This document shows, in pieces, positions 1 through 47,985 of a stretch of DNA of 47,985 bases. Below the pieces are notes generated by a model that ran no database searches, was not told the origin of the DNA, and saw only the letters and a program-made list of their open reading frames with translations. The position numbers were made by a program, and so were the translations under genes. The stretch is taken from NCBI GenBank assembly GCA_026387085.1, contig JAPLMK010000093.1:1-47985 (forward strand). The letters are read 5' to 3'. How positions within the stretch are numbered: the first letter of the stretch is position 1; each line of letters opens with the position of its first letter. The DNA is from Candidatus Omnitrophota bacterium. GTDB lineage: Bacteria; Ratteibacteria; UBA8468; MWAK01.

Positions 1-13
1 GCGCCGCAAATAA
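1..13 (+). CDS. rplB: 3' end of 50S ribosomal protein L2 (partial, starts before the window)
   Basis: Frame 2 reads R-R-K-stop (TAA 11-13), 14 nt before rpsS. The basic C-terminus and operon position fit L2, but only 3 codons are visible. Confidence 0.3.
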
Positions 14-27
14 CAGAGGATATAAAG

Positions 28-312
28 ATGAGCCGGTCGTTAAAAAAAGGACCAATGATCGACCAGAAACTTCTCAAGAAAATTGAGAAGGTGAAGAAAG
101 GCGGACGCAAGGAACAGATTCGCACCTGGAGTCGTTCCAGCCAGATTAGTCCGGAGTTTGTGGGGATGACGATGGCTATTCATAACGGCAAGGTTTTTAT
201 CCCGGTTTACATTACGGAAAATATGGTCGGGCATCGTTTGGGTGAATTTTCGCCTACGCGCACTTTCCGTCATCACGGGATGCATACAGAGCGCTCAATC
301 ACGAAAAAATAA
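28..312 (+). CDS. rpsS: 30S ribosomal protein S19
   Basis: [10 protein letters not shown]-terminus and [29 protein letters not shown] core are typical of S19. Operon position fits. Confidence 0.95.
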
Positions 313-335
313 TCATTTATCCGGATTTTAATAAT

Positions 336-680
336 ATGGCTACCGTGTCAGCGAAAACAAAGTACGTGAGAATCAGTCCTCAGAAAACAAGGGAAGTGCT
401 TTATCTGGTGGAAGGAAAGTCTCCGCTGGAGGCGCTCGGAATCTTAAAAAATCTGCCTCAGCGGCCGGCTCAGCATATTGCCCGGACTATTGCTTCGGCG
501 CTGGCTAATGTCCGCAGCCGGAAATTTTCCGAAGAAAATTTTCGTTTGAAAAGTTTGGTGGTGGAACAGGGTCCGCGCCTGAAGCGCTTTCGGCCGGCTT
601 CCATGGGGAAGGCCGTTTCGGTAGTGCACCGCACGTCGCATTTAAAAGTGGTTTTATCGGACGAATGGGACAAAAAGTAA
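336..680 (+). CDS. rplV: 50S ribosomal protein L22
   Basis: 114 aa with AKTKYVRISPQKTREV and KRFRPASMGKA..V.HRTSHL motifs. Lies between S19 and S3. Confidence 0.93.
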   Translation: MATVSAKTKYVRISPQKTREVLYLVEGKSPLEALGILKNLPQRPAQHIARTIASALANVRSRKFSEENFRLKSLVVEQGPRLKRFRPASMGKAVSVVHRTSHLKVVLSDEWDKK

Positions 681-1300
681 ATCCAATTTCATTTCGCCTT
701 GGTTTTATCGAGAACTGGCGTTCCAACTGGTTTCAACACCGGAGAATGGGACCGTTTATTCTGGAGGATTATCAGATTCGAAAGTACCTGGCTAAGCGTT
801 TTCCGGATAGCGGGGTAACCCGGGTCGATATTGACCGCTTGGTTGATATTGTCCGCGTTAAGATTAAAGCAAACCGGCCGGGATTGATTATCGGTCGCAA
901 GGGAGCTGAAATAAACACCGTGAGCTCCGAATTGCGTAAGATTTGTTCCAAAGAGGTGACAATTGACGTTACCGAAACGCAAAACTCGGCGACTGATGCG
1001 ACTTTTGTGAGCGGCAGCATCGCGGCGCAACTGAGCCAGAAGGGCCGTTCCTTCCGTTATGTTTGCAAACGGACAATTGAAACTGCCATGCAGCAGGGTG
1101 CCGGCGGGATTAAGATTAAGATATCCGGCCGGTTGGGTGGTGCGGAGATAAGCCGTTGTGAAACCTATAAACAGGGAAAGATACCGCTTCATACCCTGAT
1201 CGCTATAATTGATTATTCCAGCGCGACCGCCTTTACCACCTATGGAACTATCGGGGTGAAGGTTTGGATTTATAAAGGGAACGCTAAAGAGAAGGTATAA
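665..1300 (+). CDS. rpsC: 30S ribosomal protein S3
   Basis: MGQKVNPISFRLG N-terminus and a KH-domain GRKGAEI motif. Overlaps the rplV end by 16 nt. Confidence 0.95.
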   Translation: MGQKVNPISFRLGFIENWRSNWFQHRRMGPFILEDYQIRKYLAKRFPDSGVTRVDIDRLVDIVRVKIKANRPGLIIGRKGAEINTVSSELRKICSKEVTIDVTETQNSATDATFVSGSIAAQLSQKGRSFRYVCKRTIETAMQQGAGGIKIKISGRLGGAEISRCETYKQGKIPLHTLIAIIDYSSATAFTTYGTIGVKVWIYKGNAKEKV

Positions 1301-1308
1301 CCATAACG

Positions 1309-1716
1309 ATGGCTTTAATACCAAAACGCGTTAAATTCCGGAATATGCACGGCGGCCGGACTACCGGAAAGGCTACTTCCGGAAACGAACTTTCTTTCGG
1401 CGAGTGCGGCTTGTTGGCGCTGAAGCCCGGTTATTTCACGGAACGGCAGATTGAGGCGGCCCGGGTAGCGGCCACGCACCACCTGAAGGGAAAAGGCAAG
1501 TTGTGGATTCGTGTTTTCCCGGACCGGCCCACCACTAAGAAACCGGCGGAAGTCAGGATGGGAAAAGGGAAAGGTGATTTGTTTCAATGGACGGTGCGTA
1601 TTCTGCCGGGCCGGGTAATTATGGAGTTAACCGGGGCCGGAGTGGATGAGATGAAAGAAGCGTTGCGGTTGGCTTCCGGTAAGTTCCCGTTGGCGACTCG
1701 CGTCATAACCCGATGA
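1309..1716 (+). CDS. rplP: 50S ribosomal protein L16
   Basis: PKRVKFRNMHGGR start and RMGKGKG motif. Confidence 0.95.
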   Translation: MALIPKRVKFRNMHGGRTTGKATSGNELSFGECGLLALKPGYFTERQIEAARVAATHHLKGKGKLWIRVFPDRPTTKKPAEVRMGKGKGDLFQWTVRILPGRVIMELTGAGVDEMKEALRLASGKFPLATRVITR

Positions 1717-1907
1717 AAAAAAAAGATTTTGATGATTTAAAAAAGTTGGGCGAACTCGAACTTCGGGAAAAGCTCACCGCATTGAAAAATGATCTCTATC
1801 GTCTGCGGATGCAGTTGCGGTTAGGGCAGACAAAGGATAATGCGGCTATTAGTTTAACCCGGAGGGATGTTGCCCGCGTGCTCACGCTTTTGAAGCAAAA
1901 ACGATAA
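1713..1907 (+). CDS. rpmC: 50S ribosomal protein L29
   Basis: 64 aa with an L.ELREKL..LK.DLY.LRMQ pattern. ATGA overlap with rplP. Confidence 0.9.
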   Translation: MKKKDFDDLKKLGELELREKLTALKNDLYRLRMQLRLGQTKDNAAISLTRRDVARVLTLLKQKR

Positions 1908-1932
1908 AGGACTTTAGTTTTGATAACCTAAA

Positions 1933-2178
1933 ATGAAAAAGAAATTAGAGGGAATTGTAGTCGGTGATGGAATGGAGAAAACGCGGGTTGCCGTGGTGGA
2001 GCGATTCAGAAGACACCATTTATACCATAAAGAAATAAGAGTCAGGACCCGTTATAAGTTTCACGACCCCAAGAACGAAAGTCATACCGGCGACCGGGTT
2101 ATCATTGAGGAATGTCGGCCGCTGAGTAAGGACAAAAGATGGCGCCTGATAACTATAATTAAATTGGCATCCGGGTAG
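1933..2178 (+). CDS. rpsQ: 30S ribosomal protein S17
   Basis: 81 aa with L.G.VV.D.M.KT..V.VER....H.LY.K and H.GD.V.I.ECRPLSK motifs. Confidence 0.9.
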   Translation: MKKKLEGIVVGDGMEKTRVAVVERFRRHHLYHKEIRVRTRYKFHDPKNESHTGDRVIIEECRPLSKDKRWRLITIIKLASG

Positions 2179-2205
2179 TTTTGCGGATTAAGGAATAATT
2201 AAAAC

Positions 2206-2574
2206 ATGGTTCAATTAAGAACGATTTTGGAAGTAGCCGATAATACTGGAGCAAAGAAAATTATGTGTTTCGGTATTCCAGGTGGTACCCGCAAGCGCAC
2301 GGCCGGCATCGGAGACGTGATTGTGGCTACGGTTAAGGACGCCCTTCCCGTCGGCTCCGTAAAAAAGAAAGAAGTAGTCCGGGCCGTAGTGGTGCGTACC
2401 CGGAACCGCATTGCCCGGGCGGATGGTTCCTATCTTTCTTTTGACCACAACAGCGCGGTTATTGTTGACGTGGACAATAACCCCAGGGGCACCAGGGTTT
2501 TTGGACCGGTTGCCCGGGAACTGCGGGATAAGAATTTCGCTAAAATCATTTCTTTGGCTCCGGAAGTGCTGTAG
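2206..2574 (+). CDS. rplN: 50S ribosomal protein L14
   Basis: [18 protein letters not shown]-terminus, 122 aa. Confidence 0.96.
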
Positions 2575-2597
2575 GGTTAAAATTTAAAAACAATATT

Positions 2598-2981
2598 ATG
2601 AAATTACGCAAGGGTGATTTTGTGCAGGTGATGACGGGCAAGGATAAGGGCAAAAAAGGCCGGATATTAAGGGTTTACCCCCAGAAAGATAAGGCCCTGG
2701 TGGAGGGTGTTAATTTTGTCAAGCGGCACACTAAACCGGGCCGGGTTGACCGCCAGGGCGGGATAATCCAGAAGGAGGCGCCGCTGGCGTTGCCCGGATT
2801 GAGTTATTTTTGTTTGAAATGCAATCATACGACACGGGTGCTGGCGTTGCCCGGATTGAGTTATTTTTGTTTGAAATGCAATCATACGACACGGGTTGGT
2901 TTTAAGTTTATCAGCGAGAATAAAATTAGATACTGCAAGAAATGCGGTGAATTGATTGAGAGTAGCCAGGGGAAACGATGA
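2598..2981 (+). CDS. rplX: 50S ribosomal protein L24, Cys-rich C-terminal variant carrying an internal 19-aa tandem duplication
   Basis: KOW motif KGD.V.V.TGKDKGKKG and RVGFKF core. CLKC (twice) plus CKKC knuckles. 127 aa against roughly 105 expected. Confidence 0.9.
   Translation: MKLRKGDFVQVMTGKDKGKKGRILRVYPQKDKALVEGVNFVKRHTKPGRVDRQGGIIQKEAPLALPGLSYFCLKCNHTTRVLALPGLSYFCLKCNHTTRVGFKFISENKIRYCKKCGELIESSQGKR
2783..2896 (+). repeat. Perfect 57-nt direct tandem duplication (2 copies) inside rplX
   Basis: 2783-2839 and 2840-2896 are identical by eye (gctggcgttgcccggattgagttatttttgtttgaaatgcaatcatacgacacgggt). The repeat is in frame and duplicates LALPGLSYFCLKCNHTTRV. Confidence 0.95.
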
Positions 2982-3523
2982 CACGAATTTTCGAAAGATA
3001 CCGAGATGAAATTGTTCCGAAATTGCAGGCGGAGTTTAAGCACAAAAACCGGATGGCGGTCGGCAAGATGCTGAAGGTGGTTGTGAGCGTCGGCCTCGGA
3101 AAAATTAACAAGGAAGAAAAGGCGGTAGAGGAGATTCTGGCTACCCTGGGCGCGATTACCGGTCAGAAACCGGTTATCAGGCGCGCCCGAAAATCGATCG
3201 CCAATTTTAATTTGCGCGAAGGAGATTTGGTCGGCGCTTTCGTAACTTTGCGCGGGAAAAGAATGTATGAATTCTTCGACCGGCTGGTGACCTTTGCCCT
3301 GCCGCGCGTGCGAGATTTCCGGGGTTTACCTCTTTCCGGTTTTGACCGGAGCGGAAACTATAGTTTTGGCATGACGGAACAGACCGTTTTTCCGGAAGTA
3401 GACTACAATAAAGTAGAAAAGGTTTTTGGAATGAACATAAATCTGGTATGTAACGCTAAAAATAAGGAAGAGGCGAAGGCGTTGTTGATTGCCTTGGGTT
3501 TACCTCTAGATAAAGGAATATAA
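2978..3523 (+). CDS. rplE: 50S ribosomal protein L5
   Basis: 181 aa with a PRVRDFRGL....FD..GNYSFG..EQ..FPE motif. ATGA overlap with rplX. Confidence 0.95.
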
Positions 3524-3705
3524 TGGCGAGAAAAGCGTTGTTGCAGAAAAATTTACATCCTAAGTACCCGGTACGACATCGCAACCGGTGTTTAATCTGC
3601 GGAAGACCGCGCGGTTATTTGCGCCGGTTCGGTTTGTGCCGAATCTGTTTTCGCGAGCGTGCCAGCCGTGGTGAAATTCCTGGTGTGGTGAAGTCCAGCT
3701 GGTAA
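3523..3705 (+). CDS. rpsN: 30S ribosomal protein S14, zinc-binding type Z
   Basis: 60 aa with [23 protein letters not shown] (CxxC...CxxC) and C-terminal KSSW. Confidence 0.93.
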
Positions 3706-3751
3706 TCGGGTCTGTTTTGGAAGGACGTTTGTTATTATAAGCGAGGGGATA

Positions 3752-4150
3752 ATGGTTAACGACCCAATTGGTGATTTGTTGATACGTATCAAGAACGGCG
3801 GAAGCGCTAAGAAGACGGAAATCAAGGTGCCTTCCTCGCGCATGAAAGAAGCAATCCTCAAGATTCTTTCCGGTTCGGGGTTTGTGTCCGGTTATGAATT
3901 ACGGGAAAAATCCGGTCGGAAGGAATTAGTGGTGAAATTAAAATACGACGCTAATTCTGTTCACGCGATTAAAGGCGTAAAAAGAATGAGCACTCCCGGT
4001 TGCCATATTTATATTGCCAGTTCCGAAATTAATCAGCAAATTAGGGGACGGGATAAACTGGGAATTATTTCCACTTCCCGGGGTGTAGTGTCGCATTACG
4101 AAGCCAAAAAACAAGGATTGGGCGGCAAATTTCTGGCGCTTGTCTGGTAG
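3752..4150 (+). CDS. rpsH: 30S ribosomal protein S8
   Basis: NDPIGDLLIRIKNG N-terminus and a GG..LA.VW C-terminus. Confidence 0.95.
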   Translation: MVNDPIGDLLIRIKNGGSAKKTEIKVPSSRMKEAILKILSGSGFVSGYELREKSGRKELVVKLKYDANSVHAIKGVKRMSTPGCHIYIASSEINQQIRGRDKLGIISTSRGVVSHYEAKKQGLGGKFLALVW

Positions 4151-4280
4151 TAGGATGTGTCTTTCATGAAAAGAAGGTGTTCAGTTAACAAAACTTAATT
4201 TTTGTTTTTCTCAAGTGAAGATTGTCTCTTTTGTGTACTTTGCGTACTATTTTTAGTTTTAAACTAGCAAGCGAGGATGT

Positions 4281-4435
4281 TGGTTCGCGGAACTTAGCGT
4301 AGAGACGGAAACAAGACAAGCAATACGGAGGTTTGAGTATCCGGGGTCTCGCCTTGAAGTACAAGGCGGAAACACGGAGAGGCTCAAGCCGGAGTTGAGT
4401 GGTCTTGTCCGGCTCGAAGATTGTTCAGCGAACCA
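4281..4435 (+). ncRNA. Unclassified rod-like structured element in the abnormally long rpsH-rplF spacer (structured RNA or palindromic repeat insertion)
   Basis: Nested helices found by hand: 4281-4288/4428-4435 and 4290-4293/4423-4426; 4306-4308 plus 4311-4317 with 4402-4411; 4330-4337/4383-4390; 4340-4343/4375-4378; 4350-4355/4363-4368. No ORF. Strand assumed from the operon. Confidence 0.4.
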
Positions 4436-4453
4436 GATATCTGAGCGCCCATT

Positions 4454-5038
4454 ATGGCGAAATTAGGCAAACGACCGATTACGATTCCCGAAGGCGTGAA
4501 AGTTTCCCTGGAAACCGGTGTTTTAAACATGGTCGGACCGGCGGGTAAATTGAGCGTAGCTATTCCGCCAACCCTTTTGGTGGTTTTGGATAAAGAAAAG
4601 ATCAGGGTTAATTGCGCGGTTATGGCTCAGGGTTTTGCTAAGAAGGCGGAGCGAAAATTAGAGGGAGTGCGAGGGCTTATCCGCTCTTTAATTAACAGCC
4701 GGTTAGTTGCCGTTAAAAACGGTTGCCTTAAAAAACTTGAGGTAATCGGGGTGGGTTATCAGGCCGAAGTAAAAGGGAAGGAATTAGTTCTTAAGGTCGG
4801 TTTTTCCCATCCGATTAAACTTGTCATTCCCGAAGGTATAAAAGTAGTGGTGGAAAAGATTTTGATTACTATTTCCGGAGTTAATCCGGAAATAGTGGGT
4901 AATTTTGCCGCCCGGATAAGATTGGTAAAGCCGCCGGAACCTTACGGAGGCAAAGGTATACGTTATCAGGGGGAATATGTCCGGCATAAGGTCGGAAAGA
5001 CCGCCGGCGCGGCCGGAGCCACCGGTGGAGCCAAATAA
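4454..5038 (+). CDS. rplF: 50S ribosomal protein L6
   Basis: GKRPI.IP.GV.V start, VGYQAEVKG and PEPYGGKGIRY motifs. No obvious Shine-Dalgarno in the 20 nt upstream. Confidence 0.93.
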   Translation: MAKLGKRPITIPEGVKVSLETGVLNMVGPAGKLSVAIPPTLLVVLDKEKIRVNCAVMAQGFAKKAERKLEGVRGLIRSLINSRLVAVKNGCLKKLEVIGVGYQAEVKGKELVLKVGFSHPIKLVIPEGIKVVVEKILITISGVNPEIVGNFAARIRLVKPPEPYGGKGIRYQGEYVRHKVGKTAGAAGATGGAK

Positions 5039-5071
5039 CGGTAAGCGCACATTAAGGATAAAATCAAAATA

Positions 5072-5440
5072 ATGATTAAAGATAAAAAAGAACGGCGTCA
5101 CATGCGGCATCGGCGGTTTATCAAACGGCTGATACCCGGGGGTACAAAGCCGCGGATTTTAGTGCGGAAAAGCTTAAAGTATATTTACGCGCTTTTAATT
5201 GATGATGCAAAAGGAAAGGTAATTTTAACTGTTTCCAGCATGTCTCAGATACCGGCCGGCGATTTGAAAAAAAACAGCCGGAAGAATGTGGCGGCTGCGG
5301 AATTGGTAGGTAAGGCAATGGCTGAGGCCGCTTTGAAAGCCGGCTATCAGGAAGTTATTTTTGACCGCGGCGGGTATCTTTATCACGGAAAAGTAAAGGC
5401 GCTTGCGGAAGCAGCCCGGGCAGCCGGACTTAAGTTCTGA
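5072..5440 (+). CDS. rplR: 50S ribosomal protein L18
   Basis: 122 aa with a FDRGGYLYHGKVKALAEAAR..GL.F C-terminus. Confidence 0.93.
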   Translation: MIKDKKERRHMRHRRFIKRLIPGGTKPRILVRKSLKYIYALLIDDAKGKVILTVSSMSQIPAGDLKKNSRKNVAAAELVGKAMAEAALKAGYQEVIFDRGGYLYHGKVKALAEAARAAGLKF

Positions 5441-5464
5441 TACAAAAACGGAATTGTCTAAAAA

Positions 5465-5947
5465 ATGGTAGAAAAAAAACGTAAAAAAAGCGGTAATTTT
5501 AAGCGGAAAAAATTCGGTAATGATGGTTCTTACGAAAAAGTTGTGCGTATTAACCGGATTAGCAAGACGGTTGCCGGCGGACGCCGCATGCGTTTTAATG
5601 CCCTGGTAATCGTGGGAGATAAAAAAGGCAAGGTCGGTGTTGGTTTAGCCAAAGCAAAAGAAGTTTCGCTGGCGATCGATAAAGCCCGGCGGTTGGCTCT
5701 GCGGCACATGGCTGTTGTGGTTATGGACGGAAATACCATACCGCATGAGATGCTGGTAAAATTTAAGGCGGTAAAGATTCTTCTGAAGCCGGCCCGGCGC
5801 GGCCGGGGAATTGTAGCGGGTCAAACTCTGCGCGCGGTCGCGGAAGCGGCTGGCATTAAGGACCTGGTAACAAAAATCATCGGAAGCACCAATCCGGTTA
5901 ATGTGGCTAAAGCAGCCATGAAAGGGTTGACTGGTTATCTGCCATGA
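5465..5947 (+). CDS. rpsE: 30S ribosomal protein S5 (Lys-rich N-terminal extension)
   Basis: V.INR..K.V.GGR...F.ALVIVGD..G.VG.G..KAKEV motif. Confidence 0.93.
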   Translation: MVEKKRKKSGNFKRKKFGNDGSYEKVVRINRISKTVAGGRRMRFNALVIVGDKKGKVGVGLAKAKEVSLAIDKARRLALRHMAVVVMDGNTIPHEMLVKFKAVKILLKPARRGRGIVAGQTLRAVAEAAGIKDLVTKIIGSTNPVNVAKAAMKGLTGYLP

Positions 5948-6483
5948 AATTAAACGAAATTGGAAGACCAAAGGGAAGCAATAAGAAGGTAAAAAGACGG
6001 GGCCGGGGCGGCGCGAGCGGGCACGGCGGTACATCAACCCGCGGACACAAGGGACAAAAGTCACGCACCGGCGGCGGCGTAAGGCCGGGATTCGAAGGCG
6101 GGCAGATGCCCTTAATCCGCCGGATTCCTAAACTCGGCTTTACTTCGCGGCGCAAAGACCGGTACCAGATTATAAACGTAGAAGACCTTTCCCGTTTTCC
6201 GGAAAATACCCTGGTGAATCACGAAGTTCTTTTTTCGGCCGGCTTGATTAAAAAAAGGTTGCCGGTTAAAGTGCTGGGATACGGTGATTTGAAAATTTCC
6301 CTTAAGGTAGAGGCCGGTTTCTTCAGCAAGCAGGCCGAAAAAAAGATAACCGAGGCCCAAGGCCAGGTGATCTTTGTTAAGGTGAAGAGTTCGAAAACCA
6401 AAGAGGAAGAGCGGAACGCGAAAGCGAAAACCCCACCCCCGGAAATAAAAAAACTAAAAGAGAAATCGAAAAAGAAATTATAA
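5944..6483 (+). CDS. rplO: 50S ribosomal protein L15 (Lys/Glu-rich C-terminal extension)
   Basis: RRGRGGASGHGGTSTRGHKGQKSR motif. ATGA overlap with rpsE. No rpmD lies between S5 and L15. Confidence 0.92.
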   Translation: MKLNEIGRPKGSNKKVKRRGRGGASGHGGTSTRGHKGQKSRTGGGVRPGFEGGQMPLIRRIPKLGFTSRRKDRYQIINVEDLSRFPENTLVNHEVLFSAGLIKKRLPVKVLGYGDLKISLKVEAGFFSKQAEKKITEAQGQVIFVKVKSSKTKEEERNAKAKTPPPEIKKLKEKSKKKL

Positions 6484-7800
6484 ATGGCAAATTTATCCCC
6501 GTTTCGTGACAGCCTGAAAATTCCAGACCTCCGGAGGAAAATCCTGATTGTGCTGGGGCTATTGTGTGTCTACCGGTTTGGTTGTTACATTCCGGTTCCC
6601 GGTATTGACGGCCAGGCGCTTTCTCAATTCTTCAACCAGGTCCAGGGGACTCTTTTTGGCGTGGCTGACCTTTTTACCGGGGGCGCTCTTTCCCAGGCGA
6701 CCATTTTTGCTCTGGGCATCATGCCCTACATTTCCGTCTCCATTGTTCTGGAACTTTTGACTACGATGGTGCCGGCTCTGGAGCAAATGGTTAAGAGCGG
6801 CGCGGACGGGCGGAGAAAACTTACCCAGATGACCCGTCAGCTAACCGTAGTTTTGTGTCTTTTTCAGGGTATGATGGTCAGTCTCTGGCTGGAAAATCCG
6901 GCTAGTTTCGGCGGAGTTAAGATTGTGGCTGACCCCGGCTGGTCATTCCGTATTATTGCCACGCTTACCCTGACTGCCGGTACAATTTTCCTGATGTGGC
7001 TGGGAGAGCAGATTACCGAGAAAGGCATCGGTAACGGAATCTCCCTGATTATCAGTCTGGGCATCATCTCCCGCTATCCGACTGCGGTTAAGCAGGTAAT
7101 CGAGCTAATGCAGCAGGGAAGGCTTTCCGGTTTAAGTATTATTCTGATGCTGATTTTGATTGTCGTGGTAGTCGGAGCCACTATTCTTTTGTTGGAGGGA
7201 GAACGCCGCGTCCCGGTTCAGTATGCCCGAAGGGTTGTGGGCCGGAAGCAGTACGGCGGGCAGAACACCTATCTGCCGGTTAAGATTAACCAGGGTGGTG
7301 TCATCCCGCTTATTTTCGCGGTATCCATCCTGATGTTTCCCGCTACTATTTTGCGTTTTTACAAGGGCGCTTTCGCCGTGAAACTTACCGGCCTGCTGGA
7401 CCAGGGCGGATTATTGTATAATTTTCTGTACGCGGCCCTGACAATTTTCTTCTGTTATTTTTACGCCGCGGTAAGTTTTAAGCCGGAAAAGGTAGCCGAT
7501 GATCTTCGTAAATACGGCGGTTTTGTCGCCGGTATCCGACCCGGTCGCGCCACCAGCGAATATCTGGAGAAAATTTTACTTTTCGTTACCCTGCCCGGAG
7601 CGGTCTTTCTGGTCACAATTGCTCTTTTTCCGCACCTTATTACGCGTGTTTTTAAGATTCCATATCTGGTCAGCAGTCTTTTCGGCGGAATCGGTTTGCT
7701 GATTGTGGTGGCGGTGTTGATTGAGACGATGCGTCAGATTGAGGCGCATCTTTTAATGCGCCATTACGAGGGATTTCTGAAGAAGGCCCGCATCCGATAA
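6484..7800 (+). CDS. secY: Preprotein translocase subunit SecY
   Basis: 438 aa and about 10 TM helices, with LGIMPYISVSI and MWLGEQITEKGIGNG motifs. Canonical position after rplO. Confidence 0.96.
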   Translation: MANLSPFRDSLKIPDLRRKILIVLGLLCVYRFGCYIPVPGIDGQALSQFFNQVQGTLFGVADLFTGGALSQATIFALGIMPYISVSIVLELLTTMVPALEQMVKSGADGRRKLTQMTRQLTVVLCLFQGMMVSLWLENPASFGGVKIVADPGWSFRIIATLTLTAGTIFLMWLGEQITEKGIGNGISLIISLGIISRYPTAVKQVIELMQQGRLSGLSIILMLILIVVVVGATILLLEGERRVPVQYARRVVGRKQYGGQNTYLPVKINQGGVIPLIFAVSILMFPATILRFYKGAFAVKLTGLLDQGGLLYNFLYAALTIFFCYFYAAVSFKPEKVADDLRKYGGFVAGIRPGRATSEYLEKILLFVTLPGAVFLVTIALFPHLITRVFKIPYLVSSLFGGIGLLIVVAVLIETMRQIEAHLLMRHYEGFLKKARIR

Positions 7801-7807
7801 GACGTTG

Positions 7808-8482
7808 ATGAATTTAAACAAAGAATGCGTTTTAAAAAATAGAGCGGTGGTTTTTTTTGGCCCGCCCGGCGTGGGAAAAGGCACGATTACCACCCGGCTC
7901 GCCAAGGAGTTTAAGTGCCGGACGATCTCTTCCGGCGACCTCCTGAGCGAGAACGTGAAAGGCGGGACAGATTTGGGTCACCAGGCGAAAAAGTTTATGG
8001 ATTCAGGCGGCCTGGTTCCCGACCAGCTGGTTACCAGAATGGTGGTGGCCGGTCTGGAGAAGACAGACGGTTGTGTTTTTCTGGACGGTTTTCCGCGCAC
8101 CAGCATTCAGGCGGAAGAGTTGGCCGCATACCTGAAAAAAAGAGATTGGGAGCTTCTGGTAGTTGACCTGGAAGCGGATGACCGGTTTTTGATGGAACGC
8201 CTTACCGGCCGGCTTATCTGCCGGGATTGCGGAGCCATCTATCACCGGATTAATCTGACGCCGAAAAAAGAAGGTGTTTGCGATATCTGCGGCGGAGGTC
8301 TTTACCAACGGGCGGATGACCGGCCGGATGTTGTTACCGCAAGGCTTTCGGTTTATCATCAGCAGTCGGCTCCGCTGCGGGACTATTACCAGAAACTGGG
8401 TTTGATGGTGACGTTGCGCGGAGACACTGTTTTAGATGAAACGCTTGCCGCCGTGCGCAGAATTTTGGTAAATATTCCGTAA
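7808..8482 (+). CDS. adk: Adenylate kinase with zinc lid
   Basis: GPPGVGKGT P-loop and lid CRDCGAIYH...CDICGG. ATG at 7808 preferred over the TTG at 7805 in the ORF track. Confidence 0.93.
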   Translation: MNLNKECVLKNRAVVFFGPPGVGKGTITTRLAKEFKCRTISSGDLLSENVKGGTDLGHQAKKFMDSGGLVPDQLVTRMVVAGLEKTDGCVFLDGFPRTSIQAEELAAYLKKRDWELLVVDLEADDRFLMERLTGRLICRDCGAIYHRINLTPKKEGVCDICGGGLYQRADDRPDVVTARLSVYHQQSAPLRDYYQKLGLMVTLRGDTVLDETLAAVRRILVNIP

Positions 8483-8505
8483 ACACTGTATTTTTTATAA
8501 TTATC

Positions 8506-9240
8506 GTGAGGCACGAGGCGAAATTACGGCGCATGAAGGAAGCCGGACGCATCGTCGGATTAACTCGTCGGTATCTTGCGGAATTAATCGTTCCGGGCAT
8601 CGAAACCGGCGAACTGGATCGGCGGGCCGGGGAGTTTATAGAAAAGGAAGGCGGGAGAGCGGCGTTTAAAGGGTATCATGGTTTTCCCGCGTCAATCTGT
8701 GTTTCAATCAACGAAGTTGTGATTCACGGAATTCCCGGAGAAAGACGGCTTTTAGAAGGCGATATCGTCAGCGTTGATTTAGGCGTGGAGAAGGATGGTT
8801 TTTTTGCCGACGGCGCCGCAACTTTTCCGGTCGGTGTAATTTCCAAGGAGAAAGAAAAATTGATTGCGGTGACCCGCGCATCCCTTTGGGCGGCGCTCGG
8901 AAAGATAAAATCCGGACTGTCGGTAGACGATATCAGTTTTGTGGTTGAAAATTCAGTTCAAGCCGCCGGTTTTTCGGTGGTTAAATCTTTTTGCGGGCAC
9001 GGCATCGGCCGTCGGTTACACCAGAGTCCGGAAGTGCCGAATTTTGTAAGCGGAAATGATTTTCGTTTATACCCCGGACTTGGCTTAGCGGTCGAACCTA
9101 TGGTAAACTATAAGGGAGCAGAGGTGAAAGTTCTGTCTGACGGCTGGACGGTGGTAACTGTCGACGGAAGTCCCTCGGCCCATTTCGAGGAAACGGTAGT
9201 TGTGCTGAAAGATGGTTGTGAGGTCGTGACTGCAATATGA
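8506..9240 (+). CDS. map: Methionine aminopeptidase type I
   Basis: GTG start. Motifs ICVS.NEVV.HGIP, VD.G, GHGIGR..H and E..V. Operon position fits. Confidence 0.92.
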
Positions 9241-9452
9241 AGAAGGAAAATAAGTTAAAGGTTGAAGGCGTTGTTTTAATGGCTTTACCGAATGCTAACT
9301 TTAAGGTGAAATTAAAAAACGGGCATGAAATTCTAGCGCACGTCAGCGGTAAGATGCGAATGCACTATATCAAAATTTTACCGAGTGATAAAGTGATTAT
9401 GGAAATCAGCCCGTATGATTTAACGAAAGGCAGAATTATTCAACGGCAGTAA
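9237..9452 (+). CDS. infA: Translation initiation factor IF-1
   Basis: 71 aa with V.G.V...LPNA.FKV.L.NGH...AH.SGKMR...I.ILP.D.V..E.SPYDL.KGRI. Confidence 0.94.
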
Positions 9453-9460
9453 AAACACAT

Positions 9461-9586
9461 ATGAAAGTACGAGCCTCGGTGAAAAAGATTTGTCCCCAGT
9501 GCCAGATTATTCGGCGGGGAGGGAAGGTCCGGGTTATTTGTAAAAATCCCCGGAAGGGACCAAAACACAAACAGGTGCAGGGGTAG
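9461..9586 (+). CDS. rpmJ: 50S ribosomal protein L36 (41 aa, not in the ORF track)
   Basis: Hand translation: [41 protein letters not shown]. Cys11/Cys14/Cys27/His36, with about 3 extra residues between the last Cys and His compared with the usual form. Confidence 0.9.
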
Positions 9587-9605
9587 TTTGTAACTTAAAA
9601 ATATT

Positions 9606-10025
9606 ATGGCCAGAATAATCGGTGTGGAGATTCCAAACGCTAAAAGGGTAGAGGCCGGGCTCACCTATATTTACGGTATCGGTGTGAATTTAGCCCGCCG
9701 TTTATTGAAAGAAACTAACATTGATGCGGATATCCGGGTAAAGGACCTTACGGAAGACCACATTAACCGCCTGACGATGGCGATTCAGAAAAGTTACCGG
9801 GTTGAAGGTGATTTGCGTCGCGAAGAAACGGCTAATACGAAACGGCTGATTGAAATCGGCTGTTATCGCGGAATCCGGCACAAGCGCGGTTTACCTGTCC
9901 GGGGACAGAGGACGCACACCAACGCCCGAACCCGCAAGGGTCCCCGAAAGACGGTTTCAACCATCCGCAGCAAGGAGAAGCGGAGTGATGCAAAGTCCAA
10001 GGGACCGGAAACCAAGAAGAAATAG
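9606..10025 (+). CDS. rpsM: 30S ribosomal protein S13 (basic C-terminal extension)
   Basis: MARI.GV.IP..K.V...LTYIYGIG N-terminus and [20 protein letters not shown]. Confidence 0.94.
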
Positions 10026-10040
10026 AGAGGGCAAAAGCGC

Positions 10041-10427
10041 ATGGGTAAAAAGTACGAAAAGAAAAAGAAAAAGAGCACCGCTCCTTCCGGGGGTATTGCC
10101 CACGTGAAGGCGACGTTTAACAATACTTTTGTCACCATAACGGACGACAAAGGCAATGTTCTGGTTCAGGCAAGCAGCGGCCAGGTTGGTTTTAAGGGGA
10201 CCCGCAAGGGTACGCCGTACGCTGCCGGACTGGTTGCCCGGGAAGTGGCGCGCCGCGCCCAGGACCTGGGAGTCAGGGAAGTGGAAGTGCGGGTAAAAGG
10301 ACCGGGTCCGGGTCGGGAAACGGCTATCCGTTCCCTTCAGTCAGCCGGGCTGATGGTAACCCAGATTCACGACATGTCTCCGATTCCCCATAACGGCTGT
10401 CGGCCGCCTAAAGAGCGCCGGGTCTAA
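10041..10427 (+). CDS. rpsK: 30S ribosomal protein S11
   Basis: G.AH..ATFNNT.VTITD..GN and [15 protein letters not shown] motifs. Confidence 0.94.
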
Positions 10428-10501
10428 GAAAAGCATACGGTAGACAGTAGACGAGTATACAGGGGAACAGAAAAACAGTAAGGAAGCATACAGGGAAAAC
10501 T

Positions 10502-11128
10502 ATGAAGACAAGAGCACCGGTGTGTAAGATTTGTCGTCGCGAAGATACGAAATTATTTTTAAAAGGGCAACGATGCTTAACGGCGAAATGCGCTATCGAT
10601 AAAGGAAGACCGGCGCCCTCCGGAAACAGTAGATTTTCCAGTCCGAACTCCACCTATCGCCTCCAATTAAGGGAAAAGGAAAAGGTTCGTTCTTTCTACG
10701 GTGTTCTGGAGAGACAATTTCGGCGTTATTTTGCTATGGCTCAGAAAAGCGGTCAGGCCCCCGGAGAAAAATTACTTATTTTTCTGGAACGGCGGCTCGA
10801 TAACGCTTTGGTTGTTTCCGGCCTGTTACCATCCAGACGCGCTGCCCGGCAGTTGGTTGGCAGCGGTCACATTAAGGTGAACGGACGCCGCATGAGCATA
10901 CCATCTTATCTGGTTGCTAACGGAGATGAAGTGGAATTCCGGCCCGCTTCCCGGGTTTTACCGAAAATGAAAGAAATGATTTTGGCCGGCGGTGTGGTAA
11001 AACAGTGCCCGGCCTGGTTGAATTTGGATAAGGAAGCGGTTAAAATTAAAGTTCTGCGGGAACCCTCCCGGAGTGAAGTTTCTGTCCTGGTGGAAGAGGG
11101 TCACATCGTCAACCTTTACTCGCGGTAG
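10502..11128 (+). CDS. rpsD: 30S ribosomal protein S4 (zinc-finger form)
   Basis: CKICRRE..KLFLKG.RC...KC N-terminus, YG.LE.QFR.Y and an S4 domain RLD......G...SR..ARQLV.HGHI.VNG. Confidence 0.93.
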   Translation: MKTRAPVCKICRREDTKLFLKGQRCLTAKCAIDKGRPAPSGNSRFSSPNSTYRLQLREKEKVRSFYGVLERQFRRYFAMAQKSGQAPGEKLLIFLERRLDNALVVSGLLPSRRAARQLVGSGHIKVNGRRMSIPSYLVANGDEVEFRPASRVLPKMKEMILAGGVVKQCPAWLNLDKEAVKIKVLREPSRSEVSVLVEEGHIVNLYSR

Positions 11129-11209
11129 AAAAAATGTAGTGCGGCCCCCGCTGTGCCAAAAACTGGCTTCGCGGATAAACTTGACGGGTCGCCCCAATTG
11201 AGGCTAATT

Positions 11210-12025
11210 ATGGAGCAATTTAAATATCCGACAAAGATTGACTGGGAACAGGATACATACCGGGAGACCTACGGCAAGGCCGTTGTAGCTCCGCTGGAAC
11301 GTGGTTTTGCCATTACGGTTGGAAATTGCCTGCGCCGCGTTCTGCTTTCGGCAATTCCCGGCGTAGCGATTACCAGCGTTAAGATTGATGGTGTTGCCCA
11401 TGAATTTTCGACAATTCCCGGCGTAAAAGAAGATGTCACCGATATTGTTTTGAACCTGAAACAGGTAAATCTTAAGGCCAACATTACCGGTCTTCCTAAG
11501 AAATTTTCCGTGATGATCGAAAAAAAGACAGAACTTCTGGCCGGTGATTTGTTTGCCGATGCGGAAATTAGCGTTGAGAATATCGCCACCCTGTCCGAAG
11601 GCGCTAAGTTGAACTTGGAGCTGACGGTCAGCCAGGGGTTTGGTTACGTGCCGGTCGGACGGATAGTCGAGGAAGGGGTGCCCATAACTACTATTCCCCT
11701 GGCGGCTTCGTTTAGTCCGATTACCCGGGTTTCCTACCGGATTGAGAATACGCGGGTGGGACAGCGGGTTGATTACGAAAGATTATTGCTGGAAGTTTGG
11801 ACAACCGGCGCGATTACGCCGAAGGATGCGGTAAAACAGGCTACCGAGATTTTGAATAAGCACCTTAACTTGATTGCCGGTGAGGAGGCCGAAGAAATAA
11901 AGGCAGTAAAAGAATCTCCGGTGAAGGATGTTGTTACGGGAAAAACCATAAGCAAGAAGATTCCTCCCGCAAAACCAAAGAAAAAATTAAAGAAAAATGA
12001 GACATCAAAGAAGAAAAAGGGTTAA
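11210..12025 (+). CDS. rpoA: DNA-directed RNA polymerase alpha subunit, N-terminal domain only, with a Lys-rich tail
   Basis: YGKAVVAPLERGFAITVGNCLRRVLLSAIPG is the alpha-NTD signature. ATG 11210 with GAGG about 7 nt upstream is preferred over 11153. No alpha-CTD motif is seen before the stop. Confidence 0.88.
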   Translation: MEQFKYPTKIDWEQDTYRETYGKAVVAPLERGFAITVGNCLRRVLLSAIPGVAITSVKIDGVAHEFSTIPGVKEDVTDIVLNLKQVNLKANITGLPKKFSVMIEKKTELLAGDLFADAEISVENIATLSEGAKLNLELTVSQGFGYVPVGRIVEEGVPITTIPLAASFSPITRVSYRIENTRVGQRVDYERLLLEVWTTGAITPKDAVKQATEILNKHLNLIAGEEAEEIKAVKESPVKDVVTGKTISKKIPPAKPKKKLKKNETSKKKKG

Positions 12026-12347
12026 TTTAAATCGCGGCCGCCGGTCCGGAGTCTTCAATTCGTTACTTAAGGGGTTGATTATTCACGGAAAAGTCAAAGC
12101 TTCTACGGCCCGTGTCAAGCAGATACAGATTGTGGCGGAAAAGATGATTACTATGGCTAAGGAAGATTCGGTGGCGAGCCGGCGCCGGATTTTTGCTTAC
12201 CTGCAAGACGAAACCATGGTGAAGAAAGTGGTGTCAGAAATCGCCCCGCGTTACCAGGGCCGCAACGGCGGCTATACTCAATTGTTTAAGCTCGGTCCCC
12301 GACAGGGCGACGGATGTGAACTTTCCCAGTTAACCTTCCTGCCATAA
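11997..12347 (+). CDS. rplQ: 50S ribosomal protein L17
   Basis: MRHQRR..... start, A...K.....AEKMITMAK and GGYT...KLGPR.GD motifs. Overlaps the rpoA tail by 29 nt. Confidence 0.92.
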   Translation: MRHQRRKRVNLNRGRRSGVFNSLLKGLIIHGKVKASTARVKQIQIVAEKMITMAKEDSVASRRRIFAYLQDETMVKKVVSEIAPRYQGRNGGYTQLFKLGPRQGDGCELSQLTFLP

Positions 12348-12423
12348 TAAAGGCGGTAAATAGTGAACGGCGAACGGTTAAGCGATTGATTACCGCCACT
12401 TTGCTGCCGATAATCGCTAAGAC

Positions 12424-13803
12424 ATGCCCAAAAGCGAAACACTTGATTTTTTAAAAGAGCATAACCAGCACCGTATTATTCAGCATTACCAGCGTCTCAG
12501 TCCGGACAAGCAGGATCTCTTTCGGAGAAATCTGGAGGGGCTGGATTTGCCGCTGGTTTTTAAACTGCACCGGGAATTTTCCGGAAAAGAAACCCCGGCA
12601 CACCTTCCCCGTGATATTCAACCGGCCCCAATCATTACCGTACCGGCAACACCATCCGAATTGTCCTTTCAGGAAAAAGCTTGCGCGCAAGGAGAAGCGC
12701 TTCTTCGTGAGAACAGGGTTGCTGTCCTTGTCGTCGCCGGCGGCCAGGGTTCCCGGCTCGGCTTTAATGGTGCCGAGGGCGCTTTTCTTGTTTCTCCGGT
12801 TAAAAAAAAATCACTCTTCCAACTATTTTCCGAGACAGTTTTAGCTTTAAATCACCGGTACCGGACGGCTATTCCCCTTCTGGTTATGACCAGCATGGAG
12901 AATGACCGGGCGGTTAAAGATTTTTTTCAGGCACATAATTTTTTTGGACTTGATTCCGGCGCGGTCCTCTTTTTTACGCAGGAGATGCTGCCTACGATTA
13001 CGGCGGACGGTAGTTTGATTTTAAAAGACGAAACCCACCTTTTTGCTCACCCCGACGGGCACGGCGGCTCCCTTAAGGCGCTTCATAAATCCGGCCTTCT
13101 TTCCGAGTTAATCCGGGGCGGTTTCTCCGAACTTTTTTACTTCCAGGTTGATAATCCGCTGGTGAAGATAGCCGACCCGGTTTTCTTGGGATATCACCGG
13201 ATGGCGGAATCTGAATTTTCACTCAAGGTTTTACGGCGCCGCAATGCGGCCGAAAAGATCGGTCTTTATGCTCTGATAAACGGAAAACCGGGCGTAATTG
13301 AATATAGTGACCTGGTCCCGGGAAGCGAGTGCCTGTCCGAAGGGGAAGGCGCTCGTTTTTGGGCCGGAAGTATCGCCATTCATATTCTGGCCCTATCTTT
13401 TGTGGAACGTTTGAACCGGCAAGGATTCATCCTGCCCTATCATCGGGCGGTCAAGATTACGGAAGCGCCCGGCCCGGGCGGAAGAGTGGAGAAGGCAACC
13501 GTCTGGAAGTTTGAAACATTTGTTTTTGACGGGCTGTTGCTGGCCGACAGGACCTGTTGCGTGGAAACACTCCGGGCGGAAGAGTTTGCCCCGGTTAAGA
13601 ACCGGCAGGGGGAAGATTCCGCCGGTACCGCCGCCCAGGCGATTTCGGCTCGGGCCCGGCAATGGTTGGTTGAAGCCGGAAGCTCGGTGGCTTTTGATGT
13701 GCCGGTTGAAATAAGCCCGCGCTATGCCCTGGATAAAGAGGAACTTGCCGTAAAGCTGAAAGGGAAGTTGATGGCAATCAAAGAAGGCGCTTATCTGGAA
13801 TAA
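12424..13803 (+). CDS. UDP-sugar / UDP-N-acetylhexosamine pyrophosphorylase, UDPGP (UAP1-like) family
   Basis: VVAGGQGSRLGFNGAEG nucleotide-binding loop, HPDGHGG and FQVDNPL motifs typical of the UDPGP family. Confidence 0.75.
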   Translation: MPKSETLDFLKEHNQHRIIQHYQRLSPDKQDLFRRNLEGLDLPLVFKLHREFSGKETPAHLPRDIQPAPIITVPATPSELSFQEKACAQGEALLRENRVAVLVVAGGQGSRLGFNGAEGAFLVSPVKKKSLFQLFSETVLALNHRYRTAIPLLVMTSMENDRAVKDFFQAHNFFGLDSGAVLFFTQEMLPTITADGSLILKDETHLFAHPDGHGGSLKALHKSGLLSELIRGGFSELFYFQVDNPLVKIADPVFLGYHRMAESEFSLKVLRRRNAAEKIGLYALINGKPGVIEYSDLVPGSECLSEGEGARFWAGSIAIHILALSFVERLNRQGFILPYHRAVKITEAPGPGGRVEKATVWKFETFVFDGLLLADRTCCVETLRAEEFAPVKNRQGEDSAGTAAQAISARARQWLVEAGSSVAFDVPVEISPRYALDKEELAVKLKGKLMAIKEGAYLE

Positions 13804-13820
13804 GCAGTTCTGGTTTTGTT

Positions 13821-13850
13821 TTGACTTAAACTCTCTATTTTTAGTAAAAT
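13821..13850 (+). promoter_or_regulatory. Candidate sigma70-type promoter for the tolQ-like operon
   Basis: TTGACT (13821-13826), 18-nt spacer, TAAAAT (13845-13850), 47 nt before the ATG at 13898. Confidence 0.4.
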
Positions 13851-13897
13851 AATAACGGCACGCAATGGTTTTGTATTTAACCGGAGAGAAATAAAAA

Positions 13898-14506
13898 ATG
13901 GATATCAGATGGCTCTTATCATTCAAGATGACCGGTTGGTTTTGCGGCGGCGTAATTGCTGTTTTGGCCGTGTTGTCCATCCTTTCCTGGTCGCTTATTT
14001 TTCAGAAAATGGCTGCTTTTCGTCGGGCGCGCCGCGCCAATTCCCGTTTCCGTTTAATGTCTGATACGGAAATATCAGAAAAGTACGCCGGTTTTTTTGT
14101 TCATTCCTGTCTTTACCTGATTTCCTGGAAGGTAAATCAGTTTCCGGTCATCGATGGAAGTAATATTGTGAAATTAGAAGAGGAACTCAAGATTGAATTA
14201 AACGAATATTTTGAGAAGTTAAGCAGCGGGCTTCCCATTCTTGGCAGTATTACCAGCGTGGCTCCTTTTGTCGGTTTGCTGGGCACGGTTTGGGGTATTA
14301 TGGTTATTTTTGCGCGGTTGCACGGTCAGGTGGCCGGTGTTTCGGAGATGGTGGCTCCGGGCGTGGCTCAGGCGCTTATTGCCACCGTAGCCGGTTTGAT
14401 AACAGCCATCCCGGCGCTTTTTTTCTATAATTATTTTACGATGATTTTGCGGAGTCTTTCCAGCGAAGCGGATACTTACGCCAGCCGTCTTATTTCCCGG
14501 AAATGA
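13898..14506 (+). CDS. MotA/TolQ/ExbB-family proton channel protein
   Basis: 3 TM helices. The C-terminal LGTVWGIM.IF......G........GVAQALIATVAGL..AIPA..FYNYF motif is typical of TolQ/ExbB. Confidence 0.88.
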   Translation: MDIRWLLSFKMTGWFCGGVIAVLAVLSILSWSLIFQKMAAFRRARRANSRFRLMSDTEISEKYAGFFVHSCLYLISWKVNQFPVIDGSNIVKLEEELKIELNEYFEKLSSGLPILGSITSVAPFVGLLGTVWGIMVIFARLHGQVAGVSEMVAPGVAQALIATVAGLITAIPALFFYNYFTMILRSLSSEADTYASRLISRK

Positions 14507-14946
14507 ATAAAAGGGTAAAATTTACGCCGCCGCTACTGGACCAGATCAACATCACCCCGATGTTGGATACCATTCTGGTTCTGCTCGCCGTTTTTGTTAT
14601 TATCTCCCCGTTGGTTGGGCCGGGAATTCCGGTCAAGCTTCCCACTGCCGCCGGGGAAAAACTTTCGGTTACCGCAACCATTCTCTTGACGTTAAACAAG
14701 CAGGGTGAAGTATTTTTGAGCGGCCGGCAGGCAAACCCGATATTCCTTTCCGTTGACCTTCAGAACTTGAAAAAAGTAAATCCGGATTTAAAGGTTATCA
14801 TCCAGGCGGATAAGGAAGTTCGTTATGAAGCCGTGGTTTCCCTGCTGGATATTGTGCGCCAGGCAGGAATTTCTTCGGTGGGTCTGGCTACCGCTTCAAA
14901 CGCCGCGGAAGATGCAGAATTGAAAACAGTGAATAAGAAACGGTAA
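14503..14946 (+). CDS. TolR/ExbD-family biopolymer transport protein
   Basis: INITPMLDT.LVLL.VF N-terminal TM signature and V.I.ADK.V.Y..VV.LLD motif. ATGA overlap with the upstream gene. Confidence 0.88.
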   Translation: MNKRVKFTPPLLDQINITPMLDTILVLLAVFVIISPLVGPGIPVKLPTAAGEKLSVTATILLTLNKQGEVFLSGRQANPIFLSVDLQNLKKVNPDLKVIIQADKEVRYEAVVSLLDIVRQAGISSVGLATASNAAEDAELKTVNKKR

Positions 14947-14953
14947 ATAGCGG

Positions 14954-15721
14954 CTGGTACTTTCCTTATTCCTTCACCTGCTTTTTGCCGCCCTCCTTTT
15001 CTTCTTGGCGGCTTCACCCGGGAAAGCTTTGCCTCCGGGGAGAATTGACCAGGTTTTTCTGGTAGCTTCAGCGCCGGCGGTTCCGGTCTATCCCGGGAAT
15101 ATTTCTGAGAGCCAACCCCAAGCGGTGCCGGTATCCTCTGCTGGTGCGATTAATGAAATTCCGAAAATCGGTCCGGAGCAGGTTAAGGAAGTAACGCCGG
15201 TAAAACCGGCGGCAAGTCTGGCTGAAAAATTAGCAACGCGGCTGACCGGAGCGACATCCGAGGATTGGAATCACAAGACATCAAGCCGGAATGGAGGGTC
15301 CCGGGAAAAACCCGGAACCGCGTCCGAAGCAGGAATTCCCGCAAAGGAAGGAGTGCCGGCCGCTCAGACGCAAGGTTCTCCGGGCCAGGCTTCGGTGTCA
15401 ACCGGGGAAGGTATAACCCGGGTGGAGTCGGAGTCGGGTTTTGCGGATGCGTGGTATCTGACTCTCCTTTCCCGGCGGCTTACGGAAAGATGGAATCCGG
15501 CGCGCGAAGGGATTGCGGTGGTGTTGAGGGAGGTTACCGTATCTTTTACGATAACCCGTGACGGCCGGATAAGAGACGTAGGTCTTGCCCGCGCTTCCGG
15601 TAATCCAAGGTTTGACCGCTCCGGATTGACGGCAGTGGTTGAAAGTGATTTTTTACCGCCGTTGCCGGCAAGTTGGGGGAAGAAAGAACTGCAGGTTTCT
15701 GTTCGCTTCCGTGAGAAGTAG
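14954..15721 (+). CDS. TonB/TolA-like energy transducer (start codon uncertain)
   Basis: C-terminal TonB_C-like domain (VTVSFTITRDGRIRDV...SGNPRFD...AV) after a Pro/Ala/Ser-rich linker. The ORF-track TTG at 15005 removes the only TM helix (LSLFLHLLFAALLFFLA, S-x3-H), which is encoded in frame from 14951. CTG 14954 is the only near-cognate start. Confidence 0.6.
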   Translation: MVLSLFLHLLFAALLFFLAASPGKALPPGRIDQVFLVASAPAVPVYPGNISESQPQAVPVSSAGAINEIPKIGPEQVKEVTPVKPAASLAEKLATRLTGATSEDWNHKTSSRNGGSREKPGTASEAGIPAKEGVPAAQTQGSPGQASVSTGEGITRVESESGFADAWYLTLLSRRLTERWNPAREGIAVVLREVTVSFTITRDGRIRDVGLARASGNPRFDRSGLTAVVESDFLPPLPASWGKKELQVSVRFREK

Positions 15722-15730
15722 AAAAGTTTG

Positions 15731-16115
15731 TTGGGACGCAGGTATCCACAGAAACTTCCGGAAAATGCTAAACGAATACCACGGAGACACAGAAATCAGG
15801 AAACACGGAATAATTGCGTATTTAAAGTTAAAGATTTAGTATCTTATTGGCGATAAATAGCATCATTCTTGCAATTTCCTCTCCCCAGCGGGGAGAGGGC
15901 AAGGGTGAGGGGGGAATTGAAAATTAAGAAACCCCCTCATCCTCTACCTTCTCCCCCAAGGGAGAAGGGAAAAACTTTACGGAAATACTAAATTTACCTA
16001 TTTTTGGCTAATGAGATATAAGATGTAGTGAATTGCACTTTTCCGTGATTCGGTTTTTTCCGTGGTTCCGTGGTCAGGTTTCTTGAATATGTATCTGCGG
16101 TAATCTGCGTCCCAA
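15731..16115. repeat. 385-bp composite inverted repeat: two head-to-head copies of a modular element of about 190 nt
   Basis: Perfect 11-nt termini, ttgggacgcag (15731-15741) and ctgcgtcccaa (16105-16115). Collinear inner modules: ACCACGGA...CACGGAA (15778-15810 vs 16040-16075 on the opposite strand), atttagtat, and CCTCTCCCC-loop-GGGGAGAGG...GTGAGGGG (15878-15914 vs 15932-15969 on the opposite strand). Confidence 0.8.
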
Positions 16116-16122
16116 TAGCGTT

Positions 16123-17097
16123 TTATCTTGCGTTCTTAACACACCGGAATCCCAGATTTGGCGAGGGCATCGTCCCCTTGAATTGCGCGAAAGAGGAAAG
16201 GCCCTCTGCGCCGTCTTCGAAAGAGCCGCCTTTTACCACCTTCCACCGCTGGCTGCCGGAACTGTAAGGAGTAGATGTCCATTCCCGGACGTTTCCGGCC
16301 AGGTCAAATACGCCAAAAGGGCTGCGGTCGTAGGGGAAGCTTCCTACCGACGCCGTGCTTCCTTTACCCTGGTTACCGTTGGCGGAATTCGGATTATAAT
16401 CATTTCCCCAGGGGAACATAAATCCTTCGTTGCCCCGGTTGGCTCGTTCCCATTCTTCTTTGGTCGGCAATCTTTTTTCCACCCATTTAGCATAATCTTC
16501 CGCATCCTGGTAAGAGACGTTGACAACCGGGTGGTCGGCTAAATCAGTAGGGTAGTTTCCGTTTTGCCAGATGTTGTATTTCAGACCCCGGGGGTCAGCC
16601 GGGGGCTTGTGCCCGGTTGCCCGGACAAAATCAGCATATTGTTGATTGGTAACTTCATGGATATCGATGGAAAAAGCAGAAACGTTGACTTTAACCGGCG
16701 TTCCGTTTTCATTCCAGCCCGCGATGTAATCTCCGGCCGGCACCAGAACCATATTTGCCGCGAAAGTTGAAGCCGGTGTTCCGCTTTGAGGCGTTCCGCC
16801 GGAAGACGCGGAACCGCCGCCGCTGATACCCGGTAATGCCAGCCCCGGGCTCGGACGCGGATAGGAAAGCCCGCCTTCTTCATTATTGCTGTTGGAAGTG
16901 GCAGAAACCCGGCCTAACCCCTGCGTTTTTTTGGCGATGTTCCTGGCAATCATTATGATGCCGATGATAACGGCCAGGAAGATTACGATTAAAAAGAAGG
17001 ATGTAATTGCGCGGGACACGGCGTTCTGTTTTTCTGAAGGGACCGCTATTTTTGTAACTTCGGCCGCGTCTTCTTCCGAAAGCAGGATGTGTGGCAT
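16123..17097 (-). CDS. Membrane-anchored FGE-sulfatase (SUMF1) domain protein
   Basis: N-terminal TM helix and Gly/Ser-rich linker. M.LVPAG....G, HEVTN.QY..FV.ATGH, HPVVNVS..DA..YAKW...RLPTE.EWE.A, WGN, D.AGNV.EW and GGS motifs are typical of PF03781. Confidence 0.8.
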   Translation of the reverse strand: MPHILLSEEDAAEVTKIAVPSEKQNAVSRAITSFFLIVIFLAVIIGIIMIARNIAKKTQGLGRVSATSNSNNEEGGLSYPRPSPGLALPGISGGGSASSGGTPQSGTPASTFAANMVLVPAGDYIAGWNENGTPVKVNVSAFSIDIHEVTNQQYADFVRATGHKPPADPRGLKYNIWQNGNYPTDLADHPVVNVSYQDAEDYAKWVEKRLPTKEEWERANRGNEGFMFPWGNDYNPNSANGNQGKGSTASVGSFPYDRSPFGVFDLAGNVREWTSTPYSSGSQRWKVVKGGSFEDGAEGLSSFAQFKGTMPSPNLGFRCVKNAR

Positions 17098-17251
17098 ATT
17101 TTTTTATTCCAATTTTTTTCGAATATTATCCTAACGATTAAAATATATTATATCTTAAAAATAAGCAAAAAGCAAAGGCAAGGGGCGTTAAGAATCGTGT
17201 GATATCAGAAATTTGATTTTCCTGCTTGTTAAATTGTAAAATAAAGCAGTT

Positions 17252-18706
17252 ATGGCAGAAAAAGAACTGCTTCAAGAGCGGGAAGAGAAACTGAACGCGA
17301 TTATTGAGCGCGGCGTATCTCCTTACGGTGGTCGCTTTGACCGGAGCATTACGGCTCGGGAAGTAGCGGATGGCGCCGGAGATGTTCGGCTTGCCGGCAG
17401 GATTGTGACGATGCGCAATCACGGAAAGGCCGCCTTTGCGGATTTAGAGGACCTTTCCGGCCGCATCCAACTTTACCTTCAGCAGGACCTCCTCGGTTCT
17501 GTATTTGACCTGTACCAGTTACTGGATATCGGCGATATCGTCGGTATATCCGGAGAACCATTCCGCACCAGAACCGGCCAGTTGACCGTCAAGGTTAAGG
17601 AATTGACGCTCCTTTCCAAGTCAAGCCGTCCCCTTCCGGAAAAATGGCACGGCCTGAAGGATGTCGAAACCAGGTTTAGGCAGCGGTATCTTGATTTGAT
17701 TTCCAACCCGGAAGTGCGGGAAGTTTTTGTCGCCCGCAGTCTCATTGTCAGCCATATCCGGCAACGCCTGAACGCGGAAGGTTTTCTGGAGGTGGAAACG
17801 CCGATGATGCACCCGATTGCGGGTGGAGCGGAGGCCAGACCGTTTGTTACCCACCATAATACTCTGGATATGGAACTTTATCTGCGTATCGCCCCGGAAT
17901 TATATCTGAAACGGCTTTTGGTCGGCGGTTTGGAAAAAGTTTACGAGATAAACCGTTCGTTTCGCAACGAAGGCATTTCACCGCTTCACAATCCGGAGTT
18001 TACCATGCTGGAGCTTTATCTGGCATACGCTGATTACAACCGGATGGCGGAAGTTGCCGAAGGCCTGATTTTGCATTTACTGGAGACCAACATTCCCGGC
18101 GTGAACCGTCTGGGGAATAAGGTGAATTATCAGGGGGCAGAAGTTGATATGTCTCCTCCCTGGCGCCGGGCGACTTTATCCGACCTGATGAAAGAATATG
18201 CCGGTATCAGCGATTTGCGGGACCGGGCAAAATTGCTTGCTTGTCTTCAAAAAGAAGGGGCGCCGTGTACCGGAACGGAAACGGTTTTCGATCTGCTGGA
18301 TACTCTTTTTAAATTAAAAGTTCAGCCGAAACTGGTATCGCCTGTTTTTGTGATGGATTATCCCCGGGAGATTTCGCCTTTGGCGAAGAGCAAGCCGGAG
18401 GACGCCGAGACGGTTGAACGGTTTGAACTTTTTATCGCCGGGATGGAAATCGGCAACGCTTACTCGGAATTGAACGACCCGAAGGAACAGCATCGCCGTT
18501 TCGCGGAAGAAGTTAAGCATAACCGCCCGGACCGTTCCAAGTCAGTGGATGAAGATTATATTCTCGCTCTTTCTTACGGAATGCCGCCGGCCGGCGGCCT
18601 GGGTATCGGCATTGACCGTCTGGTGATGTTCTTGACGAATCAGCCCTCCATCCGCGAAGTAATCCTTTTCCCGCTCCTGCGGCCTCAGGCGGTAATTCCC
18701 AAATAA
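17252..18706 (+). CDS. lysS: Lysine--tRNA ligase, class II
   Basis: 484 aa. OB-fold N-terminal domain, EVETPMMH, FRNEG....HNPEFTMLE and GGLGIGIDRLVM class II motifs. Confidence 0.93.
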   Translation: MAEKELLQEREEKLNAIIERGVSPYGGRFDRSITAREVADGAGDVRLAGRIVTMRNHGKAAFADLEDLSGRIQLYLQQDLLGSVFDLYQLLDIGDIVGISGEPFRTRTGQLTVKVKELTLLSKSSRPLPEKWHGLKDVETRFRQRYLDLISNPEVREVFVARSLIVSHIRQRLNAEGFLEVETPMMHPIAGGAEARPFVTHHNTLDMELYLRIAPELYLKRLLVGGLEKVYEINRSFRNEGISPLHNPEFTMLELYLAYADYNRMAEVAEGLILHLLETNIPGVNRLGNKVNYQGAEVDMSPPWRRATLSDLMKEYAGISDLRDRAKLLACLQKEGAPCTGTETVFDLLDTLFKLKVQPKLVSPVFVMDYPREISPLAKSKPEDAETVERFELFIAGMEIGNAYSELNDPKEQHRRFAEEVKHNRPDRSKSVDEDYILALSYGMPPAGGLGIGIDRLVMFLTNQPSIREVILFPLLRPQAVIPK

Positions 18707-18903
18707 TGGAAAAAGAACGAAAAGTAATCTGGCTGGAGAACGCTTTGATTATTATGGCGATTGCCGCCCTGTGGCCGGCTATTTTGCAGTGGCCCGATCG
18801 GGTAACCAAGCCGTTTCTTTACCTGGCGCTGGTTACAATGGCGGTTATTTCCCGGCGCCGGTGGCGCCGGTTGATGAGTATCAAGAAAGATAAAAACCAA
18901 TAA
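18706..18903 (+). CDS. Small two-TM membrane protein, unknown function
   Basis: 65 aa with two hydrophobic helices and a basic tail. Its ATG shares a base with the lysS TAA (TAATG), suggesting translational coupling. Confidence 0.4.
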   Translation: MEKERKVIWLENALIIMAIAALWPAILQWPDRVTKPFLYLALVTMAVISRRRWRRLMSIKKDKNQ

Positions 18904-18966
18904 ATATAGCGCGACCCTTTCCGGGTCGTGGCGGATTAAATGAAACTAAGTTATTTTAAATAGAAT

Positions 18967-19107
18967 ACCACGGAAGCACGGTCGTCAGACTTCGCCGAAC
19001 TCTGGCGAGAAGAATGGAGACACGGAATAAAGCAATTTATAATAAAAAGAACTAACATGAATTAAATCTTTTTTCAGTGCTTCCGCATTTTTCTGTGTTT
19101 CCGTGGT
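18967..19107. repeat. ACCACGGA(A/G)-family inverted repeat pair around an AT-rich centre
   Basis: accacggaagcacgg...ggagacacggaataa on the left, and gtgcttccgcatttttctgtgtttccgtggt on the right, is its approximate reverse complement. Same word family as 15778-15810 and 16040-16075. Confidence 0.7.
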
Positions 19108-19147
19108 AAGGTTGTGTGGTTATTTTCAAGAAAAATAAACTGTTGCA

Positions 19148-19693
19148 ATGAAAAAGGAAATCAGTTCCTGGGCAAAAGTTATTTTTGCCTGCGGTTTGTT
19201 GATTTGGATCGGCCTTTTCACTAATTTCATCATCCGGCCGGGCGAGAACCGTCCAGCCAAGGAACAGGAGAAAAAAGGGGACCTTTTTTTCAATGAAGGC
19301 AAGCCGGAGAAAGCGCTTGCTTGCTGGCGAAGCGCCATAGTATTGGCTCCGAAACAGCGGTCTCCTTACGAAAAGATTTCGGCTTATTATCTCTTGCAGG
19401 GCCAATGGTTGGAGGCGAGGAAGATTACGGAAATCGGTTTGACACAATTGCCGTCATGTGCTAATCTTTACTTTAATTTAGGTTTGAGTTATTATTTTAG
19501 CGGGGACTATCTTCGGGCAAAAGAGAATTTCGGGCGCGTGATAAAACTTGATTCGTATTATCCCGACGCTCATTATTTTTTGGGTCTGATTTATCGCAAA
19601 GAAAACAAGCCGGCGGAAGCGGATAAGGAGTTTATCCGGGAAGTGAACCTGGACCCGACCAGCCGTCGCGCCTGGAAAGAAATCCGAAAATAA
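19148..19693 (+). CDS. Membrane-anchored TPR-repeat protein
   Basis: N-terminal TM helix (VIFACGLLIWIGLFTNFII) followed by 3-4 TPR-like repeats (A...Y..A..L.P, YFNLGLSYYFSGDY..A...F..VI.LD, AHYFLGLIY). Confidence 0.75.
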   Translation: MKKEISSWAKVIFACGLLIWIGLFTNFIIRPGENRPAKEQEKKGDLFFNEGKPEKALACWRSAIVLAPKQRSPYEKISAYYLLQGQWLEARKITEIGLTQLPSCANLYFNLGLSYYFSGDYLRAKENFGRVIKLDSYYPDAHYFLGLIYRKENKPAEADKEFIREVNLDPTSRRAWKEIRK

Positions 19694-19708
19694 ACACTGA
19701 CAATCCTT

Positions 19709-21322
19709 ATGAATATTTTCAAAAGAATTCCGGCCATTTTTCTGTTTTTTGGTTTTCTTCTTTTCTCTTCCGGAGCCGCGCAATCATCGGTTTCGGAAGA
19801 TGTTGCTTATTTTTCTTCCCTGTCTTCGCGGGTACCCGGTTATCCGGGAAATAAGGCGGCCGCCGATTATATTGAGGCGCGTTTCCGGTCGCTCGGCCTG
19901 CAGCAAATTAAGAGGGAAGGTTATCTGGTAACCGTGCCGGTGGAAGAGTCCTCTGTTCTGGAGTGTCAGGGGAAGAAGGTAAAAATCTCGGCGCTCTGGC
20001 CGAATCACGTGCGCACCTCTACCGTGCCGCCGGAAGGAATTACCGGAACCCTGGTTTACGGCGGAGACGGTTCCCTGGTTAATTATTCGGGAAATGACCT
20101 GAAGGGCGCGATTGTTCTCTTGGATTTTAACTGTGGATTTCGCTGGTTGGACGCCGGCTTGCTCGGTGCCCAGGCGGTTATTTTTATTGCGCCGGATGAT
20201 ACGACTTTCTTTGAAGCCCGCCGGAAGTTTTTGAGCATGCCGTTGGACTTACCCCGGTTTTATATCACCCGTCAAGATGCGGATATTTTGCTTTCCGGCC
20301 TGAGCCGCGCCCGAAACACCAAGATGGTAAAACCGGTTCCGGCGAAGCTTTCCTGCCGGCAGAATTGGCAGGCGGCACCGGCCGAAAATATTCTGGGATA
20401 CATTCGCGGCACCGACCCGAAACTGAAAGACGACATTATCTGTCTTTCCGCCTATTACGATTCAATTTCAGTTGTTCCTTCGCTGGCGCCCGGCGCGGAC
20501 CAGGCCAGCAGTATTGCCGGATTTCTTGATCTTGCGGCTTACTTTAGCCAGAATCCTCCCAAGCGGACTATTCTTTTTCTGGCTACCGGCAGTCATTTTC
20601 AGACCCTGCGGGGCATGGGTGATTTTGTTACCAGGCATTACCGCAAAGAAAGAACTTTTTTAACCAAAGACCTGGAGCCGATCAACATCCGGCTTCTGGT
20701 CGGGCTGGAACTTTCCAGCCACTCCGACCTTCTGGCAACCTACTCTAACGGGCTCAGCACTAATTTATACGCTCAGCGTTATTTCGCGCCTTTTGCCAAG
20801 AAATTTCTGGAATATGTTCCGGCTGCTTTTTCCGGTAAACTGCTTAACGGCGTCAGTCCGGAAAAAGGCGTGGCTTTTTCCGCTTTTCTGCCGGAGAGTA
20901 TCAGCACCGACGGTTCCCTTTCTCTTTTGGCCGGACTGCCTTCCCTCTCTTTTGTAACCGTTTATGATAACCGGCGTTATTTTGATACCCCGTTGGATGT
21001 TGCCGCCCGCACGAACAGCGCCAAGTTGGCCGGACAGGTTGAATTACTGCGCCAGCTGTTGAACCGGGCGTTTAATGATTCCGAATTTTTCCCGGAGGGC
21101 GTGCTTGAGTTTAAAGATACGATGCGCACCTTGAAAGGCCGCATCGTCTCTTTTGACCCTAAGGCCGGTTTTGTTCCCAACCAGCCGATAGCAAACGCAA
21201 TTGTTGCCCCCAGGATTCCCCCCACCGTTTCTTATCAAAACCGCAAGAGCGCTTACGGAGTCCGGGGTGAATATTTAGAATTGACTGACGCCAAAGGCCG
21301 GTTACACCCCAATCCCAAATGA
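19709..21322 (+). CDS. Secreted M28-peptidase-fold protein with degenerate metal and catalytic motifs (putative pseudo-peptidase)
   Basis: Signal peptide MNIFKRIPAIFLFFGFLLFSSGAAQS. PA-like insert, then M28-like blocks NILGYIRG, LSAYYDS (usual AHxDS), PGADQASSIAG (usual GA.D[DN]ASG), FLATGSHFQTLRGMGDF (usual ..GEE.GL.GS) and LVGLELS (usual .N.DM.G). Confidence 0.6.
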   Translation: MNIFKRIPAIFLFFGFLLFSSGAAQSSVSEDVAYFSSLSSRVPGYPGNKAAADYIEARFRSLGLQQIKREGYLVTVPVEESSVLECQGKKVKISALWPNHVRTSTVPPEGITGTLVYGGDGSLVNYSGNDLKGAIVLLDFNCGFRWLDAGLLGAQAVIFIAPDDTTFFEARRKFLSMPLDLPRFYITRQDADILLSGLSRARNTKMVKPVPAKLSCRQNWQAAPAENILGYIRGTDPKLKDDIICLSAYYDSISVVPSLAPGADQASSIAGFLDLAAYFSQNPPKRTILFLATGSHFQTLRGMGDFVTRHYRKERTFLTKDLEPINIRLLVGLELSSHSDLLATYSNGLSTNLYAQRYFAPFAKKFLEYVPAAFSGKLLNGVSPEKGVAFSAFLPESISTDGSLSLLAGLPSLSFVTVYDNRRYFDTPLDVAARTNSAKLAGQVELLRQLLNRAFNDSEFFPEGVLEFKDTMRTLKGRIVSFDPKAGFVPNQPIANAIVAPRIPPTVSYQNRKSAYGVRGEYLELTDAKGRLHPNPK

Positions 21323-24087
21323 TGCTGGAGGCCTTTTATCTGAATCCGGAGAGCGGCCGGATTGTGATGGCCCCGGACCGGGGGGTGAACGGCGCGGAAA
21401 ATTACCCGATGATTTTCAAGTTTGATTCACCGGTTAAAGAGTGGTCGACGGTTCTTTTTAACTGTATCAGCACTAATCTCTATGATTTTGTTGACCCCAG
21501 GTATTTAATCGGATTGGATAAGATGGGTGTTTTTAATTCCGCTAATTCTATTCCGCCTGCTTACGGTTTTTCCTACCTGGAGGCGGTAACCAATTTTTGG
21601 AGTTGGTCTTCCGAGGTGGAGCCGGTGGCGGTTGTTTATTCTGAACCGGGCATGGTGATTAAGATTGTCGGAGAAGCCGGCCCCCTGGGCAAAAGAATTC
21701 TGCTTTTAAATTCTCCTGATGGGAAAACCAAAACTAATTCCGAAGGTGTGGGTTACGATGTAACCAGCGATCCGTCTCTGCTCACGCTTACGCCTTACCG
21801 GGCCTGCCGGGACATGATTAACCTCAATGAATATCGAATTTTAAATTTTAAGCAATTCGGTATTTCCAACGACCGGCTGACGATCCTGCACGAAGAGGCA
21901 AAGAAATGGTTTTCCGTCGCATCCGAAAACATGGCCCAGTTTAACTGGTTTTCGTTCCTGACTAACAGCCGGCGGGCGGTGGGTCTGGAGTCCCGGGCCT
22001 ATCCGGATGTGCGGGCCACCACCAATGATGTCATCAAAGGGCTTATTTTCTATTTTGTTATTCTGCTGCCTTTTGCTTTCTTCAGCGAGCGGCTCTTTTT
22101 CGGATTTACCGATATTCGGAAACAGATTGCCGGAATCTTTGCCATGTTTTTATTTGTTTATGCCGCGTTGCGTTTCGTTCATCCCGGTTTCCGTCTGAGC
22201 AGCAGTCCGGAGATTATTTTGCTGGCGTTTATCATTCTTTCCCTGTCCGTCCTGGTTATCTCTTTGGTTGCCGGTAAATTTGAAGAGCAGATGCAGCGCT
22301 TGAAGCGCGAACGGTCCAAGGTCTACGAAACGGACGTGGGACGCATTGCCGCCACCGGGGTGGCTTTTAATCTGGGAATCGCCAACATGAAACGGCGGAA
22401 ACTCCGCACGACTCTTACGGCGATTACGCTGGTGCTGTTGACTTTTACGGTTATTTCCTTTACTTCCATCAAGAGTTTCCTTCGTTTTAATCAGGTGTCC
22501 AAAAGTAATCCGGCCGCTTACGAAGGATTGATGATCCGGGACCGCACCTGGTCTCCGATGGAAGAACCGGGTTACGAATATATTAAGAATGAGTTTTCCG
22601 AGAAAGCGGTTGTGGCGCCCCGTTCCTGGCTGATGAACCCGATCCTCGAAGAGAAGACCTTTATTCGCGTGGCGTGCGGAAAACAGGAGACGTTTGCATT
22701 GGGGTTGCTGGGCGTGACCATTCAGGAACCGCTGATTACCGGTTTTGACCGCTTTCTGGTGGCCGGAAAATGGTTTGAAAATGATACGGAAAACGCGGCT
22801 ATTATTTCGGAAAAGATGGCGAAGAATCTCAACGTTTCTCTTTCGGAGCCGGGCCGGGATGAAATAACGATTTTCGGAGAGGGGATTGTTTCGGATACGA
22901 AACTGGATGATTACAGCGACCTGGATGGCGAGCGGCTGACACCGGTTAATTTTGCGGTTATGCCCAGCCAGGCGATGCAAAAATTCAAGATGGAGCGTAC
23001 TGCCAAGGTGATGGCCGGGGGAGGAAAAACTGAAACATTCACCCACCAGGAAGCGTCTAACGTGGTCATCGTGCCGTTTAATTTCCTGCGCCAGCGCGGA
23101 GGCACTGTCCAGTCAATTGCCGTTAAATTTAAACCCGGTTACGAAACCCGGAAAGAGATTGAAGATTTTGTTTCCCGGCTGGCAGTGACGATATTTGCCG
23201 GAATAGGCGGCAAGACCTCGGTCTATTCGTCCCTGGAGTTGACTTCTTTTTCCGGAATCGGTAATCTTTTTATCCCGATTTTGATTGCCAGCCTGATTGT
23301 TCTCAACACGATGATGGGCGCGGTTTATGAACGTATCCGGGAAATTGGTATTTACAGCAGCGTGGGCTTAGCGCCCAGCCATATTGCCGCTCTTTTCTTT
23401 GCGGAGGCCTGCGTCTATTCGGTTCTGGGCGCGGTAGCCGGTTATCTGCTGGGCCAGGTGGTTACCAAGGTACTGATGGCGGCCGGCCTGCTCAAAGGCC
23501 TGACGCTTAACTATTCCTCTCTTTCGGCTGTCAGTTCGACTATTATTGTTATGGCCGTTGTCTTCCTTTCTACTATTTTTCCGGCTCGGAAGGCTTCACA
23601 GATGTCTGTTCCGGATGTTACGCGAAGATGGGTTTTGCCTAAGCCGGACGGAGATATCTGGTTTTTTGATTTTCCGTTTACGGTCGGAGAAAGCGAAGTT
23701 CTGGGTTTGATGACCTTTTTGCGTAATTATTTTTCATCTTATTCCATTGAGGCGGTCGGTTCTTTTTATACCGCCGACAATAGATTGTTTGAGGAAACCG
23801 GTCCCAAAGGAAAGTCCTACGCGGCTTCCTGCCGCGTCTATCTCTCGCCGTTTGACCTGGGCGTGAGCCAGCAGTTTAAACTTTCGGCGTTTCCGGTAGG
23901 GGAGTTTGGATTTTACGGAATAGAAGTCCGCTTGGAACGGGAAAGCGGGGAGGGGAGTGACTGGCAGCGGTTAAACCGGAGATTTCTGGACAGTATCCGG
24001 AAGCAATTTTTAGTCTGGCGGACCATAAACAAGGAGATTAAACAGGGGTACCGGCAGGAAGGTGAAAAAGAACTGAAGAAGGGGTAA
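21319..24087 (+). CDS. 922-aa FtsX/MacB-type permease-fold membrane protein with unassigned N- and C-terminal domains
   Basis: Residues about 340-400, AFNLGIANMKRRKLRTTLTAITLVLLTFTVISFTSI, match the N-terminal TM1 of the MacB/LolC/FtsX type. A soluble insert of about 260 aa follows. C-terminal FtsX-domain block LIVLNTMMGAVYERIREIGIYSSVGLAPSHIAALFFAEACVYSVLGAVAGYLLG plus two more TMs. There are 3 extra TMs and a leader of about 230 aa upstream. ATGA overlap with the M28-like gene. Confidence 0.65.
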   Translation: MMLEAFYLNPESGRIVMAPDRGVNGAENYPMIFKFDSPVKEWSTVLFNCISTNLYDFVDPRYLIGLDKMGVFNSANSIPPAYGFSYLEAVTNFWSWSSEVEPVAVVYSEPGMVIKIVGEAGPLGKRILLLNSPDGKTKTNSEGVGYDVTSDPSLLTLTPYRACRDMINLNEYRILNFKQFGISNDRLTILHEEAKKWFSVASENMAQFNWFSFLTNSRRAVGLESRAYPDVRATTNDVIKGLIFYFVILLPFAFFSERLFFGFTDIRKQIAGIFAMFLFVYAALRFVHPGFRLSSSPEIILLAFIILSLSVLVISLVAGKFEEQMQRLKRERSKVYETDVGRIAATGVAFNLGIANMKRRKLRTTLTAITLVLLTFTVISFTSIKSFLRFNQVSKSNPAAYEGLMIRDRTWSPMEEPGYEYIKNEFSEKAVVAPRSWLMNPILEEKTFIRVACGKQETFALGLLGVTIQEPLITGFDRFLVAGKWFENDTENAAIISEKMAKNLNVSLSEPGRDEITIFGEGIVSDTKLDDYSDLDGERLTPVNFAVMPSQAMQKFKMERTAKVMAGGGKTETFTHQEASNVVIVPFNFLRQRGGTVQSIAVKFKPGYETRKEIEDFVSRLAVTIFAGIGGKTSVYSSLELTSFSGIGNLFIPILIASLIVLNTMMGAVYERIREIGIYSSVGLAPSHIAALFFAEACVYSVLGAVAGYLLGQVVTKVLMAAGLLKGLTLNYSSLSAVSSTIIVMAVVFLSTIFPARKASQMSVPDVTRRWVLPKPDGDIWFFDFPFTVGESEVLGLMTFLRNYFSSYSIEAVGSFYTADNRLFEETGPKGKSYAASCRVYLSPFDLGVSQQFKLSAFPVGEFGFYGIEVRLERESGEGSDWQRLNRRFLDSIRKQFLVWRTINKEIKQGYRQEGEKELKKG

Positions 24088-24093
24088 TCGTTT

Positions 24094-26052
24094 ATGGATA
24101 AAAAAGAAAATATATCTCCGCAACTGGACGGTTTTGAAAGCGGTTTTAATATCAAAACTCTGCTCGCGGCTCTTTTTGTCGGGTTTATTATGCTTCCGGC
24201 CGGCATTTATATGGGTTTAATCGCCGGAACTTGCCTGGGAGCCGCCGCTCAATGGGTAACGCTCATCCTTTTTGTTGAAGTAGCCAAAAAATCTTTTATT
24301 CAGTTGCGGCGTCAGGAGATTTACCTCATCTTTATTGTGGCCAATTCCCTGATGATGGTGGGCACAGCCGGTATCATGAACGGCGGCGCCTTCAGTTCTT
24401 TAGTTTGGGAACAGTATTTTGTGCAGTCGCCGTACGCCAAGGCCTTTGGGCTGTCCAGCCAGATTCCGCTCTGGGCTGTTCCGCCGGCGGGCAGCGCGGC
24501 GCTTATCCAGCGTACGTTTTTAAGCAAAGTCTGGCTGATGCCGATACTGATTCTCCTGGCAACCCAGATATTGAGCCGGGTGAATGCTTTTACGCTCGGA
24601 TATTATTTTTTCCGGGTAACCAGCGATTTTGAACGGTTGGAATTCCCGATGGCTCCGGTGGCGGCGGAAGGGGTGTGGGCGTTGACCGATCTTTCTGCCA
24701 AAAAAGATACCAACCGCTGGCGCATCTTTGTGACCGGCGGCATGATCGGTATAATTTACGGCGCTTTTTATGTTTTAATTCCTACTTTTACCGGGCTGGT
24801 AATGGCCAAGCCGTTTACGCTTATCCCGATTCCTTTTGTTGATTTTACCAGCCAGATCGGTTCCATCTTTCCGGCTTCAGTTTTGGGTTTTATGACCGAC
24901 CTGGGCAATATTTTTATCGGTTTTGTCCTGCCTTTCTGGGTGGTGCTGGGTACCTTTGTCGGTTCCATCGGGGCACAGACGATTGCTAACCCGATTTTAT
25001 ACAAACATACGACTTTTTTAAAGACCTGGCAGCCGGGAATGGGCGCTATTCCGGCCTATACTTCCACCACGATTGATTTCTGGATAAGCGTTGGAATCGG
25101 CCTGGGCATCGCGGTTTTAATTCTGAGTATTATCTCGGTTACGTTCAAGATGCGCCGGAAAGAAAAGAAGATTAAGACCGCAGTTAAATTACCGGAGAAC
25201 CGGGGTGATTCTTCGCTGGCGGTTATGCTGGGAATCTGGGCTCTTTCCACCCTGGCCTACGTAGGGCTCTGTCATTTTTTGGTTCCTCACTTCCCGTTGT
25301 TACTAATCTTGCTGTTCGGCTTTATCCTGACGCCGGTGCTCACGTATATTTCCGCCCGGATGTTCGGCATAACCGGAGTTGCCACCGGAATTTCCTTTCC
25401 TTATTTGACGGAAGGAACCTATATTCTTTCCGGTTACAAGGGCGCCGATATCTGGTATATGCCTTTGCCCTACTTTAATCACGGCGCCATGACCCAGGGC
25501 TTCAAGCAGATGGAGTTGTTAAAGGTGCGCTTCACGGACTGGTATAAGACGGAATTCATGGCTTTAGGGATAATGCTCTTCTGTAGTTTTCTCTTCTGGT
25601 CGGTTATTTGGAAGATGGGTCCGATTCCTTCTTCCACGTATCCTTTCGTGCAACGGATATGGCCGATGATGGCTATTCCGCGGGCGCTCTGGGTTTCTTC
25701 TACCGTTGCGGGCGGCGCCACCTGGCTGTTGGATTCAATCAAGGGCGCGGTAATCGGCTGGAGCGCGGCCGGAGGCCTGGTTACAGCCGGAATCATGATG
25801 CTCCTTAAAGTACCGATTGCATTTTTCTATGGAATAGTCGGCGGAATCCCGATGTTGCCGCACATGGCTTTTCCGATGTTCTTCGGCGCCCTGTTAGGTA
25901 AATTCTTTTTTGCCCGGCGTATCGGCGTTAAAGAATGGCGGAGCATGACCCCGCTCCTTTTGGCCGGTTATGGTTGCGGCATGGGATTAGCCGGAGCGGC
26001 TTCAGTTGCTGTTGCCCTGATTGCTAACACAGTCTTTCTATTGCTTTATTAA
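24094..26052 (+). CDS. 652-aa polytopic (about 14-16 TM) membrane protein, possibly OPT-superfamily-like transporter
   Basis: Hydrophobic throughout. The N-terminal pattern AGIYMGLIAGTCLGAAAQWVTLILF and the C-terminal LLLAGYGCGMGLAGAASV resemble OPT-family blocks from memory. Not verified. Confidence 0.35.
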   Translation: MDKKENISPQLDGFESGFNIKTLLAALFVGFIMLPAGIYMGLIAGTCLGAAAQWVTLILFVEVAKKSFIQLRRQEIYLIFIVANSLMMVGTAGIMNGGAFSSLVWEQYFVQSPYAKAFGLSSQIPLWAVPPAGSAALIQRTFLSKVWLMPILILLATQILSRVNAFTLGYYFFRVTSDFERLEFPMAPVAAEGVWALTDLSAKKDTNRWRIFVTGGMIGIIYGAFYVLIPTFTGLVMAKPFTLIPIPFVDFTSQIGSIFPASVLGFMTDLGNIFIGFVLPFWVVLGTFVGSIGAQTIANPILYKHTTFLKTWQPGMGAIPAYTSTTIDFWISVGIGLGIAVLILSIISVTFKMRRKEKKIKTAVKLPENRGDSSLAVMLGIWALSTLAYVGLCHFLVPHFPLLLILLFGFILTPVLTYISARMFGITGVATGISFPYLTEGTYILSGYKGADIWYMPLPYFNHGAMTQGFKQMELLKVRFTDWYKTEFMALGIMLFCSFLFWSVIWKMGPIPSSTYPFVQRIWPMMAIPRALWVSSTVAGGATWLLDSIKGAVIGWSAAGGLVTAGIMMLLKVPIAFFYGIVGGIPMLPHMAFPMFFGALLGKFFFARRIGVKEWRSMTPLLLAGYGCGMGLAGAASVAVALIANTVFLLLY

Positions 26053-26103
26053 CACAACTCTGTCATTCCCGATTACTATTCGTGGGAATAACACCAACAT
26101 ATA

Positions 26104-26622
26104 GTGCGGTTCAAAAAAAAGGGAAATATCCGCTTCTTTTCCGAACTTCCCTCCACGCAGGATAAGGCCTGGGAATTAATTTCACAAGGCAGTCCTTCCG
26201 GTTCGCTGGTTATTGCCGGTTTTCAGACGATGGGCCGGGGCCGGCAAGGCAGAATCTGGTATTCCCCCGCGGGTAGTTTGTGTTTTTCCCTTCTTTTGTT
26301 TCCGGTTTCCTTCCAGCGCTCCAACAGTATTACACTTTCCGCCGCCAGGGCGCTTCAATCCGCCTTACAGTCGGAACTGGGCTTGGAGACCAGGCTTAAA
26401 CTTCCCAATGACATCTATTTTCAAGAGAAAAAGTTGGCCGGAATTATACTGGAAGTGAAACAGGATAAAGCGGTTTTGGGCGTCGGGCTTAACGTTAACT
26501 GTCAAACCGGTTCCTGGCCCGCCGGGATATGCGCGGTAAGTTTAAGGGAGATTTTAAACCGGCGGGTAAGCCGTTGCGCAATCCTTTCCGTTTTTTTGAA
26601 CAATTTCCAAAAAAAACTTTGA
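26104..26622 (+). CDS. birA: Biotin--protein ligase catalytic domain protein (short, BirA-like)
   Basis: GTG start. LPSTQD.A, GFQTMGRGRQGRIWYSPAGSL.FS and KLPNDI....KKLAGIL.E motifs. 172 aa, so no HTH domain and probably no C-terminal domain. Confidence 0.6.
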   Translation: MRFKKKGNIRFFSELPSTQDKAWELISQGSPSGSLVIAGFQTMGRGRQGRIWYSPAGSLCFSLLLFPVSFQRSNSITLSAARALQSALQSELGLETRLKLPNDIYFQEKKLAGIILEVKQDKAVLGVGLNVNCQTGSWPAGICAVSLREILNRRVSRCAILSVFLNNFQKKL

Positions 26623-26661
26623 CATTTGCTTTATTTAACGATAAAATAGAGTAGAATTATT

Positions 26662-26756
26662 GTCGGATGAATCCGACCGCTACATACTGCATGCAATAAT
26701 ACGTCGGGTGAATTTTATGTATTGTAGCGGTGCGATTTATCGCACGTATTGCAGTA
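26662..26756. repeat. TGTAGCG-hairpin family repeats in opposite orientations
   Basis: gtcggatgaatccgac-cgctaca (26662-26684) and tgtagcg-gtgcgatttatcgcac (26723-26745), with shared tactgca..caata flanks. Related to 18908-18931 and 44312-44333. Confidence 0.65.
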
Positions 26757-26800
26757 CAGGTGTTTCGCTTGTCAAGAACAAGGAAAGGGGGTGAATCACA

Positions 26801-27340
26801 ATGAAGAAAAGAGGTTTTACACTGATTGAATTGTTGGTTGTTATTGCCATTATTGCCATTTTGGCGGCCATGCTTTTGCCGGCGCTCTCTCGGGCGCGGG
26901 AAAGCTCCAGGCGTACCACTTGTCTTAATAATTTAAAACAGTTGGGGCTGGCTATAACGATGTATCTTCAGGATAATAACGAAGGTTTTTTAGGCCGCGA
27001 AATTGCGGTGGATCTCGACCCGTATGTTCCGGATGGGCGTAGTTTTGATTGTCCCAGCGAGAAGAAGAGCGGCACGGATGGTGGTTATGCTATAAACAGC
27101 AACGTGATCGGCCAGAAACTTTCCATAGTGGGCCATCCGTCAACTTTTCCGTTGATTTTTGACCGGAGCATGGTTTCTGGAGTATTTCAGGGTAATGATG
27201 GAGATTCTGGTTTTTATTACGACATTTGCTCTAACCGGCACAGCCAAGGTACCAACTTTCTTTTCCTGGATAGTCACGCAGCCTGGATTTCAAAACCAAA
27301 GGAAGCAGGCAAAAATATTCTGAATTTTGACGTCCAATAA
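26801..27340 (+). CDS. Prepilin-type N-terminal cleavage/methylation domain protein, DUF1559 / H-X9-DG-like
   Basis: [32 protein letters not shown].....C.NNLKQ.GLA N-terminus and a C-terminal [13 protein letters not shown] motif (H-X9-D). Confidence 0.85.
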
Positions 27341-27341
27341 A

Positions 27342-28925
27342 ATGGTCCTGCCCCGTCTGGTTGATTTTGATTCGCAGACTGTTTTGGAGGAGGATACAGA
27401 AGTATTGGTTGTCGGCAGCGGCGCGGCCGGTCTTTCTGCCAGTTTGAGCGCGGCCCGGGCCGGTCGGCGCGTTATGCTGGCGGCAAAAAGCGGTTTTTTG
27501 GATACGGCCTCCGACTTGGCTCAGGGCGGAATCGCCGTTGCCCTTTCCAAAAATGATTCTCCGGAAAACCATCTTCAGGATACGCTCCATTCCGGTTCCG
27601 GATTGGCGGACCCCGAAGCTGTTAAAGTGCTGGTCCGGGAAGGCCCGGAAAGAATCAGGGCCATGCTTTCTTCCGGCGCAATCTTCACCCGGGATGGTTC
27701 CGGACTTGCCTTTACCCGGGAAGGCGGACATTCCTTACCGCGTATTATTTATGCTTCCGGCGACCGCAGCGGCGCGGAAGTAATCCGAACTCTCTCGCCT
27801 CTTGTTCTCCAAAATCGCCGGATTGAAATCAGGGAAAAGTACTTTTTGGTTGACCTGATTACTTCGGGTAATTCCGTCATCGGCGGTCTTTTTTTTGAAG
27901 GAGAAAAAAAGATTCCCTTGTTTGTCCGGGCGGCCAGCGTGGTTCTGGCGACCGGCGGTCTCGGCCAATTGTTTCAGGAGACGACTAATCCCACCATCTC
28001 TACCGGCGACGGAATGGCGGCGGCCTATCGCAGCGGGGCAACTCTGCGGGATCTGGAGTTTGTGCAATTTCACCCGACCGTTTTTTACGTGGCCGGCGCC
28101 CCGCGCTTTTTGATTTCCGAAGCGGTGCGGGGCGAAGGCGCGATTCTGGTCAACGACCGGCAGGAACATTTTATGCGTTCCTACCATCCGGACGCGGAAC
28201 TTGCTTCCCGTGACGTGGTTTCCCGGGCGATTTTGGACCAGATGAAACGTCAGGCCGCCCGGAACGTTTATCTGGACTGCCGTTCCATCGGCGCCAACTT
28301 CAAGAAGCGGTTTCCCTCCATTTATGCCATGGTTCAGCGTTTTCGGATAGATCCGGCCCGCGACCTTATTCCGGTCCGTCCGGCCGCCCATTACATGATG
28401 GGCGGAGTCAAAACCGACATTAACGGCGCCGCGAATTTAGAAAATCTTTTTGCCTGCGGAGAGGTGGCCTGCACCGGTGTTCACGGCGCCAACCGTTTGG
28501 GTAGTAATTCGCTCCTGGAGTGCCTGGTTTTTGGCGAACGTACAGGGGTTGCGGCCGCTGCTGCCGGGAAGCATATTTTCCGGGGCCGTATTCAGTTTAC
28601 CCGACGCTGGAAAGATTTCCATTTGGACGTGTCCGACCTGAAGCGGTCACTGAATGCGTTAGCCTGGCGTCATTGCGGCATCGAGCGGGACGGTAACGAT
28701 TTGGAATTTACGCTGGAGAAATTAAAAGAATGGCAAAGTTATGCTCTTTCTGCCCGTTTCTTTGATCCCTCGGGCTGGGAGATGCAGAACCTTCTTTTGC
28801 TTGCCGGTTTGATCGCGCAGAGCGCCCTGGAGCGGACTGAAAGCCGGGGCGCGCATTTCCGCAACGATTTTCCGGAGAAAGACGATAAAAAGTGGCTCCG
28901 GCATATTGACCGAAAGATTGGTTGA
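27342..28925 (+). CDS. nadB: L-aspartate oxidase
   Basis: VLVVGSGAAGLSA FAD motif, then HYMMGGV.TD, GANRL.SNSLLE and SRGAHFR.DFP. ATG 27342 immediately after the upstream stop is preferred over the TTG at 27327. Confidence 0.9.
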   Translation: MVLPRLVDFDSQTVLEEDTEVLVVGSGAAGLSASLSAARAGRRVMLAAKSGFLDTASDLAQGGIAVALSKNDSPENHLQDTLHSGSGLADPEAVKVLVREGPERIRAMLSSGAIFTRDGSGLAFTREGGHSLPRIIYASGDRSGAEVIRTLSPLVLQNRRIEIREKYFLVDLITSGNSVIGGLFFEGEKKIPLFVRAASVVLATGGLGQLFQETTNPTISTGDGMAAAYRSGATLRDLEFVQFHPTVFYVAGAPRFLISEAVRGEGAILVNDRQEHFMRSYHPDAELASRDVVSRAILDQMKRQAARNVYLDCRSIGANFKKRFPSIYAMVQRFRIDPARDLIPVRPAAHYMMGGVKTDINGAANLENLFACGEVACTGVHGANRLGSNSLLECLVFGERTGVAAAAAGKHIFRGRIQFTRRWKDFHLDVSDLKRSLNALAWRHCGIERDGNDLEFTLEKLKEWQSYALSARFFDPSGWEMQNLLLLAGLIAQSALERTESRGAHFRNDFPEKDDKKWLRHIDRKIG

Positions 28926-28956
28926 AGAGAAGCGTACTGGCAGGACCAGGTATTTA

Positions 28957-29055
28957 TTGCAGATTTCAAAATGCAAAGTGCAAAATGTAAAATTATTGAT
29001 TTTCTATCTATTCATTCTGAAATTTACAATCTGCAATCTGCATTTTGCAATTAAA
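28957..29055. repeat. AT-rich TGCAAAATG / CATTTTGCAATT palindromic repeat, copy upstream of trpE
   Basis: ttgcagatttcaaaatgcaaagtgcaaaatgtaaaatt ... gaaatttacaatctgcaatctgcattttgcaatt. Shares gaaatttacaat and cattttgcaatt words with 31290-31383. Confidence 0.7.
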
Positions 29056-29101
29056 TAGCATTTATCCTGTAGTTGGCGGATACCTGCGTCCGATTTGTTT
29101 T

Positions 29102-30601
29102 ATGGAAACATACCCATCTTTTACGGAGTTTGACCGGCTGGCGCAGGAAGCTAATTTTATTCCGATTTCCTGCGAAATTTTAGCCGACATGGAGACGCCG
29201 GTTTCCGCCTACCTTAAGGTGGTTGGAACTAAACCCGGTTTTCTGCTGGAAAGCGCTGAGGGCGGAGAACGTTTCGGCCGTTATTCATTTCTGGGGACCG
29301 ACCCAAGCGCGATTATCCGGACTAAAGGGAATCGGATTGAAATTGAATCCGGAGGCGTAAAAAAAGTAAAAGAAGAAAGCCCGTTTCCTTTTTTGCGAAA
29401 GTATCTTTCCGGATTTAAGGTGGCGGCCGACCCGACGCTTCCTCGTTTTTCCGGCGGACTGGTCGGTTATTTTTCCTATGATGTTGTCCGGTTTTTTGAG
29501 AAATTACCGGACATTAAGGAAGATGACCAAAAATTGCCGGATATGCAGTTATTTCTGGCCGATACTATTCTGGCTTTTGACCATTTCCGCCATCGGCTCA
29601 AAATTATAACTCACGCCCGTCCTGAAGAAGGTTCCGAGAGAGCGTATGAGGCCGCTAAAAGGCGGATAGCGGAGATAATTGAGCGTTTACGCAGCGCGAC
29701 CCTTTCCGAGCCGCCAAGACGCAGCGCGACCCGTTCCGGGCCGCCCGCAGGCGCGGTTCAGTTTCAGAGTAACTTTAGTCGTCCGGAATTTGAAGGCGCG
29801 GTTCTCAAGGCAAAAGAATATATCCGGAAAGGGGACGTGATCCAGGTTGTTCTCTCCCAGCGTCTGTGCATTGATTATCCGGAGTCCGGGCCTGACCCCT
29901 TCGACCTTTATCGCGCCATCCGCGCTATTAATCCTTCTCCGTATCTTTACTATTTTAATTTTGACAAGACCATCCTGGTTGGTTCGTCTCCGGAGGTGAT
30001 GGTGCGCCTGGAAGAAGGTAAGGCCACTTTGCGGCCGATTGCCGGAACCAGGCCGCGGGGCCGGAATGAATCGGAAGACCGGGAATTGGAAGATGATTTA
30101 AAAAAAGACGAGAAGGAGAAGGCGGAACACATTATGCTGGTTGATTTGGGCCGCAATGATTTAGGCCGGGTTTGCCGGCCCGGAACGATTAATGTAACCG
30201 AATTGATGGCGGTGGAAAAGTATTCCCACGTAATGCACCTGGTGAGCAATATCACCGGAGATTTATTGCCGAATAAGGATGATTTTGATCTCTTTTCCGC
30301 CGCATTTCCGGCCGGTACCGTTTCCGGCGCTCCTAAAATCCGGGCGATGGAAATAATTGAAGAATTGGAACCAATTAAGCGCGGCCCTTATGCCGGAGCG
30401 GTCGGTTATTTTGATTTTTCCGGAAACCTTGATACCTGCATTACCATCCGGACGGTCTGGATTGAAGACGGCAAGGCCTATCTTCAGGTGGGCGCGGGTA
30501 TTGTGGCTGATTCGGTTCCGTCTAAAGAATACGACGAAACGCTGAATAAAGGCCAGGCGTTTTTGGAGGCGCTCCGCCTGGCATCATCGGGGCTGTTGTA
30601 A
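29102..30601 (+). CDS. trpE: Anthranilate synthase component I
   Basis: LLESAEGGERFGRYSFLG feedback-site motif, then PSPY.YYF, IAGT.PRG, E..KE.AEH.ML.DL.RND and GG.VGY. ATG 29102 preferred over the TTG at 29045. Confidence 0.88.
   Translation: METYPSFTEFDRLAQEANFIPISCEILADMETPVSAYLKVVGTKPGFLLESAEGGERFGRYSFLGTDPSAIIRTKGNRIEIESGGVKKVKEESPFPFLRKYLSGFKVAADPTLPRFSGGLVGYFSYDVVRFFEKLPDIKEDDQKLPDMQLFLADTILAFDHFRHRLKIITHARPEEGSERAYEAAKRRIAEIIERLRSATLSEPPRRSATRSGPPAGAVQFQSNFSRPEFEGAVLKAKEYIRKGDVIQVVLSQRLCIDYPESGPDPFDLYRAIRAINPSPYLYYFNFDKTILVGSSPEVMVRLEEGKATLRPIAGTRPRGRNESEDRELEDDLKKDEKEKAEHIMLVDLGRNDLGRVCRPGTINVTELMAVEKYSHVMHLVSNITGDLLPNKDDFDLFSAAFPAGTVSGAPKIRAMEIIEELEPIKRGPYAGAVGYFDFSGNLDTCITIRTVWIEDGKAYLQVGAGIVADSVPSKEYDETLNKGQAFLEALRLASSGLL
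29690..29746 (+). repeat. Two 30-nt-period tandem copies of a REP-like word inside trpE coding sequence
   Basis: cgcagcgcgaccctttccgagccgcc (from 29690) and cgcagcgcgacccgttccgggccgcc (from 29720). They resemble the intergenic gcgcgaccctttccgggtcg at 18908-18931 and encode RSATLSEPPR/RSATRSGPPA. Confidence 0.7.
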
Positions 30602-30634
30602 ATCAAACTGTTATCTTGATTTAAAAATTAATGT

Positions 30635-30705
30635 GTCATCCTGAGCTGTAGTTGCGAAGGATCTCTTTTTTAAAACGGGATTCTTCAGCTTCGCCTCAGA
30701 ATGAC
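30635..30705. repeat. GTCAT(C/T)CTGAGC...GCGAAG(G/A)ATC family inverted pair (long hairpin) between trpE and trpG
   Basis: gtcatcctgagctgtagttgcgaaggatc (30635-30663) faces gattcttcagcttcgcctcagaatgac (30679-30705). Confidence 0.8.
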
Positions 30706-30713
30706 AAATATTT

Positions 30714-31277
30714 ATGGTTTTATTAATCGATAACTACGATTCCTTTACCTACAATATTTTTCAGGAGCTTTCGGAACTGGGCGCCGAGGTCCGGGTTGTT
30801 CGTAATGACCGGATTACGATTAGCGGTGTTCTGCTGATGGCGCCGGAGCGGATAGTAGTTTCGCCGGGCCCGGGCCGGCCGGAAAATGCCGGTATTTCGG
30901 TCACCCTGATTAAGGAATTAGCGGGAAAAATTCCGATTCTGGGTGTTTGTCTTGGTCATCAGGCGCTGGGATACGCATACGGCGGTAAGATTGTCGGAGC
31001 CAAGCGGTTGATGCACGGCAAAACTTCATTAATTTTTCACGACGGTTCCGGAATTTTTACCGGAATCCCTAATCCTTTTGAAGCGACCCGCTACCACTCT
31101 TTACTGGTGGAAAAGGAAACGCTTCCGGATTCGTTTAAGGTTATCGCCTGGACTGAAGAGAATGAGATTATGGGATTGCAGGTAAAGGGTTTACCGCTCT
31201 TTGGTGTTCAGTTTCATCCGGAGTCAATTCTGACCAAAGAGGGCATCAATATTTTGCGGAACTTCCTGAAAATATAA
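30714..31277 (+). CDS. trpG: Anthranilate synthase component II (glutamine amidotransferase, TrpG/PabA type)
   Basis: LLIDNYDSFTYN, PILGVCLGHQ (catalytic Cys) and GVQFHPES motifs. Confidence 0.9.
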   Translation: MVLLIDNYDSFTYNIFQELSELGAEVRVVRNDRITISGVLLMAPERIVVSPGPGRPENAGISVTLIKELAGKIPILGVCLGHQALGYAYGGKIVGAKRLMHGKTSLIFHDGSGIFTGIPNPFEATRYHSLLVEKETLPDSFKVIAWTEENEIMGLQVKGLPLFGVQFHPESILTKEGINILRNFLKI

Positions 31278-31289
31278 AGTGATTAGTAA

Positions 31290-31383
31290 CAATTCAAAAT
31301 GTAAAATGTAAATTGCAGAAGTTAAATTTTTTCAAAGTTTTTCCGTTTTACACTTTTCATTTTGCAATTTGAAATTTACAATA
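31290..31383. repeat. AT-rich TGCAAAATG / CATTTTGCAATT palindromic repeat, copy between convergent trpG and dnaJ
   Basis: caattcaaaatgtaaaatgtaaattgcag ... ttttacacttttcattttgcaatttgaaatttacaat. Same word set as 28957-29055. Plausible bidirectional terminator. Confidence 0.7.
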
Positions 31384-31388
31384 AAGAG

Positions 31389-32501
31389 TTATTGTTTTTT
31401 GCTCTTCGGGTAAGAACGTCGGGTAGCGCGTTTTTCCAAATCTTCCAACAGGCGGCGTTCTTCCGTTCCAAGATTTACCGGAGTTTCAATCGTTATTCTT
31501 ACCAACTGGTCCCCCCGACCATAACCGGAAATATTCGGCATCCCTTTCCCGCGCAGGCGCAAAACAGTGTTGGTTTGTGTTCCGGAAGGTATTTTCATCC
31601 GGACATCCCCTTTAAGGGTTGGCACTTCCTTTTCGGTTCCGAGCGCTGCCTCGGTAAAGGTGACAAATTGTTCGTAATGAAGGTTGTTTCCCTCCCGCCG
31701 GAACAATGGGTCTTCATCGACGAAGATATTGAGGTAAAGGTTGCCGGCCGGACCTCCCTGAATACCGACGTTACCCTTGCCGTGAACGCGCAGTTTGGAC
31801 CCGTTTTCAATGCCGGCCGGAATCGTTACCTGGAGGTGTTCTTTTTCGCGCACCCGTTTCTTCCCGCTGCAGTTGCGGCAGGGTTTTTCAATAACTTCTC
31901 CTTCGCCGCCGCATCTCGGACAGGCCTGGCTGATAGAAAAGAAACCCTGGTTATGCCTGATCTGTCCGTCACCGTCGCACTGGGGGCAGGGTCGTTTGCC
32001 GGTACCGGCTGACGCGCCGGTTCCGTTGCAGGGCTGGCAAGTGGTCAGCCGTGTCAGTGACACCTCTTTTTTGACCCCTTCTGCTGCTTCTTTCAGCGGG
32101 ATGCGGACTGAGGCCTCGATGTCTTCTCCGCGGAAAACCTGCCCGCGCTGTCTGGAACCGCTTCCGGATGTTCCGCGGAAAAAACTGAAGAGGTCGTCAA
32201 TGGAGCCCCGGCCGAAAATGTCGCCAAAGTCCTGCTGGACCCGGCTCCAATCGTCGGTTGGGTTGAAGCCGCTGTTTTCAATTCCCGGGAAACCGAACTG
32301 GTCGTAAGTAGCGCGTTTCTGGGAATCGCTTAAGACCTCGTAAGATTCAGTTGCCTCCCGGAACTTTCCCTCGGCTTCCTTATTGCCGGGATTGCGGTCG
32401 GGGTGAAACTGGAGCGCCAGTTTCCGGTAGGCTTCCTTAATGTTGTCGTTGCTGGCGTCTTTCTTAACGCCTAAAACTTCATAATAATCTTTCTTCGCCA
32501 T
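31389..32501 (-). CDS. dnaJ: Molecular chaperone DnaJ
   Basis: J domain DYYEVLGV...........AYRKLA..FHPDRN, a G/F region and four CxxCxGxG zinc-finger repeats. Confidence 0.94.
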
Positions 32502-32546
32502 CAGTTATTATTATCCTTTAAAATTCTAAAATTGTCCTTGCCGGGC

Positions 32547-33425
32547 TTATCGGGCGTTGCTTTTAATTTCCGCTATCATTCGTTCCAGCCGCCGGCCGTA
32601 TTCTACATAATTGTGGTAGCGTGTGTCTGCTTCCGACTTGACGCTGTTATCATGGAAAACTACCGCCATGTGCGGTTCGATCGAAAAACCGCCGTCGTAG
32701 CCGGTTTTTAAAAGGTCGGTTAAAATTTCTTTTACGTATCCATTTCCTTCACCGAGGAAAGTATACATTTCCTTGTCTCCATCCATGTAGCCGTCTTTGA
32801 TGTGAACGTAAGTAATGTGTTCCCGAACGGCCCGGTAAAATTCGAGGGAGTTCTGTTTTCGGTACGGTTTTACACCGCGGACGTCATTGTGGAAAACCGC
32901 GTTTCCGGTATCGAAAACCAGTTTCAGGGCAGGGGAGTTGACCCCATCCAGAAGCCGCAGGGTGTGTTCGTAGGAGAGAGCCCCCCAGCCCGAGCAGTTT
33001 TCGTGGACGCAGATGATGCCGTTGTCTTCGGCCATCTTGGTGATTACCTTGATTCTTTTAATCGCTTCCGCGGACCAGTCCCGGTCCAGCACTTCCGGCG
33101 GGATGGCGAAACTCATAATCCGGATCATTTTTGTGTTCAGCCGCTTCATCCTGGGAATGGCTCGTTTCATCTCCGCGTAACTGGTGTCCGGTGGTTCGGT
33201 CATCTTCTGGGACCAGTTGGCTACGCCGCTGCCGAAACAGTTGACGCTGATGCCGGCGGCTTGGAGTTTATCGCAAACTTCCGAAAACTTCTCTTCGGTG
33301 ACGGAAGTGAGGTTTACGCCGTCAACCGCGCGGGACTCGATGAATTTCCAGCCCAGTTCCTTGGTTACTTTAATCTGGCCGTCAATAGTTTCGGCCGCTT
33401 CATCGGCAAATCCGGTAAAATACAT
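32547..33425 (-). CDS. Sugar phosphate isomerase/epimerase (xylose isomerase-like TIM barrel)
   Basis: 292 aa with the pattern typical of the AP_endonuc_2 / xylose isomerase-like TIM barrel family (..HENC...., FDTGN, H.KD...., G.G......L...GY.G..S.E). Substrate unknown. Confidence 0.6.
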   Translation of the reverse strand: MYFTGFADEAAETIDGQIKVTKELGWKFIESRAVDGVNLTSVTEEKFSEVCDKLQAAGISVNCFGSGVANWSQKMTEPPDTSYAEMKRAIPRMKRLNTKMIRIMSFAIPPEVLDRDWSAEAIKRIKVITKMAEDNGIICVHENCSGWGALSYEHTLRLLDGVNSPALKLVFDTGNAVFHNDVRGVKPYRKQNSLEFYRAVREHITYVHIKDGYMDGDKEMYTFLGEGNGYVKEILTDLLKTGYDGGFSIEPHMAVVFHDNSVKSEADTRYHNYVEYGRRLERMIAEIKSNAR

Positions 33426-33515
33426 TTAGTCCTCCCTTTGCCTGCCTTGCGAAGGCGGGCTTTGATTAATTAGGTTGTTAATATTATAACATTTTCGGAT
33501 TTTTCTTACTATTTT

Positions 33516-33544
33516 TTGACATCCTGCCTCATTTTTGGTAATAT
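33516..33544 (+). promoter_or_regulatory. Near-consensus sigma70-type promoter upstream of clpC
   Basis: TTGACA (33516-33521), 17-nt spacer, TAATAT (33539-33544). GAGG sits about 7 nt before the ATG at 33568. Confidence 0.55.
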
Positions 33545-33567
33545 TATTCTGTATTTTGAGGAAAACT

Positions 33568-36018
33568 ATGGCTGGATTTGACCGTTTTACCAATCAGGTA
33601 CGCCGGATGCTGGATTTAGCGCGGGACGAAGCGATACAGTTCGGCCAGGACGCTATTGGCAGCGAACACCTACTGCTGGCTCTTCTGCGTGAAGGCCAGG
33701 GGATAGCCGCGGCTGCTTTAATCAATCTCGGTTATGAACTGGGCTACATTCTGCTTGAAGTGGAGAAGTGTATTCCTGCTGTTCCAACGGTTCGGTTCCA
33801 GGGGTCGCTGCCGCTTAATTACAATGCCAAGCGGGCCCTGGAATTAGGCGTGGAGGAAGCGCGCCAATCTGCCTCTACTTATATCGGCACCGAGCACATT
33901 CTCTTGGGAATTTTGCGGGAAGGGGAAAGTTCGGCGAGCCAATTGCTTCTGCGTCTCGGCCTTTCCGTGGAACGTGCTCGGCGGGCAATCTCCGAATTGT
34001 CGTCCTATTCGGAGCAAAAGGAAGCCGGAGCCAGGAAGAAGAGTTCCGCTCTGAAATCTTTTGGCCGGGATCTGACTAAACTTGCCCGGGAACGTAAGCT
34101 GGACCCGGTAATCGGTCGCCAGCCCGAGATTGAACGTTTGTTCCAGATTCTTTGCCGGCGCCGGAAGAATAATCCGGTGCTCATCGGTGAAGCCGGTGTC
34201 GGAAAAACGGCCATCGTCGAAGGTTTTGTCCAGGCGCTGGCGTCCGGCTCGGTACCGGAAATTCTGGAAAACCGACCGGTGGTAATGCTGGATTTGACGG
34301 CGCTGGTAGCCGGCACCAAATACCGGGGTGAGTTTGAACAGCGCCTGAAAGCGGTGCTGGAAGAAGTTGCGGAAAGCAAATCAATTGTTTTCATTGATGA
34401 ATTACACGCCCTGATCGGCGCCGGAGGAGCGGAGGGCGCGATGGATGCGTCCCATGTCCTGAAACCCGCTTTGGTTTCTGGTGAGTTTCAGTGCATCGGC
34501 GCCACTACCCTGGTCGAATACCGTAAACATATTGAAAAAGACGCGGCCCTGGAGCGGAGGTTCCAACCTGTTTTTGTCGCCCCGCCCAGCCCGTTGGAGA
34601 CGATTGAGATTCTGAAAGGATTGCGGCCCAAATACCAGGAGCATCACGGAGTGGAAATTAGCGATGAGGCTATCTGGTCCGCGGTCCGCCTTTCCGATCG
34701 CTATATCACCGGAAGATTTTTGCCGGATAAGGCGATTGATGTTTTGGATGAGGCCTGTGCCTGCGTGCGCCTGCGCAACGGAAAACTTCCCGTCAAATTA
34801 AAGATTTTAGAAACGGAGTTGCAGGATATTTCGGAGAGTCGGGAAAAAGCGATACATGACCTGGATTATGAAAACGCTATCCGCTTGCGGGACAAGGAGC
34901 GGATAGCCCAGCTTCATTTCCGGGAACTGAAAGATAAGTGGCGCCAAGGTATTCCTGCAACCCGGGGCATGGTAACCGGACAGGAGATTGCGGAGATGGT
35001 TAGTCTCTGGACCGGTATCGCTGTCCAGCAATTTTCCGAAGATGAGGGACAGCATCTGTTGCGGATGGAAGCGGAACTCGGCCGTTGCGTAATCGGTCAG
35101 AAAGAGGCGGTTGAGACCGTTTCCCGGGCTATCCGGCGCAGCCGCGCCGGCATAAAGGACCGGAATCGGCCGATCGGCTCATTCCTTTTTTTGGGGCCGA
35201 CCGGAGTTGGGAAGACCTATCTGGCGAAGGTTCTGGTTAAATTTCTTTTCGGGGACCGGGATGCGCTGGTTCAGATTGACATGAGCGAATATATGGAGCG
35301 GTTTTCCATCTCCCGTTTAATCGGCGCGCCGCCCGGTTACGTCGGCTACGAAGAAGGGGGGCAGCTAACGGAAAGAATCAGGCGCCAGCCTTATTCGGTG
35401 ATTCTGCTGGATGAGTTTGAAAAGGCCCATCCGGATGTGCATAATCTGTTACTGCAGGTCTTGGAAGAAGGGCATCTGACGGATAGTTTCGGCCGTCGCG
35501 TGGATTTCCGCAATACGGTTATAATTTTAACTTCTAACTTGGGAACCCGGGGGCTGAAAACCGGCGCCGGCCTCGGCTTTGTGTCACCGGAGGAAGGGTC
35601 GATGGAATACCAGGAAATGCAGACGCTCTTGAAGACGGAAGCGGAAAAGGTTTTTCGTCCCGAATTTTTAAACCGGATCGATGAAATCGTGGTTTTTAGA
35701 ACCCTTTCCGTCCCGGACGCTTTTGCTATCGTGCGCCTTGAAGTCAATAAAGTTTTGGAGCGGCTTAAAGAAGAAAATCTGCTGGTTGTCCTGGATGAAA
35801 AGGCATACCGTTTCTTGGAAAAAGAGGGTTTTAACGCTCAACTGGGCGCCCGGCCGCTAAAAAGGGTTATCACCAAATATATTGAGGACCGTCTTTCCGA
35901 AGAGTTACTATCGGGAAATCTCCGTTCCGGAGATTCCGTGTTTATTTCCACCGAATCCGGTAATAAGCGGCTTACTATCCAGGTTAGACATATTCCCCAG
36001 AAGACCGCAGTTTTGTAA
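33568..36018 (+). CDS. clpC: ATP-dependent Clp protease ATP-binding subunit ClpC (Hsp100 class I AAA+)
   Basis: Duplicated Clp_N repeats, Walker A GEAGVGKT and GPTGVGKT, a UVR-like motif (DYENAIRLRDKE) and the ClpB_D2-small end. ATG 33568 is preferred because the ORF-track TTG at 33535 overlaps the promoter. Confidence 0.92.
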   Translation: MAGFDRFTNQVRRMLDLARDEAIQFGQDAIGSEHLLLALLREGQGIAAAALINLGYELGYILLEVEKCIPAVPTVRFQGSLPLNYNAKRALELGVEEARQSASTYIGTEHILLGILREGESSASQLLLRLGLSVERARRAISELSSYSEQKEAGARKKSSALKSFGRDLTKLARERKLDPVIGRQPEIERLFQILCRRRKNNPVLIGEAGVGKTAIVEGFVQALASGSVPEILENRPVVMLDLTALVAGTKYRGEFEQRLKAVLEEVAESKSIVFIDELHALIGAGGAEGAMDASHVLKPALVSGEFQCIGATTLVEYRKHIEKDAALERRFQPVFVAPPSPLETIEILKGLRPKYQEHHGVEISDEAIWSAVRLSDRYITGRFLPDKAIDVLDEACACVRLRNGKLPVKLKILETELQDISESREKAIHDLDYENAIRLRDKERIAQLHFRELKDKWRQGIPATRGMVTGQEIAEMVSLWTGIAVQQFSEDEGQHLLRMEAELGRCVIGQKEAVETVSRAIRRSRAGIKDRNRPIGSFLFLGPTGVGKTYLAKVLVKFLFGDRDALVQIDMSEYMERFSISRLIGAPPGYVGYEEGGQLTERIRRQPYSVILLDEFEKAHPDVHNLLLQVLEEGHLTDSFGRRVDFRNTVIILTSNLGTRGLKTGAGLGFVSPEEGSMEYQEMQTLLKTEAEKVFRPEFLNRIDEIVVFRTLSVPDAFAIVRLEVNKVLERLKEENLLVVLDEKAYRFLEKEGFNAQLGARPLKRVITKYIEDRLSEELLSGNLRSGDSVFISTESGNKRLTIQVRHIPQKTAVL

Positions 36019-36079
36019 TCGCCATTCTTGGTTGGCTTTTTGTGGTGTAGGGTTGCCGCGCAAACGGAGAAAGGGCAGA

Positions 36080-36721
36080 ATGGAAAAGAATCTTCTTTTT
36101 AAAAATGGCGAAACAATCGTTTTTATCGGCGACAGCATTACCGATGCCTGGAGGCGGGACCAGTTTTTTCCTTACGGAAACGGGTATGTGAAGATGGCAA
36201 TTGATTTATTGACCGCCCGGTATCCGGAAAAATCATTTACCTATTTTAACCGGGGGATAAGCGGCGATACGGTGGAAGGACTTAATGTCCGGTGGCACGA
36301 TGACTTGATTATTCTGAAACCCGACTGGGTTTCCGTCATGATTGGAATCAACGACCTGAGGGATTTATCGAATCCGATATCTCCGGATAAATACGAAAAA
36401 TTATACCGGGCGATTTTAAGGCGGACTAAGCAGGAGACAAAAGCAAAATTAATTTTATTGGAACCGTTTTATATCAGCCGGGACCTTCAAAGCGGTAGTT
36501 ATCGTTCCTGGGTTTTAAAAATAATACCGGATTATATTAAAGTTGTGCGACGGTTGTCCGGAGAATTTGATGCGTTATTAATCAAAACACACGATATTTT
36601 TCAGAAACAGTTAAAATACCGGCCGGCTGACACTTTTTGCCCGGAACCGATTCACCCCAACGCAACCGGCCACCTGATAATCGCCCACGAACTGCTGAAG
36701 GCGATAAATTTTCAATTTTAA
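36080..36721 (+). CDS. SGNH/GDSL-family hydrolase
   Basis: IVFIGDSITD block I, GISGDT block II, a GIND-type block III and a late PIHPN..GH block V. ATG 36080 is used because the longer ORF-track start overlaps the clpC 3' end. Confidence 0.8.
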   Translation: MEKNLLFKNGETIVFIGDSITDAWRRDQFFPYGNGYVKMAIDLLTARYPEKSFTYFNRGISGDTVEGLNVRWHDDLIILKPDWVSVMIGINDLRDLSNPISPDKYEKLYRAILRRTKQETKAKLILLEPFYISRDLQSGSYRSWVLKIIPDYIKVVRRLSGEFDALLIKTHDIFQKQLKYRPADTFCPEPIHPNATGHLIIAHELLKAINFQF

Positions 36722-36723
36722 GT

Positions 36724-36890
36724 GTCATTTTGAGCCGTAAATAATTTGTCATCCTGAGCCGTGGATTAAAAATGCTGTCATCCCCGAATGTTTAGATCGG
36801 GGATGACAGCACTTGAAGCGCATGGATTCCCGCCTACTATCCGCGGGAATGACATATTATCTGTCATCCTGAGCCGCGGTTGCGAAGAAC
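36724..36890. repeat. Cluster of five short palindromic repeat units (GTCATCCTGAGC and GTCATCCCCGA/GCGGGAATGAC families)
   Basis: gtcattttgagccg (36724), gtcatcctgagccg (36748), hairpin ctgtcatccccga-atgtttaga-tcggggatgacag (36775-36809), hairpin ttcccgc-ctactatc-cgcgggaatgac (36827-36853) and gtcatcctgagccgcggttgcgaagaac (36863-36890). Confidence 0.8.
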
Positions 36891-36911
36891 GACAACAAAA
36901 GAGGAGATTAA

Positions 36912-38234
36912 ATGGCGCGGATTACTTTCATTGGAGCCGGCAGTTTTGGTTTTACCCGTAGTTTGGTTAAGGATGTTTTAACCTTTTCCGGCTTGAAGGA
37001 CGCCACCATTGTTCTGATGGATATTGATAAGGAACGGCTTGAGTTTGCGCGTAAAGCGGTTCAGAAAATTATAGATTTGGGCAAATATCCGGCTAAAATT
37101 AAGGTAACGATGGACCGCAAAGAAGCCTTGAAAGGCGCGGATGCGGTTCTCTGCACTATTCTGTCCGGGGATGTTCATGTCTGGCGCCACGATATTGAAA
37201 TACCCAAGAAGTACGGGGTGGATATCAATATCGGCGATACCCGGGGGCCTTCGGGCATCTTCCGCGCCCTGCGGACCATCCCGGTAATGCTTTCTATCTG
37301 CCGGGATATGGAAAAACTTTGCCCGGATGCGATTCTATTAAATTATACCAACCCGATGGCGATGCTCTGCCGGGCGATGCAGCGCAAAACAAGCATCAAG
37401 GTTACCGGTCTTTGCCACAGCGTTCAGGGGACTGCTGAAATGTTGGCTAAGTGGATTGGCGCGGAGATGAAGGATATTACCTTTGTCTGCGCCGGCATCA
37501 ACCATCAGGCCTGGTACTTGAAGTACGAAAAGAATTGCCGGGACGCCTATCCCCTCATCCGCAAGGCAATGGCGAAAAAAGAGATATATAACGAAGAAAT
37601 TGTCCGCAACGAGATGTTCCGGCACTTGGACTATTATGTTACCGAGTCCAGCGGGCATAACTCTGAATATAGTTGGTGGTTCCGGAAACGGCCGGATTTG
37701 CTTGAAAAGTATTGTAATCACGGCACCGGTTGGAATCCGGGCGTGTATGCTTATATTGTAAATTATTACTTAAGTCAGGAAAAAAACTGGAAGAAGGATG
37801 CGAATGATTGGCTGGCCCAAAAGAAAATTCCGCTGGAAAGAGGACACGAATATGCCGCCAGTATCATTAACGCCTGCCTGGGCGGAGAACCGTTTGAATT
37901 CAACGGCAACGTGCCCAACACCGGGCTGATTACCAATCTTCCGGATGATGTCTGCGTGGAAGTGCCGGTGGTTGCCAACCGGCGCGGTTTTAACGCCATA
38001 CACGTCGGTGCTCTCCCGCCCCAGTTGGCCGCCCTGAATAATATCAGCGTGGCGGTGGAAGAGATGGCGGTGGAAGGTTGTTTGACCGGAAACGCCCGGC
38101 TGGTCTTTCAGGCAATCGCCTATGACCCGCTTACGGCCAGCGTTCTTTCTCTGGCGGAAATCAAGAAGATGGTGGCGGAGATGTTTGCCAAAAACCGGTC
38201 CTATCTGCCCCACTTCAAGAACACGGTTATTTAA
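36912..38234 (+). CDS. Glycoside hydrolase family 4 (alpha-galactosidase/alpha-glucosidase type, NAD- and Mn-dependent)
   Basis: [16 protein letters not shown]-binding N-terminus, then [17 protein letters not shown] and INH.AW motifs. Confidence 0.82.
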
Positions 38235-38249
38235 TATCTTGTCAAGAAT

Positions 38250-38320
38250 GTCATTCTGAGCGGTAGCGAAGAATCCCGTTGTTGAAAGCGAGATCCTTCG
38301 CAACCCCGGCTCAGGATGAC
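38250..38320. repeat. GTCATTCTGAGCG...GCGAAGAATC family inverted pair (hairpin) downstream of the GH4 gene
   Basis: gtcattctgagcggtagcgaagaatc (38250-38275) faces gatccttcgcaaccccggctcaggatgac (38292-38320). Confidence 0.8.
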
Positions 38321-38417
38321 AAATCTTCATCAGCCCCGTATGTTCCGCGGACAGTAATTGAGAATCCAAAATCATTTTAATATGCTTATTTGACCATAAT
38401 TTGTTTTTGATTTAAAA

Positions 38418-38443
38418 TATAACCAGATAACAATACGGTTATA
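38418..38443. promoter_or_regulatory. Candidate ArsR-type operator: 7-bp perfect inverted repeat with a 12-nt spacer
   Basis: TATAACC (38418-38424), N12, GGTTATA (38437-38443), ending 8 nt before the permease ATG at 38452. Function inferred only from the adjacent ArsR-family gene. Confidence 0.3.
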
Positions 38444-38451
38444 TAAACAAT

Positions 38452-39420
38452 ATGAATATTTTTTTTCCGGTAAAAATCCTGGCTGATTGGTTTACTTTTC
38501 AGGTTTTTCGTATTCCCCGCGGAACTTTGGCCGGGGAGGCTGTAAATTTTTTCATCTTTGATACGGTTAAAATATTTTTACTTCTTCTGGCAATTATCTT
38601 TGCGGTTTCAATCATCCGTTCTTTTCTGCCGCCGGAGAGAGTGCGGTCGATTCTGCTGAGTAAGAACAAATACACCGGTAATGTTCTGGCTGCCTTGTTG
38701 GGTATCATCACCCCGTTTTGCACCTGCAGCGCTATCCCGCTCTTCCTGGGGTTTGTGGAAGCCGGAGTGCCGCTTGGGGTTACCTTTTCCTTCCTGGTTG
38801 CGTCCCCGATGATTAATGAGGTGGCGTTGATTCTGCTTTTAGGAATGTTTGGTTGGAAAATCGCCCTGATCTATATTGGAAGCGGTTTGCTAATCGCTAT
38901 TATCTCCGGGGTTATTATCGGGTCGCTGAAGGTTGAAAATCTGCTCGAAGAGTTTGTTCTGCAAAGCAGGATAGGCGTTTCTTATTTCGGCTCTAAATTA
39001 TCGTGGCCGGAAAGGATGGCGTACGCTAAAAGTTATACCGGTGATATTTTGAAAAAAGTTTGGCCTTACGTGCTGGTTGGAATTGGAGTGGGCGCCTGGA
39101 TACACGGCTATGTGCCGGCTAATTTCTTGGTAAAATACGCCGGAGCCGGTAAATGGTACGCGGTGCCGCTGGCAACGCTTATCGGAATTCCGCTTTATTC
39201 CAATGCGGCCGGCATAATCCCGCTGGTCAGCGCTTTGACGGAAAAGGGCGTCAGCCTGGGAACAGTGCTCGCCTTCATGATGGCGGTTACCGGGTTGTCT
39301 CTGCCGGAGTTTATGATTTTGAGGCGGGTAATGAAGACGAAACTGATTCTTCTTTTTGCCGGTATTGTCGGTGTTGGAATTATCTTTACCGGTTATTTCT
39401 TTAACCTGATATTAAAATGA
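38452..39420 (+). CDS. ArsP-like permease (PF03773 / DUF318-type, vicinal Cys pair)
   Basis: About 8 TM helices and a TPFCTCSAIPLF motif typical of this permease family. Linked to ArsR and a redox-active disulfide protein. Confidence 0.7.
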   Translation: MNIFFPVKILADWFTFQVFRIPRGTLAGEAVNFFIFDTVKIFLLLLAIIFAVSIIRSFLPPERVRSILLSKNKYTGNVLAALLGIITPFCTCSAIPLFLGFVEAGVPLGVTFSFLVASPMINEVALILLLGMFGWKIALIYIGSGLLIAIISGVIIGSLKVENLLEEFVLQSRIGVSYFGSKLSWPERMAYAKSYTGDILKKVWPYVLVGIGVGAWIHGYVPANFLVKYAGAGKWYAVPLATLIGIPLYSNAAGIIPLVSALTEKGVSLGTVLAFMMAVTGLSLPEFMILRRVMKTKLILLFAGIVGVGIIFTGYFFNLILK

Positions 39421-39830
39421 ACAATTCTCTGAAAGAATTAACTAAAATTTTTAAGGCCCTGGGTGACCGGAATCGGTTCCGAATCGTTAAAATGCTGCAG
39501 AAAAGGCCGCTTTGCGTCTGCGAAATTAAGGAAGTTTTAGGTATTTCCCAGCCGGCTGTTTCCCGTCATCTGAGCATCTTGAAGAACGCCGGGCTGATAG
39601 AGGACGAAAAGAGTGGAATCTGGACTAATTGCCGGCTTCCCGAAATTATTAAAAACGAATCGGTTGCCGCAATTTTGAAATATCTTGAATTACGCGGTAA
39701 CAAAGACGGCCGCATAATTCTTGATTGCCGCAAGGTGTCTGGTGTTAATCGTAAAGATATTTGCGCCCGAAAGGGGAAAAAGCTCCCTCTCCCCGGGGGC
39801 CGCAGGTCCGCCTCAGGCGGGGAGAGGTGA
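39417..39830 (+). CDS. arsR: ArsR/SmtB-family transcriptional regulator with a repeat-encoded C-terminal tail
   Basis: FKALGD.NRFRIV..L.....CVCEI.EVLGISQPAVSRHL..LK.AGLI wHTH. ATGA overlap with the permease. The last roughly 15 codons (LPLPGGRRSASGGER) lie in repeat 39786-39839. Confidence 0.85.
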   Translation: MNNSLKELTKIFKALGDRNRFRIVKMLQKRPLCVCEIKEVLGISQPAVSRHLSILKNAGLIEDEKSGIWTNCRLPEIIKNESVAAILKYLELRGNKDGRIILDCRKVSGVNRKDICARKGKKLPLPGGRRSASGGER

Positions 39831-39839
39831 GGTGAGGGG
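39786..39839 (+). repeat. CCTCTCCCC-loop-GGGGAGAGG-TGAGGTGAGGGG element (long-loop variant)
   Basis: cctctcccc (39786-39794), a 24-nt loop containing ccgcctcaggcgg, ggggagagg (39819-39827), then tgaggtgagggg. Ends 8 nt before the ATG at 39848. Confidence 0.85.
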
Positions 39840-39847
39840 CAGGGAAA

Positions 39848-40078
39848 ATGAGAATTGAAATTTTAGGTTCGGGCTGCGCTAAATGTAAACAACTGACCGC
39901 TAACGTAGAAACAGCCGTAAAAGAATTAGGATTATCGGTTGAAGTTTTTAAGATTATCGAGATTGCCAAAATTATTTCCTACGGTGTGATGCTGACTCCG
40001 GCCCTGGTAATTGACGGTAAGGTCAAATCAAGCGGCCGCAGCCTTTCCGTTGCTGAAATCAAGAAAATTATTCTTTAA
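39848..40078 (+). CDS. Thioredoxin-fold redox-active disulfide protein 2 family
   Basis: 76 aa with an MRIEILGSGCAKCKQL N-terminus (CxxC) and the MLTPALVIDGKV pattern typical of this family. Confidence 0.8.
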   Translation: MRIEILGSGCAKCKQLTANVETAVKELGLSVEVFKIIEIAKIISYGVMLTPALVIDGKVKSSGRSLSVAEIKKIIL

Positions 40079-40094
40079 ATTGGGATAACAAACA

Positions 40095-41144
40095 ATGAAA
40101 GAATCAATTACAAAAAAATTGTCTTTTTTGGACCGTTATCTGACTTTGTGGATTTTTCTGGCGTTGGGCTCCGGGGTCGGCCTGGGGTATTTCGTTCCGT
40201 CCATCGTTGGTTTTTGGGACCGTTTTACTTTCGGTACTACCAATGTTCCCATTGCCATCGGCCTGATTTTGATGATGTATCCGCCGTTGGCCAAGGTCAA
40301 ATACGAAGAACTCGGCGATGTTTTTAAAAACTGGAAAATACTGGGGCTCTCCCTTCTGCAGAACTGGGTAATCGGTCCAATCTTGATGTTTTTCCTGGCG
40401 ATTATTTTCCTGCGGGGATACCCGGAGTATATGGTCGGACTGATTATGATCGGGCTGGCCCGTTGCATCGCCATGGTAATTGTCTGGAACGACCTGGCGC
40501 AAGGCGATACCGAATACGCGGCCGGACTGGTGGCGTTTAACAGTATTTTTCAGGTGTTGTTCTATTCTGTCTTTGCCTGGGTCTTTATTACTAAAGTACC
40601 GCCTTTGTTCGGCCTCCAAGGAATTGCCGTGAAGATTACCATCGGGCAAATTGCCAAGAGCGTTTTTATTTATCTCGGTATTCCGTTTCTGGCCGGATTT
40701 ATTACCCGTTTTGTGCTAATCAGAGTGAAGAGCAAGGAATGGTACCATACTAAATTTATTCCCCGGATAAGCCCGCTTACCCTGATTGCGCTTCTTTTCA
40801 CCATCCTGGTGATGTTCAGTTTGAAGGGTGAGTATATCGTGAAGATTCCGATGGACGTTGTCAGAATTGCTATTCCGTTATTGATTTATTTTGTAGTGAT
40901 GTTCCTGGTTAGTTTTTATATGGGCAGGCGATTTAAAGCCGGTTACGCCAAAACCACTACGCTGGCGTTCACTGCTGCGAGTAATAATTTTGAATTGGCG
41001 ATAGCGGTGGCGGTAGCCGTTTTCGGAATTAATTCCGGAGCTGCTTTTGCGGCGGTAATCGGTCCGCTGGTGGAAGTTCCGGTGATGATCGTGCTGGTCG
41101 GTGTGGCTTTACGCTTTAAAAATACGCGCCAGGCCTCTGCCTGA
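40095..41144 (+). CDS. acr3: Arsenite efflux transporter, ACR3 family
   Basis: [13 protein letters not shown] start, [26 protein letters not shown] and the ..[12 protein letters not shown] block. Confidence 0.9.
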
Positions 41145-41912
41145 TTTGGGATGAAGCAGGACGATCATTAATCCGCCGACAATGTTGCCGATGGTTACCG
41201 GGATGAGGTTTCGGAAAATTTCCCAGAAACGCGAAAAGAATTGTCCGCTTGCCATAAGTCCGGATGGAATGAAGTACATATTGGCGATGGAGTGTTCGTA
41301 TCCGGAAGCGACGAATAACATAATAGGAAAATAGATTCCGAATATTTTTCCGGTTACGGTCTTTGAAGTCAAACACATAATTATTGCCAGGCAAACCAGC
41401 ATATTACAAAGTATTCCCCGGCAGAAACCCTGAAAGAAGGTCAGGGAAATTTTACTTTCGGCAATTTTAACCGCGATATTTCCGGCGGTGCTGGTTAAAT
41501 CGCTGGTTTGTAATAAGCCGGAATTAAATACCAGGCAGGCCAGAAGCAATCCGCCGATAAAGTTCCCCAGGTAAACCACCAGCCAGTTTCTCAGCATTTT
41601 TAAAATGCCGTATTTTTTACTGAGCAGTCCTATTACCATCAGGATATTGCCGGTGAATAGTTCCGCGCCGGGGATGAGAACCAGCATCAACCCCACGCTG
41701 AAGACGGTGCCGGCGAGAAACTTGCCAAATCCCGGGTCAAGCGTTCCGCCGCTTAAGACCGCGGTCGCTGCCGCCGCCCCAAATCCAATGTAAATGCCGG
41801 CCAGGATTCCGTAGACAAAGAGGGCAGAAAGGGAAGAAGCCGCTTTTTTTTCTCCGATGGCAATCAATGCCTGGTTTACTTCTTTTGGCTGTAAAAAAAG
41901 GTTTTCATCCAT
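41109..41912 (-). CDS. Formate/nitrite transporter (FNT) family channel
   Basis: 6 TM helices with [13 protein letters not shown] and [10 protein letters not shown] motifs. The 3' end overlaps the acr3 3' end by 36 nt (convergent). Confidence 0.85.
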
Positions 41913-41946
41913 AATGTTTAATTATAACCTGCGTTTTGTAAAAAAA

Positions 41947-42915
41947 TCAAAACTGCGGCGCCAGGTTTCGCTTGTAAAAGCGGGCAACTTCCGGACTGTC
42001 TATCACCGAAATAATTTCCTGGTTTCGGCCGGCTGCGCCGCTGGGGTTATAAGAGCCGGTGATAACTTTTTTGTTGTCAATCAGGAACAGTTTATAGTGG
42101 TTTAAATAATAGTTTTTGTCCCAGGTCACGCTTGCGCCGGAAGCGTTTAGTTGGCGGAAAGCCGTATCATTTCCGGTCCAGTCCCGTTCCAGGATGCCGG
42201 ATACTTTAATGCCCCGGCTGGTTTTTTCTTTTAAAACCTGGATGATTTCCGAATCAGTGAAGACGTAATGTGAGAAAAATATCTCTTTTTGCGCCGATTT
42301 TAGTTCTTTCAAAATAACGGGGCGGCATTCCGGATTCAGGTAAATTTGAATCGGTATCTCCGGGTTGCCTTGAAAGTGCGGAGGCGGTTCTTTTCCGGTC
42401 ACCAGAGAGTTAAAAGCCCGTCTCAGGTAACCGGCAATTTCCGGAGAGTGGAAGAAGATTAAATCGTTGTCGCTTTGATAGGCAGAATTAAAAGTCAGGT
42501 TCAGGGAGCCCAACCAGGAATTTTTTTCATCGATAACGCCGAACTTAACATGCATCAGGGAAGATGGTTTGGAGTCGGTATAGATAAAATTGAAGGGGAG
42601 GGCAGGGGCGGTTTCGGACGCTTTGTCGTCTACCAGTATCTTGACCGTCACGCCCCGGTCCTGGGCTGCTTTCAGGGCGGAGAATACGCAGGGCAGGTTG
42701 GCTTCAAAAGAAGTTATTAACACTTCTTTTTTTGCCTGGTTAATCAGGTTAGTTATTTCGAGAGGTATGTCGTTCCGGCGGGAAAGATAGACCTTGAAAT
42801 CTTTGGTTACCAGCGGTTGCGGCTGGTTGCATCCGGCTAAAAGAATTAAAGGCATCAGCCCGAACAGGGCGAAGCACATATGCCTGAGTCGCATAATTTT
42901 ATTATACCATCCCAT
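41947..42915 (-). CDS. Phospholipase D-superfamily lipoprotein with two HKD motifs
   Basis: Lipobox LILLAGC (the more likely start is the internal Met at 42894). HVKFGVIDEKNSWLGSLN and HYKLFLIDNKKVITGSYN fit HxK(x4)D(x6)GS.N. Confidence 0.8.
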   Translation of the reverse strand: MGWYNKIMRLRHMCFALFGLMPLILLAGCNQPQPLVTKDFKVYLSRRNDIPLEITNLINQAKKEVLITSFEANLPCVFSALKAAQDRGVTVKILVDDKASETAPALPFNFIYTDSKPSSLMHVKFGVIDEKNSWLGSLNLTFNSAYQSDNDLIFFHSPEIAGYLRRAFNSLVTGKEPPPHFQGNPEIPIQIYLNPECRPVILKELKSAQKEIFFSHYVFTDSEIIQVLKEKTSRGIKVSGILERDWTGNDTAFRQLNASGASVTWDKNYYLNHYKLFLIDNKKVITGSYNPSGAAGRNQEIISVIDSPEVARFYKRNLAPQF

Positions 42916-42967
42916 CTTATGCTATAATAACATTGTATACGGTGTTATTTGGGCCATGCTCCCAATT

Positions 42968-43005
42968 CCTCTCCCCTTTGGGGAGAGGATGAAGGTGAGG
43001 GGGGG
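42968..43005 (+). repeat. CCTCTCCCC-loop-GGGGAGAGG-ATGAAGGTGAGGGG element (short-loop variant)
   Basis: cctctcccc (42968-42976), ttt, ggggagagg (42980-42988), atgaaggtgaggggggg. Ends 19 nt before the bioY ATG. Confidence 0.85.
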
Positions 43006-43024
43006 TGTATTTAGCGGAGGAACA

Positions 43025-43600
43025 ATGGAAACCAAAATTTTGCCTTTTAAACGGTTAATGATGGAAAGAGAGAACCTGCTGGCGCGTAAGATTCTGCTTT
43101 CGATAGCGATGGCTGTGGTGACCGGGTTGCTGGCCGGTATCCGTATCCCGCTTCCATTTACGCCGATTCCGCTTACCGGCCAGGTTTTAGGGGTGCTGCT
43201 TGCCGGTATTTTCCTGGAGGGTTCTTTTGCCGGTTTAAGCCAGGCCCTTTACCTGCTCATCGGCTTAAGCGGTATTCCCTGGTTTTCCGGCTGGAGCAGT
43301 ATTTCTTTCGCAACTTTTGCCGTTACCCCTACTTCCGGGTATCTGGTCGGGTTTATTCCGGCCGCTTTTCTGGTCGGAAAACTGGAACACAACGGGTCCC
43401 GGATGAATATTATCCGGCATGCGATCGCGTTTTTTTCCGGTATCTTGGTCCTCTATTGTTTCGGGGCGGCTCACTTGGCAACAATACTGCATACCGGCTT
43501 TCAGCGGACGCTGGTTTTGGCTGTTTATCCCTTCATCTTTTTTGATTTTTTGAAAGCTCTCCTGGCCGCTTCATTTGTGAGCGCTTTTCGTAAAGTCTAA
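43025..43600 (+). CDS. bioY: Biotin transporter S component BioY
   Basis: IPLPFTPIPLTGQVLGVLLAG and GYLVGFIPAAFLVG motifs with 5-6 TM helices. ATG 43025 with a GGAGG SD is preferred; the ORF-track start at 42794 spans the PLD promoter region and a repeat. Confidence 0.85.
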   Translation: METKILPFKRLMMERENLLARKILLSIAMAVVTGLLAGIRIPLPFTPIPLTGQVLGVLLAGIFLEGSFAGLSQALYLLIGLSGIPWFSGWSSISFATFAVTPTSGYLVGFIPAAFLVGKLEHNGSRMNIIRHAIAFFSGILVLYCFGAAHLATILHTGFQRTLVLAVYPFIFFDFLKALLAASFVSAFRKV

Positions 43601-43609
43601 ATTTTTGCT

Positions 43610-43666
43610 CCTCTCCCCTCAGGGCTGCAAGTCCGCCTCAGGCGGGGAGAGGATGAAGGTGAGGGG
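43610..43666 (+). repeat. CCTCTCCCC-loop-GGGGAGAGG-ATGAAGGTGAGGGG element (long-loop variant)
   Basis: cctctcccc (43610-43618), a 25-nt loop with ccgcctcaggcgg, ggggagagg (43644-43652), atgaaggtgagggg (to 43666). Starts 10 nt after the bioY stop and abuts the nitroreductase start. Confidence 0.85.
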
Positions 43667-44244
43667 TGAAAATGACTGTTTACGAAACAATCCTGAAACG
43701 ACGCACCGTTCGCTCTTTTCAACCCAGGACGGTTCCCGGTTCAATTCTGGAAAAGATGGTAAACGCCGGCCGTTTGGCTCCTTCGGCCGCCAATCTTCAG
43801 CCCTGCGAATTTTTAATCGTGGACGAACAGGATTTAATTGCGGCGGTTTTTTCCACCCTGCAGTGGGCCGGTTATGTAACGCCGGCCGGCAACCCGCCGG
43901 AAGGGAAGAGGCCGGTTGCTTATATCGTTCTGCTTCTTAATCAGGAAAAGAGCCAAGGCGGTATTTCTGAAGCCGGGGCAGTTATTGAAAATATGATTTT
44001 GACCGGTCTGGAAGAGGGTGTTGCCTCCTGCTGGCTGGGCTCGGTAGACCGCGGCCAATTGGTGAAAATTCTCAATATTCCGGATTACTGCCGGATTGAT
44101 TCGGTATTGGCGCTGGGCTATCCGGACCAGGAGAACCAGGTCGAGGATTTTGCCGGTTCCGTTAAATACTGGCTTGACGAAAATGGTAATTTCCACGTGC
44201 CCAAGCGCAGTTTAAAAGACGTTCTGCACCGTAACACCTACTAA
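43666..44244 (+). CDS. Nitroreductase-family protein
   Basis: ETILKRRTVRSFQ N-terminus, APSA.N.QP and CW.G motifs. The start is either GTG 43666 or ATG 43672. Confidence 0.82.
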   Translation: MKMTVYETILKRRTVRSFQPRTVPGSILEKMVNAGRLAPSAANLQPCEFLIVDEQDLIAAVFSTLQWAGYVTPAGNPPEGKRPVAYIVLLLNQEKSQGGISEAGAVIENMILTGLEEGVASCWLGSVDRGQLVKILNIPDYCRIDSVLALGYPDQENQVEDFAGSVKYWLDENGNFHVPKRSLKDVLHRNTY

Positions 44245-44256
44245 TATAAATTGTCT

Positions 44257-44333
44257 GTCATTCCCGCGGGAATGTGTCATTCTGAGCGCAGCGAAGAATC
44301 TATCTTTTTTTTGTAGTGTGACCCGTGCGGGTC
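44257..44333. repeat. Three abutting palindromic repeat units directly upstream of tRNA-Ser
   Basis: Perfect 16-nt palindrome cattcccgcgggaatg within 44257-44274; gtcattctgagcgcagcgaagaatc (44276-44300); tgtagtg-tgaccc-gtgc-gggtcg (44312-44333). Confidence 0.8.
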
Positions 44334-44355
44334 GCTCATCTTGTTAATAGTTACT

Positions 44356-44440
44356 GGAGAGGTGCCTGAGTGGTTGAAGGGGCACGATTGGAAATCGTGT
44401 AGCCTGCAAGGGCTCGTGGGTTCGAATCCCACCCTCTCCG
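44356..44440 (+). tRNA. tRNA-Ser (anticodon GGA)
   Basis: Hand-folded cloverleaf. Acceptor GGAGAGG/CCTCTCC, anticodon stem cacga/tcgtg with loop TTGGAAA (GGA), long variable arm agcctgcaagggct, T arm gtggg-ttcgaat-cccac, discriminator G. CCA is not encoded. Confidence 0.9.
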
Positions 44441-44556
44441 CAGATAAGCTTACCTGAAGGTGGGGATTCGAGCGGAGAGAAGGAAGGTGTTGCGACTGAT
44501 TAAGGAGCAATACCAGCGGGGGGCCGAGTCGAACGTCGTGAAGTGAGACCGCTGAT

Positions 44557-44573
44557 ATCCCACCCTTTCCGCA
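44557..44573 (+). repeat. Direct repeat of the tRNA-Ser 3' end (att-like scar)
   Basis: atcccaccctttccgca matches tRNA positions 44426-44442 (atcccaccctctccgca) at 16 of 17 nt, 131 nt downstream. Confidence 0.6.
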
Positions 44574-44794
44574 AGGATTTTCCTGCCTTAGGGAAATCCC
44601 TTATGGAATAAGATTAAACCGGTGTATTTGACTGATTTTCGATAGTTCCGCCTGATTTCCGGGCGGAAAACGGTGAAGACCGTTGTGGGACATAGAAGTG
44701 GTCAGCGCGCGGGTGGTAAATGTAATTATATAACAGCACACAGGAAAAACAACAAAGGTTAAAGTAATTTTTAATAACACAATAAGGGGGTTTT

Positions 44795-45586
44795 GTGAAT
44801 AAAGCTCTGCGATGGACCAGTGCTTTTTATCTCTTTTTTTTTCTTATTCTGGGCGCACGCTTTCTTACGGCCGGCATAAATACAATCCCGGCACAAATGG
44901 AGACAAAAGAGATGAAGCAAGTAAGAGTTGAACGCCTGTTGTCCAAGTTGGCAAAAGGAGAGCAGGTAACGATTGTGACCTTAGGTGATTCCAACACGGA
45001 ATTGACCTTCCATACCCGCGGATGCCTGAACTGGGTCGGCCTCTTGCAGGAAGCCCTGTTTGAGAAGTATGGAGCCAATAGGGTGATAATGATAAATGCC
45101 GGCTGTTGCGGAGAAATTGCCTCCGGAGGTCTGATGAGATTGGACAGAGACGTTATCAGGTTTAATCCGGACCTGGTGATAATCTGTTACTGGGATGGCG
45201 ATATGGGCCCTCTCAAAAAGATAGTTCAAGGGATACAATCTTCTACGAAAGCCGAGGTTCTCTTGCGAACTCCAAACCCTATTGTTGCCACCAACCAGCC
45301 GCAGACAACACCTGCGGTAGTTTGCGGAAAAGAGTGGCCGGGTTCTGATAAGGGAGAGGCGGCAAAGAAGATTGTCGCCCTAGGCAAAGAGCTGAATATC
45401 CCGGTGGTTGATCACTACAAGTCCTGGATGGAGGCGGACGCTTTTCATGACGGTCCGCCCGTTTCCAATCCAAACAAACTCTGGCTGCGTATGTCTGATG
45501 CTTTTCACCCCGGACCTTTGGGTCATATTGCGTTCTACCGAGACCTAGCTCCTTTTTTCGGGTTACCTGTTAAACTATCCACCTAA
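44795..45586 (+). CDS. Secreted or anchored SGNH/GDSL-family hydrolase
   Basis: GTG start and an N-terminal hydrophobic segment. IVTLGDSNTE block I, NAGCCGE block II and a SDAFHPGPLGH block V. Confidence 0.75.
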   Translation: MNKALRWTSAFYLFFFLILGARFLTAGINTIPAQMETKEMKQVRVERLLSKLAKGEQVTIVTLGDSNTELTFHTRGCLNWVGLLQEALFEKYGANRVIMINAGCCGEIASGGLMRLDRDVIRFNPDLVIICYWDGDMGPLKKIVQGIQSSTKAEVLLRTPNPIVATNQPQTTPAVVCGKEWPGSDKGEAAKKIVALGKELNIPVVDHYKSWMEADAFHDGPPVSNPNKLWLRMSDAFHPGPLGHIAFYRDLAPFFGLPVKLST

Positions 45587-45605
45587 AAATAGAGGAGTAT
45601 TATAA

Positions 45606-46811
45606 ATGTTGAATGTCAAGAAACTCTTACACAACGCTGCATACCATCCGGCTGAAATCGAAAAAATCCTTGATAAGAAGAACCCGGCTATTCTCAAGTT
45701 TGACCCGGAACTGGGGTATCTTCACAGAAATCACGCTTTTCGGGACGGTATGGACGATACCGTCACAACAGGTACCTATGACCCGCGCAGCGGGAACCGG
45801 AAGATGATCAATTATGCGGACCAACCGTGCCGCATCAACACCTATGGCAACAGTTATACGCAATGTGCGCAGGTCAGCGACGGCGAAACCTGGCAGGAAG
45901 TTCTGGCGGCTCATTTCCGCGAGCCTATCCGGAATTTTGGTGTCGGCGGCCACGGAGTGTACCAGGCATACCGGAGGGCAATGCGCGTTGAAGTAACCAA
46001 CCTTGCCGCCGAGTACATCATTTTGAACATCTGGGACGATGACCACATGCGCAACATTGAAGCGGCACGCTGGCCCCGGGTGGCCTGGCTAGTCAGGGAT
46101 CTTCCCCGGGGTGGCATCGGCCGGGACACCTATCCCGTACATGGATTTCCTTGGGCGCATCTCCGTTACGACCTCAATAAAAACAAGTTCGTTGAATTGC
46201 CCGGTTCCTGCAAAAAGGCGGAAGACCTCCGGAAGTTAACTGACCGTGACTATTATTATGAAACGTTCAAGAATGACACGGTCGTCAACCTTTTCGTGAT
46301 GAGAGAAGGCGGCGAAGTGGCGGCGGAACAAGTAGCAGAACTTGAAAAACTGGCCGAGGTTTTTGGGATGAAGCTTAACCTGAGAAACCCGGCGCAGCGG
46401 ATAGACGATGCGCGCAAACTGAATCTTGCGTATGGGATGCGGTCCACCATGTACCTGCTTGACAATTTTAGACGGTGGGCGCAGAAACAGAATCGGAAAT
46501 TGTTGGTGCTGCTAAGCTATAATGTTCCGTCGGTACAGAAGATTATTGAAAAGAATGAACGCTTTGACGAAGAATTCCTGAATTATCTTAAGCGCAACAA
46601 TGTTCTTTTTGTCGACTGTCTGGCGAAAGCTGCGGAAGATTATCGGATACACAACCTCTCCATCGACAACTACCTTAGTCAATATTACGTCGGAAGAGCC
46701 GGAGCTCAGGTATTTGGGCACTACAACCCAGCCGGTAACTTCTGGTTCGCCTCAGCCGTCAGGAAAGAACTGGTTAACTGGCTTAATCCAAAACCGCCTG
46801 CCTACCGGTAG
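45606..46811 (+). CDS. Hypothetical protein, SGNH-hydrolase-like
   Basis: INTYGNSYT (GDS-like block with Ser retained), FGVGGHG and a C-terminal FGHYNPAGNFWFA (DxxH-like position) suggest a divergent SGNH fold. Weak. Confidence 0.4.
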   Translation: MLNVKKLLHNAAYHPAEIEKILDKKNPAILKFDPELGYLHRNHAFRDGMDDTVTTGTYDPRSGNRKMINYADQPCRINTYGNSYTQCAQVSDGETWQEVLAAHFREPIRNFGVGGHGVYQAYRRAMRVEVTNLAAEYIILNIWDDDHMRNIEAARWPRVAWLVRDLPRGGIGRDTYPVHGFPWAHLRYDLNKNKFVELPGSCKKAEDLRKLTDRDYYYETFKNDTVVNLFVMREGGEVAAEQVAELEKLAEVFGMKLNLRNPAQRIDDARKLNLAYGMRSTMYLLDNFRRWAQKQNRKLLVLLSYNVPSVQKIIEKNERFDEEFLNYLKRNNVLFVDCLAKAAEDYRIHNLSIDNYLSQYYVGRAGAQVFGHYNPAGNFWFASAVRKELVNWLNPKPPAYR

Positions 46812-46889
46812 ACAAATGATGCGGTCTTGAAAGCAAAAGTTGCCCTGGAAGCGCTGAAAGGCGAAAGGACCATGGTGCAGTTAAGCAGT
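46812..46889 (+). pseudogene. Relic of an IS3-family transposase OrfA (HTH_Tnp_1 region), about 25 codons
   Basis: Hand translation TNDAVLKAKVALEALKGERTMVQLSS resembles the conserved ..FKAKVALEALKGEKT..ELA.. block of IS3-type OrfA. There is no start codon and no remainder of the gene. Confidence 0.5.
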
Positions 46890-46932
46890 CCGCTAAAATT
46901 TCCTTTCTTAAAAAACCATTAGTGTACATAAA

Positions 46933-47985
46933 ATGAAAAAATTATTTGGGCTGTTTTTTGCCGGGCTGGTGTGCTTAATGTTGCCTGGTAGAACGTTTTC
47001 TTCGGAGATGCCCAATAAACCTTCGGTTAAATTGGGCGTAGAGGTTCTTGTTGAAAAGAGGCTGGATTTAATAAAAGGCAAGAAGGTGGGCTTGATTACC
47101 AACCGGAGCGGAACGGATAGCCGCCTTAATTCTTCCATTGACCTTATTTACGGCATTCCGGGGGTGAAGCTGGTCGCTCTTTATGCTCCGGAACACGGAA
47201 TCAGAGGTGGTCTGATGGGTGAGGTTGAAAACGAAACAGACCAAAAGACCGGGATACCGGTCTTCAGCCTTTACGGAAAGACAAAAAGGCCCACCCGGCA
47301 AATGCTCAAGGATGTTGAGGTGCTGCTTTTTGACATTCAGGATATCGGTTCCCGTTCTTATACCTATATTACCACTCTCAAATATTGTATGGAGGAAGCC
47401 GCTAAGAATCAGATACCAGTCATTATTCTGGACCGGCCCAATCCGGTTAACGGTCTTTTGATTGATGGTCCGGCGCTGAATCCGGAATTTGAATCTTTCA
47501 TCGGAGCCGGTCCGCTTGCCTATCTGCACGGAATGACCATCGGAGAGGTTGGCCGTTATTTAAATAAAGAAATGCAGATTAACTGTGACCTTGAAGTGGT
47601 GCTGATGGAAGGGTGGAAGCGAAGCATGTCCTGGCGGGATACGGGTCTGGTCTGGACACCGACTTCGCCTCACATCCCGGAGATGGATTCCGCCTGGTTT
47701 TATCCGGTAACGGGTATTTTGGGGGAACTGTCTGTCGTAAGCGTGGGGGTGGGTTATACGCTTCCGTTTAAAATTATCGGGGCGCCCTGGATGGATGCGG
47801 AAAAGATTGCCCAGGAGTTAAATAAGCGCCGTATACCCGGTGTCTATTTTCAACCCTTCAGTTTTGTGCCTTTTTACAATAAATTTAAAGATGAACCGTG
47901 TAACGGCTTCCGGATTATCATTCGGGATGAAACGGTCTTCCGGCCTGTGGCAACCGGATACCATATCATTGACGCCCTTTTGAAG
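46933..47985 (+). CDS. DUF1343 family protein (NamZ-like exo-beta-N-acetylmuramidase), 3' end beyond the window
   Basis: Open frame from ATG 46933 to the window end (351 codons, not in the ORF track). Signal peptide, then KVGLITN.SG, LFDIQD.G.R.YTYI and ILDRPNP motifs typical of DUF1343. Confidence 0.8.
   Translation, partial: MKKLFGLFFAGLVCLMLPGRTFSSEMPNKPSVKLGVEVLVEKRLDLIKGKKVGLITNRSGTDSRLNSSIDLIYGIPGVKLVALYAPEHGIRGGLMGEVENETDQKTGIPVFSLYGKTKRPTRQMLKDVEVLLFDIQDIGSRSYTYITTLKYCMEEAAKNQIPVIILDRPNPVNGLLIDGPALNPEFESFIGAGPLAYLHGMTIGEVGRYLNKEMQINCDLEVVLMEGWKRSMSWRDTGLVWTPTSPHIPEMDSAWFYPVTGILGELSVVSVGVGYTLPFKIIGAPWMDAEKIAQELNKRRIPGVYFQPFSFVPFYNKFKDEPCNGFRIIIRDETVFRPVATGYHIIDALLK

Follow-up and report, generated by a model that had tools for sequence, protein, structure and literature searches.

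A giant FtsX-type permease with an M28-like ectodomain and an OPT-fold partner gene form a conserved module in a Candidatus Omnitrophota bacterium

The region 19148-26052 within the stretch of DNA analysed (47,985 nucleotides, hereafter the window) contains three genes of a conserved module rather than four. Two of its four open reading frames, ORF2 and ORF3, are halves of one gene, and the module therefore consists of a TPR anchor, a giant protein combining a degenerate M28-like domain with an FtsX permease, and an OPT-fold transporter. The best explanation overall, in which we have moderate confidence, is that the giant protein is a type VII ABC permease with a peptide-binding ectodomain that works with the OPT-fold partner.

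All four reading frames were on the forward strand and, as noted previously from the sequence, were separated by junctions of 15 nt, a 4-nt ATGA overlap and 6 nt. ORF1 (19148-19693) encodes a 181-aa TPR protein (Pfam TPR_2, 8.7e-18) with one N-terminal transmembrane (TM) helix (residues 5-23) followed by three to four TPR repeats predicted to lie outside the membrane. ORF2 (19709-21322, 537 aa) matched Peptidase_M28 (Pfam PF04389, 3.5e-8, above the cut-off), ORF3 (21319-24087, 922 aa) matched FtsX (Pfam, 1.1e-14) and the last gene (24094-26052) encodes a 652-aa polytopic transporter-like protein. The motifs SAYYDS, GADQASS, GSHFQTLRG, GLELS and NMKRRKLRT, which had been quoted for ORF2 and ORF3, were each found. 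The intergenic stretch 5' of the TPR gene was 245 nt, and a consensus scan returned a sigma-70-like match in it about 100 nt 5' of the gene (TGGAGA-17-TATAAT, 10/12, 19015..19043, forward strand), which is a possible operon promoter.

The sequence-only reading treated ORF2 and ORF3 (537 + 922 = 1459 aa) as two genes and the first product as a separate, secreted pseudo-peptidase partner, and neither view was supported. Among the 120 best homologues, 111 were single proteins longer than 1400 aa, and homologues with 85-89% identity belonged to these. The M28-like and FtsX parts were joined as one protein of ~1460 aa in 85/85 related loci, so that the pseudo-peptidase forms the ectodomain of the permease and is covalently attached to it. 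Homologue P0002 aligned to the window over residues 1-533 in a first frame and over residues 529-1467 in the following frame. The window was 22 nt (3n+1) shorter than related loci L001 and L005, and 13 nt shorter than L006, in a length-variable linker. Comparison with these sequences placed the frame break at 21296..21325 on the forward strand (indel near 21302-21324), with the switch falling between ...AKGR in the ORF2 frame and LEAFYL in the ORF3 frame, and the addition of one base anywhere in 21296..21325 restored a continuous reading frame of ~1460 aa. A comparable break occurred in none of the 85 related loci. Two apparent breaks among them were rejected as 100-N scaffold gaps. Recent decay into a pseudogene or a one-base assembly error would explain the break in the window copy, which may be inactive or mis-assembled. 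If the gene is truly split, the external 237-aa N-terminal domain of ORF3 would lack a signal peptide.

The giant protein consists, in order, of a signal peptide, a PA/M28-fold ectodomain, a beta/helical stalk, three TM helices, an FtsX module and a cytoplasmic domain of ~150 aa. In ORF2 the signal peptide, already recognised by the earlier reading, covers aa 1-24 and is followed by a PA-type insert and the M28-fold domain (aa 227-437), and a match to aminopeptidase 2ek8 (7.9e-9) spanned the PA insert. Residues at the ligand and catalytic positions were Y249, D251, D264, H296, F297, E334 and D426. When the M28 ligand columns were scored over 111 homologues, the substitutions H97 to Y/F, E151 to H, E152 to F/H/Y and H256 to D were family-wide. 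Every ligand block had been described as substituted. The catalytic Glu and three metal ligands out of five were indeed replaced, whereas both acidic ligands were retained (D264 and E334 in the window). The broader claim, that the domain lacks a canonical di-zinc site, was upheld by these columns, which indicate that the family as a whole cannot build one. Weak profile matches included the transferrin receptor (1.9e-4) and nicalin (2.1e-4), which are inactive and were the nearest fold relatives after true aminopeptidases. Like nicalin, nicastrin and the transferrin receptor, the giant protein has a membrane-tethered PA+M28 fold minus the zinc ligands, used in those proteins for binding, although they are eukaryotic single-pass proteins of quite different membrane complexes and the likeness shown is that of the fold. 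One long variant carried LysM and an NMB0315-like domain I ahead of the M28-like domain.

The first 237 residues of ORF3 (21319..22029) were modelled by AF2, with pLDDT mainly 80-90, as a beta-rich domain with a helical hairpin, which prolongs the ectodomain in intact homologues and had no match to a known family in a Pfam search. The predicted topology puts this domain on the extracytoplasmic side. Model and topology placed three extra TM helices at aa 238-320 (22030..22278); a K/R-rich cytoplasmic segment that includes an amphipathic helix comes next. The MacB/LolC/FtsX-type permease module (22414..23577) comprises TM1 (aa 366-384), a periplasmic core of ~260 aa (aa 385-643) and TM2-TM4 (aa 644-753), with the cytoplasmic motif YER.REIG, after TM2 (TM2-TM3), invariant among homologues. 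This architecture, with its insert and seven TM helices (three extra and four of FtsX), agreed with the earlier reading and was supported, besides the Pfam match, by PDB sequence matches to YtrF, MacB, LolF and LolC and by Foldseek matches to MacB (3.6e-10), LolE (1.4e-8), YbbP (4.4e-5), LolC and the MacB periplasmic domain 5c59. The C-terminal domain that had been reported as unrecognised (23611..24087, ~150 aa) was present, cytoplasmic and family-specific, and had no match in Pfam and PDB sequence searches. It was modelled as beta-alpha-beta5-long alpha, and second-tier Foldseek matches to PYL/Bet v 1/START (probability 0.9-0.99, E = 0.01-0.08) tentatively suggest a START/Bet v 1-like helix-grip fold. 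This domain was found in 1432 representative clusters and lay almost always at the extreme C-terminus of the full-length proteins (1450-3050 aa).

No ABC ATPase, mini-FtsX or PqqD-like gene was found in the 48-kb window, as had been stated for the ATPase, nor was one found at up to 10 kb distance in the nearest relatives. The deduction that the module is therefore not an ABC system was weakened by two results, the invariant YER.REIG and a same-strand LolD/MacB/FtsE-type ATPase within ~5 kb in 16 of 84 loci. In MacB/LolCDE an ER.REIG-type cytoplasmic motif contacts the ATPase. The linked ATPases were of LolD type (>410 bits, against <140 for other ABC ATPases), and such a gene was linked in 6 of the 18 independent lineages for which 6 kb or more of flank was available. 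Homologues of the giant gene were thus sometimes beside an ABC ATPase gene, though not routinely, and were never fused to one. A linked ATPase was missing in about two thirds of lineages.

It is possible, though unlikely, that the machine works independently of an ATPase, along the lines of the earlier reading. The giant FtsX protein would then serve as a receptor or scaffold, static or gated by ligand, and offer its ectodomain to the OPT-fold transporter, while the LolD ATPase and mini-FtsX would be a separate small transporter that is functionally associated only. The empty window and the 12 of 18 lineages lacking the ATPase are consistent with this, as are the position of the ATPase gene, usually directly 3' of its own mini-FtsX (10 of 16, in a tight operon), and the family-specific domain after TM4, where a minor coupling region would lie. 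Orphan FtsX permeases have also been described, and the ADOP family (Acidobacterial duplicated orphan permeases, TIGR03434), which is defined as 'orphan' permeases, was among the weak NCBIfam matches of the giant protein (3.6e-6, far below the cut-off). Both kinds of permease have FtsX domains and are mostly encoded without an ATPase gene alongside; ADOP proteins, however, contain a pair of FtsX modules and lack any peptidase-like, OPT-linked or C-terminal domain, and membership of the giant protein in that family was rejected. Against ATPase independence, all 16 LolD-type ATPases were on the strand of the giant gene across 6-9 independent lineages, a LolD-type ATPase gene without its own permease adjoined the module cluster in Latescibacterota, and YER.REIG was invariant.

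The 652-aa protein appears from its predicted fold to be a divergent branch of the OPT/YSL superfamily (TC 2.A.67). Its AF2 model (pLDDT 85.6, pTM 0.88) matched only barley YS1 (HvYS1, 7wst/7wsr) in Foldseek, over its whole length (E = 4e-11, TM 0.63-0.68), although at only 14% identity. The earlier OPT-like assignment stood for the fold and for the family, in which 17 of 32 members matched PF03169 (best 6.7e-10) and relatives are named 'OPT/YSL family transporter' by NCBI, and did not stand as a direct match, since the window protein itself was below Pfam detection for OPT.

The FtsX-centred envelope module was conserved in Omnitrophota, Ratteibacteria, Latescibacterota, Gemmatimonadota and Armatimonadota (at least 549 loci), bearing out the expected synteny. 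An OPT-like gene was immediately 3' of the giant gene in 20/23 lineages and DUF6785, a remote OPT-family relative (hhalign probability 90%, E = 1.9e-6), was 5' of it in 8/20; one or the other adjoined the giant gene in 76 of 84 loci. Two natural (Rosetta-stone) fusions, P0439 and P0501, joined the giant protein to DUF6785/DUF6784. Obligate synteny with the giant gene, and these fusions of a distant relative, set the 652-aa protein apart from known OPT/YSL transporters. TPR genes were 5' of the giant gene in 5/20 lineages by strict adjacency and in 9/26 in a looser survey, and a homologous gene of ~176 codons was directly 5' of, or overlapped, the giant gene in 9 lineages (33 loci). PqqD-like genes were near the giant gene in five lineages. 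No conserved hydrolase gene was found among the neighbours.

EnvC has a dead LytM catalytic domain, a precedent for a cell-wall regulator of the FtsEX-EnvC type, in which the degenerate hydrolase domain, instead of binding transport cargo, would switch on or hold back another protein, a peptidoglycan hydrolase, upon ATP-driven FtsX movement and OPT-fold proteins would recycle the freed peptides. The LysM and NMB0315-like domains of the long variant fit this, as does the control of hydrolases by the type VII systems FtsEX-EnvC/PcsB/RipC and YbbAP-TesA (PMC7668044, PMC12646458), but with LysM in a single variant, no hydrolase gene among conserved neighbours and a transporter-fold protein rather than an enzyme as the most conserved partner, we consider such a regulator rather improbable. 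Less probable still is an active, perhaps mono-metal, peptidase that feeds the OPT-fold transporter from a remodelled Tyr/Asp/His/Asp/Asp site while the FtsX module only anchors or gates, since the family has lost Glu151, the general base, along with three metal ligands out of five, Phe at position 152 (67/111) is incapable of metal ligation and the nearest relatives beyond true aminopeptidases are inactive, even though conservation of H296 (105/111), D426 (104/111) and D251 (108/111), with acidic D117/D179 mostly kept, speaks for a pocket with a function and against decay, and P0002 has His at the H97 position.

Evidence for the permease explanation comprises the single giant gene of the homologues, the domain identities, the topology, the conserved synteny, the loss of the di-zinc site with conserved replacement residues, the same-strand LolD-type ATPases in some lineages, the invariant YER.REIG and the permease-less Latescibacterota ATPase; the PqqD-like neighbours, the LysM variant, the DUF6785/DUF6784 fusions and the relatedness of DUF6785 to OPT were also counted in its favour. 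Against it stand the lack of an ATPase gene in the window and of a linked one in most lineages, and the PqqD and LysM hints stem from minority variants. Under the permease explanation the giant protein would belong to a type VII ABC (mechanotransmission) system, with a LolD-type ATPase as its partner. In about a third of lineages the gene string also contains this ATPase, mostly together with mini-FtsX, a PqqD-like peptide-binding protein and a ~310-aa protein; in the source organism the ATPase would be encoded elsewhere or would have been lost. The ectodomain would change position when ATP drives movement of the FtsX helices, and would bind, without cleaving it, a peptide-like ligand, for example a free peptide or a stem peptide of the cell wall. 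The giant protein and its OPT-fold partner would form one complex in which the latter moves the ligand across the inner membrane, more likely as uptake. We infer the ligand, the transport direction and the physical coupling to the OPT-fold protein; the ATPase, where present, may serve only the adjacent mini-FtsX, and some chemistry may still be possible with the conserved replacement residues.

As in MacB, LolCDE, FtsEX and YbbAP, the giant protein has a four-TM FtsX fold with a large periplasmic domain between TM1 and TM2, ER.REIG after TM2 and, in some lineages, a linked LolD-type ATPase. Unlike these systems it has three extra TM helices, ~770 aa of attached ectodomain (PA/M28-like plus a stalk of no known family) and a family-specific cytoplasmic C-terminal domain, most lineages lack an adjacent ATPase, and the constant partner is an OPT-fold protein instead of an adaptor, LolA or EnvC. 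Coupling of an FtsX-type permease to an extracytoplasmic hydrolase-fold module is shared with YbbAP-TesA and FtsEX-EnvC (PMC12646458, PMC7668044), and with EnvC also the lack of a catalytic site, while the fold is M28 rather than SGNH or LytM and lies in the same polypeptide as the permease. No experimental literature on the module was found. It is widespread among bacteria yet uncharacterised, and would represent a new variant of the type VII ABC systems.

The four co-directional open reading frames of the cluster, and all the motifs quoted for them in the sequence-only reading, are present as described. On the plus strand they encode a 181-aa TPR protein (ORF1, 19148-19693), a 537-aa Peptidase_M28-like protein (ORF2, 19709-21322), a 922-aa FtsX protein (ORF3, 21319-24087) and a 652-aa OPT-like protein (24094-26052), with junctions of +15, -4 (ATGA) and +6 nt in that order. 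ORF1 contains tandem 34-residue TPR motifs (Pfam TPR_2, 8.7e-18, three stretches). The window is ordinary chromosome, in which the cluster is preceded by a ribosomal-protein operon, secY, adk, map, rpoA, exbB and lysS and followed by a birA-like gene, nadB, trpE/G, dnaJ and clpC. A 65-aa ORF with two hydrophobic segments (MEKERKVIWLENALIIMAIAALWPAILQ...) begins at the lysS stop codon (18707-18903, plus strand); the related loci L001 and L002 have a 76-aa ORF at the same place, and the stretch from lysS to the TPR gene may encode a small membrane protein that is conserved. Further downstream, 26801-27340 (plus strand) encodes a protein with a type IV pilin-like N-terminal methylation motif, the L001 orthologue of which matches N_methyl and SBP_bac_10. 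Genes of this kind are characteristic of PVC and Omnitrophota-like genomes, in keeping with the taxonomic placement.

ORF2 and ORF3 had been taken for two genes, a view overturned by homologues that are single chains and by an alignment that continues in the adjacent frame. When the 922-aa protein is compared with its 120 best homologues, 111 of these prove to be unbroken chains longer than 1400 aa in which PF04389 and PF02687 occur together, relatives at 85-89% identity included (P0002, 1467 aa; P0003, 1471 aa; P0005, 1463 aa). ORF2 and ORF3 together amount to 537 + 922 = 1459 aa. Residues 1-533 of P0002 align to 19709-21313 in one frame and residues 529-1467 to 21277-24084 in the adjacent frame. 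Comparison of the DNA shows a deficit in the window of 22 nt (3n+1) against L001 and L005 and of 13 nt against L006; it falls in a linker whose length varies among relatives. A single added base within 21302-21324 restores a continuous frame reading ...AKGR(F)TPQSQMMLEAFYL, and the homologues read ...AKGRFTINQ...LEAFYL at this site.

Programmed frameshifting at the junction was rejected, as no X XXY YYZ slippery site occurs in TTA CAC CCC AAT CCC AAA TGA and all 85 related loci can be read through without a frameshift. No other frame break was found in a survey of all 85 loci, and two candidate natural splits (P0015/L085 and L044) both proved to be 100-N scaffold gaps. ORF3 consists of three TM helices, a K/R-rich cytoplasmic segment and four FtsX TM helices in that order, so its first 237 residues must sit outside the membrane; ORF3 alone has no signal peptide, and the topology argues that a genuine split would be harmful. 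The window copy has no further stops and is 82-87% identical to intact relatives, which leaves two explanations for the break, a recent event or an error of assembly; this copy of the giant gene may itself be defective. Elsewhere on the contig, rplX (2598-2981) contains a perfect 57-bp tandem duplication (2783-2896; 2.0 copies, 100% identity) that repeats 19 residues (LALPGLSYFCLKCNHTTRV) of ribosomal protein L24 near its Cys-x-x-Cys motifs. The duplication is either genuine, an in-frame event in an essential gene, or an assembly artefact, and serves as a mild warning on the assembly quality of the contig; were it an artefact, the frameshift at about 21302-21324 would more probably be one as well. 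For annotation, the two ORFs need to be merged or flagged as frameshifted.

The giant protein of about 1460 aa begins with a signal peptide (MNIFKRIPAIFLFFGFLLFSSGAAQS) followed by an ectodomain of PA/M28 fold, a beta-rich domain with a helical hairpin that matched no known family, three extra TM helices, an amphipathic helix leading into FtsX TM1 (...NMKRRKLRT...), an alpha/beta periplasmic domain of about 260 aa, TM2-TM4 and a cytoplasmic domain of about 150 aa. It has two features of a type VII ABC permease, namely the FtsX domain with its topology and a MacB_PCD-like core domain. ORF3 matches PF02687 (FtsX, 1.1e-14, 54.9 bits against a cut-off of 25.5), and hydropathy and K/R distribution place the C-terminal three-TM FtsX domain after TM1 in an N-in/C-in arrangement. 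NCBIfam models returned MacB, LolCE, ADOP and FtsX matches only, all sub-threshold, and PF12704 gave mostly weak matches in the homologues and none in the window copy. With an AF2 model of ORF3 (pLDDT 77), Foldseek retrieved MacB (3.6e-10) together with LolE/LolC, Spr0694-0695, YbbP and the isolated MacB periplasmic domain, and the extracytoplasmic insert between TM1 and TM2 matched the E. coli MacB periplasmic region (5c59, probability 1.00, TMt 0.49).

No Pfam match at E <= 10 was obtained for the ORF2 tail, the ORF3 N-terminal domain, the periplasmic insert or the C-terminal domain. The last of these is the signature of the giant-protein family, with 1432 representative clusters at 50% identity (997 at E <= 1e-10), and in nearly every full-length match it lies at the extreme C-terminus of a protein of 1450-3050 aa; shorter matches look like fragments. 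In the AF2 model its secondary structure is beta-alpha-beta5-alpha, in line with a helix-grip fold, and the second tier of Foldseek matches to ORF3, for which the query range was not given, consisted of START/Bet v 1/PYL structures only (probability 0.9-0.99, E = 0.01-0.08, about 150 residues). The model thereby suggests a START/Bet v 1-like helix-grip fold, an assignment that is only tentative because sequence profiles match nothing; against PDB sequences the domain profile gave only spurious 18-residue matches to designed repeat proteins.

In fold and in sequence the ectodomain is homologous to M28, and it carries a PA insert like that of 2ek8 and YwaD. ORF2 scores above the gathering threshold of PF04389 (3.5e-8, 33.8 bits against 21.3), and the PA-containing aminopeptidases 2ek8 (7.9e-9 by single sequence, 4e-15 by profile) and YwaD are its best solved relatives, with weaker profile matches to the inactive transferrin receptor and nicalin. 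The M28 region was aligned to the Vibrio aminopeptidase AAP, in a sequence whose ligand numbering is consistent and whose region 89-168 matches 1AMP fragments, and the ligand columns were read over 111 homologues. The Zn2 ligand His97 is replaced by Tyr in 81 and Phe in 25, with His in 2 (Y249 in the window); the Zn1 ligand Glu152 by Phe in 67, His in 22 and Tyr in 18 (F297); and the Zn1 ligand His256 by Asp in 104 (D426). The general base Glu151 is His in 105 of the 111 and in the window (H296). The bridging ligand Asp117 is Glu in 54, Asp in 20, Thr in 20 and Ser in 14 (D264), Asp179, a Zn2 ligand, is Asp in 91 and Glu in 15 (E334), and the second-shell Asp99 is Asp in 108 (D251). The P0002 protein (L001, 10001-14404) has His at the His97 position (residue ~249, SAHYDS) in place of the Tyr or Phe of the window and most homologues, apparently a single reversion in an otherwise degenerate site.

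Neither the window copy nor the family has the set of five co-catalytic zinc ligands, and the catalytic Glu is absent from both, so that, judged from the alignment, the canonical co-catalytic site cannot form. The sequence-only reading, in which every ligand block was substituted, was somewhat overstated: three ligands and the general base are replaced, while both acidic ligands are kept. A remodelled peptidase that is still active is one of the two main rivals to the mechanism proposed below, with the retained acidic positions on its side and the His at the position of the general base against it. That the substituted residues are themselves conserved speaks for a pocket under selection for binding, not for decay. 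As annotation, the 'M28 family peptidase' labels on giant proteins are misleading.

The 652-aa protein of the window had no Pfam match (none at E <= 1 to PF03169), although 17 of 32 members of its family reach PF03169 (OPT, best 6.7e-10) and NCBI names its relatives 'OPT/YSL family transporter'. Neither the protein nor its family profile matched any PDB sequence, and a fold search was therefore required. The AF2 model is confident (pLDDT 85.6, pTM 0.88) and its sole fold match is barley Yellow Stripe 1 (HvYS1), an OPT-family member, over the full length (E = 4e-11, TM 0.63-0.68). The protein is thus predicted to have a full-length OPT fold, and with the PF03169 matches of its family this bears out the original OPT-like call at the level of fold and superfamily. 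By profile comparison DUF6785, a polytopic protein, is distantly related to the OPT-like family (hhalign probability 90%, E = 1.9e-6, ~200 collinear columns, shared ERL-FP motif); pairwise BLAST against the 652-aa protein was not significant and the relation is visible only profile to profile.

In two homologues, P0439 (2120 aa) and P0501, the giant FtsX/C-terminal domain is fused straight to DUF6785(+DUF6784), so some organisms join permease and OPT-superfamily partner in one polypeptide of about 2100 aa. By a Rosetta-stone argument, these fusions suggest that the giant protein and its OPT-superfamily partner act together. The other main rival casts the giant protein as an FtsEX-EnvC-like regulator of a separate hydrolase.

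A scan of species-representative genomes returned at least 549 loci, all in fused form, from Omnitrophota, Ratteibacteria, TA06, Latescibacterota, Gemmatimonadota and Armatimonadota. We analysed 84 loci, which represent 26 lineages at 70% identity of the giant protein. An OPT-like gene lies directly downstream of the giant gene in 20 of the 23 lineages with enough flank, a DUF6785+DUF6784 gene directly upstream in 8 of 20, and one or the other adjoins it in 76 of the 84 loci. Strict adjacency places the small TPR gene upstream in 5 of 20 lineages, a looser survey in 9 of 26. Unbiased clustering of all flanking ORFs ranked the neighbours by lineage count as OPT-like (23), TPR (9), LolD-type ATPase (9), DUF6785 (8), mini-FtsX (7), PqqD-like (5) and a ~310-aa protein of unknown function (5), essentially all sharing the strand of the giant gene, as do 19 of the 20 ORFs in the ATPase family. 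Literature searches found no papers on DUF6785/DUF6784 or on M28-FtsX fusions.

Longer variants of the giant protein carry Big_5 Ig-like domains, and one has LysM and NMB0315-like domains ahead of the M28-like domain. P0391, P0380 and P0390 (2769-3053 aa) have Big_5 and more than 1000 extra residues before the M28-like domain, which suggests a much longer predicted ectodomain in some lineages. Some Latescibacterota genomes have two paralogous giant genes (pairs L029/L042, L034/L050 and L028/L053; L069), in tandem at L069 (9977-14281 and 16563-20900) with a DUF6785 gene between them; within one genome, one paralogue may have a linked ATPase and OPT-like gene and the other DUF6785 only. In lineages without a downstream OPT-like gene, a fused S-adenosylmethionine decarboxylase/spermidine synthase directly follows the giant gene (L035, 14398-15696; 8 loci, 3 lineages).

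No ABC ATPase is encoded in the 48-kb window, where Walker A motifs occur only in the Clp ATPase; HMMs and phmmer with a PqqD seed likewise found no accessory components there, and in the nearest relatives (L001, L002, L006) no ATPase occurs in the vicinity. A LolD/MacB/FtsE-type ATPase is found no more than ~5 kb away in 16 of 84 loci, equal to 6 of the 18 lineages that have 6 kb or more on each side, and 12 of the 18 have no linked ATPase. The earlier framing of four genes without an ATPase is right in part: the window has no ATPase, but the genes number three and an ATPase is linked in a third of these lineages (6/18). All 16 ATPases are on the strand of the giant gene. The LolD-type ATPases score ~230 bits against NCBIfam LolD, below its curated cut-off of 307.75, and more than 410 bits against a custom LolD-type HMM, other ABC ATPases scoring below 140. 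Ten loci have a mini-FtsX of 200-255 aa immediately before the ATPase; with it the giant protein may, by analogy, form a LolC/LolE-like permease pair. The L078 locus is a packed string of giant, OPT-like, 325-aa, PqqD-like, mini-FtsX and ATPase genes, and in Latescibacterota a LolD-type ATPase without its own permease stands beside the cluster with a tRNA-Phe gene on the other strand between. At L013 the pair of mini-FtsX and LolD-type ATPase genes is immediately followed, in the same orientation, by a gene for a GGDEF diguanylate cyclase (17736-18839). ABC ATPases near L051, L056, L060 and L082 belong to tungstate or sugar importers and were rejected as cognate, and a mini-FtsX homology search gave 7044 matches, none traceable to the genomes of close relatives.

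The YER.REIG motif after TM2 is invariant across the giant-protein family, and in MacB and LolCDE this region is the coupling helix that contacts the ATPase. We infer that the family is ABC-dependent, with an ATPase that is often unlinked. A machine that works without any ATPase would agree with the 12 lineages lacking a linked one and sits poorly with the invariant motif; we consider it improbable.

For an ABC-dependent family, ATP-driven motion of the FtsX helices would shift the long ectodomain, the M28-like pocket would bind a peptide-like ligand without cleaving it, the OPT-fold partner would carry the ligand across the membrane and the TPR protein would be an Omnitrophota-specific scaffold. 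The PqqD-like peptide-binding proteins and the one LysM variant are minority hints that agree with a peptide or cell-wall ligand without proving it. In its fullest form, which we regard as possible though rather unlikely, the FtsX module, its covalent pseudo-aminopeptidase receptor and the OPT-fold transporter would be one physical complex of an undescribed class, in which mechanical work, ATP-driven or possibly ATPase-independent in most lineages, is coupled to the capture of peptides or cell-wall fragments and their passage through a secondary-transporter fold.

Among known systems, the type VII ABC machines MacAB, LolCDE, FtsEX-EnvC and YbbAP-TesA come closest (PMC5985334, PMC7668044, PMC12646458). 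Relative to these, the covalent dead-M28 ectodomain, the three extra TM helices, the signature cytoplasmic domain after TM4 and the near-obligate OPT-fold partner, sometimes fused to the permease, are new, and the architecture of the giant protein is unprecedented. The family is widespread and uncharacterised, and large, with at least 549 loci, at least five poorly studied phyla and a C-terminal domain that forms ~1000-1400 clusters at 50% identity. Type VII ABC systems (MacAB, LolCDE, FtsEX, YbbAP) are few, and each has revealed a distinct envelope process. If the parts form one complex, it would couple the mechanical work of an ATPase, a pseudoenzyme receptor and the fold of a secondary transporter in a new way, and would place bacterial OPT and DUF6785/DUF6784 proteins in a functional context for the first time; were it indeed an undescribed machine, it would be the first to join type VII ABC systems to OPT transporters.
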